NCBI GenBank assembly: GCA_017499595.2
Contig: CM038999.1
Location: 4,030,001 to 4,094,000, forward strand
Direction of reading: 5' to 3'
DNA from: Psilocybe cubensis
Taxonomy: Eukaryota
Length of the DNA: 64,000 bases
Both the position numbers and the translations under genes were made by a program. Of this stretch, positions 1 through 64,000 are shown piece by piece. Every line of letters begins with the position of its first letter. The stretch's first letter is position 1. The notes under the pieces were generated by a model that ran no database searches, was not told the DNA's origin, and saw nothing but the letters and a program-made list of their open reading frames with translations.

Positions 1-1096
1 TAACAGTCATGTCATGACCATCTATCGAGAACATATAATTGGGATCACAAGACATGGACACCAGACGGAAGCGGTATCGGCGTCCCCTCTGAACATTGAT
101 GATTGCGAGAGGTGCTGCTGGCCCCCCAGGATATCTCCCCAATCCATTGATCAACGTTGAGTCGGCGATGGGGATGCCTCCTAACGATGGTCCCACAGTA
201 TGGTACCTTAAAACTCTGAGTTATTTTACAACGTTATTCAAATAAAACAATGAAACACACCAGTCGGCCAGTGTGATGACGGTCGATTCTTGACATTCGC
301 GTTATTTTACGTTGACCACGAATAAAAATTTTACTAACCGTCGTCCACTAAAAGCAACGTTAATTCAGGATAATTACCATAAAACGGGATCTAACTACGT
401 ACCGTCATACAACAACCTATGTGGATCTTGTGGATCATAAATGACAATGGGTCCACGAAGTCCGTCGCAGTACTGTGTTCCTAGCACCAAAGGAATTTAC
501 AGCGGCGTTCAAGACGGACATAGTAATCGTTTCTTACCGAAATGGGAGTGATACCAGTGCGTCCCGGCCTTGTCCTTATTCGTAAATTCATATTGAAAAG
601 ATCTTCCAGGCGAGATGGGACACTGCGTGATTCCTACTGGTCCATCTGCCCAAGCAGATTGATGTTGGAGCATCCCGTGCCAGTGCTATACGGCCGTGTC
701 AAACTATGCAAGACACACAAAATAATTTGCACGAACTATACTGGTACTTCTCAGCATGGTTTTATCGGTAAGATCATTGACGACATTCAAGCGAAATGTT
801 TCCCCCTATCGAGCAGTTGAGATACTTCGTAAGAAAACGGCAAAGCTCTTACCTTTTTAGCAGTGATTAGGGGGCCAGGGTGAGAACCTTGGACAACAGT
901 GGATCTAATGATGATCAGCACGAACCAAACAAGGAAAGAGAGCATAGACGACGCACGAGCGCTTGAAGCCATCAGGATTAACCACCTTATTCGAGACTTT
1001 GAGAGTCGCCCGAGGTCCAACGGCGGCAAGTGTCGGATGGCACACAAAGGTCAACACAACCGTAAGGGCCGCGTATACGGAGAGGGATATCCTCAT
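1..1096 (-). CDS. Laccase (multicopper oxidase, AA1), N-terminal part; multi-exon, continues beyond the left edge
   Basis: Signal peptide [24 protein letters not shown], then [20 protein letters not shown]. Spliced exons give HWHG (L1), [20 protein letters not shown] (L2), [27 protein letters not shown] and [13 protein letters not shown]. Confidence 0.96.
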
Positions 1097-1793
1097 ACCA
1101 ATAGTAATGACAGTGGGGTAGAAATGAACGTGGAAGGCGTAAACGCCTGTTGGATGATGGGGGTTTCAATGTAGAACATTTTCAGACGAGCCCATTGTTA
1201 TATGCTGGATGTTGTGAGTCTCGAGCACTCCCCGAGGGACGGTACCTACCAGTTATACCAAGAATTTGATTGGGATTTGAGTTGCACCGTGCAGGAGCGT
1301 GCAGGCGACGGATTTGCAATCAGAGTCTGATTAAATCAAATTGGAAGCACCACGTGGATGGTTTGAGCAACAAGTTTGGCCGGGTCCTGGCAAGGTATCG
1401 AAGGGTTTTCCTGATGTATTTGATTGTGGACTGTACTCTCGATGTAAGAGAACCACATCTTGAACATGGGTTTGAACATGAATGAGAATAGGTGCAAGCG
1501 TAGTGACGTTGCTTCACAGCTGTAAAGACGACTCGGCAAAGGTCGGCCCTCTTATGTTCCGTCGGGGCGGCTGTTTGCGAAGATTACAAATTATTATTGT
1601 GCCTGAAATGCTCTGAAATGACGTCCGGTTTCAAATAATCTTTCAAGATCTCACCCATTACATGTTCACAAACTTCAAGCATACAGCGTACTTCCTGGCA
1701 ATAAACATTCTCATTGTTATTTACTACAAGACATACAAGTCTCAGGAGCCATTGAATTTTGCCTACATTCAACGTTACGGAGACAGGTTGGCA

Positions 1794-2435
1794 ATGTCAT
1801 CAAACGCATCAGCGAGTCAATGGCTCCGAAATCGCTTCACCTCGCTATACGAGGCCGCACCACCCCCAGAAGAAGCAGATTTTAAAGCCCTTTTTGTTTC
1901 CATTTTCTCGGAAGATGCTCAAGTTTGGTTCAATCACGAACAGATATCGGTGGATGCATTTCAGGAGAAAATCACATCAGCCAACTATGCGGCCAAGGAG
2001 GCATCGATTGATTGGAAGGACTTAATAGAAATACCGGGAAACGATGCGGAGCATGTATGTTTTTCCTTGTCTATACTGCCTTGAAAGATTGCTTGATTAT
2101 AGCTTTTATTCAGGAAGGCATAGTCGCAGGCAGTTTTGTTGTGACGAGGTCAATGAAATTTAGGATTAGAGCGGCACCCGCTCAACGATTGAATCATAAC
2201 ATCTTCAGTGCTAAGTGAGTTCTGAAATTTAATAACATCCTCTGAAAACATGGTCACATCATGGCATTCAAGAATTAACATCGACCCAACTGCCCAACCC
2301 GATATCACCGGCAGCAAACGCAGGATCTCCGAATTCTTCTTAACATCTTTCGACAAGGCAGCTCCGATACACCTTCAAAGTATTCCTCAGAAAGAACCTG
2401 CAACCGTTGATCCAAGCATGCTTGAAAAGAGCTAG
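1794..2435 (+). CDS. Small hypothetical protein, three exons, possibly NTF2/SnoaL-like fold
   Basis: ORFs 1662-2084, 2012-2218 and 2250-2435 join through GT-AG introns (about 2055-2113 and 2215-2272). FVSIFSEDAQVWFN followed by beta-strand-like segments suggests NTF2-like; the fold is inference. Confidence 0.6.
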
Positions 2436-3217
2436 AAACAAATTATATAGCACCTGATGGAAACAACGACTAGGTTCTAATTTCCCTTGAAAGCGAATTC
2501 AAAATGCAAAGCACTCGCAAAATTCGAAGGTATCATGTTGTGAAAGAGAAATTAACAAAAATCAAAAAGTTTTAAAGATCGGATAAATTGACGGTGGAAG
2601 TCGAACTACCTTCATGCAGTATGTATCATTTCGCTTCCAGGCCCTGAGTGATCCGGGAGTGGGAACTTTGCGAGTCGGAGAGCAGCGACTTGAACTAACG
2701 TGATCTCGGAGACGCTTGATAGGTCATACTTCCTTACCTCCATCTTGCGCACTTCAATCACTTGAATTTGTTGTATTTCCTGCCTCACGGACTCTACGAG
2801 AGTGTCGTTTGATTTGTAGGGATGGATATCGACGTTGTGAGCAACGAGCGTCAAGTAAGAGGCTTTCCTGATTTGGGTGAGTGTTGTTATACGTATAGTA
2901 TCAGTATACGGTTGGACCCTGACCTGTTTAGCGTAGCGTATAGTGAGAGATGTCGCTTTCACTCATAGCGAAGCTGCTGAATGCTTTGCAAAGGCCTCAT
3001 TAGTGAAGGGGATCCCAATGTAGCACATCGAGTGTTGATTTCGTCGAACGGAAAGCTGATATTGGATAGACGTTTCACAGTCGAAGATGCTTGTTCAGAT
3101 TTTGGGAACTCCAAGGAAGTGAGTTGTGGCATCATTTTCTCAGCCACGTACTTTCAACATTTTCGTTAGGGTGATAAAGGCATCAAAAACATTCTCGACG
3201 CTCTGAATCACACCAAC

Positions 3218-4789
3218 ATGGCGCCATCCTTTGCAGATAACCATGCACTCACACGCTTCAAGGTCTCTTGCTCTACTCAGATTAAGAGCCTCCACGATGA
3301 GAGGAGATCACTCCAAGACACCATCATCAAATCATGTATCCGGATTGCTGAAATTCGCTGCTCTGTAGCGGCTAGAGAACACTACCTAAAGGTTTCCAAT
3401 CGTGTTTTATCCCCCATCCGTCGACTACCTCCTGAATTGCTCGAGCACATTTTTTACCACGCAAGAGAAAACAAACCAAGTGACGGACAGCCTGGAAAAC
3501 CCCCTCCGCTGATAATTGGACATGTATGTCATACATGGCGTCAAATCGTTATCACCAGGTCATTGCTGTGGGATACCGTGGACATGACTTACACCCCTTC
3601 GCCATTCTACTCATTACTGGATCGCAGCATTATATCCACGCCATCTAAGGCTATTCTGGAATTATGCTTTCAGAGGTCGTACCCATTTCCACTGAACCTG
3701 TCACTCAGGCCGAAATGCTTACCTTCCGACGGAAGTGAACACCCTCCGATGCACCCTTCAGCGATCAACTCAATAGCATCCGTCTGTCATCGCGTCCAAA
3801 AATTGAGCATACATGCCAGCTCGAAGTCAACCGTGGAACCCCTTTTACAGTGTTCAATGATCCAATTTCCAATGTTAGACTCATTACATCTCGAAATCGG
3901 GCGTTGCGACGACGGAGCAACGGGACCGATCACTCTCTTTGAAAATTGTCCGGCGCTGCGCGAAGTCGTGTTGGACTTGCACCCTACGCACCCCTTCAGG
4001 ATCAACATTCCATGGGGCCAGATCACTCATCTCGACATGCTTCACGGGAATCATCCCATAGCAGACTCGACATGGCGAACATTGATTAGAATGCTCGATA
4101 GTTTAGAGGTTGGACGATTTTGTCTAGCGGGCCGGGTTCCTGGACTGGATGACCCGTTCCTCACACAGCAACACGCAACTATCGACGTCGTGAACGTTTT
4201 CGAGCTCCGAAGGTTACATGCTCTGACGATCAGATTTGTCGGTCAGGAGTTGCCCCAGAATCGGAACATTTGGCTACTAAAAAATTTGCATTTCCCAGAG
4301 CTGCGCGACTTCCATTTCTCCTTTTTCCCCGCGTCTACCCTTCCTTCGTTTTTCTTCTGGCGGAACGAAAACCTGCAGAATCCATTACATCCTCAGCTTC
4401 ATAAGCTCAAATCTCTTACATTATGGGCAATATCTGTGACCACTCCCGAGTTGATCGAGCTGCTCAAACTCACAACGTCGCTGGAGAGGTTCCGATTTAA
4501 AGGGGCGGCTAAGTGGACATTACGGTACCTGGTGGGTTCTCTGAAGACCAAAACAGAAGAACGCTTTTCCGTAGCACCGTCGTTGACGAATCTCATTGTA
4601 TGGGCCGAAAACATGTCCAAGAGCGATGTACAACTTTGTATGTCCATGATTTCTGATCGACAGGGGCTGGGACGTGGATCTTTTAAGATGTCCATTTTCT
4701 GCCGGAAAAGGCTGAAGCACCTCCCGGACGGGTTTATGGTTATTGTCGACTCGGAAGATCTCGCTGGGGCAGAATTTCTTAGCCATTGA
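3218..4789 (+). CDS. F-box domain protein with LRR-like C-terminal region (Agaricomycete expanded family)
   Basis: Intronless 523 aa. N-terminal coiled segment, then LSPIRRLPPELLEHIF...PLIIGHVCHTWRQIV...LLWD. Repeated LxxLxL motifs (FPMLDSLHL, CPALREVVL, FPELRDFHF). Confidence 0.9.
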   Translation: MAPSFADNHALTRFKVSCSTQIKSLHDERRSLQDTIIKSCIRIAEIRCSVAAREHYLKVSNRVLSPIRRLPPELLEHIFYHARENKPSDGQPGKPPPLIIGHVCHTWRQIVITRSLLWDTVDMTYTPSPFYSLLDRSIISTPSKAILELCFQRSYPFPLNLSLRPKCLPSDGSEHPPMHPSAINSIASVCHRVQKLSIHASSKSTVEPLLQCSMIQFPMLDSLHLEIGRCDDGATGPITLFENCPALREVVLDLHPTHPFRINIPWGQITHLDMLHGNHPIADSTWRTLIRMLDSLEVGRFCLAGRVPGLDDPFLTQQHATIDVVNVFELRRLHALTIRFVGQELPQNRNIWLLKNLHFPELRDFHFSFFPASTLPSFFFWRNENLQNPLHPQLHKLKSLTLWAISVTTPELIELLKLTTSLERFRFKGAAKWTLRYLVGSLKTKTEERFSVAPSLTNLIVWAENMSKSDVQLCMSMISDRQGLGRGSFKMSIFCRKRLKHLPDGFMVIVDSEDLAGAEFLSH

Positions 4790-6371
4790 GGTCAGTTCTC
4801 TAAAATGTCAAGAGGATGCTCGAACTTAGCTGATGGCCGTTCTTGCGAGCAGTTATCCAGTGTCCGGGGTCTGGCTCAATCTTGGTCACAATGATCGTAG
4901 TCACGACCACGTGGAATCCTCACGAGTGTGACGAAACGCGTAAATGCAGAAGCGCGTCGCTTGGGGCCATGGGTTCATCTCTTCCGTATATCCTCATCCC
5001 GGTAGGACAATCCGCGATACAATTGGAAGGTTGGGATCAACCCTTTTTCCTAATGTCAGTTATAGGTGCTTGGAACCTTTGACACTAGCATCATTTACTT
5101 GGGTCCAACTTGAAGTTCAGGCCTGCCTCTGCGCCGAAGTAAGAATAGAATGGTTTGGTATACAAGGACCAAAATACAACCACAAGAATATATGTTTTTC
5201 TTCTTCCATCATCATGTGAACATTGAAGATACGCCCAAAGCCATCTTAGAACTGCTGTGAAATTGTTGTATCATTCACTGTCCTGTTAATTTTTTACGAC
5301 AGACGGGCGAGGGATGTTTGAATTGTTCTATCAATATTTATGATGTCTTTTCGTGCGGGTAATCTACGACATAGGATTAAGCACGGATTAACCTTTATCG
5401 GTTATCAAGTACTGTCGCTTAAACGATTGCCTGCGCTATTTTGCCTACGCTTCGGTACGTTGACCCATGTCTATCTTTTGAGAAGGTCATTACTCTTAGT
5501 ACCTATGGAGTGGGGATAAAGCCCTATCAATAGTTCGGGTCTAACATGTTTTTCTCGCACCAGTGACATATGTCGGGCCGTATTCTGGGTCCATAATTTT
5601 CTCTGTTCAACCTAAACATTGGCAATCGTTTTCAGTGGTTACATAGTAAAATACAAAAATATCCTTTCTATTCATGTATCTGAAGATCCGACTGGGATGC
5701 GGACCCCTCATTTCCACACAGCCCATTTGTCAAGAACATGTGGGCTTGCATGGATGGTGCCTACTCATCGGTTTCGCCGTTGGGGATGGTCTACTATTTA
5801 TAATATCCGTGGAGCCCGTCAGCGCGATAAGCGAGAGCGTGGCCTTGGTCAGCGAAGGCTTGCAGGACTCGGGAAGGCAGCGAACATTGGAAGCAGTACT
5901 TAGATGTAACTTCTGCACTCTAATATAAGCATCGCGACGACGAGCCAGAATCCATTGAAGGTTTAATTATGGATACTCTACTGTAGCTGAGTTGGTATTG
6001 TAAACTGTCCGTGAGGGAGATGTAATAATTGAGATTTGAGAACGTGCGAACTTGTACATAAATGAACCTCCAAGCGAGAAGGGGCGTGATCAATGTGAAG
6101 AGAAAAAATACATGAGGGATGGATAGGGGCACAGTGCCTGGGAGGAGAAAGCTCCTGGGCATTTTTGAGGGCAAAAAAAAAATCCAACAGTGCAGCGTTC
6201 GTTAAAGTCGTTCTCGGCGTCTAAGGTCTTCATTTTCCATCATCAAGATTAGATATCCGATAACCGAATCCACTAGTAGCAGGGCGCATGATCGTTAGCC
6301 AAGGAATGGAAGAGAGGGTGGATAGCACATACATTATCGTACGTTGTTACATATTTCCACGCGCGTTGCGA

Positions 6372-7142
6372 TTAGATGAGGCCCGGGAAGAACCACCATG
6401 GAACGGCGGCGGCGTATGCCTCCCACTCTTCGCTGAAAAGCTTCCGCATCTCTTTGTCTTCCGCATCGGCCCTACTGATTCCAACGCAGAATGTCCAAAG
6501 CCACCACACTGCCCACACGATGATCGCGGCGCGTTCGTTGCGAAGGGGGCCGCACTCGGTCATCCAGCTTCCGCGAGTGAGGTGGGAGAATGCTAGCCCA
6601 AAAACGAGCAAGAGGGAACCGGTATAGGCGGGGTGCCTCACATAGGCATAGAAGCGGTTTGTGATGAGACGATGTTCGGGGTGTACAGTGAGGTCGAACG
6701 TAAACAGATGCCCGAGGGCCTTGAAGCAGTCTAGTCTGATGTATGCCCCGAGCACCACTGCGACAACTCCGAGGACGAATGAAGGGGTAACTTGAATGGA
6801 GGTAGAACCTGGAGCCGGAGATGCGGGACATATAAGTGAGGCTACTGGGGAAAGTTGGGATGGTATCGGGAGGATGCCACGGATGTAATAAAGAATTTCG
6901 AATGCGGCACAGAGATACACAATTAATTGGTGGCACTACAGAGAGTACGCAATCAGTACTGCTTGACTCTAATTGTATTGGACTGACCGATGACATACCT
7001 TGAATATCAGAGGCGCGATTTGAAGAATATACATCTCCTCAGTATGATATCTCTGCTTTGGTGCGGTGGGGTTCGGGGGACTGCAGACTGACCCGTTGGA
7101 GACAGCCTGGATGGTGACGAGAATAGCACGAGCTAGGGACAT
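6372..7142 (-). CDS. Isoprenylcysteine carboxyl methyltransferase (ICMT/Ste14/PEMT)-family membrane protein, two exons
   Basis: MSLARAILV...APLIFK spliced to an exon carrying LGHLFTFDLTVHPEHRLITNRFYAYVRHPAYTG and EDKEMRKLFSEEWEAY...VPW; several transmembrane segments. Confidence 0.88.
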
Positions 7143-8878
7143 ATTTGTTGTGAACTCTAGAACGGGAGATGAGGATGGGTGAGTGAAAAACAAGCAGATT
7201 GCAGGCGCAGATTATATACTCACCTGAAGTCCGTGGGATCTGACCAAGGAAGATGGATGATAGAGGGAGGAATTCTTATTTCCAAGGAAGCCCTGGAAAG
7301 GCTAATGCAAATTAGATGGATCTGGAAGGCATTTATAACGGCCGTAGCATAGCATGAGTACAAACTTCAACCTTCCAAGATCACTTTGGGAGTTTGCCGT
7401 AAACTCGGAGCGGTGCCCCCCCCCCCCCCCCCTGCCCATAGAGCATTTGGCAGATTCTTCGATGTGGGTATGCAACAATGTTATTGAAGTGGTATGGACA
7501 CAATGGGTGATTGATTCCCCATTTGCATGTAAAGGAGGTGATTCTCCCTCGTGGATCATCCCAGGTGTCGGTCATCCCAGAAATCTTCTAGGAGGAACGT
7601 TCCTCTTTGGGCCACTGGAAGCATTAGCATAAGACAAGTGAATGGCATTATGTGCGCTCCGATGCTTTCCCATGGACTTTAGATAATTGTTATCCGATAC
7701 CATATCCTAGAAAAGTACAATCATATGTCGTTAGAATGGGAAAGAGTAGCGTTCGAAATTTCTGCTACACATCTCAATTCTTCGGGATGTAATCCCGCCA
7801 TAATATTCCAGAGTCCTAGAACACTGACAGTTGCTTTCGTGCTCCGCGGCGGACGCCAGTGTTATTAGTCAATTCCTACAGATGAGGGACATAAGCCTCA
7901 GTATGATGTTGATAAGCTTGGATCCTGAGCTCCTTTTGCTGATCTGATCTATAAGATTCATCTATAGAGTAAAGGCAGAGTAAAGCGAAGAGGTTGGAAG
8001 AGGTCGGACGGATGTAAGAGGACGAGATTACAAAGTTTGATGGGCGGTGGATGGTGGCCAGCTCCGCCTGGGAATATTGGCAAAGATCTGTTTTATGGGG
8101 TGAAAGAATTGGGTCCCTAACACTCCGAGGAATACAACGTTTTTCAGGGCTGGTTTATCGGTATTTGTCGTTAATGAGGACAAATGATTGAAAAACAACT
8201 TAAAATCGCGGAAACGAACTATTCCGAGGCCTGTAAAGAAGCTTTGGTGTTTGGTGAATGGCTTCGCCGAAGTTCGAACTGGAGGAATTTCATAATGCCC
8301 CCAAGCTAATCCATGGTAGCCGATGTGCACAAATACCATGGACTAGCGTTGACGTTGATAACTTACTACTACTGAAGCCTGAGGGACGCCCAAAGATAAA
8401 ATAAAGGCTGCCGAATATCTCGGAGTCATTTATTTTGCCAATATCACTCCGATGCATCGTACATATGGAACAGTAGCTGATTGAAACCTCATCGGATGCT
8501 GCTTGCCCAAGTACCAAAACAAAAGTTCACAAGTTATGATCATAAAAGAAAAGTACAGTGAGACGCAAAGATAGTTCAATCATGCCGTGATTTGGATCCA
8601 ATTTGGTACTGATAAGCAGTTAGCGTGACAGTGATCGTGACAGCGACGATGATTAGTCATATCATGTGCATGATCGATATGTGCAAAGCGTCCGAGGATC
8701 TGTGCAATCCAACTGTCGCGCTCACTGTTCTCCTCGCTTCTCTGCCTGAGGGTGAGCCTGCGTCTTATATACAGCAATCCAACTTCAATCATCTTCTTGC
8801 TTCTTGCATTCATCTTTTTCTTTTTTGTCTACAAAATCTCCGATATTCAGCTCTGTTATTCCCAAAAGTAACGCTAGC

Positions 8879-11800
8879 ATGTCATCGAAAACATCACCGA
8901 CATGGTCTCCTGATTCCTGGCGATCTAAACCTATAGCTCAGGTGAATCTATAATTCTCGAATATACCTCATACTTATGTCGTTTTGTTAAATCTATGTTT
9001 TTGTATCAGGACGTTGAATATCCAGATCAAGCTCACCTCTCAAAGTCGGTTTCACTCCTTGGTTTCACGAGGTTGAGGGACGACTAAGTTCTGTGTGATT
9101 CTACGTCTGTAGAGTGCTTTCCAAGCTAGAGACACTACCACCCCTTGTTACTCCTTCCGAGGTGCGCCAAAGGTCCAAAGTTACACGGATCTCCGCTGAT
9201 CTACCACTCGTCAACCTTTTCTTCTGCCATGCCTCATGTCTTACCTTGACCAATGAATCTGGGATCATCGCTGCGTAACACATCCAAATCGATACGACGA
9301 CTCACAATCGGCGCATATCAAGATTGAACGTTTGCGGTATCAGCTCGGCCTCGTTCAAAGGAATGAAGCATTCTTGTTACATGCGGGTGATTGCGCAGAA
9401 AGCTTTGAGGCATGCAGTGGGGTAAGAATGATTTCTCGTTGACTTCAAGTTTTTTCATATTTCCCGCTTGATCAATCGGACCCTTCGTGGCTTATTTTTT
9501 CAAAAATAAACCGCGTCATTTCTGTTTAGTCGACCCACCTATTGTTGTACGCTGCTACATTTAGCCCTTTCAGCACGTGTACTTGGCCCCTCGATTCGCA
9601 GTTTTGTACAGTCTGCGCTGCTGGGACCTTCTCTACGTCTTCAAATCTGCCACCTTTTCGAAATTTTTGTGTGGCATGATGCACATTTGACCTTGTACTG
9701 ATGGTTTCACCTTAAACAGCAAAATTTGTCGTCGAAAATCGGTCTCATCCTGTCCTTCTCTTTGGTCTTATTGTGGGGCGCTCGCCTTCCTGTGGTATGT
9801 GTCTTTCGTCCAGATTTTCATCTCTCAGATCACCGTTGGGCGCTGGTGAGACGGTGATTGCATCAATACTCCAGCCACTCCCCGCCTTCATTCTGCGGAT
9901 GTATGCCGCGAGCCTCTTTATGCCATGCCTTCTTACCGCAACACATGATTTGCCCATCACCCTTTCGCTCATTGCGTGGGCTCGGGCAGGAAACATGTAA
10001 CACCGACAGAGTTCTACAGAGCAAGACGCGGATATCAATTTAATCTGGCCAAGTTCATTCATCTCTGCCTGGCTTGCCGTTCTTGTTAACTTCCGCCACT
10101 CCTTGGATATGGTCCTGCCATTTTGCATTTCAACCCCCAGACACTATCATCATCCATGCTTCTGACTTGTTTCTTCTATCCGATTTTCTCGTCGTTTCTA
10201 GTGAACGTTCTGAGAGCCTCTTGCTATCCTCAGTTATCGAAGCTTATTCTAATTCCCCTTGTCACCTTCTCTTTCGTCTGACAGGTACGCATAGGTCGAA
10301 TCGCAGGGCAGTATGCCAAACCACGCAGCAGTAGTTACGAAAAGTTGCCGGACGGTAGGCAGGTATTAAGCTTCCGGTCAGTCTTTCGATTTTGAATGGG
10401 AGTGTATCAATATCAAAGTTTTATTTTCTTTCTGCTTTAGGGGAGATAATGTTAATGGGTGAGGATTCATGTTTTCTTTCCAATAGGTGGAGCACACTGA
10501 CGATTTATTTCTATTTCATTGTTCCCTCGTCAACTGAATTGCTATTTCTGTTTCTGTTCTAAACCAACTCAAAAACTCAAACGCTTAACCCAAAATGCCA
10601 CTTTGACTACCGACAAACTGACATCGCTTACTACGATGTTATTACCCCTCATTTAAAACACGTTTTTTGTTGTGCGCATTACCATCCTGGTTTCCAGATT
10701 GGACCCCGACGATCGCACGCCTAATCCTGAGCGTCTCATGAGGTATGTTACACAATTTGATTATTCTTTCTTTCCCTTCCTTCACGGGGAGTTCGGTGCC
10801 ACTGCGAACCTTTTCAAACTATTCTGCTCTCTTTGATTCTGTTCGGGTGCGATCTTCGCCAGCAATCCTGCTGTCGATCGCGGACGGTCCTATCCTTCAG
10901 GTTCGCGTTTTATTGGCTTTGGGGACGCTGAATAAACTTGAACGCCATTCCACGCGCATCTAACCTTCAGTGCGGAGCGTAGGATTGTCTTTGCGTATTC
11001 ACCCTCAAGTCAATCAAACGCCACTGCTGGATAGTCTCAATACCGCTAGGTCACATGGATCCTTGCGAGACGATAGCTTGATGGATTTGGCGGTGACATT
11101 GTTGACAAAGTTAACGGGCACCTTGTTATCTTCAACCCCGTCATCATCTATGACCATCCACAATCAAGCGCATCGTTGGGCTGCTGTTCCCTTTACGGAA
11201 TTTGCCACATACCTTCCAAAAATTTGCTAGATTTAGAACCCAGCAATTGGGAAATGATAATTTTTTTTTCGTTCATCGATTTTGACTGCGGTTACTGATG
11301 CCCCTCCCCCCAATTCAGCGCCTACTTCCACTCGACGACAACTTTAAACTATCTTCGTGGCCTCCTTACTTCAGGGTTTGCGTCCTTGCATCACCCCAGA
11401 GATTGGTCTCTGTCCCACGTGCGATCGCCATCGTTAAGGTGCGTTGTGTATTCCCCTTTCTAATATACTCATTCTCTTTTGTTACTTTCTTTTTCTTTTC
11501 TTTTCCTTTCGATATTCAGTTAGCATCATTGCCGCCTTCGCATTACTTCACAAACGGACTCGATCGTGCGGTTTTGCTTTGGCTCTGCATTCTTTTATTC
11601 ATAAAATCTACTTATGGCCGACCGCCACACCTCGCATCGTGGCTTTGAATTAATACACATGAGGATTCGTCTTACGTCGACCTCACGACCGGCATGAAGC
11701 CTCTGTTTGTCATGCTATGCGAACAGCTGTCCAATTTGCATATCTTAATATCTATCATTAAAGAGATGTTTTGTTTAAATTCTCGTTTCTTTCGATTTGC

Positions 11801-14642
11801 CGGCCTATTTTTTTGCGCAGTTTGTTTTGCCTTGCATTACGTTTTGATGTAACCCTTCTCTCGTTTCCTCTGAAGTTGCTACTTCCAAATTAGGAATTAA
11901 TTGATTATGTCACGACTATGGATTTCTAACGTCTCCTTCTTTTCTTCTACTACAGACAGGAATTCGAAACCATTATCGACGGCCTCTCGGATGCACTTGA
12001 TTTCAGTCGTACCATTGGAGCCGATGCAGCTGCATCAATCCCGTACGAGCTAGGTGGAGGTAGAGGTACACTTGGAGAAGTCGATTTTTATACCAGGTAT
12101 GTCCTGATTTTCCTGTACGGGACCCGCATTCTTTTCTATCCCGTGTACCCTCTATCATCGCCGAACTATCACTTATCACCTTTTACTTGTTATTTGTATA
12201 GTCATGAGGGATTGATGCTGGGCTACGAATCCGCTTTGACGCGCGAGCTGCCCGTTCCTCCTTCAATTGATATCGCTAGATCTGCGTCTGCCACCGCCAA
12301 CACCACTGCTGGTGCTGGTGCTGTTGATGCTGATGCATCGAGGCCTGCTAAGGCGCACTATAACACTGGAGCACACTTCTTGTGGATCGGAGACCGTACA
12401 CGCCAGCTGACGGGTGCGCATGTGGAGTACTTTAGGGGAATCAGGAACCCTATTGGGATCAAAGTCGGTCCAAGTATGCAAGCGGATGAGTTAGTGAAAG
12501 TATTGGATGGTGAGTCTCAGTGACTTGCTATGTGTTTCTTCCTGTTCCTCTCGTCCCTCGTTGTATGCTGCTAGCACACTTGCCCCTTTACGTTTTACCG
12601 AAGGACGGCGTTTTTAATGTTCGCCTCGATGATGACGCAACGGCGCACTTCGCAGCCATCCTAACTTGAAGGCTGCGTTGAGACTAGAGGGACTGTTTCC
12701 CAAAGCTACAGTGCAAGATAGATCCTATATCCAACAACGGCATCGTCTCTGCTTGGATTGATCTTCGTCTGAATCATACGACTCTATGGGTGCTTTGGTA
12801 TCTGACCACTTTTCTTTTCGCCTTTGTCTAGTGGTCAACCCTGATAAAGAAACTGGAAGGGTGACGCTCATAACGCGGTACGGAGCATCAAAGGTGCGTC
12901 TTTTCGTAGACCTGATCCATCGTTTTGCCTTCTGTTGGTTGTCCTTTTCTTTTTCCTATTCTTTGGATAACAGACTGCCTTCTCGTGGATCATGTTGTTG
13001 GTGTGATCAGTGCATGAATGAAGATTTGTGTTCGCGTTCGCATTTTCATGCCCGCATTCATTTCTTTGCCTTGTTTGCTTGTTTGCTTAGCCGTCCCGTA
13101 ATGCCAACCCCGAAATCATCGCGGTCTATGGTACCAGCTGGTGAAATCCTTCTCAGACTAAATTCCCCTGTCCCCTATAGAAACCAACTTCTGTGATCGT
13201 GCTGCAAACTCTTTCCAAGTTGTAGGATCTGAGTTTTGCCACGCACCATCAGGTTTTAGTGTTTCTCTTCTCTTATAGATCTACAGTCCTATTTTCTTTC
13301 CCTTTTCAAGCCTTGCTAGGCAGCTCTTCCGCTCTGTCTTTTCTGCCCGAGACGAGCGAGATTAACGTAGCACATTTCTCATCTTGATCTTTTACTCAAG
13401 GCTATGTGCAACTTGGGGGCCGTCCCGTTCACTCCTTCTTTTGTTCCCTTATCTTTCCATTTTGACCGTGGTAACACCTTCGTAACTCTTTGATCTCGTT
13501 TGAATCTTGCCTCTCCTTACACCTTCCAGTTCTCGCGCTTGCATCTATTCTTGTACCCGATTACTTACTTGAACCTGGCTTCTCATGCAGATTGACGATC
13601 ACCTACCTGAACATATTCGAGCAGTTCAGCAATCGGGCCACCCCGTGGCGTGGATATGCGACCCAATGCACGGGAAGTGAGTATTCTTCTTTCCTTCTAA
13701 ACTGTGCTTCCCATTCCTATTATCTCTGCCGTTATGTGCTCCGTTCGTACGCGAGGCTGCATGGCTGCCATCTTCTTTTCTCTCGCATTTTTTGCCATAC
13801 CACTGAATGTAGCGACTGAAGTCGTTATTGGAATCTGGTCGCGGGTGGTGATGGTCCTGGACATTACCCCTGTCAAGTCGTTGCTCCACATGTGCAAGCA
13901 CGAACCGGATGCCATTTTTGGAGGTCATTTTCGTGCGATGTGCTGAGGAAGGTCTTTTTGTACCGATAGTGGATGATGAAGTTTTCCCAACGCATGGAGT
14001 TCCTGAGATTTCGTGCTAACCATGGCGTATTATTGACGTTCGCATGCTAACTGCTTTGATCGTACACAGTACCCAGACGTCAGCTTCAGGGCTCAAAACA
14101 CGACACTTCAATAATATCATTTCGGAATTGACCTCCTCTCTCCGTATCCACACCGAGTGTTCGTCTCGCCTCAATGGTGTCAGCCTTGAGTTCACTGGGG
14201 AGCTAAATGATGAAGGGTATTCCGTCACGGAATGCCTTGGTGGTAGCATGGAGCTGAGCGAAGAGGAATTAGAACTTCGATACCAGGTTCGCTTTCATGC
14301 TTCATGTCTCACGATGTGTCTTCCGTTGTTTTTAACACTTCTATATTCAGTCCTTCTGTGATCCAAGGCTCAACTTTGAACAGAGTCTAGGTGGGTTCTC
14401 GTCTAATTTCATTTAATATTGAACGCGCATTCTTTCTTTTTTTATTTCTTGTACTGGGACCCCGTATCGCTTTTGCGTTCATTATATTTTCACCTTTGTA
14501 TTGTTTTCAAAGACCTCATTCTGACTGGCCTTCCTGTGACGCAGATATTGCCTTCCTCATGTCCAATCATTTTAAAAAGGAACGACAAACAGGGGCCGTT
14601 AACACCGATGCACTCTATCAGCAATTCAAAAAGTCGCATTAA
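8879..14642 (+). CDS. Class II 3-deoxy-D-arabino-heptulosonate 7-phosphate (DAHP) synthase, 16 exons
   Basis: Spliced motifs WSPDSWRSKPIAQ, LPPLVTPSE, HAGDCAESF, RIGRIAGQYAKPRS, FRGDNVNG, YTSHEGL, HFLWIGDRTRQ, NPIGIKVGP, WICDPMHGNT, KTR, VTECLGG and FCDPRLN, all class II DAHP synthase hallmarks. Confidence 0.97.
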
Positions 14643-15147
14643 CTGATCACACTCACCCATGTGAGTATAGTTATGGTGAGCTGCCGTGACTTCAATGCTC
14701 TTGGAAACGCCATTCGAATCACCGTTCGGTTTAGGGACCCAAAAATCACGACTGGATATCCATCAGACAGTAATTTTCTTGGAGCATTACAATTCATAGA
14801 TCCTGTTACTTTCAATTGATAAACGTGCTTCTTTTGCTTCCAACAATAACCTGAAACTACGGAAACTACGACGGCGATCAATTTTCTTGGGGGTTGTTGT
14901 ATTTACATACGTTGGAAGCACGGGGGTTCGAGGATGATCACTGCTCTTTAGAAACCTGCTTGAGCACCAGCAGGGGCTTGATGTGTCCTCTTTGTGCCTT
15001 GGATTCGCAGCTGCTCTACTTGACACTAGCCACGATATGTGAGGTTCATCATTTAGATACCTTGAGTTGCATTTCATCTTACAGTGTCCAAGATTACGCC
15101 ACTTTTTCCGGAACGTGTCTGAAGGCGGATTTGAGGAAACCTTAATT

Positions 15148-15180
15148 CTCACACGAGGCCGTTTCAAGGCCTCGTGTGAG
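15148..15180. repeat. Perfect 13-bp inverted repeat in a promoter region
   Basis: CTCACACGAGGCC-gtttcaa-GGCCTCGTGTGAG, about 45 bp upstream of a TATAAAA and about 90 bp upstream of the ATG at 15272. Confidence 0.85.
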
Positions 15181-15271
15181 CGTGGTGACCGTAAAGTCTT
15201 CTTTTAAGCGCCCATGTTCAGACGTATAAAATTCCTCCTTCCTCGCATTTATCATAGTCGCACTCCATACA

Positions 15272-15949
15272 ATGCCTCGTCGTATCACGGTGAAGATGAT
15301 TCAGATCTTTTCGCATTCACTATCTGTGTTGTGCTTACAACTGCGTTAGGATGATGGCCCGCTGGTTGAATTCTTCGCTCAGTATCCTGATTATCACTAT
15401 GACCATTCAAAGGGGCCTACGAAGAACTTCAGGCTGATGTGCCGCGTCCTTGGCTTTATCCAAGACAGTGACGAGAAAACGGAGGCGAAACAAGCGTTTG
15501 AAGATGCTCTTACTATGGAATTCAATAAAGCCTTTGGAACGGAGGAAAATAACCTGGAGTCATGGCAATCTCTGTGCGAACGCATCAAAGTTGACCCAAT
15601 CCCCGATACCCTGGAGGAGTGTCGCAAGGTAAATTGTACTACAGGTTGAATTTGCATCTTTTTTGAAAGGCTAACCTGGGCTTTCAATTGTTTCCAGATT
15701 GTGGAAGAGACCCATGTTAACCTGGTTGATCTGATCGATAAGAACGAAGAAAACCCGCGTATATTTGATTCGGTCGAAGAGTTGAAGAACTATTGTGTGC
15801 GGGAGCATAAGTTCTTTCCCAAGGAGAATGCGTATGCTGGAGGGTTGCTGAGGTATCTACTGAGGGAATTTTTCAATGCGCACCGCGGACGGCGGGGACA
15901 GGGCAGGCGGGGTAGGGGAGCGGGTCGTGCTCGGCGTGGACGACAGTAA
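15272..15949 (+). CDS. Conserved fungal hypothetical protein with RG-rich C-terminal tail, three exons
   Basis: Introns 15290-15349 and about 15629-15697. Motifs FFAQYP, EFNKAFGTEENNLESWQSLC, THVNLVDLID, FFPKENAYAGGLLRYLLR are typical of a widespread uncharacterised filamentous-fungal family. Confidence 0.85.
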
Positions 15950-16341
15950 TTCATGATAGTCGTACGTTATGGCTGGATCCTTCTCCGGCTAGTTAACGAG
16001 TACCCGTTCAAGTTCGTGAATATGTCTTGATCAAATCTATATCATATATCATATAGTATGAAACCCGAATATGATGGTGGACAAGCGCATTGCACAACAT
16101 ATACTTAGATTTTTACCCAGCTGACTGGGGGAAAATAAATTTAGGAACCTGCCTCACTGGTACATACGTCATCGCAGTGGAGGACAACGCTTAGTTTATT
16201 AAACACGCTATGCGTTGACATAATCCCACGTTTTTCTTGACTTCTTTCTGTCATCTTACCGAAAACAACCTTCAACATTATGAGTAACACATTGGACGAC
16301 ACTGCTTGCAGCACCAAAGGCCCGACACGTGAGACTCCGCT

Positions 16342-17210
16342 ATGACTCGGACTACCCATTCAGCTTACCATAGTGCGTTTCTGAAAGGGAAATTAATACT
16401 GTCTTTGTGCAAACCAGGCCAAGAGGAGGCATTAGATAACGCCATCGTGAAGTTCCCAGCTTCCTACGAGGTATGTTTCTTATTCATGTCATTTAGAAAG
16501 CACTAACAGGTGTGTTCAATAGGAAGGGGTTGCATCTGCCTGCGACGTGTTCAAACTTTCAAATCATTTGCCAACGAATGGCAGTGTTGATCATATCGAG
16601 CTGCGGTACCCCATTTCAATACAAGGTGCCGCATCCAAAATTTGGGCAAAGGTTCTTGCGAGTCAGTGGTCTGAGATTGTGGACGGTTCTACTCCCGAGA
16701 TGGGTGTCTTTGTATTGGGAGATAAGGCACCACCGGGATATGAAGAGAACACGGTGAAGCAGGTAGAAAAAAGCAGTCATTTGGCCGGAAAACAGGTATC
16801 GCAAATCATCAGATGTCTGATGGCTTAATCTAATACTTTACAGGAAAAGATGATGATGCATCTCGTCACCGTGAAGAATCGGCTGTTAGATCAGGAGGAG
16901 AGGTTTGTTGTGCCGCTTGCAGAGTCATACGAGGTATCTCAGTTTCAATCCAAGTTGTGGTGGATACTATACTAAACAGTTCTTTACAACGCAGGATTGT
17001 CTCTCCGCTGCCTATGACTGCTTTTCGTCACTGAAAAAGCTCAAGAAAAAGTGCAAGCGCTCGTCTATTGCTCTTTCGGGGAGATACCCCTCGGTTAACG
17101 GGAAACATATTATTGTAGGACGAATCACCACCCCTGCGGCATATTCCCAATATGTCACACATAGGCATAGCAAGAACATGGCTGTTGAGCTTGTTGTATC
17201 TTTTACATAG
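16342..17210 (+). CDS. Hypothetical protein with two tandem copies of an unknown domain of about 90 aa, four exons
   Basis: MTRTTHSAYHSAFLKGKLILSLCKPG...AIVKFPASYE|EGVASACDVFKL...KQ|EKMMMHLVTV...FVVPLAESYE|DCLSAAYDCF...VELVVSFT*. All junctions are GT-AG and in frame. Confidence 0.75.
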
Positions 17211-18083
17211 ATCATGATATGATAGGAACGACCTGCGAATATGGATACCCAATTCACTGTCTGTTGGTTAAGGCTCCATTGCCTTACTGTTGGGGCCGTA
17301 GCATGGCATACGCCGGGCTGTGCGAATATAACTCATTTAGTCTATCTACTCCCCCGTAAGAATTTTACACCTGGATGGCATCAGCATTAAAAAGGCAGGG
17401 TAGAAGTTGTCCGCCGTAGCCTATGCTCATCTCCTATTGTGACGAAGCGATGCACTGAAAGCGTTGACTAGTCTAAGTACTGTAGAAGTTCCAAGGCACT
17501 GCATAATTAGGGGGGATATGACGCGTAATGAGGCGGTACGCGGTACTGTCCTTCTATTCAACACGTTTTAAGCATAATTTGGAAATCTAATCTTGTTCTC
17601 CAAGATAGCTGCCGCCGCTTCCCCTTTGGTAGCTGGTGTGAGTGTGGCTTTGTTGGTTTTGTCACTTTTGTGCGTCAACTTGAAGTATGTGGTGGATGAT
17701 GAACTAGTTCGCGGGAGTCCTGTCGGCCTTTTGTATTCACAAATATCAGGAAGATAGATCACATACATATATCCACCCCTCTTTCGAGCACGTACAAGCT
17801 TCGTTTGCTGTGCCTATAGACTTCGACCTTCTTCTCACTTGACACAAGTTGAACGAGAAGTGGGTTGTGCTAAAAATAGCAACACAGGCTGCGGAAGCAA
17901 GATGGGCGGTTATGGAAGATCGACTTCTTCCAGAACGCAGTTGGCTGTGCTATCGTCGTTGTTCCTAGAGGTTTATAAGTTGGCAGCCTTTTAGAGAGAG
18001 GGATCTGGGAAATTGATTCTTGCTTTGCTGTTACTCCCAGCTTTCACTCGAGCGTTAAATTTCGATTTCTTTGCACTGGCACC

Positions 18084-18785
18084 ATGTCTGAGAAAGCGCC
18101 TAGCTATGTTCGAGGTAAGTTGGATGGATGGATGGATGGATAATTGTACAGGAATTGTGTGCTGACTGTTTATTGGATACAGACTTGCTTCCAATTACCT
18201 TGCGAAAGGTTGGAAATGATAGGGATGTGGCACATGCTATCATCAGGTTTCCCGCATCATACGAGGTCTGTATTACTTTTCAATCTCAATGTTCGAACCG
18301 GTCAACTGAAGCGTTGGACCTCTCTGTATGTGTGTGTAGGAGGCGCTTATTGCAGCTATGAGAGTGTTCAATCTCCCGAGTCATACGCCTGCGCAGCTGC
18401 GCTACCCCTTTCGTCTACCCGGGAGTTTCAAGTGTGAGTGGGGCACGATTTTACCGGAAGAATGGATCGAAGTCGTCGGAGAGGGTATGGAGGGTGTCGC
18501 ACTAATCATCCCTGGCGGTGCGAACGCGTCGTATGAAACTGAACGCGCTGAATATCGCGATCGCAATCAAATATCGAGTAGGAGCGAATGGAAAAGGGAA
18601 AGGTCCTCTATGTCGGAGGTAATGTTTACTACTTAGAGCTCATCACTTGACAGATGGGTGGCTAAATAGACTTTTCGCAGGCGATATTTTCGATGTTCAT
18701 GATCTTTCTGATTTTTTTGGGGTACGTTATACCGGCGCTGGCAAAGGCGTACTGGAATCGCACTGCGTGCTCGCCTCAAACTTGA
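18084..18785 (+). CDS. Paralogue of the 16342 gene: one domain plus C-terminal transmembrane helix, four exons
   Basis: MSEKAPSYVRD|LLPITLRKVG...AIIRFPASYE|EALIAAMRVFNLP...LRYPF...EWGTILPEEWIEVV...SE|AIFSMFMIFLIFLGYVIPALAKAYW...*. Confidence 0.75.
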
Positions 18786-19001
18786 TATGGTAACTCAGGC
18801 GGAAGACGGCTCTCGAGTCTCCTCATTGGTACTGGTTTGCACACAGAAGCGAGAGATAATGCTAGTCGTATTTAAAGGATGTGTATAATGTGTCATACGC
18901 CGAGTCCAATCGACCATTTCTTGTTGCAAATCCTACAATCTTCACGAGTCCTTAGCTTAAAAAATGAGGCACAATTTAAACTAAACTGCGATGACGACTG
19001 A

Positions 19002-19268
19002 GTGTTTTTCGACAGCCACATAAAGCTAAAAGACACGAGTTCATCATACTCACCTATTTCCTTGAGAAAGTTGAGAGGATTCGTGGGCAATTGGATCACA
19101 TATAAGGTGAGAGTCCCATTAGCCATTCCAGGCGGTTTTCGCAAATATAGCTCAGTAGGAAACCCCGCTTCCGCCATCGAGGTCTTCAATCTGCCGCTTT
19201 CGTACTCCGCAGAGCTTTTAGTTCTTCTTCGTATGCAGGCCAAATCATCAAAAACTGAGACTTGGTAA
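19002..19268 (+). pseudogene. Probable degenerate third copy of the same family
   Basis: PISLRKL and ASAIEVFNLPLSYSAEL resemble PITLRKV and AAMRVFNLPSHTPAQL. An intron-like GTGAGA...TAG at the equivalent position splices out of frame, and there is an early stop. Confidence 0.4.
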
Positions 19269-20105
19269 CATTGTTTCGCACTTACGGGCGCTAATGGTGC
19301 GTGCGACGTCGACAAATCAGGTATTTTTTTGAGTATCCGAGATCGTCTCCGCAGCAGAGCAAAGCATTTCGTCAGCCTGTATGCCTGGACGAGTTCTTCA
19401 ATGTTTCATTGTTCACAAGGTGAATGTCTTGGCATCCTGCCTTTGTTGGGAAGTTGGTCGAAGGTGGTGTTTATCACACTATTACACGCAGATTAAGTCA
19501 TCGGGCCCCAGGGCCCCACCCTCCATGTTGAACAAACAAGTAAAGGTACATTTGTAAAGAATTGGTAAAGGATGTGTTCAGATGCCAGCAAGCTGCAAGG
19601 AGCAACAACCTGCATAGACCCCGTAAGGCCGTAGCCCATACTTTTAGTACCCCATTTCTGTGGTTCCATCATTATGTCAGTCACTTTCGGGAACAGGCGA
19701 AGAAGTTGCATCATTGACAAGGTCCCCGAAGAAAGCTCACAGCGGGCAAACCCATTTTCCTCTAGTCATTATCTTACTCTCCTATTTACTAGGAGGAAAG
19801 AGCAGGCAGGGGTCTGCGGAAGGTGTAGAATGTACGCGAAATTTCATTTCAACATGTGACTGAGATATTGATGAAATTGCAAATGTGGGGTAGGGGCAAT
19901 CAGGGAAGACCTAATTGAAAATGACATTTTAGGGGCATGTGCTTCTTCTACATTCCCACAGGAATATGCATTCTTGTGAAAAGTATAAAGGGCGCACAAG
20001 AGTCGTAAGAGTCGGATTCCATTGAACTGCTCCCATCGTTCATCACCCTTTTCACGTCCGTCTTCTACGTACCCGTTTTACGACCCAACCCACTCTAAAA
20101 CGAAA

Positions 20106-20792
20106 ATGTTCTCCAAAATCGTTCTTCTTATGACCGCTGCTGCCGTCGCCGTCCATGCTCAGGACGCTTCCACCACTGCCTCCGCCCCTGATGCCACTTC
20201 TAGCATCATTGCCAGCCTTTCCCCTTGCATCGTCGCCTGTATTGGCCCAGCTGCTCAGGCTAACGGGTGCTCTTTGTATGTGCTGTTCAATATATCCATA
20301 GACTCTTACTGACCAAAGTAATTTCTATACAGCACTGACCCTTCATGTGTCTGCGCGTCCGCCCAATTCGTGACTGACGCCACGGCCTGCCTGCAAGAGC
20401 ACTGCACACCCGCAGACCTCGCCGCTGCCATCCAATTGCAGACCTCTCAGTGCGCTGCTGGTATGTCTCAGTCTCACTCCTTTGACCATTTGAAACTGGA
20501 ATTCATTCATCGTTTTTTTTCGTTTATAGCTAGCATCACTCCCACTGGCACCCCTACTACCACCAACACCTTCCCCTTCTCGCTCTCTTCGGGATCTGCG
20601 TCTCAGACTGGCTCCGCTAGCGCCTCCACCACTGGCTCCGCTAACACGTCCGCCTCCGCTGCTTCTAGCTCGGCTACTTCTCCCAGCACCTCGGCTTCGA
20701 CTACCCCAAGCAGTGCCGCTGGAGCTTTGGTCGCGAACAGCGGCGCCGCAGCGTTCTTTGGAGCTATTCTCGCTGGAATCGTTGCTCTTTAA
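20106..20792 (+). CDS. CFEM-domain, GPI-anchored cell-surface protein, three exons
   Basis: Signal peptide; PCIVACIGPAAQANGCSFTDPSCVCASAQFVTDATACLQEHCTPADLAAAIQLQTSQC (8 Cys with conserved Asp); S/T-rich stalk; hydrophobic C-terminus. Confidence 0.93.
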
Positions 20793-21921
20793 TTTTGGAG
20801 TTGGGCTAATGGAGCGTTAATTTGAAGTGACGTATGGAATGGAACGATGTAGTTGTCCTGGACTTGTTATGTTATTTGATCGTTTATACCAAAAATTGTT
20901 ATACATACGGAGAAGCGTATATACCTTTCTTCTAACATTCATGAATTTGGAGCTATGTGTCTCGCATTGTTTAGACGAAAGGTTTGCAATGTTCCCTTGC
21001 TTCTGGATGCGGAATTAGGGGGTCTGATACTGTTTAATCCCTAATCCCGAAATCAAAAAGCACATCAAATTCAGTTATTGACTTATTTAAAATTAATGAT
21101 GCATCCGAGCTAAATATGTATGCCGATTTACGCGAAAGGCGCGCATTGTCAGTGGTCACCCCTTTCCCTCCACCAGGTTAGGCACGCAATGCGGGGGTTC
21201 TGACTTTCTGAAGGTCCCCATGAGGTCTTGTGCGGTCCCATGATGTTGAGAGCCGTGCGTACACTACAGTCATACATAGCATCCTACGGCAAACGTAGGT
21301 GGGAACGCCCAGTACAGTTCCTCTTGGAATAGCTTTCGTGGAATCCGCATCTGTTGATGGCCTCCCGACGTCTTTAGTTTCGGATATTGAAGGATTTGTT
21401 TTGCCATGAGGTCTGGAACGTTCATTTCCAGTCATTTCCGTGTTGGCAAAACGTCAAAATTTGAAGATGGAAAGTCTAAATTTAGTGGAATTTTGTTGCC
21501 GCTGATTGCCACCGGATTTTTTGAAAGGATCGTCGTTTTGCTCCAAATGTGTGAGTTGGAATCATCTGCAAAAAATAATAATGGACGATTATTGTAAGGT
21601 TAGCACTTTTAGGACTGGTTAGGAGGATTCCAGCATGAATGGTCACCTTTTCCCAAAGAAATTCGGAGTAAAATCAATCCAACGGAAAGCAATAATGGCG
21701 CCGCAGGAGTACCAGCCAAAATCACATGGATCTTTGACGTCCTGACCCTGACTCTGTTTGAGGAGGTATGGACCAAGGTATATCGCTGCCCTGGGGTATC
21801 TGGATGCAATTTACGGGTACAGAGAATCATGAATGATGAGTAAATGATATCAAGGAGAACGCTAAAATCTCACATGGGGGTGTGTAGTGGGCTTGCGGTT
21901 GGTTCCTTTGCTCATTTGCTC

Positions 21922-23172
21922 CATCGCGAAAACCGCCAAAAACATGCATTGCCTTTGTACCCTTTTAAGGTAAGTCAGGAATTAGCCGACCTTACCAAGC
22001 CAATCAAAACATTTGTTGACCTTGGATTGCCTTTGAAAGGTTAGTGAATTATTAACTGATCTTTGCTTGGGATTTTAATATCTGTTCTTATTGTAAGTCA
22101 TAGCAAAATATTTCAGATGTATGTATAATCAGAGAATTATAAATTCTACCTTATTTTCCAATATAATTATATGCTTTGCCTTATATTGTGTTGTAAAGCT
22201 TTAGAAAAATATTTCCTTGTTAATGAAATCTTACCTGAAAATTGAAAGGCAAACCAATATCTAGATTAGTAGTGTAGGTTATTCATTGATTTTTAGTTAT
22301 TATATTGATTGTTCAATATTTATAACCACGGGGCGCTCCTCACTGCTCAGAGCAAGCTCAGAGACAAAGTTCCATGAGAGATCACATGACATAGAGTCAG
22401 ACATTGGGGCCACGGAAATTGGGGACGGGGACTCTAAAAGACCGTCGCACAACTCAAAACAACTCTGTCAAGGCTTTTCACTTCCCCATCTTCAAGAAAT
22501 TAAATGGTAAGAATTTCTTCCTAACTTGTGAGATTCCTGCCGTATAACCTCTAGCAAGTATACAGTTCCAACAGTACTAGCACACATGTGGGACTGGGTT
22601 TGGCTGGTCAGATAGTAAGTGCACATCATATTCTGTACCATCTATTCCACAATGTACTCATTTTCAACACGAAGGTGACCGACTATCTGATTCTCGCACT
22701 CGGTCTCGTTCTTGCACTTGGTCTCATTCTCGCACTCGGTCTCGTTCTCGCACTCGCACTCGCACTCGGTCTCGTTCTCGCTTTTAGCGTAGTTTTTTTG
22801 CTCTGCTGTTTTGACTTCTACAGTAGCTTTTTTTACTACACGTGTATTTGTATTCAGTTGGTTAATAAGCAATTTGTACATTTCTGGATACCGGCGGCCA
22901 AGCCAGAAAGAGTGAAATAAGATTCATTAATGAGCGCACATCTTTGCAAAGTTACCCAGCTTTGCAAGGGCAATTAAAGATTTGCCCTGCCTTCAAAGGT
23001 CAACTAAGAATGACCAAAAGTTACAAAGGATTCGCAATGTTGCTAATTATAACGTGTCCTTACTTGTAAGTGCTTACAAGTAAGGCCATTTATAATCTTT
23101 GTGTCCTTAGTGCCATTTGTTACCTTTATTAGCAATGTATTATCTGGCAAACTTATGGCGGTTTTCGCGATG
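21922..23172. mobile_element. Non-autonomous TIR DNA element (about 1.25 kb)
   Basis: 17-bp perfect TIR CATCGCGAAAACCGCCA at both ends, flanked by TC on each side (possible 2-bp TSD). AT-rich interior with no intact transposase. Confidence 0.7.
22690..22781. repeat. Degenerate 18-bp tandem repeat built from hexamers
   Basis: Repeats of (a/g)ttctc-gcactc-ggtctc; explains the spurious LALGLV and ENETEC ORFs. Confidence 0.85.
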
Positions 23173-23269
23173 TCCACCGATGGAGTTGCCTGCGGCCTGA
23201 AAATAAGTTCACCGATAGGGGTAAATTGTGTATAAACTTTATATTGTTATGATTGGACTAATTCCCAAC

Positions 23270-23354
23270 GGGCTCTTGGCACAGTTGGTAGCGCGCACGC
23301 TTCGCATTTCTATGCAATTGCGTGAGGTCGTGGGTTCAACTCCCACAGTGTCCA
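23270..23354 (+). tRNA. tRNA-Ala(CGC) with short intron
   Basis: Acceptor GGGCTCT/AGTGTCC-A with G3:U70; D arm GCAC-AGTTGGTA-GCGC; anticodon stem CACGC/GCGTG with TT-CGC-A followed by an intron of about 12 nt; T arm GTGGG-TTCAACT-CCCAC; TTTTT terminator downstream. Confidence 0.95.
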
Positions 23355-23451
23355 AATCAAACCAGACTTTTTTGTCTGGCTCCGATATGTACTACCACTC
23401 ACCAAATCGCTTTGCTTACCACAGAAAACTAGCGCCCGTCAAGAACATAAC

Positions 23452-23539
23452 GGGCTCTTGGCACAGATGGTAGCGCGCACGCTTCGCATTATGTGTATGT
23501 TATTGCGTGAGGTCGTGGGTTCAATTCCCACAGTGTCCA
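23452..23539 (+). tRNA. tRNA-Ala(CGC) with short intron, tandem second copy
   Basis: Near-identical exons to 23270-23354 (two loop substitutions) with a different intron of about 15 nt. Confidence 0.95.
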
Positions 23540-23980
23540 CAGGATTGTTGTTTTGCAGCATTGGGAATGATTTTACTGCACGAGTTTATCATGAGGAGAG
23601 CTATAGAATTAGAGGTATCATACACACGTAGGATCGATACTTTCTCTCTCTTTTATTTAATTTTTTGAACAGGAAGCATGATGCTTTGAGACTTTGAGAC
23701 AAGCGAATGATATGTTTTTATAGCGCCTTTGATTCAATGTTAGTTGCATTAGATTAGGGTTAAGGAGTCAAGGTTGTCGGGGATTTTCTGACCTTTCTGG
23801 AATTATTCAGGTAATAGGGCCTTTTGGCTATAGTCGAGACGCATCAGGCCGTTGTAACTTGTCATCCAGGATCTTTATCTTATCTAATCAAATTCTCACC
23901 TAATTGGTCCCGATTTTCGTTTTGCATCACTGTCGCTACTTTCTTTTCAATTTCAACCTTCAGCACTTTTACATCTTACG

Positions 23981-24787
23981 ATGGCCTCTGATACGCGACA
24001 AGATAAACGAAAACATAATGAGATACGGGAAATCCGGATATCGTACGATGGATTAGCAAGAGTAGATGGCTCGGCTCGGTTTGGTTTTGGTATGCCCGTC
24101 ACGGTTTTTCCTCTTTTTTTCAACTTTTCACGCTTGTAGCCAGGTGATACGGCTGCGCTGGCCTCGATATCTGGGCCTATCGAAGTCAGGCTGGCCGCGG
24201 AGCTGCCTTCAAAAGCAACGTTTGAGGTGCTTGTTAGGCCGCTGTCGAATGTGCCAGCAACCGAGGCGAAATCGTTGGCGGCGAGTATACGGTCCACCCT
24301 CGAACCCTCGCTCATCTTGACGAAGAACCCGAGGACGCTTGTGCAGCTTGTTGTGCAGAGTCTGAGTCCGCCGCGTGATGCGTTGAGTCTGTCGGCTGCA
24401 ATGGTGAATGCCAGCTCGTTGGCGCTGCTCAAAGCGAGCTCGGTGCCGATGAAAGGCGTCGTTGCGGCTGTAGCTGTGGGTCAGCTTTCGAGTGGAGCTC
24501 TTGTGCTTGATCCTAGTGATGAGGCTGAGGTTGTCAAGGGAGGAGGGGTGTTCGCCTTCATGTTTGCTGATGGCATAGGCCTGAACGACTCAAACACCGA
24601 TTGCCTTTGGACAAGTTGGAAATCGACATTGGGGAGATATGATGAGAAAGAGTTGGTTGCAGCGAGGGAGCTGGCGAGGGAAGGTGCACAAGAGGTTTAC
24701 ACCGCCATGAGGAAGAGCTTCGAACACTCGGGTGAGATGGGTGTCAACACCAATGATGAAGAAGACGACGATAAAATGGAGATTTGA
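23981..24787 (+). CDS. RRP46: Exosome complex component Rrp46 (RNase PH family), two exons
   Basis: LARVDGSARFGFG|DTAALASISGPIEVRLAAELPSKATFEVLVRP...NPRTLVQLVVQ...AAMVNASSLALL...VPMKGV. Confidence 0.92.
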
Positions 24788-27700
24788 AATGACGACCACT
24801 TGGACAGGGCCCTTCTGTAGGGACATTTAAAACGGCGTCGCAGGATGGAGAACATTCGTCTTCCTTTTCGTGCAAAATCAAAATTATCGAAGTCGCGATA
24901 GCATCATTTCGATTACGATGATGACTATCGACTCCCTGTGCTTGGCAATACTCCCCGGCTACTCCCAGTCACTTATTTGCGACGTACTAGGATCTTTTTG
25001 AAGTCATGTATACGGCAATGGTTCAGAGTATGTATGGAGGTATCAATAATTATTCCGTTTCTTCGGATGAAACTGAACTTGTAGACCTTTTGTATCCTCC
25101 ATCAAGGCAATATTCAATACCACAACATTCAAAATACCCACACTTGCTACGGAAATTAACCCGCATGTGTGCTATGAACTTACACTTGATGTTCCAACGA
25201 CGACATGCATCGAGCTCGCTTCGTGACGTCCCAACCACGACACGCATCGAGCTTCGATTTAAAGCTCTCCGATATAACTATTGAAAAAGTTTGCTGATTC
25301 GACATTTATATTCTAGAAAATCCTTGGATATTGAAGGGAGTCAAGGGTGGCGTTCTTTAATTCTTTGGCTAGGCTATACTCGTTTGTGGCGGCTTCGATA
25401 GCTTCTCACAAGGGTTTTTCAAATCGAGGTGTATCCTTGTAAGTTGGCCTTCATTCGACATCAGCCCAGAAATATGAAACACGTAAATAACATTACGCCG
25501 CACCCTTCAGTTATCGTATTGGGTCAGTCGCTGCGACTTCGTTTTCAATGAGTTTCACGGCGGCCATGCTGACGATTCTGGCTTGAACCATATCGGTTTA
25601 TGTTTCCTTGTCTGTCCTCGCAAGCGACGCTTATCTTACGGTAATTTCCTTACGGCATTCAAATATATTGCCAGCTATGTCAGCTTAACTGCAGCGCTGA
25701 ATAACACTTTTCTTTCAAAATTCTCCCCCGACATGAGGTCCCAATCCACCAAACCTGGTCTATAGAAAAACGAACGTGCTACGGCGACATTTTTTTACTA
25801 CCTAGTCGGGCGCGGTACATTGCGTAGTCCGTACCAACCTTGGTGGTATGTGTCGCGACGCGGTTTTTCCTTACTTCAGCGTGGGTTGAGAAGTACCCGA
25901 GGGTGGTCATATGTGTCTCTTCATGGTCTCCATTCGTGCGCCATTTATTGCGTCTTCTCTTTCATTCCGGGTGTGTCGTGATCCATTCCGCCGTCATTCA
26001 TCAACAATCTCGGGGCAGAATTCAAGTCCCCCGACATACAATTCGAGAAATCTAGGGCACCATTACGAACTCATCTGGCTCAGGTGCTCAAGCCATACGG
26101 GTTCCTCACACTCCATTGATTCACGCATGACCTACGGCGCTGATCACCATCCGCAATATAAGGCGCTCTCCCCTTCGCCTGTTGTTCGTTCCTTCGGGTT
26201 CGTCAAGTTCACTATACACATCCCTGCTATAGACGCGAATATACGTTGCTTAAAAATACACTTAAACCCAAGTATATTTGTAAGAGGGGGAAGTCGGCTA
26301 GCATGGCGGTGTCTAATATCAATCCGACTTTCCGAAAGGCTCGTCTAGAATTCTAAAATAAATCACTGCTACCTCTCAAATATGGGCGGTCAATTGATCC
26401 ACAACTTGGTGTATCCCGATCCTCCACGATGTGTTGTTTGTGCAGTCAGATTGTGCTGCCTAGTCTAATAAAAGTACGATCTATATTAATTTTGGCGATC
26501 AACGCGTTTGCAACAAGGCTACAAAACCACAGTATCGTGATTTGAGGTGCTATACACTTAATCTATGCAATAAATGAAGGAATCAATCACACGAAAGCAC
26601 ATCAGACGATTGTATGGGCCAAAGTGTACAAAAAAAACCATTGACGACCCGAATTAACTACGTGGGTTGGATCGAGACGTGACTGGATACGAATACATCG
26701 GCTTCCGGTCGGCGAAATATGGTTTTGTCAATCAGTTTAAGTTTATGAACCCGTCGTACCACATTGGGGAGGACTAGTAGATGTGTGGCCGCCGCAAGGA
26801 GGCCCTAATTCTCCTTTTGCATTGCATGTTTCTCCTTCATCACTCGATTGTGTGTCCACAAGATTTGATGATATACTGCTGATCCTGTGTAATTAACGGC
26901 CCTCTCACAGCGTGGTACAGACGTTTCGATCGTGCTACCCAACATTCCGCATAATCAGACAACTGGTAAGCTCTATGATCGTTTCGGGAATATACACATC
27001 CTTCCAGGGTAAAATCCCAACTGGCTACTCAAACACAACAATCGAATTGACTTGTTATGCGTTTACACGCCCTTTGCTGGCCTTCTACATGCACAGATAT
27101 TTGCATCCGTAAATTAACAAGGGGCCGTCATATCCGAAACATAGCAGCGCCGTTTCAAGATATCATGTCATACTGATATTGGGAGTAATGTATTTTATGT
27201 GCTCAACAATAACTTTACGAATCATCTGGAATTTTCAAGGTTGTGTACAAGAAAATCAATAGGAGAGGAGGTTGAATGATTGTGGCTGCAGTCAAATTAG
27301 TAAAAGAGAATTACGATTTGTAGATCAGGACTTGTGTTAAAATAGGTGCCGCATGTAGAGTAAATCACCAGTTTCAACAAAGTATCGATTGTCATCACTG
27401 CCTTGACAAAATGGCGTACATGAAGCGAATCTCGAGGACATTTTCAAGTTGCCAACGTACACATGTGTTGAAGTTTCTAATGTTTATCAAAAGCGAGCGC
27501 TTAACTATATATCAGCTATGTAGTCGTATCAAAAACATATATCTAAGGTATTTTGGCCAGATAAATTCGAGGCCCATTGTCACACTTGATATGGTGGGAA
27601 ACCTCCGGCAACTGCCGCAGATCTATAGCATCCGGACGACTCTAATTTTAGCGCAGAGTTCCCGATCGTTGTGCCTCGTTGCGCAAAGTTCAACACGCGT

Positions 27701-27795
27701 TATCTAGCAGCAGTGAAAACCTCACACTGCAACAACGTGCAGCGTCAACGTTCAACCCTTAGTTCAAGTCCCTTTTATCCATCACTTTTCTCGCG

Positions 27796-29326
27796 ATGAA
27801 ATTCCCCCTCAAAAGCTACTGGTCCTCCTTTGTTAACCATCTCCACCGTTTTTTCAAAATGTCGTCAGAAGCCGAGTCACAGAAATACCCAGAGCTCGTC
27901 CGCGGCACGCAGAGTCTGCAGGAATACCTGGAGAAACTCGTCGATGCCTATGGTTGGCGTCCCAGTGAATACATGACGGAGCTATGTGTGGTGAAGGTAT
28001 CGCTGATGAAGAATGTCAAGACCAAATCAAGGCACGAATCCCTCCTGGTCGAACTTAGGGACCCCAACGGAGGCGCTCACTACCTGTACTTTGAACGAGC
28101 ACGGGACGCTAATGATGGCAAGCGCAGGTCGTCGGGTCCGGTGCAACCACCGTCTGACACTGAGCAATTGTCTGCAGGCCCAACACCGCACTCAGGCTAC
28201 ACTCCGAGTGTGAGTTCCAGGAAGAAAAACCGAAGACAGAAAAGCCTACTTCGCAGACAGTCGGAATTATTATTGGACCAAACGATATCTTCGCTGAGCA
28301 CCGCATCTTCTAGTGCTTCTCAATCTGTCAGTGATTCTTCGATGGGCACAGCGTGCGATACCGTGACATGTGTTCCCGACGGCCGGCGCTCGGGCGAGAA
28401 GTGCATGTGCTGGCTAGAATTCGAGAGAGAAGGAACTGGCAACGTCCCGGGCGTCCCACACGCACGACCGTCTGTGTACGATATTGCATTGATTGCAGAC
28501 ATCTTGAGCAAGGAGGCGCCGCGTTACCACCTCTTCAAAAGCAATTGTTACCATTTCGCCGGTCTCCTTTACGACACTCTTAATAAACTGTACAATCCGA
28601 GCGAAACCATCTTGGAGAAACTGAATGGAAAATGGAAGAGATTTCCTCTGTATGCTAAAGATCCGGAGCAGACAATTGCCTCCATCATTGATCATTATCG
28701 CGACGCTCGCACACAATTTCACACTAAGGTACGTGTCACAATTTTCAACAATTTATTGGTTGTTTGGACCTCCATGCTGACTGTTGCTCAAGATTGAGAA
28801 TCTCCACGTCGCGAGGGATAAGGCCAAGAGGGAGGCCGAAGAAAGGGCCCAAGAGGCCGACGAGCGCGCTAGAAGTGAGGCGCACCGCGCTGATACTGAG
28901 GCGCAGCAGAAGAAAGAGGCTGAAGATCTCGCTCGAAGTGAGGCCCAGCGCGCTGAAAGTGAAGCGCGCTTGAGGGAAGAGGAGGCGCGGCGGAGGGAAG
29001 AGGCGGAAAGGCGCGCTCAAAATGAAGCGCAGCAGAGGAAAGAGTTGGAGAAACGGTTGCAGATGGAGGGGAACCAGAAGAAAGAGGCGACCTGGCGCGC
29101 TCTAAACGAAACGCGCTTGAAGCAAGAGGAGAGGGGGCGGAGGGAAGAGGCGGAAAGGCGCGCTCAAAATGAAGCGCGCTTGAGGGAAGAGGCGGAAAGG
29201 CGCGCTCAAAATGAAGCGCGCTTGAGGGAAGAGGAGGCGCAGAGGAGGCAAGAGGCGGAGGCGAGGTCCAGGGAATTTGAAGAGGAGTTGAAGAGATACA
29301 AGAACATGCTCAAGGAGAGTCCGTAA
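27796..29326 (+). CDS. Hypothetical protein: putative permuted papain-like (PPPDE/NlpC-P60-like) domain plus E/R/A-rich helical repeat tail, two exons
   Basis: HESLLV...YLYFER upstream of YHLFKSNCYHFA. Intron 28729-28792 joins in frame to the 28784-29326 ORF with AERRAQNEARLREE repeats. The start may be 27859. Confidence 0.75.
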
Positions 29327-30069
29327 GTCATTGCATGTCCTGTTATCCATCTTTCCTCGTTCGCCAGTCTAAATTGTCCTTGCTCAACATCCCAGATGTC
29401 CCACTTGAAGTGAACAGGCGACCTTAGGCCCTCGCTGTATACTCTATTCGTCGAACCTGTGTGCATCGCGAGCCCATGGTCAACTCCGAGTGTTCGCCGG
29501 CCGACACTCGTTTCACGCCCTCAGCATGCGGGACCTTCAGCATCCAATCAATTGCGTTCGAGATAAGATGGATATGGATTTTTTTCATCATTTATGGCTC
29601 ACTCGTCGGATTCACGGCACATTGTAATTATCATACCATTGCTCGTCTTCCTGTTCAAAGGTTACACATGTCCTCGGCCTCTATGTTTTCTCATCGTATA
29701 CACATCCATTACATATATCCCATTTGTCTCATCATTTATGCATTCACAGACCCGGTGTGAAAGGTTCAGCCTGTATGTCAATTGTTCTTCCTACACCGCC
29801 CTCAGGAAAACCGGAACAACCAAACAACAAGACTCAAGTTAATTATTGTCCAACGAGTACGCGAGTCGCTTAAGCTCGGGCTCCCCCGACTCAAAAACCG
29901 CACGCTTTCCTCTGCTTGAATCTTATCTTTTCACATTCACGGCACGCAAGTTGAAGTCCGGATCCTCGTCGCGCCGGCAATCTACGTTCATCATGATACG
30001 CTCTTGCGCTCCTACTTATGAGCACTTGTAAAATTAAATTGACTTTTTACCCGCAACGCCTGGGTACAC

Positions 30070-30610
30070 CCGTCATCCACATAACACGTGCATACTAACC
30101 CTACGTCCAGTAGCTTCAATGACTTGCACACAATCTGATTCTAAATTAACAACTTTACAGGCCGCAGATAACACGCACCTGTATATCCCCGCGACGCACC
30201 GGCGAAACACATAACACGCAACATACAACGCGCAACACGCAACACGCACACATTCCCACAAATCTCACCCATCATCTCCTAGTGTAATGCGATGACGCGG
30301 TGCGGCGAGAGATGGGTAAACTGAAGGTGGAGGTGGAAGTAGTAGAGCACTTGTCATTTGTACCATACATGCGTACATCCGTCATCCACATAACATGTGC
30401 TGATTCTGGGATGGTCTTCCGAAGACTCGAGCAACAAGGGCGGCTGAGCACCGAGCAACAAAGGCGGCTGAGCACCGAGCAGCCGCCTTGTAACTTGCAC
30501 CGACTTTGGGAGGTATGTTCATCGCAAGAGGCGATGACGCGGTGCAGCGAGAGATGGGTAAACTGGAGGTGGAGATGGAAGTGGTAGAAAACTTGTCATT
30601 TGTGCCATAC
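30070..30610. repeat. Interleaved imperfect direct repeats
   Basis: ccgtcatccacataaca(c/t)gtgc at about 30070 and 30379; an 80-bp block gcgatgacgcggtgc...cttgtcatttgt(a/g)ccatac at about 30289 and 30531; a 23-bp unit ggcggctgagcaccgagcaacaa repeated at about 30440-30480. Confidence 0.75.
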
Positions 30611-31578
30611 AAAAAAGCATATGTTACCTGGCATGCCACCCCTCCGTTCTCTGAATTTGGTCCGATGAGTGTCGTGCGCTGGACCCAGATTCCAGATTCC
30701 ACAGGGTGAAAAAGAAAAGCTGTATTCAGATCCAGGCTGCGGAGCGCGGGGAGCTAGAGGCATTGAAGATGCAAGACTCTTGGTGGGTTACACCCCAGAA
30801 TCGGGGCAGAGGCGTGGCATAGTATGATTACTTCACGAGATATAATTATGGTGGGAGCGATGTTGAGGCCTCGAGGCGTCATTGATATTGAGGTCGAGGT
30901 TGAGATTTCTGGAATCTTTGAGGGAAGTGGGGGCGGCAGGAACTGAGGACGTCAACCCAAAGCAGCCGCTGGTCATGGGTAGAAGCAGAGACAGGGACGG
31001 TGGCAACAATGACCAGCAGTTTTGCACTGCTGGTCATTGAGGGAGGCGGTGGGGGCTGTAAAGCAGAACCGGCAATTCAAGCTGCTGGTTCATTGAAACA
31101 AGGAGAGGGGTTGGTGACACAAGCCCGGCTGGTTTGTTGAGGGAGGCAGGGGAGGCAGCAGATGCGACACAAACCTTTGCGCGCAGCTGGTTGGTGACCT
31201 TTCTCCCACATCGCCATCCTCATTCCAACACCAGTAATGGCATGTGCTCCAGCACTGCACACTGCAATTGTTCTCGTTTGATTGACTGTCCCCTGGCCCA
31301 GGGATGATCCTTGGTGTTATCGAGTGAGCGACAGGTTTGCAAACACACCACCGGCGCCCAGACATGCCACGCAAGAAGTAGGGCGCCCCGACTGATGGCA
31401 AAAGTAGGCACGGTGTCCTCATCATATCCAGGATTAGTCCAACGGTTGCGCGTGGTGCAATTCCCGCGTGTTCTATGTATTCACCATTCACAAACAACCA
31501 TTGCAAAACGTGTTCGTTGTTTTCTGGCCTACAACTACAACATGCGGAAGAATCTTATCGCCTTTTATTGTCTTCGTG

Positions 31579-33129
31579 TCAATAGCTATCAAACTCCGTC
31601 CTTCCACGTAAATCCAATGGCGCGTACTCGTCCTTCCCATTCTGCTCCAACTTCCCTTGACCTTCCAAATACCCCCACGTCGCCTTGGAAAATGATATCA
31701 CAGGATCCCTCCCCACTATACCTTCCACAAATCCAACGACCGTCACACTATCTCCAGGATGCACAAGGTGGAAAAAATTGTCGCCGAGTCGAACCCCTCT
31801 GCCTACTCTCTTCCCCGACGACGAGGTCAATGAGTATGGCGATAAGGACGTGATATTCTCCCCGCGCACACTTAGCTTCCGTCCCGGTTGACTTTCGAAA
31901 ACCACTGGTCTGTGCTCCTTCACATCCTCCCTACGTACCAACTTGTCCCACTCTTCTTCCGTCAACTCCCGTATCAAGCCTGGATGCGGCGGGTCCAGCA
32001 GGGTTACGCTCTCCCCGGGCTTCACGAGAACATATTCATTCTCGTCATCGCTCCATGGTATGGCGCGCGCGCAGCGCGATGGCACGAGGACCATGTAACA
32101 TGATGTCCTTCTCCTGGTGTGCAGACGCCTGATGAGTAGGTGACGAAGGGTTTGGGTGTGTGTGACATAGTTCCAGGTGTATGCCATGCGCCACGCGTAT
32201 ACGATTTCGAAGAGAGGGGTTGACTTCACCTTTGGCGACTTTTTCTTCCCCTTGAACTGGGAATTCAAACTCCCCATCTCGCTTTGACTCTCTCTACCTA
32301 TCCCATCTCTGTTCGCACTTGCAGTTCTATTCTCAAACACTGAATGAGCATTTAACTGACTTCCCGAATGCACCCCTACCAGCTCTTGCCCTTGCGAAGG
32401 GTAACAATTACCGGTCTGGGGAAGAATACCACCAGGAGAGTACACCAGTCCCATCGTACCACCTGGTGGGGAGTACGGAGTAGGGTACGGTTGCGGATGC
32501 GCGTATCCTTTTCTGCTTGGGCTCTGGTATCCGATTGGATAAACATTCGCATGTGGATATCCGTGAGTGTACGGATGCGAGGACACAGGCATCGACATTG
32601 ACATTGAGCGTGATCGCGCATGCCCTCCCCGATGGTCTGTATGATGTGAAGTCGCAGAGTGTGATGTTGGCGCATGCTGCTGCACCCCTGGAGTAGTGCT
32701 GCCGGACCTGCTCATAGCATGCACAGAGTGCATTGACGCCGTCTTCTGTACACCATGAACATGGTGGGCACCGAGGTATAATTCAGATAGTTGGGATGGT
32801 GGTGGAGGTGAGGTCATGCGCGTCTCATGCGAATGCGATGGCCGACTCGTGTTTGAGCTGGCATACGAATTCGAGCGCGAGTGCGACCGCGCGCCGCGCG
32901 AAGGTGGTGTTAGTAGCGCGTAGTGTGCGAGCGAGTCCTGCGATCCGGCATATCCGATACTGTAACCCCCCGAGGATGCTGCGTGTTGCGAGTGTGCGTA
33001 AGCCTGGGAATGGGATCTTGCGCGGGAATGGATTGTCGGTACGGCGTGGACGCTCGCCCACTCGCCGACGTGCTTCAGTTTCGCGTGGTACGCGGCTTCA
33101 GCCTCGGGCGAAAAGTCGTATTCGGTCAT
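31579..33129 (-). CDS. Hypothetical protein, low-complexity S/H/P/Y-rich N-half (MTEYDFSPEA family) with small globular C-terminal part
   Basis: 516-codon ORF. The N-terminus MTEYDFSPEAEAAY...VGEWA resembles a recurrent Agaricomycete family; YVLVKPGESVTLL and FHLVHPGDSVTVV form a repeat in the C-terminal part. Internal introns not excluded. Confidence 0.65.
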   Translation of the reverse strand: MTEYDFSPEAEAAYHAKLKHVGEWASVHAVPTIHSRARSHSQAYAHSQHAASSGGYSIGYAGSQDSLAHYALLTPPSRGARSHSRSNSYASSNTSRPSHSHETRMTSPPPPSQLSELYLGAHHVHGVQKTASMHSVHAMSRSGSTTPGVQQHAPTSHSATSHHTDHRGGHARSRSMSMSMPVSSHPYTHGYPHANVYPIGYQSPSRKGYAHPQPYPTPYSPPGGTMGLVYSPGGILPQTGNCYPSQGQELVGVHSGSQLNAHSVFENRTASANRDGIGRESQSEMGSLNSQFKGKKKSPKVKSTPLFEIVYAWRMAYTWNYVTHTQTLRHLLIRRLHTRRRTSCYMVLVPSRCARAIPWSDDENEYVLVKPGESVTLLDPPHPGLIRELTEEEWDKLVRREDVKEHRPVVFESQPGRKLSVRGENITSLSPYSLTSSSGKRVGRGVRLGDNFFHLVHPGDSVTVVGFVEGIVGRDPVISFSKATWGYLEGQGKLEQNGKDEYAPLDLRGRTEFDSY

Positions 33130-33706
33130 CTTTGGGATTCAGGTTTCGATATCTTCTTTAGCGTTATAGGATAGGCTACGACTTTTTTCTCGTTGGACTA
33201 GTTGGCAGTGAGTGGTTCGATTTAAGCAGACATTACGATGGATTTTACCTGATAATTTTTATACCTCCTGTAGACAACAAAAACATGGAAAGCTCAAATC
33301 TTGTCCTGCGAACGGGTCCAAGTTGGCGCTTATATTGTGTATCTTTAGCGTCTATGTACTACGAATCCGCACGCTTTGACCTTCGGCGAAGAATACAAAT
33401 CACAATTGGCCATGGGAAGCAAATATGTAGATGCTGGTTTGGGAAATCACACTGTGGTCCAAGAGTTTGTTTTTATGGATGGATACACTATTTATGGTAT
33501 GTCCCGCAACGTATCGTCCATACGACAGCAACCGATTAACGTATACTAATCTTTACTGTATTAAGGAGAATAAGGGTCGACCCGCTACTAAACACCTTTA
33601 GTGTACCACGGCGACTATGCCACCACTGTACCACGGATCTCTTTCTTGCCGCCGTCCATCGACTGTCTCTGCAATTAAAACATCCTATCTATTGGCTGAT
33701 CCAGTA

Positions 33707-35545
33707 TTAGGATACGTGATGGACTTTCAACATCTGCATCTGATTATACAAAAGAGGTACCCAAGCCTTTCTGGACGACCTCCCATACGGCAAATATGCA
33801 ACTGACATTCGAACGCCTGTCCCACTCAGAATCTCAGCGATCTGAGCCTCCAGCTGTTGGCGCCATATTACCCTTCGATCTTCATTTTGATCTCCGCTTG
33901 CGTCTTTCTCTACGCCGTTGTCCATCCACCCCTCGTCATCTTCTGGATAAGACGTTAACAAGAAGACGGTACAGACCACCTCAGGAGCCAAGTCACCCCT
34001 CGGCCCTTTATTTGACTTGGGCTCGAAATACGACCCCCTAAAGTAGCTTTCCCGCATTTTTAGCGCTCGACACATCGCAGGTACATCTCGGCTTGGACAC
34101 GTAATTCTCATGCCAGTCATCCTCGAGATGTACTCTCTCCTCCCGAGACGCCAGAATACATCCTTATGTATCGGGATAGTGAAGGGGAGCTTGAGATGCA
34201 ACACCTTGGGTATGGCACTGAACAGCGTGTCGAGGTCCGCCCCGTCCTGTCGCATACCGTGAGCTTCAGACTCATCGAGGATTCTGCCCATGAACATTAC
34301 CCCAGGGGAGAGTGTTTCCACCAGCTCGAGAGCCGTGAGCGTCGCCCATGCCTTGCGGAGGAACTTGGCGTAAGCCTGGATGTCCCAGCGTTGTAGGGGC
34401 ATATACGTCTCACTCGCATTTACAACCAAAGAGTCTAGAACTGGCGCGTCAATGTATTCCAGGAACTTGGGGTTCTGACTCGGGTCATACAGCCTCAACG
34501 CTAATTTGCGCAGCACCGAGAAACAAGCGCGCCTTTTGAACTTTGGCGCGTGCTTGATATTTTCCTTTGACTGGATTCCAGCGATCCGTGGAAAGCGAAT
34601 CGATAGCGTCGCCTCGACGAGCCGCGGCGCGCATGGAAGGCAGATGTGTACGAAAACGTGATGCCATTCCATTGGGTAGTCCACGATAGTGATGATGCTG
34701 AGGTTGCCTAGATTGAGGTTGACATTGAGCAGATGCCTGTCGTTAAATACACGCAAGCACACAGCGCTCTGTGTCTGGCTTGGACCCCAGTTCGTCCACA
34801 TTTCTACACACGCGTTCGCGGGCTTCTGCGACTGTTGGTGGGCAGTTGGACGCGTCCGGACAAGTAGCGATCGGTACGGAGTTCTGAAAAAATAAACCTC
34901 GTTGATGACATTAACCGTTCGCACATGTGCAATGCTTTGTGCTGGGATGGAGAGGAACGCTTTCATGTCCTCTTGCGCGAGCACAATCTGCGAGAGGGCG
35001 TGAATACGCGGGAGGAGTGGTGATACTATTTGCGTCATGAAACTGATCTTTCTTTGTCCGAAAATCGAGTCAAGGCCTATGAGCTCGTTACTCTTGCTGA
35101 TTGGTAGACGGTGTCCGCGGTATACATGATTAACTGCTTCTTTTCCTAGCATCTTCACGCCCAGTCGTACATCAGGAAGCATATTCACTACCCTTCTTAC
35201 GCAATCCATGGTATCCTCCACCGTTAGATTTAAATTCAAATTTCCTTCTTTGATATCTTTGCTTTCGCTTTGGTTAGGGAAGATAAACAAGTACGCCTCG
35301 CGGCCGCAACCGACAGGGATTGCCACGGTTGGTGGGATGTGTGTTACACCTCGTCGATGGAGGTGGTCACGGATGTATCGGACGATGCCTGTGTCGGGTG
35401 GGAAGCGTAAAGCATTTTTCTCAAAGCCACAAGTGCAGGGTATCAAGCTGCCACAGACGAGCGGGACAGATATACGGGATACTGAGGTGAGTGTTAGTGG
35501 CATGCATCTTTGCTTTCGGTTGAAGGGATGAACGTACAAGTGCAA
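33707..35545 (-). CDS. Hypothetical protein with LRR-like repeats of the kind found in Agaricomycete F-box proteins
   Basis: 612-codon open frame with APRLVEATL, FSVLRKLAL, APVLDSLVV, LTALEL, IPKVLHLKL. No clear F-box; true start uncertain. Confidence 0.6.
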   Translation of the reverse strand: MHLYVHPFNRKQRCMPLTLTSVSRISVPLVCGSLIPCTCGFEKNALRFPPDTGIVRYIRDHLHRRGVTHIPPTVAIPVGCGREAYLFIFPNQSESKDIKEGNLNLNLTVEDTMDCVRRVVNMLPDVRLGVKMLGKEAVNHVYRGHRLPISKSNELIGLDSIFGQRKISFMTQIVSPLLPRIHALSQIVLAQEDMKAFLSIPAQSIAHVRTVNVINEVYFFRTPYRSLLVRTRPTAHQQSQKPANACVEMWTNWGPSQTQSAVCLRVFNDRHLLNVNLNLGNLSIITIVDYPMEWHHVFVHICLPCAPRLVEATLSIRFPRIAGIQSKENIKHAPKFKRRACFSVLRKLALRLYDPSQNPKFLEYIDAPVLDSLVVNASETYMPLQRWDIQAYAKFLRKAWATLTALELVETLSPGVMFMGRILDESEAHGMRQDGADLDTLFSAIPKVLHLKLPFTIPIHKDVFWRLGRREYISRMTGMRITCPSRDVPAMCRALKMRESYFRGSYFEPKSNKGPRGDLAPEVVCTVFLLTSYPEDDEGWMDNGVEKDASGDQNEDRRVIWRQQLEAQIAEILSGTGVRMSVAYLPYGRSSRKAWVPLLYNQMQMLKVHHVS

Positions 35546-36662
35546 CTTTTTGACAATGAATTCTTAGGACTCCCAGGATTACCCATAGCAAGTTCGACAG
35601 TTATAATGCTGTAGCACCTCGTTCAATTAAAGGTAGTAGTCCGAAGAGGAGCGATGTTTGCAAGTTTGGACCTAATTCGCTGGAGGTAATATACTGATGG
35701 TACAGCTGATCACATGAGCGCGTAAGGAGTGGCTTTGATTGAGCACACGATGGGAGTGGCGTCGACCGTCGGGAAGGTTCCACTTGGACCACCTCACAGA
35801 TTTTCCCTTGCCGTATTTGCCATGCCACTAGAAAAGGAAGTGGTCCTAGTACTAACTTCAACTCTTCCAGTCGCTCCCTTGAACAGGAACACACCGCCAG
35901 TGACATACCGCACACGAACATTTTACAGGTGAAGACTGTTCGTATGGCTTAGGGGGATACACGAAGGTAGGTACCTTAATTGTCTGCAGTGCTGCTTCGT
36001 TGATATGTATAACATGATGTATTGTCAATGCTTTATCACGCAAATATGACGCTAGTATTTGTCTGGCGCCGATAAAGAAATCCCAGAGTATAGCAATTCA
36101 TTTTACCCACACATTCCGAGTAGACACAATAGGCGCCCGGCTTCGCAGCCTCGCCGTTTCCTCCCACCCCAAGAAATTTTTACATTTCAATTAATCTCTT
36201 TCTTCTGTAGACTTACTCGTAGTGTCTTGGCCTTCATATTTCGTGTTCGCTTCGCTTATTTCTTTACAAATTTTGTTTTACACACACACCCCACCTCAGT
36301 AGTATAAAAGCTAGCTATAAACCTATCTACACAATAACACATCGTTCACCTTTCATTCCAATCTCGTTCTCATCGTTTCAGCTGGTTAAGAAGACCAATG
36401 AAACCCTCTCACACCCTCAGACGCCTCTCATAGCGGTACTCCAGGAGTTTTGACTTATTTTATTCATTTTTGTTTGCTCCACGCACCTAGGACGCCGCTG
36501 GCACCCCACATATCGCAATTAACTACCATGCTCAACATGCACCAGGTGCTACCAGGGTGTGCATAAGACCGCATCGGTGATTTCCCTGCATCCTGCGAGC
36601 AAACCGAGCGGAGCTCGAAATAACTAAATCAGAACTTGTGACAAGAAAAGCGCAGGACTAGT

Positions 36663-37600
36663 CACTGCGGGCTCCGATACATGTTTGATGTCAAACATCG
36701 ACAATCAAACAGATATTATGTAGGATATAGATGTTTGATGTCACGCACATATTGTGTTTGACAACAAACATGCTTCAAACATAAATTGTGTTTGAACTCT
36801 GTGTGACATCAAACACCAAATATGTTTGAGCACTGTTTGGTAAAAAATATTAGCCTGACATAATTCCTGTTTGAATAGCTGTATGATAAGGTTCTGTCAC
36901 CGCTGGCGCTCATACATATTTTCAAAGAAAATAAGACCCAGTAATTAAGTTTCCTACATTTTTTTGACGTATTTTATTGGAATAGAGGCTTCGGGCTTCC
37001 CTAATTGGGTAACCCCGGACTCTATATACGAGAAAAATACGTCAAAAACCAACAGGAAACATAATTACCGATACATATTTTTCTATCAAATATGTATCAG
37101 CGCCAGCAGTGTGTAAGAGATCAACCATCAAATCCGTATCTTATCTAACATGAATATCAAACATATTTTATGTAAGCATTCAACCAGAATATTTGTCCAA
37201 AATCAAACAATTATCAAACATCCATTTTTTCTCGAATCTGATTGGTTCATACATATCTGTTTGGCAATCTGTTTGATTTCGGACAAAATATTCTGGTTGA
37301 ATGCTTACCTAAAATATGTTTGATATTCATGTTAGATAAGATACGGATTTTATGGTTGATCTCTTACAGAACCTTATCATACAGCTATTCAAACAGGAAT
37401 TATGTCAGGCTAATATTTTTTAACAAACAGTGCTCAAACATATTTGGTGTTTGATGTCACACAGAGTTCAAATACAATTTATGTTTGAAGCATGTTTGTT
37501 GTCAAACACAATATGTGCGTGACATCAAACATCTATATCCTACATAATATCTGTTTGATTGTCGATGTTTGACATCAAACATGTATCGGAGCCTGCAGTG
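36663..37600. mobile_element. Fold-back MITE with CACTG...CAGTG ends (CACTA/CMC-like), 3-bp TSD AGT
   Basis: Left arm (36663-36897 plus about 37115-37220) is the near-perfect reverse complement of about 37258-37600; AGT directly flanks both ends; many TCAAACA/TGTTTGA subterminal motifs. Confidence 0.95.
36898..37111. mobile_element. 214-bp MITE nested in the left arm of the larger MITE, 3-bp TSD TGT
   Basis: Ends CACCGCTGGCGCTCATACATATTT and AAATATGTATCAGCGCCAGCAGTG, TGT on both sides. Removing it restores GGTTCTGT|AAGAGATCAACC, matching the uninterrupted right arm. Confidence 0.92.
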
Positions 37601-38139
37601 AGTACTTACTGATTTATCCTTTAAAGGAAACCGTTTTTGAACCCATCCAAGTTCTCTGCATTTTTCTCTATGTTACGTCGTATGATGTTTAATATTCATA
37701 TGCTCACATTGACAATCAACAGTATATTATTATTATAAGATAGCAAGGTATTTTTGGAGTAATCTTCGAGGATATTAAGCAAGAAAAAATCAACCTTTCG
37801 AGCCACGACAAAAAGGATACATTTGTTGTCAAAAAACATGCCCAAGACCAACACCATGTGGTTGAACATGCCGCGTGTGATCCGGCCACTGTTTGGTCTC
37901 AGTCTTGGGAGCGTAACGCTCTTGCTTTCCATAACAATCCCATTGCAAGTTCCGCGGCTTCGTGTGTCGTGAGATGAATATTTCCCAGGCCAAGGCAATT
38001 AGTGATCTGATTACCAACTAGTCTTGTTCTTTGTTCGAGATACCCCGCGAGGCTATATCTGCGCTATCGCTGAAGCCCACAGCAAAGATTCGACTTCCAG
38101 GTATGAGAGAAATAGAGTCATAGATCCAACCTACGACAC

Positions 38140-39879
38140 ATGGCTTCTGGCGGAAGTGCAGTCACCACCACTTCTCTCGATGAACTCGACATTTCTCCAG
38201 TGACCTCTCCCATATCCAAACTCAGCGATGACATTCTCTTGTTGATTTTCATGACTAATGTTCGTATAGAATCAAATGTTCCTCTCTATGTCTTCGTGGA
38301 CATCATGAAAAGGCCATTAACCACAGCAAGGATGTCTTCACAAGTGTGTCGCTCCTGGAGGCACCTGCTTCTTAATTCGCCGTCGATATGGGGGAGACTC
38401 ATTCAGCTCGACGTATTGGATCAACGGAGCGGTAATTGGCGTGAGGAAGTGCTAAGGCGTACTGGGTCTTCGCCGCTGTGGGTCAGTGGAAATGTGTCAG
38501 GGACATGCGAAAACCCAACACCTGTGAGACTCTATTTCTACTCACTTCTCTATAATCGCACTTGCTGGGAACGAATAGAGAGGCTCAATATCATCGTCCA
38601 TGGGTCCAAGATGACCGACCGAGCATGGGACACATTTCTCCTTCCTGCACCTAACCTCCAACTCTTCGAGGTCTACTTTCCTCACATAGAAGAGCCCCTG
38701 TTTCTGGGTACGTTTTCGGCGGATTCGACAAAGCGATTATTCGGAAATCATGCACCCCTCTTGCGCGAGTTTCATGGGGACGGAGTCGACTTTTCCGTGG
38801 ATTCTGCATGGCTGGCTAACCTCCACGATATAGCTGTGCCTTCTCGGCTGACGGTGCCCGAGATATTGGAGCTCCTACAGCATATGCCTCTGCTTGAAAG
38901 CTTTTTCATTCCATCCAGTGATGCCACGGAGAACTGGGTACCGATCGGTCTCTTCCCGCGCGTCGATCTCCCAACTCTAACGGTTTTGCTACTCAGCAAC
39001 ACCTTACCGACATGTTCGACGCTCCTGGAACACATATACCCAGCAACATCTTGCTCTCTTTCGCTTACGACTAATGCCTACTACAACCCAAGTCTGATAA
39101 CCAAGGGCGTTCTTCGTGCTATCCGGGAACACTTACCCAGATTTATCCACAACTACTTTGCAACCCATAAAATACAACGCCTCAAAATGCGCTTTCACGA
39201 TGACTTGTTTCACTTTGAAGACGAATCACCTCGATTGGCGCCTCATATATTCTTCAACGTCTGCGTACGTACCAAGCCGGGATCTAGCTCACTTCCTACA
39301 GAGTCAATCCATGACCTGTCCGAATTGTTGTTCCCAATCTTTGTCAAGTACGCTTCTGATTCGCCATCACACTTTTCGTCCGTCACTGGTCTATCTCTTG
39401 ATATGCGTCACCTCGAAACATCCTCCCTGAAGCATATCTACTCACTACTATGTGCACTCCCCGCCCTTCGGCGTCTTAGAACGAGTGAAGATACCCTTGT
39501 TTTCCTCCTTTCCGTGGAGGATCTCAGAAAGAATGATTCGAGTGCCACCAAACCGCCCATTTTGTTTACGTCTCTCGGTGTTCTTCAGCTTACGTATCTC
39601 GATCCGGACCTATTCACCCTTTCCGGACATAATCATGGCTCACTCTTTCCATTTCTCAAAGGCAGAGTAGAGGCCAACAAACCGATTGACGTGCTCGACC
39701 TGAAGCTGTGTGGGCCGGATACATTACGGGATATGAATTTTATCGATGAGATGAAAGGGTTAGAGGTTCAGTGGACGGAGGACGATGGCGAATATTCGTA
39801 CATCTGCGGCAGCGGTATGCCTGACAGGCTAGAATTTGGCACAAGATTTGGTTGGAATGTACACGATCCATTGACATAG
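38140..39879 (+). CDS. F-box domain protein with LRR-like region
   Basis: Intronless 579 aa with SPISKLSDDILLLIF...SSQVCRSWRHLLLNSPSIWG, then APNLQLF, APLLREF, MPLLESF, LPTLTVL repeats. Confidence 0.9.
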   Translation: MASGGSAVTTTSLDELDISPVTSPISKLSDDILLLIFMTNVRIESNVPLYVFVDIMKRPLTTARMSSQVCRSWRHLLLNSPSIWGRLIQLDVLDQRSGNWREEVLRRTGSSPLWVSGNVSGTCENPTPVRLYFYSLLYNRTCWERIERLNIIVHGSKMTDRAWDTFLLPAPNLQLFEVYFPHIEEPLFLGTFSADSTKRLFGNHAPLLREFHGDGVDFSVDSAWLANLHDIAVPSRLTVPEILELLQHMPLLESFFIPSSDATENWVPIGLFPRVDLPTLTVLLLSNTLPTCSTLLEHIYPATSCSLSLTTNAYYNPSLITKGVLRAIREHLPRFIHNYFATHKIQRLKMRFHDDLFHFEDESPRLAPHIFFNVCVRTKPGSSSLPTESIHDLSELLFPIFVKYASDSPSHFSSVTGLSLDMRHLETSSLKHIYSLLCALPALRRLRTSEDTLVFLLSVEDLRKNDSSATKPPILFTSLGVLQLTYLDPDLFTLSGHNHGSLFPFLKGRVEANKPIDVLDLKLCGPDTLRDMNFIDEMKGLEVQWTEDDGEYSYICGSGMPDRLEFGTRFGWNVHDPLT

Positions 39880-40592
39880 GAGCAGTTCTTCCCTCCGCAA
39901 CTAACTCTGTTCACGTCGATCATCATGATAACTTGATTTATGATATGATTTTACTTGTTTCTGTTTCGAGTATTTCAGTGTACTATCGAAATATATCGTG
40001 ATGTAGAATATCGTGACATTATGGGGTCGTCAAAATGATCCGTGATCACGTCGTGTCTGGGGTAATAGCTGATACTATAGATAATTGAGTAGGCAATGTT
40101 CGTAACGGGGTCGTAGAATATGCTCTTGTGGGTATGTGATTAGGGATAGCTAACTCGTCATAATGAAAGTGCAATAATAAAAATACGATGTTATCAAAGT
40201 CCAAGCAGAGAAAGCAGATGAAAGCCAGGGCGATTTATAGGAATCATCAGATGATGGCCTCGTAACGCGACGAGGCAGAAGGTGCCAGGTTACATGGTAA
40301 CCGAATGACATCGAACTTTGAATCGATGTGTTTGTTTTCTTTGTTATCGCGAGAAAGACACCGGAAGTCGGAAGCAGAGAATCGGCGATGCGAATGTACG
40401 TGATATGTCGAAAACTGGGAGCAACGGGGATCCGCCGTGCAAAGAGCAATATTAGGTGCTCAATCTCATGAGGAGCAATTAAGGTTATCGTGGAAGTGAT
40501 CAATGGTCGCGGGTGTCGAGGAGTAGATTACTGACACTGGGGACGGGGTTGTAGTGGAAACGTTAAAGTTTAGACGGGAAACGATGGCGGTG

Positions 40593-41306
40593 CTAGGTAA
40601 CGGTGAGTTGCCACTCATCCGGACGACGCCCAGCAGAAATGCCGAGAAAACGTGATCGCCCCATCAAAAAGTCGACGCGTTTCATGCCACCGCGTTTCTC
40701 CTCCTCGTAGTGTCGGCTGCTCCGCATCCGCCTGTAACGCTGCTCGTACGCGCGGGTCGCGCGTCTCTGGTCGCTTTCAGACGGGAGAGAATTGAACTCG
40801 GACTGGGAGATGTTCGTGCGCAGCGAACGGTAGATAGCATCAAACACGTCCTCGAGTGTGATGTACGAGCCATTTGATGCGTGAACCTTGATTGTCCATG
40901 GCAGATACGAACAAGTGATTTTCATGCTGGCGAGTGGATGGCTGGTGGCTGCTTCGCAAAGTGCTCTGCTGGAAACTGGGTGATGATGACGCGACATCGT
41001 AGAGGGGTGATCGACGATATCCCATGAAACAGCATTGGGCTCCAAGTAGGGGTGCAGACGAATATGTACTGAGCGCCTTGAAGGTACTGGGTAAGTGGGC
41101 TGCTTTACGGGAGCATACGAAGGCACATATGAGTAAGGTGAAGGCCCAGGAAGGCCCAATGGTGTGGCAGATGGGGGAGTTATAGGTCCTGAAGATGATG
41201 GCACTGTAGACGTGGAAAAGGATAGAGCTGGTGTTGGCGTTTGGGGAGGGGAGTGGAAGATGTTCTTGTACGCAAAGCGTACTTGCTTGTTAGCTTTAGC
41301 TGGCAT
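40593..41306 (-). CDS. DUF6699-family protein with Pro/Ser-rich N-terminus
   Basis: LHPYL...WDI, EAATSHPL, LPWTIKV, ITLEDVFDAIYRSL, KRVDFLMGRSRFLGI pattern. Confidence 0.85.
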   Translation of the reverse strand: MPAKANKQVRFAYKNIFHSPPQTPTPALSFSTSTVPSSSGPITPPSATPLGLPGPSPYSYVPSYAPVKQPTYPVPSRRSVHIRLHPYLEPNAVSWDIVDHPSTMSRHHHPVSSRALCEAATSHPLASMKITCSYLPWTIKVHASNGSYITLEDVFDAIYRSLRTNISQSEFNSLPSESDQRRATRAYEQRYRRMRSSRHYEEEKRGGMKRVDFLMGRSRFLGISAGRRPDEWQLTVT

Positions 41307-43179
41307 TGGAATGAGGACGATACGCTGGTTGCAATAAGATATTGAGATGGGGAAGAAAATGTGTGTTGGGGGATCTTCTGTAGATTTACATCCGTCTTTT
41401 TATTAATGTCCTACATCCCGTAGAGGTATCGCCACATACTTTCGCGTATTTAAATTTGATGTCAGGGTCCTACGCCTGAAGTCAAATTCCGTAAGCACTG
41501 CCCTCCCTCGAGACGCTCCAAAATGGGCGATGCCAGCCAAGCTTTGAGGTCTAAAAATGGAACGTCAACCACAGAATGGCTGATATAACAACAGATGGTG
41601 CTCACAGGGTGGCAATAGTCTGTTAGTTCGCTCCAGACGCGGAATCAGGTCTTCAGAAGCAATAGAAACTGCTCAAACAACGTACTCACGAATCGGAAAC
41701 TTGACGGAATTCCAAGGTAAATTAAGGTTCCGCAATCGCGGCGTGAGAACTATGATGCAGTTTTCAATTGCGCTAGCTAGCCTTGGAAGGAATAAGCGCT
41801 TTCTCTCCTTGTTGTTGGAGTACTTTCCATTTTCCGAGTCGACTTTCACTTTAATGACTCCTCTCAGGGAGCCTGGACAGCATCTTCGAGTCAAAATTTG
41901 GAGATTTGAGGAGCGCGATGACGGGGTAGATAAGCAATTCATTATAGCGTAGGGCAGTGATCACAGTGGAGAGAGGGCTAAGGGCGTATACGGATTATGC
42001 TCACCGTAGTAGGTGTCAGAGAGGGGGACGGAGGATGGCATCCTGACTCCTGAGCTAGTCCAGCCAATCAACTTTAAGCGGGATCGTGGTGAAATGGACA
42101 AGGCGGGCATCGCATGAGTAGTGCACAGCACTTGGCAACCCCATATAGAGAGTCGTCTGTTCCGCCGCCAACATAAACGTCATGTTCGGGTACGAAAAGG
42201 AATTGAGAGCCTCGTGTTACGTTGATATTCCTTGAAGGCGGGAAACGTGTTCCGATGGGTGGTGTAAGCGTGAGATGCGCTGCGGATGTTTAATTCGCGA
42301 TGATGCAATGTTTGTCATTATTCCTGAAGTAGTATACGCAGTAACGACAACTCGGTGCATTATTTTCAGTCAGCCTACCAGGCTATGTTAACCATTTTTC
42401 AGTTTCTATAGGAGGGTAAGTTCGAAATTGAGCGTCAATCGTCTTAAATATAGAGCAATAAAGTGTTATAAATCTATAAAGCCTTAAGGAGGGTCCGCTA
42501 TGTTCGCAACTATCTTCACAGAATCGACTTAATTTTACCTGTAAAATTGTGTTGTATTTAGAGATTGACGGATATTGTTAACAGTCATACACAATCTATC
42601 CTAATGTAGAACGCCCAACATTAATTAATCCTTACATAGATCATAAAAAAACCGACAATCAGATCGTGTCACTGTTGGAACTCCCCAGAGTATTCCCAGT
42701 ACACCGTTGCTTGGACAAGACAAGAGTCATGAACTTAAACGACGACGTTTGCATATTGAATGGGCTGCGCATGTTCTACATAAATTCATTTTGGGCCTTA
42801 GGCGCTTAAGGTGATTGCCCGCAGCTCTACAAGGAGCCGTGCGCCTTTTTGCGAGCGCCCGTCGTTTAACAGTTTAATCATTGCAATGGCCCCTATCACA
42901 ATTTTACCCAGAATAGCCGCAGTTTAGGCCGACTTGTATGTCAAGATAAACAAATGCCTTGCTATTCCCCAGGGTCGCAAAATATATCTTTATATGGTGA
43001 ACATGATTTAACAAGTAGAACCTCTAAAGTATTTTGCCTCTCCGCACTGAACGGCGAACTCACTTGTACTAGTACAACTTGTAGTCATATGACCTTTGGT
43101 GGCGTCGGGCGAAGGTTGTTATGTATAGTAGCCTGTTCAACGTCGGAGTGTGTGTTGAGTTTGAAAAGTTGGTCAGAGA

Positions 43180-44413
43180 ATGAATTCACACGAAAAGAAT
43201 GTCATCATCAAAGAAATGGATCTCAACACAGAAGGCCCACAGAAAATGTCTACCCGCACATCAGGGGTGGTCCGACCTGCTAACTTGGCGGTCACTATTC
43301 TGGAAAACCTACAAAGATTCCAAAGAAATGAATCGCATCTGGCACTTCAACTTTCAAGGCATAGATCTCCCGATGAGCCAAACAGCAATCAGATGAGAGC
43401 GAGCCAGCCAAAAGACGACGAGGCCTTCATCCAGATGTTTAGTGTTGTAAAGAGAACTTGTCCTCACTCCGTAGAGTTTTTACGTGATAACCCGGTGCGT
43501 ACACTTCCAGTTGCAGTACATTATGTTGCTGACGTCGACGGTGCTACATTATTAGAGGTGCAGCAATTGCATTAAACATAACAAGATTTGTGTAGCCTCT
43601 CGGCTTATGTCGTGTATGTCCTGTACCCAACGACGGATCAGATGCCCCAGAAGACACGATTATCATGTATGGGCTATGGTCAGGCAGGGACTCAGCAGAA
43701 CGTGACAGGAGGCGGGACTTCGTATCCAACAACTTATGGAATCTGGAAGAATCAACGGGGGCGGAAAAAAGAAGATCATAAAGGTAGAAGATGATGCGAA
43801 CAGAAACCATGGGGAGCTATCACAAAGGGGAAGAGGTCCGAACTTTATGATCGCTTTCTATAAGGATTTTTGTATCTCAACGATGCGATTAGAGCCAGAG
43901 GATCCACAGAAACCAATGGAAGACATAAATCCACCCTCCCTCAGCGGAATCAATGAAATGGAAGATGGAGATGCAGGAAATACACAGTTAAGGACCTTTA
44001 AAGGTATTAATATTACGCGATATGAAAAGTTTCATATAACAATTTACTTCGCTTTAGAACTATGTGCTACAGCATCGAAAGAATGTATCGTGGAGATCGA
44101 CCTTCTCGCTCAACTTACTTTGTGTATGAGCGCATTGAGGATCCAGGAGCGAGAGCTGAGCAGAGATATACATCTTGACACGACTAAGATGCGTAACGTT
44201 ATATCTGTTGCTCAAAACCTTTTGGACGAAGCTGTTGGGAATTCTTGTGGCCCACTCTTCGATGGAATCCCGTTTTCGAAGCAAAGGTGTACACATGCTG
44301 AGAAAAGGACAAGGGAACGTACAGTTCAAGGCCAGGATGGAGGTAGTGAAAATCCGCTGGAATATGTGACGGATGCCAGGACTTCTGCGCGAAAGAGGCA
44401 ACGGCCTAGTTGA
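43180..44413 (+). CDS. Probable multi-exon hypothetical gene
   Basis: Successive plus-strand ORFs (131, 68 and 225 aa) with an intron-like GTGCGT...CTGAC...AG near 43495-43557; no recognisable family; structure uncertain. Confidence 0.4.
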
Positions 44414-44989
44414 ACTGATACATGCCCTACCAATGGACACAATCGCATTCATTTCCTGCTCCTGTGTTGGCTTACATATACACGAAAACATCGGATAATC
44501 ATTGAAATATTGATGGCCAGCATGCTCATATTTATAACTAGACGCTCATAGGCAATAATGATGAAGATATACCCCAATTGCAACTGTTTGTCACACAAAG
44601 AAAGTTTACCCGACCATGTACTGTGATAAATGCATTGGATAATAATAACACTCTTACAAGCTCTTAATGAGTGAAAAAGGGTCTCTTTCAGATCTATGTA
44701 TATGAAATTTGCCTTCTAAAATGAAGAAAAATATGAAAGCATTACCAAGACATAGATTAAATGAAATGGCGATTAGAAACCGATGATTAATGGAACCGGG
44801 AGCGAGGAATAGCGGTATCGGTGGGGGATGTCGGTGGTGTATTGATGTTCCGGTGTCATGTGAAGCGTGGGAAAGTGGACTTGAGCGGTTTCCGTGGTTA
44901 GCGAGCTACACTGCGTATCAGTGGGGAGAAGAGAAGGTCATTAGTGTCTCATGTTATTGGGCTGACCGAGTTGTACTTGGTATTCGATC

Positions 44990-45442
44990 TAAGGCTCCAA
45001 CCGTTTAGTTTCCGTTTAAATTTTATTACAAACTAAACGGAAACGGTAATAAACAGTTTACAAACGTTTATAAACGTTTGTAAACAGTAAGCTCGAGGGT
45101 GGCTACAAGGGCAGGCGTTCAACAGCGTTCAACGCATCATTTGTCCTAATGCGGCCGATTTGCCAAGGAAGATAATAGTCGGCACCTAATTGGTACAAAA
45201 ATGGGACCAAAACAAGAGTGCAAATGAGTTAGTTTGGTGTAAAGAATAAAAGATGAATCATTTGATGTAATACGCACCCAATATTGTCCAAAAAAGAGAT
45301 ATACTTTAGCACAAAAATCTGTTACCGTTTGAACCGTTTATAAACGTTTGTAAACTGTTTAGCAAGGCTCGTAAACTAAACGAAACGGTAAATGGTATAT
45401 ACCGTTTACAAACGATAAACAAACGAAACGGTTGGAGCCTTA
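44990..45442. mobile_element. hAT-superfamily MITE (453 bp), 8-bp TSD ATTCGATC
   Basis: 17-bp TIR TAAGGCTCCAACCGTTT/AAACGGTTGGAGCCTTA; ATTCGATC at 44982-44989 and 45443-45450; numerous AAACG/CGTTT subterminal repeats. Confidence 0.95.
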
Positions 45443-45647
45443 ATTCGATCTGATATTCAAACACGAGCGCGAGTTTTATAAAGTGCGAGCAGTAACTTGA
45501 TGTACTTACAGTGACAGATTTGCAAGGCATTGTACATTGAGCATCGAGACCGAGGCATAGTAGCAACCACAGGTTATATATTTTCTTAGCTATGTATGCG
45601 CTACGATTATAGAATATGAAGATACCAGCACAACCAGATCACGAAAC

Positions 45648-47385
45648 TCAATCCCTAACAAAAGTGGTCATTCCCTGCAAGTTGTTCTTATCTGTAGAGA
45701 AGATGCAATTGAGCATTCCGCAAAACATAACCTCATTGGAATGGGTTACATACCAAACTTGATTCCAGCGGCCTTGGCAGCAGAGGCGAAGTTGAAGTTT
45801 TGAACTGGGGTGGCCTTGCCTGGGGTGTTGACGGAAAGGACGTTCACAGTAGTGGCGTTGGCTGCCAGAACGTACAGGAAGCTATTGGGATAAATTTAAA
45901 TGTTTGAGATTAGATGAAAAGACGTCAAGTACTTACTTGTTTTTTCCAACGGTGGCCACGTCATTATCAATCGTGGCGGAGCCCTTGGCTTGAGGGTATT
46001 GCTGCATTATAGGGTCAGCGTCCTATTTATCCTTTAGTTGCAATTAATATATACCTTCACAATGCTTCCTGTAAGGTTCTTGCTGACGTTAACCTCAGTG
46101 ACAGTAGCGGTACCAATGTCCGTCAAGTAGAAGTTGCCCGACTTGGAACTGAAGCTCGACCAGCAAGTAGCTGACTGCCCGTCAATAGGGACAACGGATG
46201 ACGATGCGCTGTCACCGCTGCTTGTGCCGTTGCCACCAGAACCAAAGTCAAAGATGTCGAAACCAACTCCAGCATCGGTCGCAAGGATCGCGTTGGTGCC
46301 CGGAATCACTGTCATGGAGAATGGGAGCAATCCTCCAGCTGCAGGAGTCGATTTGACAGGTTCGGCTGACAGTGAGCCGTCGGCGGCGATATCCCATGCA
46401 GCAAGGAAGCCTTGTGTGGTTTTAGTTGATGCAGAAGTGCGAGTGAAAAATGATCTACATACCAGGCGTGGGAGGGACACCCTTGACAGATGCAATGAGC
46501 TTGGAACCATCCTCGCTGAACACGATATGGCTAGTTGTACCCGCAGGCCCAGTAGCGGGCGTAGTTTGGTTCAGTCCTAGCGAGCGCAGAGTATTTGGCT
46601 TTGCGATCAATCCCAACTTCGAGTCAGGGGTGTAGCAGCTATAAAACGGTGTTCAAAACCACGGAAATTTGCTTTTAATTTGGCAGATAACTCACTTGAC
46701 TCCATTCACTGTACCACCGTTCAGAACACATACCATGCTTCCTTTTGCATTGATGGCTACCGACATGGGGAACTCGCCCTCCGACGAAACTGGACTTCCG
46801 ACCATAGTCAGCTTTGTCGGGTTGTTTGGGTTGATCGCGAACATCGACAGTGTATTCGAGCCGGGCTACAGGCAGATAAAAAGAAAGGAGCCGTCAGGAT
46901 TATGCAGCTGCAGCCTTCAGAGAAGCAAAAACTTACGTTGACGGTGACCAACATCTTCGCCGCCGCGCTTGCCTTGATCGCGCCTTGCGAGAAGAGAGGG
47001 TCAGGCCCGATCGGGTTGCTGATTCCATGTGCGCCACGTCCGCCTGCGCTGACCGCACTCACACCGCTCTGTTGTGATACAATAATAGTTAGCCATTAGC
47101 TTACATATTCCGACTTCCTTCAGTAATTACCAATTTCCCATTCGATGCGATGTTCATCGCTATAATCTGGTTCCCGGAGGGATCATTTGTAATGACTGTG
47201 TATAAGTATACGGCCGGGTTAGACTAGTATGATATGTTTGATATCAAATAAAACTTACAATACGCAGCACCGGAACTCGAGGAGCTTTGGGAACTGTGCG
47301 GGGATCGGAATCCAGAGGGAGCGGCAAATACGCTGGAAGCGAGAGCGAGAGCGAGGGCAATACGAGAGGTAGAAAGGAACATCAT
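45648..47385 (-). CDS. Secreted lactonase-like 7-bladed beta-propeller (3-carboxymuconate cyclase-like), about nine exons
   Basis: Signal peptide MMFLSTSRIALALALASSVFA; motifs AAYFITND, GGRGAHG...DPLFSQGAI, VNPGSNTLSMFAI, GEFPMSVA, CVLNGG, GQSATCWS, IDND, NNLQGM. Confidence 0.88.
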
Positions 47386-48620
47386 TCTTGAGTCTGTATG
47401 AGCGTAAAGTTGATTGACTTGGAACTTTTGAAGTATATGTGGTTTATATATGTGGGAGGCGGTGAACTTGTTGACAGTTGAACTTCGAAAGGACGCTCGC
47501 GTCTACGAAGAAATTAGGGAGATTAGAGGGAATTTAACACAACTGCTAGTGAAGAACGAAAGGAAATTGGAGGGCTGACGGATCCATTCTGACCAAAGAC
47601 ATACCACATCTTATAGTCCCCACCCATACCTGCTAACCTACCATCCAAGCACCCATATGCCTCTATAATTAGCACCCACGCGAGGTTTTACTGATCCATC
47701 TCTGACCGTCGACCCTCTCGAGTGTCCATTGAGGTAAATTCCCCGTTGGGAACAAGGTCTTCTACCTGGAATATTTCAGCGGAGGGTAGAGATAAAAGAT
47801 GGCTGTGTCGACGCGAGGTGTTGCTAAGTCATCCATCGTTCTGTAGTCCTCCTGCGCAACCTTGTAATAATGCGAGTCACGGGACATATGTGGCTGTCGT
47901 TGTCAGACTTTCCACTCGTGCCCCCACTTTGCTCAGTAACAATCTGATGAGGGTTACTAATGCCAGTTGAGGACTATAATTATAGTCTGTCGAAGCCGCA
48001 CTACGGATAATAGCAAAACGCGGAGACCATGATGCTCCTTACGTCGCGAGACGGCAAAAGTGTTGCCGTTTCCTAGATTCGTATCTTTCTAGCTTTAGCG
48101 AATACCAATTGTCCACTACAGGAACCTCTGAAGAAACTCTCAAAAACCATCAGCGAAAAAGCATCTTAACGACATCCATGAACAAAAAATAACTAACCGT
48201 GATCACAGTGGCAAACAAATAAACAGAGGACTCAGGTATGTAACATACATCCATGATCGTCCCTATCCTCTCCATCAACTCTAACATGCCAAGGATTTGC
48301 GCCTCGAAAAATAGCATCTGAGTTATAATTAACGCACATAAGCTCAAAATTGAGGGGAGGGGAGCGGCATATGCGAAAGTGCGGGCGGAAAGCAGTTGTT
48401 TCCTGCCATCCGCTGCAATCAAATATGCGTACATCGTATCACGTCAGGACATACCACATTACCAGATATGCAGAAGAACAGGATGTGATCCTATCCGTGC
48501 ATCCTAGGCGACAAATGATATGTGTAATCCCAGTGTACATTTTGACTCTTAAATGCTTGATGCTGACAGAAGCACTTATAACACGGCGGACAAAAATCTA
48601 GTGAGCTGCGGAGTTGGTTT

Positions 48621-48845
48621 ACCATCACGTAACTGTCACGCATCTAGTGTCACGCTGTTAACGTTTGGTAGGACGGGAAGGTAGGTAATACCAAATCCAA
48701 ATCTTATTGTTTAATTCGCACTTGTAGCGATTGGTATACCTGACATGCGATCCTTCATTTTACATTCAGTTATCGAGCAGAAATTTGGAAGAAATACCCA
48801 AACTTAACAGCGTGACAACATGTACGTGACAGTTATGTGATTGGT
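48621..48845. repeat. Degenerate inverted repeat with arms of about 50 bp (probable old MITE)
   Basis: atcacgtaactgtcacg...tgtcacgctgttaacgtttgg (48624-48668) versus ccaaacttaacagcgtgaca...cgtgacagttatgtgat (48798-48841); no TSD identified. Confidence 0.6.
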
Positions 48846-49140
48846 TGGCACACTGGTCAGAGAACAGGTGAATTTGTTTGTTGCCTTTCATCAACACTGA
48901 CTTATCAAACCAAAATACGTCAAACTTGAAGGTGAATAGACATACACGTACACCTTCATTATATCAATCTCCTTCAATCACATAATCCCTGTGATTTGTT
49001 TGTCGGGAACACAGTAAAAGCACAAGAGTCGGGTGAAGAGAAATGAAAGGATAACATCACTTTCCGTTCATAAAATCCAACTCACAGAGATGTCTACACC
49101 AACACCAACACCACACGCACACCCACCCTAAACCAACACC

Positions 49141-50669
49141 CTACCCACTCTTCCCTCCCCCAACCAACGGAAACGGGCTCGGCGGGAGCCTGCGCCCAGG
49201 CGGTCCCACAGACACACCGAGGTCCGACACTTTGCCCGTCTCAACGTCATACACGAACCCGTGGATAAACACCTCCGTCACCGGTAGATGCGCGCTGCTC
49301 GCCGTCGCGATTGTCGGTCCTGACCCGTTCGTTTCGGTCACGTCTGCATAGTGCTGTTGTTGGGTGGGGTGTGGGGTGGGGGTGAGGTTAGCGATGGATT
49401 GGTACGGATGGAGCATGAACACGTACATCTCGGATCACAGTCGATTTTGCAATCTTCTCCACATTAGATTTTACATTTTCCTCCACAAGCGCACGGAATG
49501 CGGCTGAATAGAAGTTAGAAGAGCAACTGTGATAGCGAGGAGGTGGGGAGTGAGAGAATCAGGCAATGTGCTCACCATCGTGCAGGTGTGGAACTTTGCT
49601 CATGGGTTCAAGTTTGCATGCTTCTCGATGTGCAACGATTTCAGGTCTGCATCAAACCAACCAAAAAGAAACAAAGAATAAGCTGCTGGAGCACATCTCG
49701 GAAGTGAAGTGAAGTGAATGCAAGAAGGTCGTGGAGGTGGAGAACAGAGATAACGCAAGGGTAAACGGGGAATGGATATAAGGATGGGGATGGCAATAGA
49801 TCAGGAGTGATAAAGGACAGATGGAGCATCATGAACAAGGCTCACGCACCGCGTCGAAGTCTCATACAACTCCCTGATAGGCTGTATCCAACACTGCACG
49901 GCGATATCCGCTGGTCGAGTCAACGACATCTTGAGGGGCATCATTGACTCCGCAACTCCTCCACACCCATAGTGGCCCATCACGATGACATGCTTCACTT
50001 TCAGGGATTCCACAGCAAAAGAGAGCACGGCATTCCTAAGAAAGGGTTGCCCATTTTTAGCTCGCAAGTTCCGAAGATGATGACTTCATAGACTCACGAG
50101 TTCAGGTCCTGCTCGTCGAACCGGTTGGCGATGTTTCCGGCTGTAAATATTGTCCCTGGTTGGGCAGAGAAGATGTCCTGCTCGCTAACCCTGCGATATG
50201 GTTGGCAAAGGGGACAGTCAAAACGCTCAACACCTCGTACCGACTGTCCGAACAATCCACCAGCATAAATGGGGGTTCTAAGAAAGATAAATGTGTCAGT
50301 CTAAGCACCATAGAAAACTGCAGGCTACACACTTTGTCCTTCGATTGCCAGCGTCGATAGGAGGCCGGGATTTTGCTCTGACATGTTCGTCACGTACTCA
50401 GTGTTCCCAGTGAAAAGTTCGTTCATATCCGAGATGAATTTTTTGCGAGAACATGACATTAATGTTCGTCGAAAATGGGTAGGGACGGCTGGTGGTGTTG
50501 TACCGTGTGTGGTGTACTGGCTCTGGGGGGAAATCGATGTCGAGCAAAGTTGAGCTTTTTTGCCATGTCGTGTGTGGAATCCGTGGGTCCTTGCTTTCGG
50601 AATGCTGGTCGCGCACGGGCGCGTAAAAGAGGTGCTCGCGATCGATGATACGAGCCTTGACAACGGCAT
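49141..50669 (-). CDS. Beta-class carbonic anhydrase with probable mitochondrial presequence, multi-exon
   Basis: Zn ligands in DCSDSR and VMGHYGCGGV; also GNIAN, AVLSFAVESLKVKHVIV, ALVEENV, FIHGFVYDVETG. N-terminus R/S/T-rich and acid-free. Confidence 0.93.
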
Positions 50670-53450
50670 ATTGGTAGGGGAAAAAAAGCGAGGGCGGCAG
50701 CGCCGATTACGGATGGTGGTGGTTGTAGGCTTTGTTCGGACCACAAATTGAGGGCCAAATGTTCAGCCAATCGGCAGACGCAAATGGCGTAATGGTGGCG
50801 GTGCTGAAAAATAAACCCTCCCCAAAGCAAGGGTATTACATAATCGACATCTTCTCTCGCATCCACTGAATAATCTGACGCGAACTTCCAAACTTGCGTT
50901 GAACCCATTCAAATATTCATGATTTTTTATCGTGTATGCGTGCAAGAAAGCCTTGAAAGTATTGGTTATCCTGGTGGAATCCAAATCTGAGAGTTTAACT
51001 GACTGGAGTCTTCTAGAACCTCGTCCGCCGGGGGATGGCGCGAACGCCAACTGTTTCAATGAGGAAGCTATTCTACTTTTGTGGAGGGTAATGAAGAACA
51101 CACCTTTCACAGTAAGTGTATCAAGGACATTGCCCACGCTGGCATTGGCCTCCGGCTATACCGCTGAGTGCCCTCTCCTACTCTCCCTGGTATTTCTTTA
51201 TCTACTTCACATTGGCCACCAAGCCGACTGTGCTATGATTCTGAACCAGGAACAAAACGTTAGGGGGGGTCAGCGATCTTTTGGAAACATCGTCTCTGGT
51301 ACATACAGCAACTGTTTGAAGGAGCGACGCGCATATATGCGTTGTCAGCGAAGGGAATGAAAGCAAGAAACGTTGAGACATCCCCGACGGATTCCGGTGT
51401 CAAAGGGATGGAATCCATCATGGGGAGCCGAGACTGGTCTGGACTCAGTCTTTTGATCGTATCAATGTCGATCAATATTGGTGCTGCTCCTTCCCGATTG
51501 AGTAATGCATACTCCAATTAAGGAAGGCAGCTGAGAATGGGTGATGCGCGCTAGCTCTTATACAAAGCGAATGACGTTCGAACGGATTTCTGTGAGATGA
51601 AAAATGAGCAGAAGATGAGAATTAGAATAAAATGAATGAGCAAGAGGGAAAGTCAGAAATTATCGTGGTGACACGATTTTCCGTCGGTGCGTAGGCTTTG
51701 GCGGCGAGCCGAAAAGTGACGCAAGTTAGAGGCCACGTGATCGACAATGCGATCGGACGCAATGCAAACGCGACGCGATTAGACTGGTATGGATAGAAAA
51801 TTGGGCCGCCAATGGCCTGAGCATTGGGTCCACGCGAAGAAAGCCCAAACAAGAGTTCCAATGTGGCTGCACCAAGCGCTGGTAGGAAAAAGAAGGGAGA
51901 GGAGGGTGGGAACGAAAAAAAATTAAGGAAAGAGATTTCGGAGTTTTTGAGAAATGAATACAGACCAAATCTCTTCGAGACGAGAGGGAAACCGACAGAT
52001 GAGTAAATTTGAGGAGAGCTTGAGCCAGTATATTAGGAGCATAAAATTGAAGAAGACCTTGACAGTGAAAACGCTTTTCATGCAAATGGGCAATAGAGTT
52101 GATTCTTGTTTTTCGTGCCAGCAGTATATATGATATATTCTCAATACTACCCACCATAACTTACAACTTGAATGGCTAATAATGTTAAATTAAGGGAATA
52201 AAACAGTTGCCAACTGTTTAAACGCGTCGAGAAGAGTTCGGGCGTGTGGTGGCGCGTGGGCCCATATTACCGAGAAGTGTTTTACAGTCCGCACTTTACA
52301 TACTATTAATAAAGCATTGCCAGTGGCAATAAGGCCTTTCTGTGCTCGATTTTGCGATAGGTATCTGATACTTCAACTTACGTTCATTGCTTCTTGTTGC
52401 TCTCTTTGGTTCACAATTTATATTTTTGGGAAAGTCTTTATTAATTAGTGCCGTTAGAGCTTGATGATAACATGGTTTGCATGTTTTGATGTTTGAAAAA
52501 TGAACAATGCTGCAAGCAAAAAATATGAGCAATCATGTTTGGCCTTGATGCAATATGGCGACTAAGAATAATTGTAAATAAGCTGTTCAAGATAACACCA
52601 ACCAGAGAGAGATGTAGAATAAGTTGTATGGCCATGTAGGGCGAAAGAAAGAAAAGCAAACAAATAAGTTGTTCAATAAGCATTTGTTGCTAAACCCTAG
52701 TTTCGCAGGTAGACCTTCTGAGGTGACCCTGATTTTCTGGTCCTGAACCGATATCTCGGGTGAATGTTTGTAAGGACAACCGTGTGGACAAGGATCGGAC
52801 TACGAAAATTAGGGCCCGGAGCTCGAAATAAGTAGCTGAGTCAGAAATGGCTGGCCACGAGCCTAGCCTAATCCCACCCCTAACTGTTAGCGGAAGTTTA
52901 AACTCAAGCCGAAGGGTGAAATACCTAGACATTCCCACTACAGTATGTGTATCCCCCATGAAGCATTTACTATAGTTTTTCTCAATTCTAAAAGTTAGAA
53001 ACTGGTTTGTTTAGGCCTTCGACGTTTGGGTCTTTCCTGTGTTGCCCCTGCCCAGCATCCTGAGGTCACTGGCGAAACATGGGGAGCACATGGGGCCTCC
53101 TGGCACATGATCACCGAAGTGATTAACGCCATCGACAACGACGACGCCCAGCGACGCTCTTGGGCTTCTCGTTTTTACCTCTCCATCTCTGCTCTTCACC
53201 TTTAGAGTTAGAGTCATCATTCTTAAGAAAGCCATACAGGCTACCCACGTTCTTTTTTGTATCGATCATCGACTTATCAGTACTTGGAGGTTTGGGGTGC
53301 AAGGTAAGTGAGTTCCTAAACATGAATGGGCCAATAACATCATAAAACACACCAATTTTTCGTATTTACCCAGTTTAATCCTCTATAACCTACACCTTCA
53401 CGACATATACCAATCCATCTCCTCGTCTATACCCAAAAAACAAGGAAACT

Positions 53451-54436
53451 ATGTCAACATCCATCTGCAGGCCTGCACGCCTCCCATTCATCCGACTTGC
53501 GTTCTCAATCTCACCTGCATTTTTTGCGACAACCTTTGTTGGACTAGCGAACGCACAAGTGGGCCATATCCAAGTGTCGATCAACAATCTCCCTGCATGC
53601 GCACTCCCGTGTGCGGCGAGGGCGGCGGCAGATGTGGGATGTGCCATGTACATTCTTTTTTTTGGCATCCTTGACCATGGCTAACATCAGACTACAGGAG
53701 CGACGCAGATTGTACCTGCTCATACCCGTCTTTCTCCGATTCAATAGTCGAGTGCTCGCGGTCCTCATGCCGCATTGAAGATTGGGGCACAACGGATCTT
53801 GTTCTCTTCGAACTGTGCCAACTCGGTGGTATGTCATGACCCTGAAGTTCGGTGAAGCGACTACCGACACATCCTGTTCTTGCAGGTGAACCTCTCCCAA
53901 CGACGCGACAAGGCCGTGACCCTGCGCCTGATCCAACACCTTCATCTGCGTCTCCACCCGCTGCGTCTTCCCGCCCCCCACCAGCCGGCACGAACACGAA
54001 CACGAACACGCGTACAGGCACAAACACGAACACCCGCACCCCCGCGCCCTCGACACAACCGACACCAACGGCGGGGGGTATCACTCGGTCAACCCCTCGT
54101 GGTACCGGGACATCTGCCCCAGGATCGACCACTCCAGCGCCAGATGCGTCGGCGTCGGCATCAGATGGGACACCCGTGTCAGAGTCTGACGGATCGATTG
54201 GTGCGTCGACGACGACGCAGCCCCTGTCGTTCTCGCTCACGACGATTGAAAGTCTGAGTGGCAGCACGACGGTGTTGGTTGTGCAGACTTTACCTGCCTC
54301 TAGTGGATCTGGTACAGATGGCGGTGGAGCGACGAGTGGAGGTGGAAGGACAAAGGAAAGCACTGTGGCGGCGGGAGTGGGGGAGTTGGTGGGTGTGGGG
54401 ATGATTGTGTTTTTTGGGGTTGGATGGGGATTGTGA
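53451..54436 (+). CDS. CFEM-domain cell-surface protein with T/S/P stalk and hydrophobic C-terminus, three exons
   Basis: LPACALPCAARAAADVGCA|xSDADCTCSYPSFSDSIVECSRSSCRIEDWGTTDLVLFELCQL (8 Cys); TNTNT repeats; C-terminal VGVGMIVFFGVGWGL. Confidence 0.88.
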
Positions 54437-55776
54437 AGTTTGCGTTTTGGACATTGAGTATTTCACGGCACGTTTGTATTCAGTCCCTCCCTCGTATCTC
54501 CTCAGTTACTGACCTATCAGTTGGTGTAGGACTTGAATTGATAGTTTAAGAATCAGGTCCATACCTGTCCCATGCGGCCGTCGCCAACTATTACGTACGA
54601 GTATGTACACCATCGTGCTGATCTTGATGATGTGATTGTCGAACGCCGATCGATGATCTTCGCTAGAGTTGATGCTGTTATGTCGGATTGTTCCGACGTC
54701 AACAGAATCGTTTGTCTACGTTTGCCAGGCGATTTTGGAAATAGACAACAAAGGTGGTCACTCGAGCATTGTATAGCATTCTCAGACTGGTAGAGAGTGA
54801 CTGCCACGAGTACCGTTTCGATCAATGGTCTTTCTCATTTTTCATTTCTAAAGTCGGAAAAGATATTTAGAAAATTACAGTATCCGATGCTGAAGCGAGT
54901 CGGGCTGGGAGGGTAAACGCGCAGCACCCAAGAAAAATGGAAAAAATGGGAGCTCGGGGTCCAAGTTGCGTATCATATGCGACGTTATCTCGCGGACTCT
55001 TCTTTCTTTAGTACACGGGTTGACATTTTTGACACAGTTGTGACAGTTGGGACTTCGAAGGGGCTTGGCAAGTTCGAGAGTTAACGTGTCATGGATACCA
55101 AAGTTGGATGGGCACTACAGGAGTTTGGTGAGTGAACCCGACGCGCAATTTCAAGATGATTTGGCAGCATGCTGTACAAGCGTTTCATGATCGACATTTG
55201 AGTTGTTTAACAAGGTTATACAAAGGTTATGCACCTCACTGGATATAAACTGAAATTCCATAGCTTTGGAACTTTATTTCTACGTCTTTCAATATACAAA
55301 CGAGGCCTCTGTATATTTTTACCACTCACTTTTGGTACTCATTAAAATATGCCCAACAATAGGAAGGAATGCGTTTCGGCCTCGGCGGCGACCGTCAGGG
55401 AATGGGTACTATATCGAAAGCCAGGGAAGACATGCTTCTGAGACGTCTGAGGGATCGTTCACTATCGACTCCAACCCTTGGCTACTTCTCGCTTAACGCA
55501 CGGAAACTCGGATTTTTATCCGCCTAGATGCGAATGACTAATTGCAGGGAAATAATGCCCTGTGGGATAAGGACCTGAAAACCTATAAAAGAAAGCTAGA
55601 ATGGTGAGATAGGTCCCCAAGCTGGTCTTTCCACACTCACATCTCTCATACACTCAACTCAAGTGCCGGTCACTTGTACGTTATATATCACTTTGACTTT
55701 CACCTATGTGGATGTGCTGATACTGATATTTGGTGTTGGATAGAAACTCATACACCACTAACCAACACAATCAAAA

Positions 55777-56095
55777 ATGCAGTTCAAGTCTATCATCTTT
55801 GCCGCTGTCGCCCTCGTTTCCGTTGTTTCTGCCTACCCCACTGAGTCGGGCGCCGACTCTGGAAACCTCTAGTACGCTGTCTTTTACTTATGGCATCCTC
55901 ATCGTTTTTGACATTATGTGTTTGATGAACAGCCGCCGCAGTGGAATTCTCAAATGCAACAACCACAACAACCAGATTGTCTGCGACACTACACACCAGT
56001 GCGCGCGTCCTGGTGCTACGCCAACGCCCAAGCCAGGCAAATATGGAGGCAATAACGCATGGTGCAGCGACTACCACCGCTGCAAGTGCGTTTGA
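55777..56095 (+). CDS. Small secreted 6-Cys peptide precursor (85 aa, single core), two coding exons
   Basis: MQFKSIIFAAVALVSVVSA-YPTESGADSGNLYRR-SGILKCNNHNNQIVCDTTHQCARPGATPTPKPGKYGGNNAWCSDYHRCKCV*. Phase-2 intron 55872-55932, TATA near 55585, 5'-UTR intron 55676-55743. Confidence 0.9.
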
Positions 56096-56847
56096 GGGGT
56101 TGTGTCATCTATCTTGGATCTATGCTTTGGCGGGAATATATGAGTTTTGTATGACGGTCGTTGTGTGATTAAGTCTGACATTGCTATACCTTGAAGGCTT
56201 ATTAATTCGTTTGGAAATTGAATCTGCCTGCAAACAGCTTTTTCAGTTCGAATACAGAGACAGGATTCTCATCTTTTAACAACTGTCAGAAGTTTGTTGA
56301 CCATCGGGTGCTTGGCTTAGAAATGGAGAGCGCTTCGTCAGTTCGTTTGTTATTGAACTCACCTGAGAAGTTTAATAAATACCATATCTTATCTCTACAG
56401 ATGCATTAGTACTATATAGCACCAAATCAAGATATGTTTTCTCATTATATCCCCGAAATAGTCCTCCGGTCATTGCGCCACACCGTTTCGCAGATTATCA
56501 CACCCCATAAAAGCGATAGTGCGCCACAATTGACTGCAGGAGGTATCTACATAGGTGTGTCATTTCACACAGTGAAACATATGTACAACGTCATGATTCC
56601 TACAATGACTTGACTAAAATCAGGCATTTAGTACCACATAAGTCCCTACGCTGTTCAGAATCTTTGGCAAGTATTTGAGTTGTAAAGGCAATAAAGAGAA
56701 GCTAGATACAGTATGCTTCAGGTTAGACGACCGATGAAGACATTCTTATTCTAAGAATTTTTCGTGGAATCTGGAACCTCACTCATTGTATGCTCTTGTA
56801 CAAAAATTCAATATGACGTTATCTAAATACATAGGCGTTTGTAGTAT

Positions 56848-57921
56848 CTAGTGACGACGAGGAGACGCAGGCCTGCGGCTTCCTGGCTTGGTTCGTTGCG
56901 CATTACCACTGATTTCTCCGAGGGGCTGTCTGCATGAACACTCTGTTTCGCAGTGAGAGTTCAAGGTCGGGTGAGCACCGTGCTTGCGAGTCGGTCGGCT
57001 TGATGAGTTAAGGCACTCGTGCGTGGTACCACACATCACCGAGTTGTTGTGCGATGCGCATTGAAGAGGGACGGTACGGCGTGTCAGAGATGAGAACTCA
57101 GTGCTAAAAAAGTGTGACATTAATCGCCATGGGATGGGTTTAAAAGCCAAAGAAGACTTACTCGTATTCTGACCGACGGTGACCTGCCCGGCGACCACCA
57201 GGTGACGCTGGTCTGCGTTTTGTTCGTTGTTCATTCCCACTGATCTCACCCAGAGGTTGTCTGCAGGAGCATTCCGTTTCACAGTGAGAATTCAATGTTG
57301 GGTGCGCGCCATGCCTGCGGGTGGGTCTGCTTGAAGAGGACAGGCACTCATGTGTCGTGGGGCAAATAACCGCGTTGTTATGCGAAGCGCACTGAAGGGG
57401 CACAGTGCGGCGAGTCAGAGAGGTGTACTCCATTCTATTGCCCAGATAAGTTTTTCAAAGGAGCGAGTGGTAGCAGGTCTGGAAACTTACTCCACTTCCC
57501 GGCGGTGACCGGCTCGGCGTCCAGGAGATGCAGGTCTGCGGCTGCTTGGCTTCTTGCGTTGCTCGTTGCCACTGATTTCTCCGAGAGGTTGACGACAAGA
57601 GCACTCCGTCTCGCAGTGCGAATTGAGCGTGGCATGAGCGCCATGCTTACGGGTTGGCCTGCTCGATGAGCTCAAGCACTCATGTGTCGTTGGGCAGATT
57701 ATTGCATTATTGTGCGAGGCGCATTGTAAAGGTACGGTGCGACGAGTGAGCGAGCTGTACTCGGCACTGTAAAGGATATCTGTCAGGAGTTGCAGTGCGA
57801 TGAGAAATTCGAATACTAACTCCTCATATCTTCGATAGAACTCTGGGTCACGAATAGAAGCAGCAATGCTAGATGTAGCAGCGAGAATGACAGCAAAAGC
57901 GACGGTGGTGGAGAAACGCAT
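56848..57921 (-). CDS. Secreted multi-core repeat precursor (301 aa) with three 6-Cys/His-rich cores, Kex2-type dibasic sites
   Basis: Exons 57921-57821, 57766-57491, 57434-57162 and 57103-56848 (906 nt, all introns phase 2). Signal peptide, then three copies of SLTRR-TVPLQCASHNNxxxCxTTHECLxSSSRPTRxHGAHxTLNSHCETECSCRQPLGEISGN plus an Arg-rich linker. Confidence 0.93.
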
Positions 57922-58816
57922 GTTGAATATTTGTTAGATAATCGCTAATGAAAACGGAAGACGGCGACCTGGTCAGTAAACATTCATATTGAGGGATGTA
58001 AAGGCTTTACCAGTGACCGGCACTTTGAGTAATTGAGTGGGGAAGCGCAGCTTGAAGAAAAGATTTCAGTTCAAACAGGCTTTTATATCCTTTGAAGTGT
58101 ATATCGATGTTCCGTTGTCTATCGCATACTTAACTGTAGATATGAAACCAACAAGATGCCCATCATGAGACCCCTGGCCTTGGAGCAACACATTCTCACA
58201 GAACAGGCATCAATTATGACTTTTTCCTATCTTGGTTTGTCCCTTTGCATGCAAATCGCATAGGCGGCGGTGACACAATCGGATTTTCTTTGGCGTCTGA
58301 GGAATGATCGACCTACAAATGATTGCTGCATAGTTAAGATGTACGGTTTACTTGAACCCAGACAATTTCATAATTGCCATTCTGGGCTTATACTTTGTTG
58401 TTTAAAATCATATTTGGAGCGAGTACTGGCTGCTGGCACTGGTGCATGACGAATTACAAGCAAATATTCAATAAATCTCTTTCAAACTTCAAATCACGCT
58501 CCAAGTAGTCTAACTTCGTTGGAGTGTAGTAGATCATGGAACAGAGAAAAATATTCGGAGAGGGCAGTAATTTTAGACATAGACTTCCTCGTTCATTCTG
58601 TGTGGCTTCTTTGGCACATTGTAAAAGTTGCAGTGGAGTGGAGTTAAAGTTATTGTTCAGGACGATGACGACTTGGTCCAAAACGACCACAGTGTAACTG
58701 TAACAGGATGAAAAATTGCATAAATGGAGAGCACGGCTGAACCGGGCTGGTTGCTAAGATATGAAACTGCAAGTGTCAAGGCCCAGTGAAACTCGAACAT
58801 GCGCCGAGTTGAGATG

Positions 58817-58872
58817 TGCTGCGCTCAGCTGTGAAAACAGACGTGATCACATGTCCTCAGCTGAGCGCAGCA
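58817..58872. repeat. Perfect 15-bp inverted repeat downstream of transposon ORF2
   Basis: TGCTGCGCTCAGCTG...CAGCTGAGCGCAGCA with a short spacer containing the palindrome GTGATCAC. Confidence 0.8.
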
Positions 58873-59280
58873 TTTGTCACCATTGCTTCTGAGCAATCCG
58901 GGGTAGCTTGTCCATAATAAAGCAGATTTTTAGGTGCATCTCTGAGAATTTATGAGGTCTAAGTAATGATTTCGGATGTGGTCTGAAATTTTTGGAGCAA
59001 AATGTTGCTTCAAAATCGGTTACTAGCTGTGCACATCTGAGGAAAATATGTGTTGTTATGATTTGATATGTTCATTTCGGCGCTGACAAAGTACATTAAG
59101 AGACTACAGAATTTGTCCCCCCTTCTACTCGGCATTCTCAACTCTGGTTGGAGAACTGTCTGCCTCGTAATATAGCTGGGTTCTAAGTGCAAAAATGCAC
59201 GGGATACCGTCAGTAACTCAAAGTAAAAACACCTAAATGCATCAAAAACCTGTCATAAGGTTACTGGAATCGAAGGTGTG

Positions 59281-61557
59281 TCATGCTGTATTCGCTTTTG
59301 AAGCAGCCTTTCGCTCTTTTGAAAGATCCTCGTATTCCTGTAGAACAGAGTACTCGCTCAAGTAAGCATATTCCAATTTCAGATTGTAAAATTAAGAAGA
59401 CACTGTACCTTCAAAGTTGCTGCATTTAATGCTTTAAAAACTCGGTCAAACTCGGCCTTTGTCGTATCTGGATGCTCCTTCATATAATCGATGCAGTATA
59501 GATTACTATATGACTCAAATTAGTAGAAGAATATAAGTAAGAAGAGAAAGAAACCCGTACCGAACTGACAAGTGAGTCGGATGCGGTACCATCGCCTTTC
59601 CCTTCCGAGTTTTTGAAGCACCCGTACCAGGGGATGCCAGCCAAGGAGAAGGGTCGGTACTGTGTTCAACTTCGCCATTTGGAGGCTTTGGTATGTCAAT
59701 GTCGGCGCTCGAGGTGTGTCAGTTGATTCGCAAGATTTTGGGAAATGTAAAAGAAAAACAACTCACAACAAGTTTGTCTTCCTTGATTTTGATGGAGGCA
59801 ATGACAACGATGCAACAGTAGGAGACAAAGAGGCTGCTAGAAGTCTTGTGGTCTCGGAGTTTGGCTTCGTCGATGCGGGGCCAACAAAGGTTGTCTGCAT
59901 TTCCATTTGTTGTGGGTTGTTTATGTGTACAACAGATGCCCCCGTGTCTGTTAAATCGGTTGCTAGTGCACCTACGGGAAATGGAATAAAGGTAGTAGAA
60001 TGATTCAAATTAATGATTTGCACCATGAGCTTACCCGCAAGTCTAGCCATGGCACCATTATTTGCTTGAGGTGACATCTGGGGTGTTGTAGCAGAAGGAA
60101 ACATCTCACGATGAGGCACCGTAATAGCACCTAGAAGACTTGATGAAGAATCTACTGGAGCGACATCCGGGGCGGGTGTCTGCAGGGCGGAACTTGATAA
60201 AGAAGAGAAATATATACATTAGTATTAGGTGCAGAAAGAAATAATAGATAAAAAGGAAAAATACCTGTTACCTTCGTCAGAAGCACGGCCCTTTGCACCA
60301 ACACTAGGCCTCTTGGCGTGATCTGACACATACATCGAGTCCATGTCGTCATCATCAATGATTTCAACAACCTCCTTATCTACTTGAACTTCGATAGGTG
60401 CGACCGTGTTTTTTGTCTTTTTGTGACGGCCTCGCTTTGATTCAGCATCGTGGTTTTCACTGATGTTAGCCTTTCGCTTTTTGAACGATGGTTTCTCACC
60501 TATAAATGATATGGTTAGAATGTAAACAATGTATGACTCTTACTTACGACTTAATGGAGCATGTTTACTGCTCCGACTCCACCGATTCCATCCCGGATAA
60601 AGCTGAGTTTTATATAAACAAAGCTTCCAGTTGTTGCTGCACAGTGTGAACTCAGGAAATTTTGCACGCATCGTGTTGTTTGTGAAGTCATCGGCAATCG
60701 GCATCTTCTTGGCCCACGTCGACGGGTCCAGTCGGTAATGGTGAAGCTCGTTAAAGCAGCTTTTGAGTGTCTGGCTTATCAGGGTCAGTCTTGCCTTATC
60801 AAGTGGGTCACCTTCTTCGTCAGTAAGATATGCCGTCGTTTTGACATGTCGGTTAGCATTTGCTTCTTTTTCTTTAAATGCTTTCCACGACGACTCATCC
60901 CAGTAACGAGCAAGAGGATAATCATCTTCCTCTGCATCGGGAACCTCGGGTGGCACCGTGAGCCTACTCGGAATGACTTGACCATTGCCCTGCTCGTTTA
61001 TAGATGCAGTGGCCAATTGCTGGCCATTGAGATTAGTTTTCAGTGTTGTGGATTGTTGGAATTGACCAGCTCGGAGATTTGTAAGCTCTAACTTGAGCTC
61101 AAGAATTCGCTCGCTATGCTCTTTAGAGCGCATATATTTGTACAAAAGATAAGATAACATACCTTTTTGCACTATTCTCTGCTTTCAAGGCCATATTCTC
61201 AGTAAAAATTGTATAAAATGCTTCATTAGAAGCAGCAAGAAGCTCGGAGTTTGTTGCTCTTCGAAGAATAGACATGGTGTTAAAATGTCCCTGAGGTAGA
61301 GCCATGTTGACGGAAGGTTGGGACCCTGGTGCCAAAGACTAGATAGATCTTTTAGTGTAAGTATACAGTCACCAAATAAATCCCTGTCTACGTACATTGC
61401 CAAAATTCCATTGAGTATTGTGCTGATTTCCATTTCCGAGTACATCCTGCCTTCGAGTCGGAAATGCTGTATTTGTCATGTCCAGCAAAGAGGAACTGAG
61501 TTCATCAGTGAATGGTGCAGTATATTCTGACATCTCTCTTGAATGATATTGAGCCAT
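59281..61557 (-). CDS. Transposon-associated ORF2 (multi-exon) with HMG-box-like C-terminus
   Basis: Spliced frame from MAQYHSREM through ERILELKLEL, DYPLARYWDESSW, YLTDEEGDP, FPEFTLCSNNWK to CIDYMKEHPDTTKAEFDRVFKALNAATLK|EYEDLSKERKAASKANTA*. Same strand as, and directly downstream of, the transposase. Confidence 0.7.
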
Positions 61558-61768
61558 AAATGAATTTGGTATTGTAGTGCAATGGGTAAAGAAACGGGAC
61601 AATGTAATGGTACGCAACTCTGCAGTCAGACGTGTCACAATATTTGGTCATGTTTATTGTTGGTCACAACTCTATTATTATCCAGGCTCTCCGTCGATTT
61701 CAAGTTGCCTCTTCGTCTCCACGTTTAGGCATAGTATACAACCAAAATAAAATATATTATTGGCATTT

Positions 61769-64000
61769 CTACTCTTTTAACTCGTCTTGAACATAACCTG
61801 TCATCTCTGTATCATCCAGCCCCGATTTTTCTATCACAAACCACCAGGATTGCCCTAAAAATTGATCTCCATCTCGGAGCGGTAATGGCTGCATTGATAC
61901 TACTGAAACAATATCAGTAATTTCAATGACAGAAAGACTTTCCTGTCCAATGTATTGACACGCTACAAGGGTGTGATATGACTGTTCTAGCAAATCTGCA
62001 TCAGGTGGGCCATATAACGAGATCAAAGCATAGCCTTGGAATGTTGATTCAATCGGATCCTCGAATAAGAAGTAGTATTGCACTTCTCCAAAACGATATG
62101 TGTTGTTATGAATAATCTATTAATCCAAGTCAAGACACATTGTATAATTTAATTATCAAAATATACCTTGACATTCCGTGTAATCCGGGTATTTGTTGCT
62201 TGCTTTTTGTCTTCACAAAAAACACTGCGGGCAATTTGACTATTTCGAAGGCAAACACGTCCCCATTTACGCACAAACGAAATTCCAAGCTTGCTTTGAA
62301 TCAAATGGCCCTCTGGAAGCTTCTCGGGTCGGCGCTGCCGAGGTGTTAAGAAGATATACCCATTTTCTAGGTCATAAGAATAGGCCGGAAGATGATTAAT
62401 TCCAGTAGAATCTAGATCGGGACACATAGCCTTCAGTGCATTGATTTGAGAACGTCGAAGAGCAATCTGGCAAAGATTTCCATAAATGTTTGAGGGCTGT
62501 CGGATATCCTGGCCCATATCTCCAATTGTTCTCTCCATCGTGAACTGTGAATAATATGCTCCCGGTCCTATGCGAATTGTTTCTTGTGCGCAATGCAAAA
62601 GGGCATGAAGACATGGTCGGCAGAAATGTAAACGGTCCATGCGACGCTGATAGTAAAGGTTTTCATACTCTTCTACAAATTGGATAAAAAAAGAGTATGC
62701 TTCTCGCAACTGGCTTGCTTTGATTTTACGTTGAATTATAATCCGAACACCATGGACTAGTTTGCAAAAGTTTCGCCAATATTTTCCTGGCAACAGTGGT
62801 CGAAGCAAACCTGGTCCAAGACCATAGAGGAGAACAAAATATTCTGTAGCCTTGTAGCCACTAGAGATTTTTTCGGCAGGATTGCGTGGAGAACGATGAA
62901 AAGAGGATGGGAAATACTTTGTTGCTGAAGCAACTGATTGACCGAATTGACTCCATGTGTTCCCAGTTAACACCGCCCAATCCCAAGTATTCTTGCTATC
63001 AGTTTTATCACAGGATAATTGCGCTCGCCACAAAGGAATAAGAAGCTCTCCAATGTTTAGAGAAAGAAGGTGCATCAAGTCGAGAGTAAAGCAGTCGGGA
63101 ACTGGAAGTGTAAATTGGGGATCAAGACCGCTAACAATTGTGGGTTTACTGATTCCTGTTGCCTTGCGATTATTTGTATATTCGGAAGGTCCAAGACCGG
63201 ATGCTACAACTCTAGCCACCTTTGCATTATAAGCTGCAACTGTTTGTCGTTGATTTGCAGTAATATTTCTAAAATCATAATCAGGATGGATGTTGTCTTC
63301 TTCCTGAGCTCCATTCGGACGAAGATGTGCAGCACAATAATGGCCAATTCCTGGTTTATGGCGTCCTTTCATAGCGCATCCTACTCGGCAGCCTTGGGCG
63401 CCATGATGGCCAACGGTTCCAACAAGATCCGCTAGTGCAAGACTATCTGCCAGTTCAAGAAGATTGATTATACGTGAAGAAACTGTTTGATTTTTTAAAC
63501 AGTCCCATACACGTATACCAGCACCATTATTCTCGCGTTGGATTGCCGAAAGATGGTGAAAGCTTTGAAAAAGAAATGAATCTAGATCTTTTGGCTTGTT
63601 TGGACCTGGAACAATAAGTGCTGGTAGAACATGTTTTTTTTTGTATCGTGTCGTGGGATCATAATCAGCAATAATCCAGATAGCAATCCAAGTATCGGAC
63701 TTCTTGTTTTTGTACAGCTGAGCACCGTCAAAGGAAAACATAACCGTAGTATCTGTTTCGGAAAGATGTAGATTTTCGTGAAGCTCCAGATAGTCACTGC
63801 CGCAGAAAATGTCGTCATAAACAGAGTCTACCGTTAGATCACCAAGAATCTCTTCTGTCTTTGTGTGTCTGTAGCGCATGGCTGTAGCACTGTCTTTAGA
63901 ACGCCGAAGTGCCTGTATCTGAGGACCTAGCGGAATAGTGCAAGCTTGTTTTCTAGATACCTTCTTTCCAGATGATGCCAAAACATCCGGCTCATATCGG
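61769..64000 (-). CDS. CACTA/EnSpm (CMC) transposase, Transposase_21/Tnp2-type; 5' end beyond the right edge
   Basis: IPLGPQIQAL, YDDIFCG, FDGAQLYKNK, RYKKKHVLP..IVPGPNKPKDLDSFL, LADS, DLMH, YKATE, LHALLH, GP...QFTMERTIG; intron about 62109-62166 to the final exon with FGEVQYYF. The frame is open to 64000. Confidence 0.93.

Follow-up and report, generated by a model that had tools for sequence, protein, structure and literature searches.

A triplicated six-cysteine exon in a Psilocybe cubensis gene that encodes a putative Kex2-processed repeat precursor

The window analysed here, a 64,000-nucleotide stretch of the Psilocybe cubensis genome, includes a gene whose exon structure shows its origin by triplication of a single exon encoding a complete pro-domain module. 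This building block, which related mushrooms also have in single form, comprises an acidic pro-segment, a Kex2-type site, a six-cysteine domain of approximately 50 residues, the stretch L-G-E-I-S-G-N, and a basic tail rich in arginine, serine and proline. In the Psilocybe lineage, the exon that carries the module appears to have been triplicated, and the phase-2 introns on both sides of the exon made such duplication possible. The result is probably a repeat precursor from which Kex2-type processing liberates three peptides of approximately 60-68 residues. The product of the gene is predicted to be secreted, to form three disulfides in each core, and to be cleaved into three peptides: a signal peptide would direct entry into the endoplasmic reticulum, each core would fold, a Kex2-like convertase of the late Golgi would cut after each L-T-R-R and at the RR sites of the linkers, and a Kex1-like carboxypeptidase would then trim the basic ends, to yield three near-identical mini-proteins of that size alongside small spacer peptides, some acidic and some basic. 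Our guess is that these serve as extracellular defence or interaction peptides rather than in a housekeeping function.

Sequence reading places the gene on the minus strand in four coding exons, beginning with the ATG at 57921-57919 (Table 1), which a script joined into 906 nt encoding 301 residues with no internal stops. Exon 1 comprises 33 codons and 2 nt, and the lengths of exons 2 and 3 are divisible by three; thus, all three introns are in phase 2, which makes the unit exons symmetric. Read by eye, the N-terminus is Met-Arg followed by approximately 19 hydrophobic or small residues ending in Ala-Ala and then by a short charged segment with RR, in agreement with the secretory-type N-terminus proposed in the initial annotation of this DNA, and the hydrophobic leader is also kept in orthologues. 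Each unit proceeds from an acidic segment ending in L-T-R-R through the core and the L-G-E-I-S-G-N stretch to an Arg/Ser/Pro-rich basic tail. A regular-expression scan found the spacing C-x8-C-x5-C-x20-C-x3-C-x-C in three of three units, with five histidines per core, and the protein sequences of unit 2 and unit 3 are 91% and 85% identical to that of unit 1, respectively. The initial description of the gene (a leader and three units, one per phase-2 exon, each with an acidic spacer ending in LTRR, this cysteine spacing, five histidines per core and a very basic linker) was accurate in every detail checked, both in single-exon translations and in the scan. By calculation, the core is not cationic: the cores have a pI of 6.45-6.88, and only the linkers are basic (pI approximately 11.9, net charge +6 to +8). 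The predicted near-neutrality of the core is not in favour of an antimicrobial peptide of the classical cationic kind.

Table 1. Coordinates of the three-unit gene, its single-unit paralog and other features of the window.
Feature	Positions	Length (nt)	Strand	Remarks
TATAAAA box	58081-58087		-	13 nt upstream of 58068
5' leader exon (observed extent)	58011-58068		-	X2 contig piece, joined to 57944; ends in the 13-mer AGTGCCGGTCACT at 58012-58024
5' UTR intron	57945-58010	66	-	GT..AG
Coding exon 1	57921-57821	101	-	signal peptide (approximately residues 1-21, by eye) and start of pro-segment, holding the first RR
Intron 1	57820-57767	54	-	GTTAGT...CTGAC...CAG, phase 2; CTGAC is a branch-like site
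Exon 2 (unit 1)	57766-57491	276	-	acidic pro-segment ending in L-T-R-R, six-cysteine core, basic tail
Intron 2	57490-57435	56	-	GTAAGT...TAG, phase 2
Exon 3 (unit 2)	57434-57162	273	-	long loop with internal RR
Intron 3	57161-57104	58	-	GTAAGT...TAG, phase 2
Exon 4 (unit 3)	57103-56848	256 (with stop)	-	short basic tail, then stop TAG at 56850-56848
Copy of 13-mer leader motif at paralog	55662-55674		+	end of the paralog's leader exon
Single-unit paralog	55777-56095		+	convergent with the three-unit gene; diverged
Paralog exon 1	55777-55871		+	signal-peptide-like start and short pro-segment
Paralog intron	55872-55932		+	phase 2, splits the codon just before RR
Paralog exon 2	55933-56095		+	RR, then 51-residue six-cysteine domain
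Paralog domain copy	55955-56089		+	fourth copy in the window
Tnp2-type transposase fragment	62149-63999			family match
Beta carbonic anhydrase piece	49801-50085			family match
DUF6699	40593-41399			family match

Five public sequencing runs contain this stretch, none of which is recorded as RNA; two runs from one study (X1 and X2) are guessed to be RNA. The transcript evidence consists of assembled contigs, not reads, placed on 55600-58100. In contigs of X1 and X2, precisely the three introns of the model are missing: the joint of intron 1 (57766/57821) is found in X1, X2 and X4, that of intron 2 (57434/57491) in X1 and X2, and that of intron 3 (57103/57162) in X1, X2 and X4. One 911-nt contig of X1 covers 56823-57893 in spliced form, continuing past the stop to 56823. 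All three splice junctions of the initial model are therefore matched by contigs of these two runs, which are RNA by guess. Run X4, of a kind not recorded, contains three of the gene's joints with short sides (23-30 letters) along with unspliced contigs; should this run be DNA, it contains either a form of the gene devoid of introns or carried-over cDNA. Run X3 contains the whole stretch, unspliced and identical, and is possibly where the window came from. X1 and X2 give no cover over 56104-56775, between the three-unit gene and its convergent neighbour.

Contigs of X2 and X4 include the joint of a further intron in the 5' UTR (57944/58011). The presence of this leader intron in the transcript means that the gene extends to at least 58068, the furthest 5' base in a spliced contig and beyond the coordinates given in the initial annotation; the TATAAAA box upstream of it may act as a promoter element. 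The leader is conserved both with Hebeloma-like loci described below and with the neighbouring paralog. The 13-mer AGTGCCGGTCACT occurs exactly twice in the window, once per gene of the family, against an expectation of 0.08, and X1 and X2 contigs have loose ends at 55675 and 55744 that are consistent with a leader intron in the paralog. The run TTTTCTTCAAGCTGCGCTTC is identical between the leader of the three-unit gene and the Hebeloma-like loci, and in four of four aligned genes the leader exon ends with AGTGC[C/T]GGTCACT immediately before the leader intron. Folding of the conserved leader exons gave no sign of RNA structure (z-scores of -0.23, -0.12 and +1.10).

Relatives, sought among 5.8 billion proteins by a word-indexed search and among 1.84 billion representatives by a full HMMER scan, are few; those with a name belong to four species, each a member of the Agaricales (suborder Agaricineae). 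Psilocybe cyanescens has three proteins of three units each (P0005, P0011 and P0012, of 300, 312 and 300 residues, two of them on one 33-kb contig), whereas one unit each is found in two proteins of Flammula alnicola (110 and 212 residues, the longer of which looks like a gene call missing an intron), one of Hebeloma cylindrosporum (113 residues) and two of Crassisporium funariophilum (116 residues each). There is one further, unnamed ENA protein among the relatives, and one scan found four Hebeloma-like single-unit loci in metagenome contigs. The protein collections searched did not include the product of the P. cubensis gene itself. Its joined translation matches P. cyanescens P0005 in 222 of 305 aligned columns, and the predicted three-unit architecture is conserved between it and all three P. 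cyanescens proteins. Another candidate relative (P0009, E 9e-4) was rejected, being 25% identical, devoid of the cysteine frame, and raised in score by repeats of its own.

The single-unit relatives (those of Flammula, Hebeloma and Crassisporium, the metagenome loci, and the paralog in the window) possess the same leader, pro-segment and Kex2-type site. A basic tail follows the core in single-unit relatives as well, so that the basic stretch, initially annotated as a linker, does lie between the units of the P. cubensis gene but is ancestral and not merely a linker. The paralog, whose spliced joint (55871/55934) is found in X1 and X2 contigs, retains little besides the Cys, His, Asn and Thr columns that are invariant in the family, and a word search with it alone returned no candidate. 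The Hebeloma-like loci have an intron at the same place as the paralog, with the same donor context (CTCTA/GTAC). In the three-unit gene, the intron lies nine codons upstream of that position and precedes the acidic pro-segment, and the duplicated exon consequently carries its own pro-segment and cleavage site.

The units have diverged greatly in DNA (71-76% identity across the initial 72 codons). Between two units, 41-46 of these codons differ at the third position, versus 5-11 at the first and 5-6 at the second, a bias indicating that the likeness of the units is far beyond chance. By the Nei-Gojobori method, pS between units is 0.78-0.89 and pN is 0.07-0.11; since synonymous sites are saturated and replacement sites are not, the triplication is old and each unit has been kept by purifying selection. 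The longest exact word common to two units is 9-17 nt, and the introns of the gene no longer align with one another. A tree of 19 units, in which one of 12 inner branches is well supported, does not resolve the positional orthology of the units. Units 1 and 2 of P. cyanescens P0005 are identical in protein, which would fit homogenisation in the P. cyanescens lineage only. Parallel amino-acid change in all three units was considered and dropped as unneeded, because the states specific to P. cyanescens are derived relative to Hebeloma and Flammula.

A dibasic [KR]R pair ends 4-5 residues before Cys1 in all 19 units examined, which belong to 11 proteins and, many being close paralogs, represent approximately six lineages rather than independent observations. 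Position P4 is Leu in 18 of the 19 units; the one remaining (P0006) comes from a gene call running through an intron, and the matching locus (L003) gives Ile. The flanks of the site vary by genus (L-T-R-R, L-Y-R-R, L-E-K-R) and the [KR]R pair is constant, indicating that it is the site itself that is conserved. The canonical Kex2 motif is described as Arg at P1, Lys or Arg at P2, and Leu or another aliphatic residue at P4 (PMC8528282), and the predicted pre-core sites fit it. The proposal of Kex2 processing in the initial annotation has thus gained a Kex2-type site before every core, and cleavage itself stands as a prediction from these motifs. Digestion of the mature protein in silico at KR and RR yields 15 fragments: the three cores, short basic pieces, and acidic pieces of 12-13 residues. 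The long loop of the core contains RK in units 1 and 3, RR in unit 2, and no basic pair in P. cyanescens; a convertase that cut at every RR would nick unit 2 inside its core. The Hebeloma tail has no clean KR or RR, which makes the C-terminal end of the predicted mature product uncertain.

No known scaffold was recognised in the core by the initial annotation, and searches bear this out. The three units match no Pfam family at E up to 10; a PDB sequence search with unit 1 returned only noise (peptidoglycan recognition proteins at E 0.25-0.28), and one with the family profile returned nothing at E up to 10. AlphaFold2 modelled the 61-residue core from a shallow alignment of 12 rows with a mean pLDDT of 79.4 and a pTM of 0.60; successive ten-residue blocks of residues 1-50 have pLDDT values of 84, 91, 83, 86 and 85, and the tail approximately 50. 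The model consists of a helix (9-17), a short strand (19-21) and a helical turn (42-45), and agrees with a folded bead that has a flexible linker behind it. A single-sequence prediction for full-length P0005 reached a pLDDT of 37 and placed strands where the alignment-based model has a helix, a reason for caution with the core model. With the core model as query, Foldseek returned two rows from the PDB at E of approximately 9, VIA-align found none of 48,161 chains with Z >= 2, a second VIA comparison with the PDB aligned one chain without a match, and BFVD gave eight rows, all at E >= 5. In the ESM Atlas, the best feature score for P0015 was 0.76, below the threshold for a lead, and structural rows had TM < 0.5. 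The strong match to a characterised family that would have spoken against a novel system was thus sought in Pfam, the PDB and fold libraries and did not appear, although for so small and moderately confident a model the negative fold searches are no proof of a new fold. In the literature searched, accession numbers and locus tags of the relatives were absent, and the titles and opening lines of abstracts on small secreted proteins of Psilocybe and Hebeloma did not include this family.

It is conceivable, if on balance doubtful, that the core represents a novel disulfide-rich mini-protein fold restricted to a few gilled-mushroom families, that the gene is the first described fungal precursor in which a folded pro-domain module has been multiplied, that each transcript supplies three doses of one bioactive peptide (a toxin, an antimicrobial or a metal-handling peptide), and that the two invariant histidines form an active or metal site. 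What the searches do indicate is an undescribed protein family, present in few agaric genera and without structural relatives in the searches made, each copy of which is under strong selection. If released and active, the peptides would provide a new scaffold for defence or signalling peptides of mushrooms.

Processing is the point on which the most serious alternative turns. The product might function as an intact secreted protein of three domains, or lose only its N-terminal pro-segment, with the linkers acting as flexible charged tethers (for example, to the cell wall or to polyanions) and the domains acting together. The occurrence of the basic tail in single-unit relatives, where it cannot be only a spacer, suits this alternative, as do the conservation of linker composition between species while the sequence drifts and the existence of stretches with multiple dibasic pairs in proteins that are never cut. 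Nevertheless, Leu-x-[KR]-R is found at a fixed distance before every core and is kept across genera despite changing surroundings, and the single-unit forms are laid out as Kex2-processed pro-domain proteins; an intact protein is accordingly rated as rather unlikely, though deserving of serious attention. Compatible with either processing model, but improbable, is the idea that the cores are Zn- or Cu-binding peptides in which invariant histidines and some of the cysteines act as ligands, instead of or besides forming disulfides. Two histidines, which lie beside Cys2 and Cys3 in S-H-N and T-H-x-C motifs, do not vary among the aligned members of the family, even in the very diverged paralog, and each unit of the three-unit gene has three more. 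The latter, however, are not conserved, Hebeloma and the paralog having three histidines in all versus five per core of the three-unit gene, so the initial label of 'His-rich' holds for each core of the three-unit gene as a trait of the lineage and not for the family. Six cysteines in a secreted protein usually form three disulfides, and no metal-binding family or fold was matched. On the whole, the idea of a cationic, His-rich antimicrobial is weakened, and that of a polyprotein is strengthened.

The precursor could also be imagined as a dikaritin-like source of peptides made by the ribosome and modified after translation (RiPPs), its repeats being cores for tailoring enzymes, since a repeat precursor with Kex2 sites is the layout described for the ustiloxin/phomopsin type (10.1101/218131). 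The cores, however, are approximately 60 residues long with six cysteines, rather than a few residues. Ten of the larger ORFs around the gene were scanned for families: three had matches (Table 1), the remaining seven had none, and none of the ten, which constitute a partial test of the neighbourhood, belongs to a tailoring-enzyme family (including the DUF3328/UstYa type). Nothing among these ORFs suggests a biosynthetic cluster, and a precursor of the dikaritin type is highly improbable. A decaying repeat or chance ORF without function is refuted by the spliced contigs, the purifying selection on each unit and the conserved orthologues, and its probability is practically negligible. Release of three peptides from a triplicated module is the interpretation carried into the comparison with known systems.

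The cysteine-stabilised alpha-beta defensin frame of plectasin and copsin has C-x3-C at Cys2-Cys3 and C-x-C at Cys5-Cys6. The core described here has five residues between Cys2 and Cys3 and C-x3-C at Cys4-Cys5, with no Pfam hit (E <= 10) and no PDB fold match, and does not fit this defensin frame. The KP6 polypeptides, which we take to be cysteine-rich, are two different chains from a viral gene, whereas the three units of the P. cubensis gene are near-identical. In this Ustilago maydis virus system, Kex2p acts on a pre-protoxin, which gives rise to more than one small polypeptide (PMC11119588). Similarity to KP6 was not detected in BFVD or the PDB (no hit at E <= 0.001; none of 48,161 chains with Z >= 2), a weak negative for a small and moderately confident model. 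Plants also have polyprotein precursors of cysteine-rich peptides, among them those of Impatiens Ib-AMP and multi-domain precursors of cyclotides and proteinase inhibitors. Like the product proposed for the P. cubensis gene, these have several copies of a small disulfide-rich peptide in one secreted precursor, with spacers between them that are cut out; they differ in kingdom, in proteases and in fold, and the likeness is an analogy only. The LP4 linker derives from a natural polyprotein (PMC5373624).

Among fungal systems, the Kex2-processed repeat proteins (KEPs) are close in layout. A survey of 250 fungal secretomes took as KEPs those proteins that have a signal peptide but no transmembrane segment, in which KR or RR (or KK) sites bound three or more similar fragments, and of which the repeats make up at least 15%; it reported 1193 KEPs with repeats of 3-352 residues, including a class of more than 51 residues, and its main text makes no mention of Psilocybe or Hebeloma (PMC6339444). 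The P. cubensis gene resembles them in its signal peptide (by eye) and in its three near-identical repeats, which account for most of the protein and have RR sites between them: there are 15 KR/RR-delimited fragments, the cores are 85-91% identical (that of unit 2 being split by its internal RR), and three cores of 60 residues lie within the 301. The characterised KEPs named in the texts cited here release short, mostly linear peptides, such as pheromones, the DSDW peptide of Laccaria MiSSP8 (10.1101/218131) and the 11 repellent peptides of Ustilago maydis Rep1 (PMC3133707). In contrast, the repeats of the P. cubensis gene are putatively folded six-cysteine domains, each with its own pro-segment; no Pfam model covers the domain family, and a single symmetric exon encodes each repeat.

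Kex2 substrates have been divided into class 1, repeat precursors that release peptides, and class 2 (K2PP), in which an N-terminal pro-domain is lost from a folded, often cysteine-rich product (PMC8528282). In the single-unit relatives, the paralog and the first unit of the three-unit gene, the first half of the protein contains a pro-domain with KR, RR or LxxR after it, and the predicted folded domain comes next. As in the K2PP effectors SnTox3, ToxA and SIX1/4/6 (PMC8528282), the single-unit relatives and the paralog consist of a putative signal peptide, a short, presumably disordered pro-domain, Leu-x-[KR]-R and a cysteine-rich domain. The K2PP proteins described there come from plant pathogens and have one mature domain and unrelated folds, whereas the hosts of the present family are saprotrophic or ectomycorrhizal agarics and the P. 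cubensis gene iterates the module three times. The single-unit relatives thus fit class 2, and the three-unit gene would be a class 2 module iterated into what is formally a class 1 repeat protein, bridging both. Known fungal Kex2 precursors are mainly sources of short linear peptides or single pro-domain effectors; the P. cubensis gene joins these two layouts, and duplication of one symmetric exon is a simple route from the single pro-domain layout to a repeat precursor. Within the literature searched, it belongs in the known class of Kex2-processed fungal precursors and is not a new kind of system.

The single-unit paralog of the main gene, whose six-Cys domain is the same but diverged, opens with a signal-peptide-like segment and carries an RR site and a phase-2 intron of its own; its predicted mature part comprises 51 residues (pI 8.9). 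The base that completes its split codon, position 55933, is A in the spliced contigs of the public runs X1 and X2 (both guessed to be RNA) versus C in the window; in the reading frame modelled here, this substitution turns TAC (Tyr) into TAA (stop). Either the paralog may be broken in the strain or allele behind the X1 and X2 contigs, or its modelled first exon may be off. The contig of the main gene (56823-57893) has a mean word depth of 2420 in X1 and 11 in X2, and the paralog contigs have mean word depths of 42 and 27, respectively; since such depths do not quantify RNA, these values can do no more than hint at strong condition-dependent expression. The transposase fragment, carbonic anhydrase exon and DUF6699 gene elsewhere in the window are ordinary context, without connection to the main gene.

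Features of the window and of a related locus
Feature	Position	Strand	Remarks
Single-unit paralog	55777-56095	+	tail-to-tail with the main gene
Near-palindromic 13-mer, main gene	58012-58024	-	directly before leader intron
Near-palindromic 13-mer, paralog	55662-55674	+	directly before leader intron
Near-palindromic 13-mer, Hebeloma-like locus	L004, ~2714-2726
Tnp2-type transposase fragment	62149-63999	-	Pfam, 23.5 bits (below the cut-off of 28.6)
Beta carbonic anhydrase exon	49801-50085	-	Pfam
DUF6699 protein	40593-41399	-	Pfam

Across 57103-58011, run X4 (of unknown kind) contains unspliced contigs together with short-sided joints at three intron positions. It also contains a joint linking 57103 to 57164, with two extra letters, and a joint linking 57192 to 57533, which would remove most of one unit. 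Simple repeat collapse does not account for the latter joint, because the longest exact word common to the units of the main gene is at most 17 nt. The X4 joints could be derived from a second haplotype, from cDNA carry-over or from an intron-less copy.

The 5' leader is kept across genera as well as across paralogs, including a 20-nt run that is identical in the window and the Hebeloma-like single-unit metagenome loci. RNA folding of the conserved leader gave no significant fold; the leader and its 13-mer may represent a DNA control element or a constraint of splice context.

The deposited gene calls of two relatives, P0014 (Flammula, 212 aa) and P0006 (an unnamed ENA protein, 185 aa), look mis-modelled: P0014 departs from the family sequence directly after P-L-G, probably owing to a missed intron, and P0006 has an upstream start and runs on through the intron that precedes RR. 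Two N-glycosylation sequons, N-N-S at residue 236 and N-S-S at residue 249 of the joined product, lie in unit 3 (57013-57060 region) of the main gene alone; there are none in units 1 and 2 or in the Psilocybe cyanescens proteins. In the three-unit P. cyanescens orthologues P0005 and P0012, units 1 and 2 are identical in protein, whereas synonymous sites are saturated among the units of the main gene in the window. Judging from these sequences, the repeats seem to have been homogenised to a different extent in each of the two lineages.
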